A DNA stretch of 5,318 nucleotides, taken from Caedimonas varicaedens. GTDB lineage: Bacteria; Pseudomonadota; Alphaproteobacteria; Caedimonadales; Caedimonadaceae. A model generated the notes under the pieces. The model saw only the letters and a list, made by a program, of their open reading frames with translations. It was not told the origin of the DNA and did not search any database. Both the position numbers and the translations under genes were made by a program. The stretch spans positions 1 to 5,318 of the forward strand of contig BBVC01000047.1 in assembly GCA_001192655.1 (NCBI GenBank), written 5' to 3'. Positions 1-5,318 of this stretch are shown here, one piece after another (position 1 is the first letter of the stretch; every line of letters begins with the position of its first letter).

Positions 1-111
1 TTCATAATCCCGAATTCTTTGCGATTTTGCGATTCTGTTGGAACTCCGACATTTCTTGATGCGAAGATGCTGCGATCCTTTGTGAATCCTTGCGATTCTT
101 ATAGTTTTCAA
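1..111 (-). CDS. Possible 5' end of a leftward gene (open to the window edge); very tentative
   Basis: The minus strand reads AAGGAG (130-125), then 13 nt, then TTG (111-109). This opens a frame with no stop through position 1 (MKTIRIARIHKGSQHLRIKKCRSSNRIAKSQRIRDYE...). The SD spacing is long, the start is non-ATG, and only 37 codons are visible. Confidence 0.2.
   Translation of the reverse strand, partial: MKTIRIARIHKGSQHLRIKKCRSSNRIAKSQRIRDYE
19..99. repeat. Cluster of direct TTGCGAT / TGCGAT motifs (possible protein-binding array)
   Basis: TTGCGAT occurs at 19-25, 27-33 and 90-96. cTGCGAT is at 70-76 and the variant TGCGAA is at 61-66. The 10-mer TTGCGATTCT occurs twice (27-36 and 90-99). 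Four exact copies of a 6-mer within about 80 nt is far above chance expectation. Confidence 0.4.
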
Positions 112-357
112 TGGATTAAAGGATCTCCTTATGTGCTAACAATGTTTCTACAATTTTGTTTTATATCTTCTCTTGTCAAAACAAGGATAAGCCCATAAAA
201 CTTGATCTATAAACACCTTACTTTGAGGTAAAGTGCGCCTGCTTGTAAAGTACAGGAATCTCAAATTTTGATCGACCACAAATCAGAATGTTGGGAGGGG
301 AGACGTGTGGGGTTACAGGGACTTTTCTGAAGATTTTTTTGAAGAGACATCACTCCC

Positions 358-385
358 TTGTGCTTCTGATGACGACGCATAAAAT
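358..385 (+). promoter_or_regulatory. Candidate sigma70-type promoter for the 444..1189 gene pair
   Basis: The elements are TTGTGC (358-363), a 16-nt spacer, and TAAAAT (380-385). The -10 matches the consensus at 5/6 and the -35 at 3/6. A transcript from here would have a leader of about 50 nt before ATG 444. This rests on pattern match only. Confidence 0.2.
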
Positions 386-443
386 CAAGGCATTTTTTAT
401 TTATCCCCCTCAAGAGTGCTGTCAGGGTCAATGTCCTTGCCAT

Positions 444-686
444 ATGTCGCGGAGACGTATTGTATTATCCCTGAATCTGAACCTGTACCATCAAGAAAAA
501 AAGAAGTGGCTTAAAAAAGGGAAAGCAATAAATGGTTCCTCTCTGCATGAGATCGCTCATCTTTTGGGGATTCCTGATGAAAATGGTCTTTTAGAGGAAT
601 GGAAAGAAGGCATCCCTCTCGGCTCATTGAGAAAGACTTCAACGATCAACACAGACAACAGGATTTTAAAAGAACAGGCGCTATGA
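444..686 (+). CDS. Hypothetical small protein, 80 aa, with a helix-turn-helix-like segment
   Basis: This is the in-frame ATG at 444 within ORF 288..686. The upstream 52 codons ('...PPQECCQGQCPCH') do not look like protein. The segment 'SSLHEIAHLLGIPDENGLLEEW' (537..602) resembles the HTH found in small DNA-binding and transposase-type N-terminal domains. The protein has a basic N-terminus. Its stop overlaps the next ORF's ATG. There is no clear SD, so the start is uncertain (alternatives at 288 and 369). Confidence 0.4.
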   Translation: MSRRRIVLSLNLNLYHQEKKKWLKKGKAINGSSLHEIAHLLGIPDENGLLEEWKEGIPLGSLRKTSTINTDNRILKEQAL

Positions 687-1189
687 CATGGACACTTCTC
701 CGACTCAAACACACCTATGCCCGTTCCTGGTGGAGAGAACCCAGAGCAACTATATCAGAAGCCTTATCTATCCTGATAGGAGAAGCTGCTTTGAAAAAAG
801 AAAACAAGGCAAGATGGATGACCTATGCTGACCATCTTGGGGGAGAGAAAGCCTATACAGGAGCTTTTAGACGTTTTCGTTCTCTCTGTCACTTGATAAC
901 CGCTTACTTTTATATCATAGAGCAAAAAGGGACGTTTTTGTGGGATGACCCGAAGAACATTAACGACTTTTTAAATACTTCGGCTTGCCTTAGGTCCATG
1001 ATTTTGGCTATCCGAACCAATAATGTCAGCCAACAATCCCTTTTTTTGCAGCATCAGCTTTTATATTTTCCGGACTGGGTTCAGGGAGATAAGGGACTCA
1101 ACTCCCCAATAATCATTGAACCCTTTGAAGATAGACAGCGACAAATTGATGACGATTTTGCTCAATCCCTTCAGAAAGTTATACCCTGA
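683..1189 (+). CDS. Hypothetical protein, 168 aa, no family recognised (predicted mostly helical, Trp-rich)
   Basis: This is the longest ORF in the left third (ORF track 599..1189). I prefer the ATG at 683 because it forms an ATGA overlap with the stop of the upstream ORF (TGA 684-686). The residue composition looks protein-like, and no competing long ORF exists on either strand. There is no strong SD (only 'acagg' upstream). Confidence 0.5.
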   Translation: MTWTLLRLKHTYARSWWREPRATISEALSILIGEAALKKENKARWMTYADHLGGEKAYTGAFRRFRSLCHLITAYFYIIEQKGTFLWDDPKNINDFLNTSACLRSMILAIRTNNVSQQSLFLQHQLLYFPDWVQGDKGLNSPIIIEPFEDRQRQIDDDFAQSLQKVIP

Positions 1190-1438
1190 AGAGCAGGCAG
1201 ACAAGGTGACTAGCCTGGATATTTCACCAAGTTTCATAAAAATAGGCTTCAAATCCTTGATACATATGAGTTTGAGGCAGATAACGAACAATTACAAATT
1301 TGTAGTTTTGGTTTTCCGCCGTAGATAACCTAAAAACCACACTCTCTCTGAATTTTTGAGAGAAATAAAAAAAACTCATGAAATATCTGGGCTAGGAAGT
1401 ATGACATGAATTTTCAGCAAAGGCTGGCCAACGAAATC

Positions 1439-1465
1439 AAAGCCGCACCCGCAGATGCGGCTTTT
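1439..1465. terminator. Rho-independent-type hairpin, plausibly bidirectional, between the convergent hsdR and 683..1189 genes
   Basis: AAAGCCGCA (1439-1447) pairs perfectly with TGCGGCTTT (1456-1464) around an 8-nt loop, cccgcaga. On the + strand the GC stem is followed by TTTT. On the - strand it is followed by TTTGATTT. It lies 87 nt past the hsdR stop and 250 nt past the 683..1189 stop. Confidence 0.55.
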
Positions 1466-1551
1466 CCCGTAGCATTGCAGGATTATGCCTTGATCCGGCA
1501 TCAGCTTCGGCAATGTCCCTAATCGAAATTTAAGCAGAGTTTCCTAAACCC

Positions 1552-4500
1552 CTATATCCCGAAATACTTCTCAAAGAATGTACGAAGCTTTTCTAACACA
1601 ACAGATTTTTTCTTCGCGCGGGTGTTATCTTTGGCAAACATAGGAACGGGAGGCAGAATTCCAGCAAAGGCTGTCCCCGTTGATTTAAGTTCGCCATCGC
1701 GGAAGGCGTTGGCTATAAACTTGCGTGTTTGCTCCGGCTTCAGGCTTTCTTCCTCAATAATCTTTTCAAGATCGTTCTGCCGGCTCTCGTCCGCGAATAT
1801 CCGCCAATCCCGATCAACATCGGTGTTGGCGTTCAGAGTATAGATAAAGCGTTCTATCAGCTCCTTCTTGCTGCGCAATTCCAGATTTGAATTCATCGCC
1901 TTGTCGATCGTAGTCAGGATCTCCTTATCCTTCATATGCGACTTATGGTACTTGGCGACCAGTTGTAGGATATAATCAATGTTGATGGTTACTTGTTTGA
2001 CCAGCTCTATCTCAAAAACAATGTCATCGTTGATGATTTCCTTTTCTTCGTCCTTGTGTTTGCGAAGTTTATCGTAGAGGTCAAGATATGCGCTTTGATA
2101 GTCTTGGAAATCTCGTTCTGACAGGATTTCGTTGCCTTCAAACTGGTCAAACGATGCAAGGATATTCCGAAGCCGCAGGATCGCGCCGTAGAGCCTGATA
2201 AAGTCCTTTTCTGCCTGCTCACCTTCTATATGAACCGGCAGAGGAAACCGCTCAATTAACTCTGCGATAAGCTCTTTATAGCCGCGTTGATGCGCGCCGT
2301 CTTTGTCCCAGCAATTGTAATAATCATCGTAGGATTTCAAGAGGACGATGCCACCAGCCTCTTTATTTCCGAAGATGGAAATCGCTTCGTTGGTGGCCGT
2401 TTCCAGATCACGAAAACAGACAATGTTACCGAAGGTTTTAACCGAGTTCAGAATGCGGTTGGTACGGGAAAATGCTTGTAACAATCCATGATGACGCAAA
2501 TTTTTATCCACCCACAGGGTGTTCAAGGTTGTTGCGTCAAAGCCAGTCAGGAACATATTGACGACGACCAACAAATCAACCTCGCGGTTTTTAACCCTCT
2601 GCGAGAGGTCTTTGTAATAGTTCTCAAACTTATCGGCGCTGGTATCAAAATTGGTTGCAAAAGACTGGTTATAGTTCGCAATCGCCTGATCCAGAAAATC
2701 GCGTGAGGATTTATCCAAGGCAGTAGTATCAAAATCCTCGTCTGGCAAAATGCCATCCTCGCATTCGGCTTCGTTCGCGCCAAAGCTGTAAATTAGCGCG
2801 ATTTTGAGTTCCGTATTCTTGCTCTTGAATTCCGCGTAATATTTTTTCGCAGTTTCGATGGAGCTGACAGCAAAGATGGAATTGAAGCCCGCCAGCCGCT
2901 TGCCCTTCAGGGTGTAGCGTTCATTCCGTTTGGTCTTCTGGTCAAAGTGTTCAAGGATATAGGTAGTAACCTGCGCTATCCGTTCGGGCGCATTGGTCGC
3001 GCGTTCAATATCAATGGCGCGAACCTTTTTATCCTTAATATTGTTTTTCATTTTCAGGGTGTTGATATAATCAATCCTGAAGGGCAGAACATTCTCGTCG
3101 TTGATCGCGTCAACAATCGTATAAGCGTGCAGCTTTTGCCCGAATGCCTGTTCTGTGGTTTTCAGCTGCGGATTGCCGCCAGAACCTGAATTCACAGCAA
3201 AGATTGGCGTGCCCGTAAAACCGAAGATGTGATATTTCTTAAAGGCTTTGATGATTTTCATATGCATATCCCCGAATTGGGAACGGTGGCATTCATCAAA
3301 GATAAGCACGATATGCCCATCAAAAACGTCATGCCCCTTGTTCTTGGAGATAAAGCGATCAAGCTTCTGGATCGTCGTGATGATGATCTTGGCGTTTGGG
3401 TTGGCAAGCTGGCGCGCTAGGATCGCCGTGCTCGTGTTTGAGTTGGCCGAACCTTTCTCAAACTTGTCGTATTCCTTCATCGTTTGATAGTCAAGATCTT
3501 TGCGATCCACGACAAAGATCACCTTATCCATGCCGTCAAGGCAGCTGGCAAGCTGTGCGGTTTTAAAGCTGGTCAGCGTTTTACCGCTGCCTGTTGTATG
3601 CCAGATGTACCCACCTGCATCAATCGTCCCAAGCTGTTTGTGGTTCGTTGACATCGCGATCTTGTTAAGAATTCGCTCTGCTGCCGCAATTTGATAAGGA
3701 CGCATTACCAAAAGCAATTTATCGGTGGTGAACACGCAAAAGCGCGTCAATACGGAAAGTAACGTGTGCTTGGAACAGAATGTTTTGGCAAAATCCACAA
3801 GGTCGGAAATTCGCTTGTTCTTGCCATCTGTCCACCAATTGGTGAATTCAAAGCTGTTGCTGGTTTTCTTGCCAGACGTTTTTCCCGCCTGTTCCTTCAG
3901 GTGTGTGCTGCGGGTGGTGTTGGAATAGTATTTAGTATGTGTGCCATTCGAGATCACAAAAAGCTGCACATACTCAAACAGCCCGCTATCTGCCCAGAAG
4001 CTATCCCGCTGATAGCGATTGATCTGGTTAAAAGCCTCGCGGATGGCAACACCGCGCCGCTTGAGTTCAATATGAACCATCGGAAGGCCGTTGACGAGAA
4101 CAGTGACATCGTAGCGGTTTTTACGCGCGCCTTCGGTCTCGTACTGATTTATGACCTGCACCGCGTTGTTATGAATGTTGTCCTTATCAAGAATGCGAAT
4201 GTTCTTCGTCGTGCCGTCATCGCGGCGGAGGTTATAGATATAATCCTCCTGAATTTTTGTTGTCTTTTCTTCGATGGAATCGTTCTTGCAGGCAAGATAG
4301 TTGTTTAGAAGCTGCGTCCATTCGTCATCGGAAAATGTGGTGTTATTCAGACGCGAAAGCTGAGTACGGAGGTTTTGTAAAAGATCATCATTGCTTCTGA
4401 TGGTCAGATATTCATAGCCGTTTGTCTGTAAGATGCGGATGAATTGAACTTCAAGCTCCGACTCAGACTGATAGCCTTGTGCGCCTGTATCAACAGGCAT

Positions 4501-4557
4501 ATATTCAGCAACAACCGTGCTGTTCGGGTTTTCGGCGGTTGTATTATAACTGGTCAT
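1552..4557 (-). CDS. hsdR: Type I restriction enzyme R subunit (HsdR), full length, EcoR124I-like (family IC-like)
   Basis: The ORF is uninterrupted (ORF track 1552..4560, starting at TTG). I prefer the ATG at 4557-4555, which lies 7 nt after AAGAGG (4570-4565). The translation has a PD-(D/E)xK nuclease core 'RYDVTVLVNGLPMVHIELKRRG' (D codon 4108-4110, E 4066-4068, K 4060-4062) followed by QxxxY ('NQINRYQ'). It also has SF2 motif I 'TGSGKT' (3577-3594, checked by hand), a DEAH-type motif II 'DECH' (3286-3297, checked by hand), 'FGFTGTPIF', 'MFLTGFDA' and 'QAFSRTNRI'. Long blocks such as 'GGYIWHTTGSGKTLTSFK', 'FVVDRKDLDYQTMKEY' and 'FDECHRSQFG' match my memory of EcoR124I HsdR. The stop is TAG at 1552-1554. 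Confidence 0.95.
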   Translation of the reverse strand: MTSYNTTAENPNSTVVAEYMPVDTGAQGYQSESELEVQFIRILQTNGYEYLTIRSNDDLLQNLRTQLSRLNNTTFSDDEWTQLLNNYLACKNDSIEEKTTKIQEDYIYNLRRDDGTTKNIRILDKDNIHNNAVQVINQYETEGARKNRYDVTVLVNGLPMVHIELKRRGVAIREAFNQINRYQRDSFWADSGLFEYVQLFVISNGTHTKYYSNTTRSTHLKEQAGKTSGKKTSNSFEFTNWWTDGKNKRISDLVDFAKTFCSKHTLLSVLTRFCVFTTDKLLLVMRPYQIAAAERILNKIAMSTNHKQLGTIDAGGYIWHTTGSGKTLTSFKTAQLASCLDGMDKVIFVVDRKDLDYQTMKEYDKFEKGSANSNTSTAILARQLANPNAKIIITTIQKLDRFISKNKGHDVFDGHIVLIFDECHRSQFGDMHMKIIKAFKKYHIFGFTGTPIFAVNSGSGGNPQLKTTEQAFGQKLHAYTIVDAINDENVLPFRIDYINTLKMKNNIKDKKVRAIDIERATNAPERIAQVTTYILEHFDQKTKRNERYTLKGKRLAGFNSIFAVSSIETAKKYYAEFKSKNTELKIALIYSFGANEAECEDGILPDEDFDTTALDKSSRDFLDQAIANYNQSFATNFDTSADKFENYYKDLSQRVKNREVDLLVVVNMFLTGFDATTLNTLWVDKNLRHHGLLQAFSRTNRILNSVKTFGNIVCFRDLETATNEAISIFGNKEAGGIVLLKSYDDYYNCWDKDGAHQRGYKELIAELIERFPLPVHIEGEQAEKDFIRLYGAILRLRNILASFDQFEGNEILSERDFQDYQSAYLDLYDKLRKHKDEEKEIINDDIVFEIELVKQVTINIDYILQLVAKYHKSHMKDKEILTTIDKAMNSNLELRSKKELIERFIYTLNANTDVDRDWRIFADESRQNDLEKIIEEESLKPEQTRKFIANAFRDGELKSTGTAFAGILPPVPMFAKDNTRAKKKSVVLEKLRTFFEKYFGI

Positions 4558-5318
4558 CAAGCGGCCTCTTGGAAGCTGAGCAGCTTATCGCGATAATATT
4601 CGTATTGCTGACGGCGTGCGGTGATTTCGGCGGGCAAGCCTTCTGAAATGTCATTCACCAGCACATCGAATTTATCGAGGATAGAGACAATGCGTTCTTG
4701 CTCTTCCATTGAGGGAACTGGGATTTTGAAATTTTTGACCTTTGCGTCAGATATCGCCGGATAGCCTGCGCCTTCCTGATTGCGTTCAACATAATCATTA
4801 AATGCGGTGGTCGTTATAGAGAAGTACAAATATTTCGGCAAAACTTGCTTTTTATCGGCGCTAAGCACACAAAACCCAGTACTACAAATTTGACCATCAT
4901 ATTTCTTCGGAATATAGCAGAAACGTTTCAATGTTGGGCGCGTAGTTCCGAAAATAATATCATCTTCTAACACGATTTGTTGCGCGCGACTTGGCGCATT
5001 ACTGGCATGGATCTTTTGCGTTTCAGTGATCTCGTTGTTTTCACGACTAACAGAAGACAAGTCAATGTAGGCGTAATCTTTGCCTGCATTTTCTTTCCAT
5101 TTGATATTATTTGTCTTCATGCAAATTTCACCCATTGTCTTCCAGCTTACCCCCCCCCTAATATTATCGTTGAAGCTCAATAGCTTATCACGATAGTGGC
5201 TATATTGCTTGCGACGGGCTTCCAGCTCTGCTTTCAGCTCTGCTTTCAGCTCTGCTTCCAGCTTTGTGAAAGCATCTAACACTTTGACAATCTCTTGCTG
5301 GATATAGCTAACAACATA
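4557..5318 (-). CDS. hsdS: Type I RM specificity subunit HsdS, C-terminal part (central conserved region + TRD2 + distal conserved region); 5' end lies outside the window
   Basis: The ORF track starts this ORF at GTG 5282, but the frame stays open to the window edge (5318..5283 reads YVVSYIQQEIVK in frame). The gene is therefore truncated by the window and is not a 241-aa protein. The central conserved region is 'LDAFTKLEAELKAELKAELEARRKQYSHYRDKLLSF'. The TRD has typical Methylase_S features ('YIDLSSV', 'PSRAQQIV..DDIIFGTTRP', 'ICSTGFCVL'). The distal conserved region is 'EEQERIVSILDKFDVLVNDISEGLPAEITARRQQYEYYRDKLLSF'. The two conserved regions are also similar at DNA level exactly 600 nt apart (4572..4619 vs 5172..5219, 34/48 identical by hand alignment). 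The stop is TGA at 4559-4557. Confidence 0.9.
   Translation of the reverse strand, partial: YVVSYIQQEIVKVLDAFTKLEAELKAELKAELEARRKQYSHYRDKLLSFNDNIRGGVSWKTMGEICMKTNNIKWKENAGKDYAYIDLSSVSRENNEITETQKIHASNAPSRAQQIVLEDDIIFGTTRPTLKRFCYIPKKYDGQICSTGFCVLSADKKQVLPKYLYFSITTTAFNDYVERNQEGAGYPAISDAKVKNFKIPVPSMEEQERIVSILDKFDVLVNDISEGLPAEITARRQQYEYYRDKLLSFQEAA
4565..4570 (-). promoter_or_regulatory. Shine-Dalgarno (AAGAGG) for hsdR, embedded in the 3' end of hsdS
   Basis: The minus strand reads ccAAGAGGccgcTTGATGacc. AAGAGG lies 7 nt before the ATG (4557-4555) and 4 nt before the TTG (4560-4558). The hsdS stop TGA shares one base with the hsdR ATG. Confidence 0.6.
5150..5158 (-). repeat. Homopolymer: G9 on the coding strand of hsdS (C9 on + strand)
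   Basis: This was read directly. The + strand is 'cttaCCCCCCCCCtaat', and the minus strand is AAT ATT AGG GGG GGG GTA (N I R G G V). It is the longest homopolymer G/C run I can find in the window. Confidence 0.95.
5220..5267 (-). repeat. 12-bp tandem repeat (about 4 units) inside the hsdS central conserved region, encoding TKLE-AELK-AELK-AELE
   Basis: The + strand units are ttccagctctgc (5220-5231), tttcagctctgc (5232-5243), tttcagctctgc (5244-5255) and ttccagctttgt (5256-5267). Period-12 identity is perfect from 5223 to 5257. Confidence 0.9.

Follow-up and report, generated by a model that had tools for sequence, protein, structure and literature searches.

Can the target specificity of a type I restriction-modification system in an endosymbiont of a ciliate be switched by the gain or loss of a single G? 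The question is raised by a run of nine G in an hsdS gene of Caedimonas varicaedens, a kappa endosymbiont of Paramecium biaurelia (PMC4645214). The stretch of DNA analyzed here (the window) is one whole contig of 5,318 bp from the Roche 454/Newbler draft of this bacterium (PMC4645214). Two genes lie on it, both on the minus strand: the 3′ part of hsdS, the frame of which is open from the contig end to its stop with all 253 codons intact, and then the whole of hsdR, the ATG of which overlaps the hsdS stop by 1 nt (TGATG) and is preceded by AAGAGG 7 nt upstream. Neither TRD1 nor hsdM is on the contig, the end of which falls inside hsdS. The same assembly encodes an HsdM (P0177) on a different contig of 5,844 bp, and this protein is 82% identical to the HsdM of locus L008. 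No RNA families were found in the window (Rfam), and a promoter/terminator scan of the window returned no more matches than shuffled sequence; one weak promoter-like match at 5191-5163 was discounted on the same ground. The coordinates of all features are collected in the table.

The HsdR protein matched the HsdR of EcoR124I (2w00/4bec) with an E value of 1e-260 (phmmer), Pfam EcoR124_C with an E value of 1.5e-67, and the TIGR00348 hsdR model. The HsdS fragment could be paired with residues 157-397 of EcoR124II HsdS (7bst_A; E=7.5e-38), which comprise the central region, TRD2, and the distal region. On the basis of the HsdR match to EcoR124I and the HsdS alignment to EcoR124II, the system is assigned from its sequence as an EcoR124-like type I restriction-modification system of family IC, a family originally defined by subunit complementation or antibody cross-reaction. 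The gene order read here is hsdS followed by hsdR with the 1-nt overlap, with hsdM beyond the contig. An initial annotation of this DNA had compared the gene with family IC enzymes such as EcoDXXI and EcoR124I, and the Pfam domains and EcoR124 alignments bear out an hsdS of that type with an EcoR124-like hsdR behind it.

Table. Features of the 5,318-bp window, ordered by position
Feature	Position	Strand	Remarks
hsdR, intact, 1001 aa	1552..4557	-	Pfam HSDR_N, SWI2_SNF2, T1R_D3-like, EcoR124_C
HsdS distal conserved region and stop TGA (EEQERIVSILDKF...ARRQQYEYYRDKLLSFQEAA)	4557..4706	-	EcoR124II HsdS alignment
241-aa ORF within hsdS	4557-5282	-	
hsdS fragment, 3′ 253 codons	5318-4560, stop TGA 4559-4557	-	Pfam Methylase_S, E=3.5e-23
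TRD2	4620..5138	-	Pfam Methylase_S, fragment residues 61-233; starts with the conserved V-x-W-K-T-M-G-E-I
TGA stop, G10 state	5130-5128	-	Simulated slip; overlaps the ATG region (ATGGGTGA)
GGAAG (5143-5139), 3-nt spacer, and ATG (5135-5133) in the TRD2 frame	5133..5143	-	Candidate weak restart site
TAA stop, G8 state	5149-5147	-	Simulated slip; 11 nt upstream of ATG 5135
G9 homopolymeric tract (C9 on the plus strand), candidate slippage site	5150..5158	-	Codons R54(GG)-G55-G56-V57(G)
HsdS central conserved region, coiled-coil helix (IQQEIVKVLDAFTKLEAELKAELKAELEARRKQYSHYRDKLLSF)	5172..5303	-	Aligns to the EcoR124II HsdS central region
12-bp tandem repeat, 3.8 copies, LEAE/LKAE	5218..5263	-	Inside the central conserved region
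Last 15 nt of the contig (TATGTTGTTAGCTAT, YVVSY)	5304..5318	-	No match to the P-x-P-P motif

Across the tract, the minus strand reads ...GATAATATTA GGGGGGGGG TAAGCTGGAAGACAATGGGTG, or equivalently GATAATATTA-G9-TAAGCTGG. The run lies in the open hsdS frame, where AGG GGG GGG GTA encodes R-G-G-V. Slips of the tract were simulated in silico. The G8 state gives ...NDNIRGG and then TAA directly 3′ of the tract, and the G10 state gives ...NDNIRGGGKLEDNG and then TGA, seven codons past the tract; G7 behaves as G10, and G11 as G8. The nine consecutive G and both premature stops had been predicted in the initial annotation, as had the ATG preceded by GGAAG at a spacing of 3 nt, and each was recovered from the sequence or by the simulated slips. 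The further statement that the gene is currently in its full-length state is not supported in that form, since 454/Newbler homopolymer calls are unreliable and TRD1 lies outside the window.

Long homopolymers are prone to being miscalled by 454 pyrosequencing. Because the assembly is of the 454/Newbler type, the count of nine is uncertain, and the true tract length could be G8 or G10 rather than G9. The collections searched contained no second C. varicaedens sequence and no close relative above 77% identity. Look-ups of the HsdR protein with TTG and ATG starts returned no identical protein on other contigs, the whole window had no megablast match among plasmids, and a metagenome scan with the exact tract flanks and a variable G count had no match. 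The presence of a long run is more than chance. No other homopolymer of at least 9 occurs in the window, where 0.013 runs of this length are expected from base composition, and the runner-up among G/C runs in coding sequence has a length of 4. When the synonymous codons of hsdS and hsdR were shuffled, a G/C run of at least 9 arose in 0.5% of the trials (P=0.005). The codons of the tract are minor ones in these two genes, where AGG makes up 4.6% of Arg codons and GGG 18% of Gly codons.

The tract occupies a particular place in the protein. As the initial annotation had it, the run is located directly past the central conserved region. It starts 19 nt beyond the central YSHYRDKLL motif (YxYRDKLL), counted from the last codon, and V-S-W-K-T-M-G-E-I of TRD2 follows directly. 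In the EcoR124II alignment, the window sequence SFNDNIRGGVSWKTMGEI stands opposite SFKE---GEVEWKTLGEI, with the tract-encoded NIRGG facing KE-GE; the alignment gap therefore indicates that the tract encodes a short insertion in the hinge, immediately ahead of the conserved TRD2 start. The central and distal conserved regions of HsdS are 51% identical, and the YRDKLLSF end is common to both. The simulated truncated product ends in ...YRDKLLSF plus 7 residues, compared with ...YRDKLLSF plus 4 residues at the natural C-terminus, and the whole central helix is left in the product by both the +1 and the −1 slip. A half-subunit composed of TRD1 and this helix would, as the sequence suggests, form a complete structural unit. 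The earlier proposal that a slip truncates HsdS to TRD1 plus the central region thus holds for the removal of TRD2 and the retention of the central region; the part that leaves TRD1 presumes an intact 5′ half, and the contig ends inside hsdS. A second repeat, the 12-bp unit encoding LEAE/LKAE, has one unit more in the window than in loci L001 (2.9 copies) and L008.

Related loci were compared by retrieving 80 loci (976 kb) with the window HsdR from one-genome-per-species assemblies, among which the C. varicaedens genome itself is absent. The top HsdR matches are all alphaproteobacterial, in keeping with the origin of the contig: they were Alphaproteobacteria metagenome-assembled genomes (MAGs) at 80% and 76% identity and a Bartonella species at 74%, followed by a MAG labelled Caedibacter sp. 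(72%) and a Rickettsiaceae MAG (71%). G/C runs of at least 8 occurred 15 times in the 976 kb, and 12 of them sit 7 to 25 nt past the hsdS central motif, in the linker to TRD2. The linker makes up approximately 0.3% of the DNA, and the enrichment has a binomial P of 2.5e-28, calculated over loci that are not fully independent. Eight of these linker tracts are in frame (G8 in L022, L023, L025, L027, L029, L040, and L049; G9 in L032), and four are out of frame and run into a stop shortly afterwards (G13 in L033, G17 in L042, C8 in L071, and C9 in L074).

Both conserved motifs were identified in 47 hsdS genes, 12 of which have a linker repeat. All 5 of the hsdS genes whose halves lie in different frames have a linker repeat, and none of the 35 repeat-free genes is out of frame. 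Other repeat units recur at this position. An (AG)9 repeat is present in L008, whose HsdR is the nearest to that of the window (80% at the amino acid level), and an out-of-frame (AG)10 in L050. Among the closest TRD2 relatives, L003 and L004 have (GCAA)5 and L001 has (AAGCAAC)7.9, whereas L002, where this last element was recovered from a different sample, has at least 13 copies. No linker repeat was seen in the remaining alphaproteobacterial HsdR relatives with a readable central motif (L009, L012, L014, L015, and L017). Tracts in related hsdS alleles decay: L046 has the interrupted form G5TG4, and the G8 of L088 corresponds to G3AG4 in L090 and L091 and to a shorter interrupted run in L089. 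At the protein level, Gly-Gly occupies the linker of 34/116 TRD2-related homologues, and Neisseria linker alleles differ as GG and GGG. Three proteins (P0025, P0039, and P0066) resembled split hsdS2 products. For P0025, the appearance is due to the start of its contig, which falls within the heptanucleotide repeat, so it is no proof of a frameshifted state.

The relatives thus lend support to the suggestion, made from the window alone, that the tract marks a contingency locus, as repeats are found at the linker in many phyla and in both in-frame and out-of-frame states. They also bear on the simplest alternative, in which the run is a coincidence of Gly-Gly coding or a sequencing error and is neither especially mutable nor functionally special. 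The protein could plausibly have a Gly-Gly linker, and 454 does miscall long homopolymers, but its errors shift run length by approximately 1 base and do not build long runs. Given also the minor codons, the result of the synonymous shuffle, and the occurrence of G8 to G17 at the same linker site across many phyla and in both frame states, we regard this explanation as highly improbable.

The reading that we favor, and hold to be reasonably probable, is a slippage toggle like that of NgoAV, in which the product of hsdS alternates between a subunit with two TRDs and a half-subunit that pairs with itself, and the 12-bp repeat acts as a second variable. G9 would be a slippage-prone simple sequence repeat in the short linker that leads from the central coiled-coil region to TRD2. 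Replication would add or remove one G, shift the frame, and bring translation to a stop 0 to 7 codons on, at the TAA (G8) or the TGA (G10). The truncated product would consist of TRD1 and the central conserved helix. Two such half-subunits would then pair, bind two HsdM, and direct both methylation and restriction to a symmetric target, by analogy with NgoAV and with truncated EcoDXXI and EcoR124I, whereas the in-frame allele would yield a subunit with two TRDs and an asymmetric bipartite target. The neighboring 12-bp repeat would be an independent second length variable that sets the spacer. For Caedimonas, we infer the slippage itself, an intact TRD1 and hsdM upstream, and an active half-subunit. 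The fluctuating selection with which contingency loci are usually explained is not obvious in an obligate endosymbiont of Paramecium, which counts against a toggle, as does the lack of a linker repeat in the five alphaproteobacterial relatives L009, L012, L014, L015, and L017.

The activity of the half-subunit is expected by analogy, and the same slippage could be imagined to work merely as an on/off device: the truncated HsdS would be inactive, methylation and restriction would both be lost, and no second specificity would appear. In gonococci, a considerable proportion of the ngoAV loci (47% of 92 strains) are predicted to be without an active enzyme (PMC9577141), and the TRD1 on which activity would depend in the Caedimonas system is outside the contig. 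The predicted product nevertheless keeps the whole central helix, with an end that mimics the natural C-terminus, and in all experimentally tested family IC cases (NgoAV, and EcoDXXI and EcoR124I as cited in PMC7383803) such a truncation left an enzyme active on a new symmetric target. A device that only turns the system off is therefore considered unlikely.

Whether the toggle could operate at present depends on the 5′ part of hsdS. In 109/109 full-length homologues, the end of TRD1 reads I-P-x-P-P-L-x-x-Q-x-E-I-V, whereas the window reads Y-V-V-S-Y-I-Q-Q-E-I-V. P-x-P-P is missing at the contig end, and the last 15 nt are therefore unlike hsdS; they may represent the edge of a repeat or an IS, a junction left by a rearrangement, or a poor contig end. 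Because these 15 nt lack P-x-P-P, hsdS may be interrupted or 5′-truncated upstream, for example, by an IS element, in which case the tract would be inherited and without present function. The draft has approximately 100 transposase-family best hits and 142 contigs (PMC4645214), the contig stops inside hsdS with YVVSY in place of P-x-P-P, and hsdM is on a separate contig. However, the remaining 253 hsdS codons and all 1001 hsdR codons are intact, and the assembly does contain HsdM. Fifteen bases at the end of a 454 contig are weak evidence, and a contig break need not mean a gene break. We consider it rather unlikely, with a modest chance of being correct, that the gene is such a relic.

The sequence just past the tract raises a different possibility. 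Neither shifted-frame stop is more than 11 nt from ATG 5135, so the TRD2 half could arise by a translational restart there. The TAA is 11 nt upstream of the ATG, and the TGA overlaps the ATG region (ATGGGTGA). Restart at this codon is speculative, as the Shine-Dalgarno-like GGAAG is spaced from it by only 3 nt. If it occurred after a slip, both halves would be made and could reassemble into an S subunit of unchanged or mixed specificity, with the coupling to hsdR kept; coupled translation is suggested by the hsdS-hsdR overlap (TGATG). We think it very unlikely that the tract produces such a split subunit in place of the toggle between one-TRD and two-TRD forms.

The same features could also extend the favored toggle beyond a change of target. 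Since the final base of the hsdS stop is also the first base of hsdR, a stop at the tract would leave approximately 590 nt untranslated, and the overlap implies that premature termination could affect HsdR synthesis. It is possible, though improbable, that the switch also lowers HsdR after a premature stop or yields a restart-made TRD2 half, with up to three S-dimer specificities. A drop in HsdR just while the new target sites in the genome lack protection would amount to built-in relief of self-restriction, and a TRD2 half would allow S-dimers of the types 1+1, 1+2, and 2+2 to be formed from one locus.

If the tract is active, it would let the specificity of restriction and methylation switch stochastically in an obligate kappa endosymbiont of Paramecium, and specificity switches would extend to intracellular symbionts. 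To our knowledge, such a switch has been experimentally demonstrated only in Neisseria, and predictions have been made mainly for host-adapted pathogens. Phage-like and plasmid elements matter in symbionts of this type because the R-body killer trait is encoded by these elements. More generally, EcoR124-like hsdS genes of very distant phyla, candidate-phyla bacteria included, have a hotspot of repeats at the hinge that joins the central helix to TRD2. An hsdS gene that appears split at this hinge is likely to represent a switch state and not a dead gene, which is a warning for annotation. The unusual host and the 5′ end of hsdS are the points of most interest.

The mechanism itself is already known from NgoAV-like hsdS genes with simple sequence repeats, since the same switch was proposed by Atack et al. 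(FASEB J 2020), and the Caedimonas gene adds a new example. In that article, repeats are reported in 7.8% of REBASE hsdS genes, always between the two TRDs, with G[n], GCAA[n], and AG[n] tracts among those listed, and switching between full-length and truncated HsdS is predicted (PMC7383803). Our survey agrees with it and adds cases: the G, GCAA, and AG types all recur at the linker in relatives of the window (PMC7383803). The main text does not mention Caedimonas or Caedibacter, and the relatives of the window are often uncultured candidate-phyla bacteria (Saccharibacteria, Parcubacteria, and others), none of which was noticed in that text (PMC7383803). The same source relates that truncated EcoDXXI and EcoR124I HsdS form active enzymes with new symmetric targets (via PMC7383803).

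The closest known system is NgoAV of Neisseria gonorrhoeae FA1090, described by Adamczyk-Poplawska et al. (2011 and 2022) and Sanchez-Buso et al. (2019). There, hsdS1 ends in a poly-G tract at its 3′ side, which results in a 208-aa HsdS that recognizes GCAN8TGC, and the loss of one G produces an hsdS1-hsdS2 fusion with changed specificity (PMC9577141, PMC6789123). These reports bear out the precedent cited by the initial annotation, in which a poly-G slip in hsdS alters specificity. Two methylation specificities arising from full-length and truncated HsdS have been demonstrated for NgoAV only (PMC9577141, PMC6789123). [quoted passage not shown]

The likenesses to the window are close. In both systems, a coding-strand poly-G tract lies past the central region and before TRD2, and the frameshift that yields a TRD1-only truncated HsdS in NgoAV is predicted to do so in the window. 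The second variable is a central 4-residue repeat in each, LEAT in NgoAV and LEAE/LKAE in the window. The hsdR genes are EcoR124-like in both, although the window HsdR is only 46% identical to Neisseria HsdR. A Neisseria meningitidis HsdS homologue with LEAT repeats is 61% identical to the window over the central region and TRD2; its G8 begins 18 nt after the YxYRDxLL motif, compared with 19 nt in the window, and its linker reads FDNQIGGGADG where the window has FNDNIRGGVSW. From the LEAT repeats and the G8, we infer that this meningococcal gene is probably the NgoAV orthologue. The differences concern state, neighborhood, and host. FA1090 is naturally truncated (G7), whereas the window was assembled in frame (G9). 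At the meningococcal locus, RhuM-like and AAA_13 genes are inserted between hsdS and hsdR, and none is present in the window. NgoAV has been studied experimentally in Neisseria, while the system of the window, in an alphaproteobacterial endosymbiont of Paramecium, is known here from its DNA alone.

The window has in common with EcoR124I and EcoR124II the HsdR homology, the central, TRD2, and distal regions of HsdS, and the order of hsdS followed by hsdR. The number of central 4-residue repeats sets the spacer length that distinguishes EcoR124I from EcoR124II; the repeat is TAEL in these enzymes and LEAE/LKAE in the window. The linkers differ: that of EcoR124 has no homopolymer (SFKE-GEVEWKTLGEI), whereas that of the window is 3 residues longer and tract-encoded. 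The half-subunits of EcoR124I and EcoDXXI are laboratory mutants, unlike the natural switches to which the Caedimonas locus would belong if its tract is active.

The hsdS linker, which lies between the central conserved region and TRD2 and carries the G9 tract in the window, was compared among related loci. The linker of one element recovered from two metagenomes contains a heptanucleotide repeat, (AAGCAAC)n, with 7.9 copies at locus L001 (positions 5559 to 5613) versus at least 13 at locus L002 (positions 1 to 100), the latter count being a lower bound in that the repeat is already under way at the start of the contig. The difference between these two loci is a direct length polymorphism of the repeat. 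At L008, a locus from an alphaproteobacterial MAG that is the closest HsdR relative, the linker contains (AG)9. The same codons of the linker differ among the closely related alleles L088 (G8), L090 and L091 (both G3AG4), and L089 (a shorter GAGGG), a pattern that looks like point mutation "locking" the tract.

The hsdS stop codon and the hsdR start codon share one base in the sequence TGATG (window 4555-4575). This overlap and an AAGAGG motif 7 nt upstream suggest that translation of hsdR is coupled to that of hsdS; a premature stop at the G tract could disturb this coupling. At L008, an additional ORF of 498 aa (4503-5999) separates hsdS from hsdR. In the 798-aa HsdM of L001 (2527-4923), HsdM_N and N6_Mtase are preceded by a fused NADAR domain at the N terminus, and genes encoding Mrr_cat and PRTase-CE are located in the same island.

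The remaining features of the window are listed in the table. The promoter-like match beside the G tract is probably meaningless because sigma-70-like sites were rarer in the window than in shuffled sequence. No recognizable gene was found 3′ of hsdR (window 1-1551), where the GC content is 41%, compared to 46% in hsdR, and where a TGCGAT motif occurs about five times within positions 1 to 110. At the opposite end, the last 15 nt (5304-5318) encode YVVSY at the place occupied by a P-x-P-P motif in 109/109 homologues. This stretch may mark the edge of an IS or of a repeat, or a junction left in hsdS by a rearrangement; alternatively, the 454 contig may be of poor quality at its end.

Sequence features of the window
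Feature	Position	Strand	Description
12-bp tandem repeat, 3.8 copies	5218-5263	-	Encodes LEAE/LKAE in the HsdS central conserved region
Weak sigma-70-like match (9/12)	5163-5191	-	GTGATA, 17-nt spacer, GATAAT; just upstream of the G tract
Strong terminator-like hairpin	1439-1464	-	About 90 nt past the hsdR stop
196-aa ORF	599-1189		No NCBIfam match; in Pfam, only DUF3806, below threshold
132-aa ORF	288-686		No NCBIfam match (compared with NCBIfam only)

The LEAE/LKAE repeat is one unit shorter in both L001 and L008 than in the window. Its counterparts in known type I systems are the TAEL repeat of EcoR124I/II and the LEAT repeat of NgoAV, in which the number of copies of the four-residue unit determines the length of the spacer.
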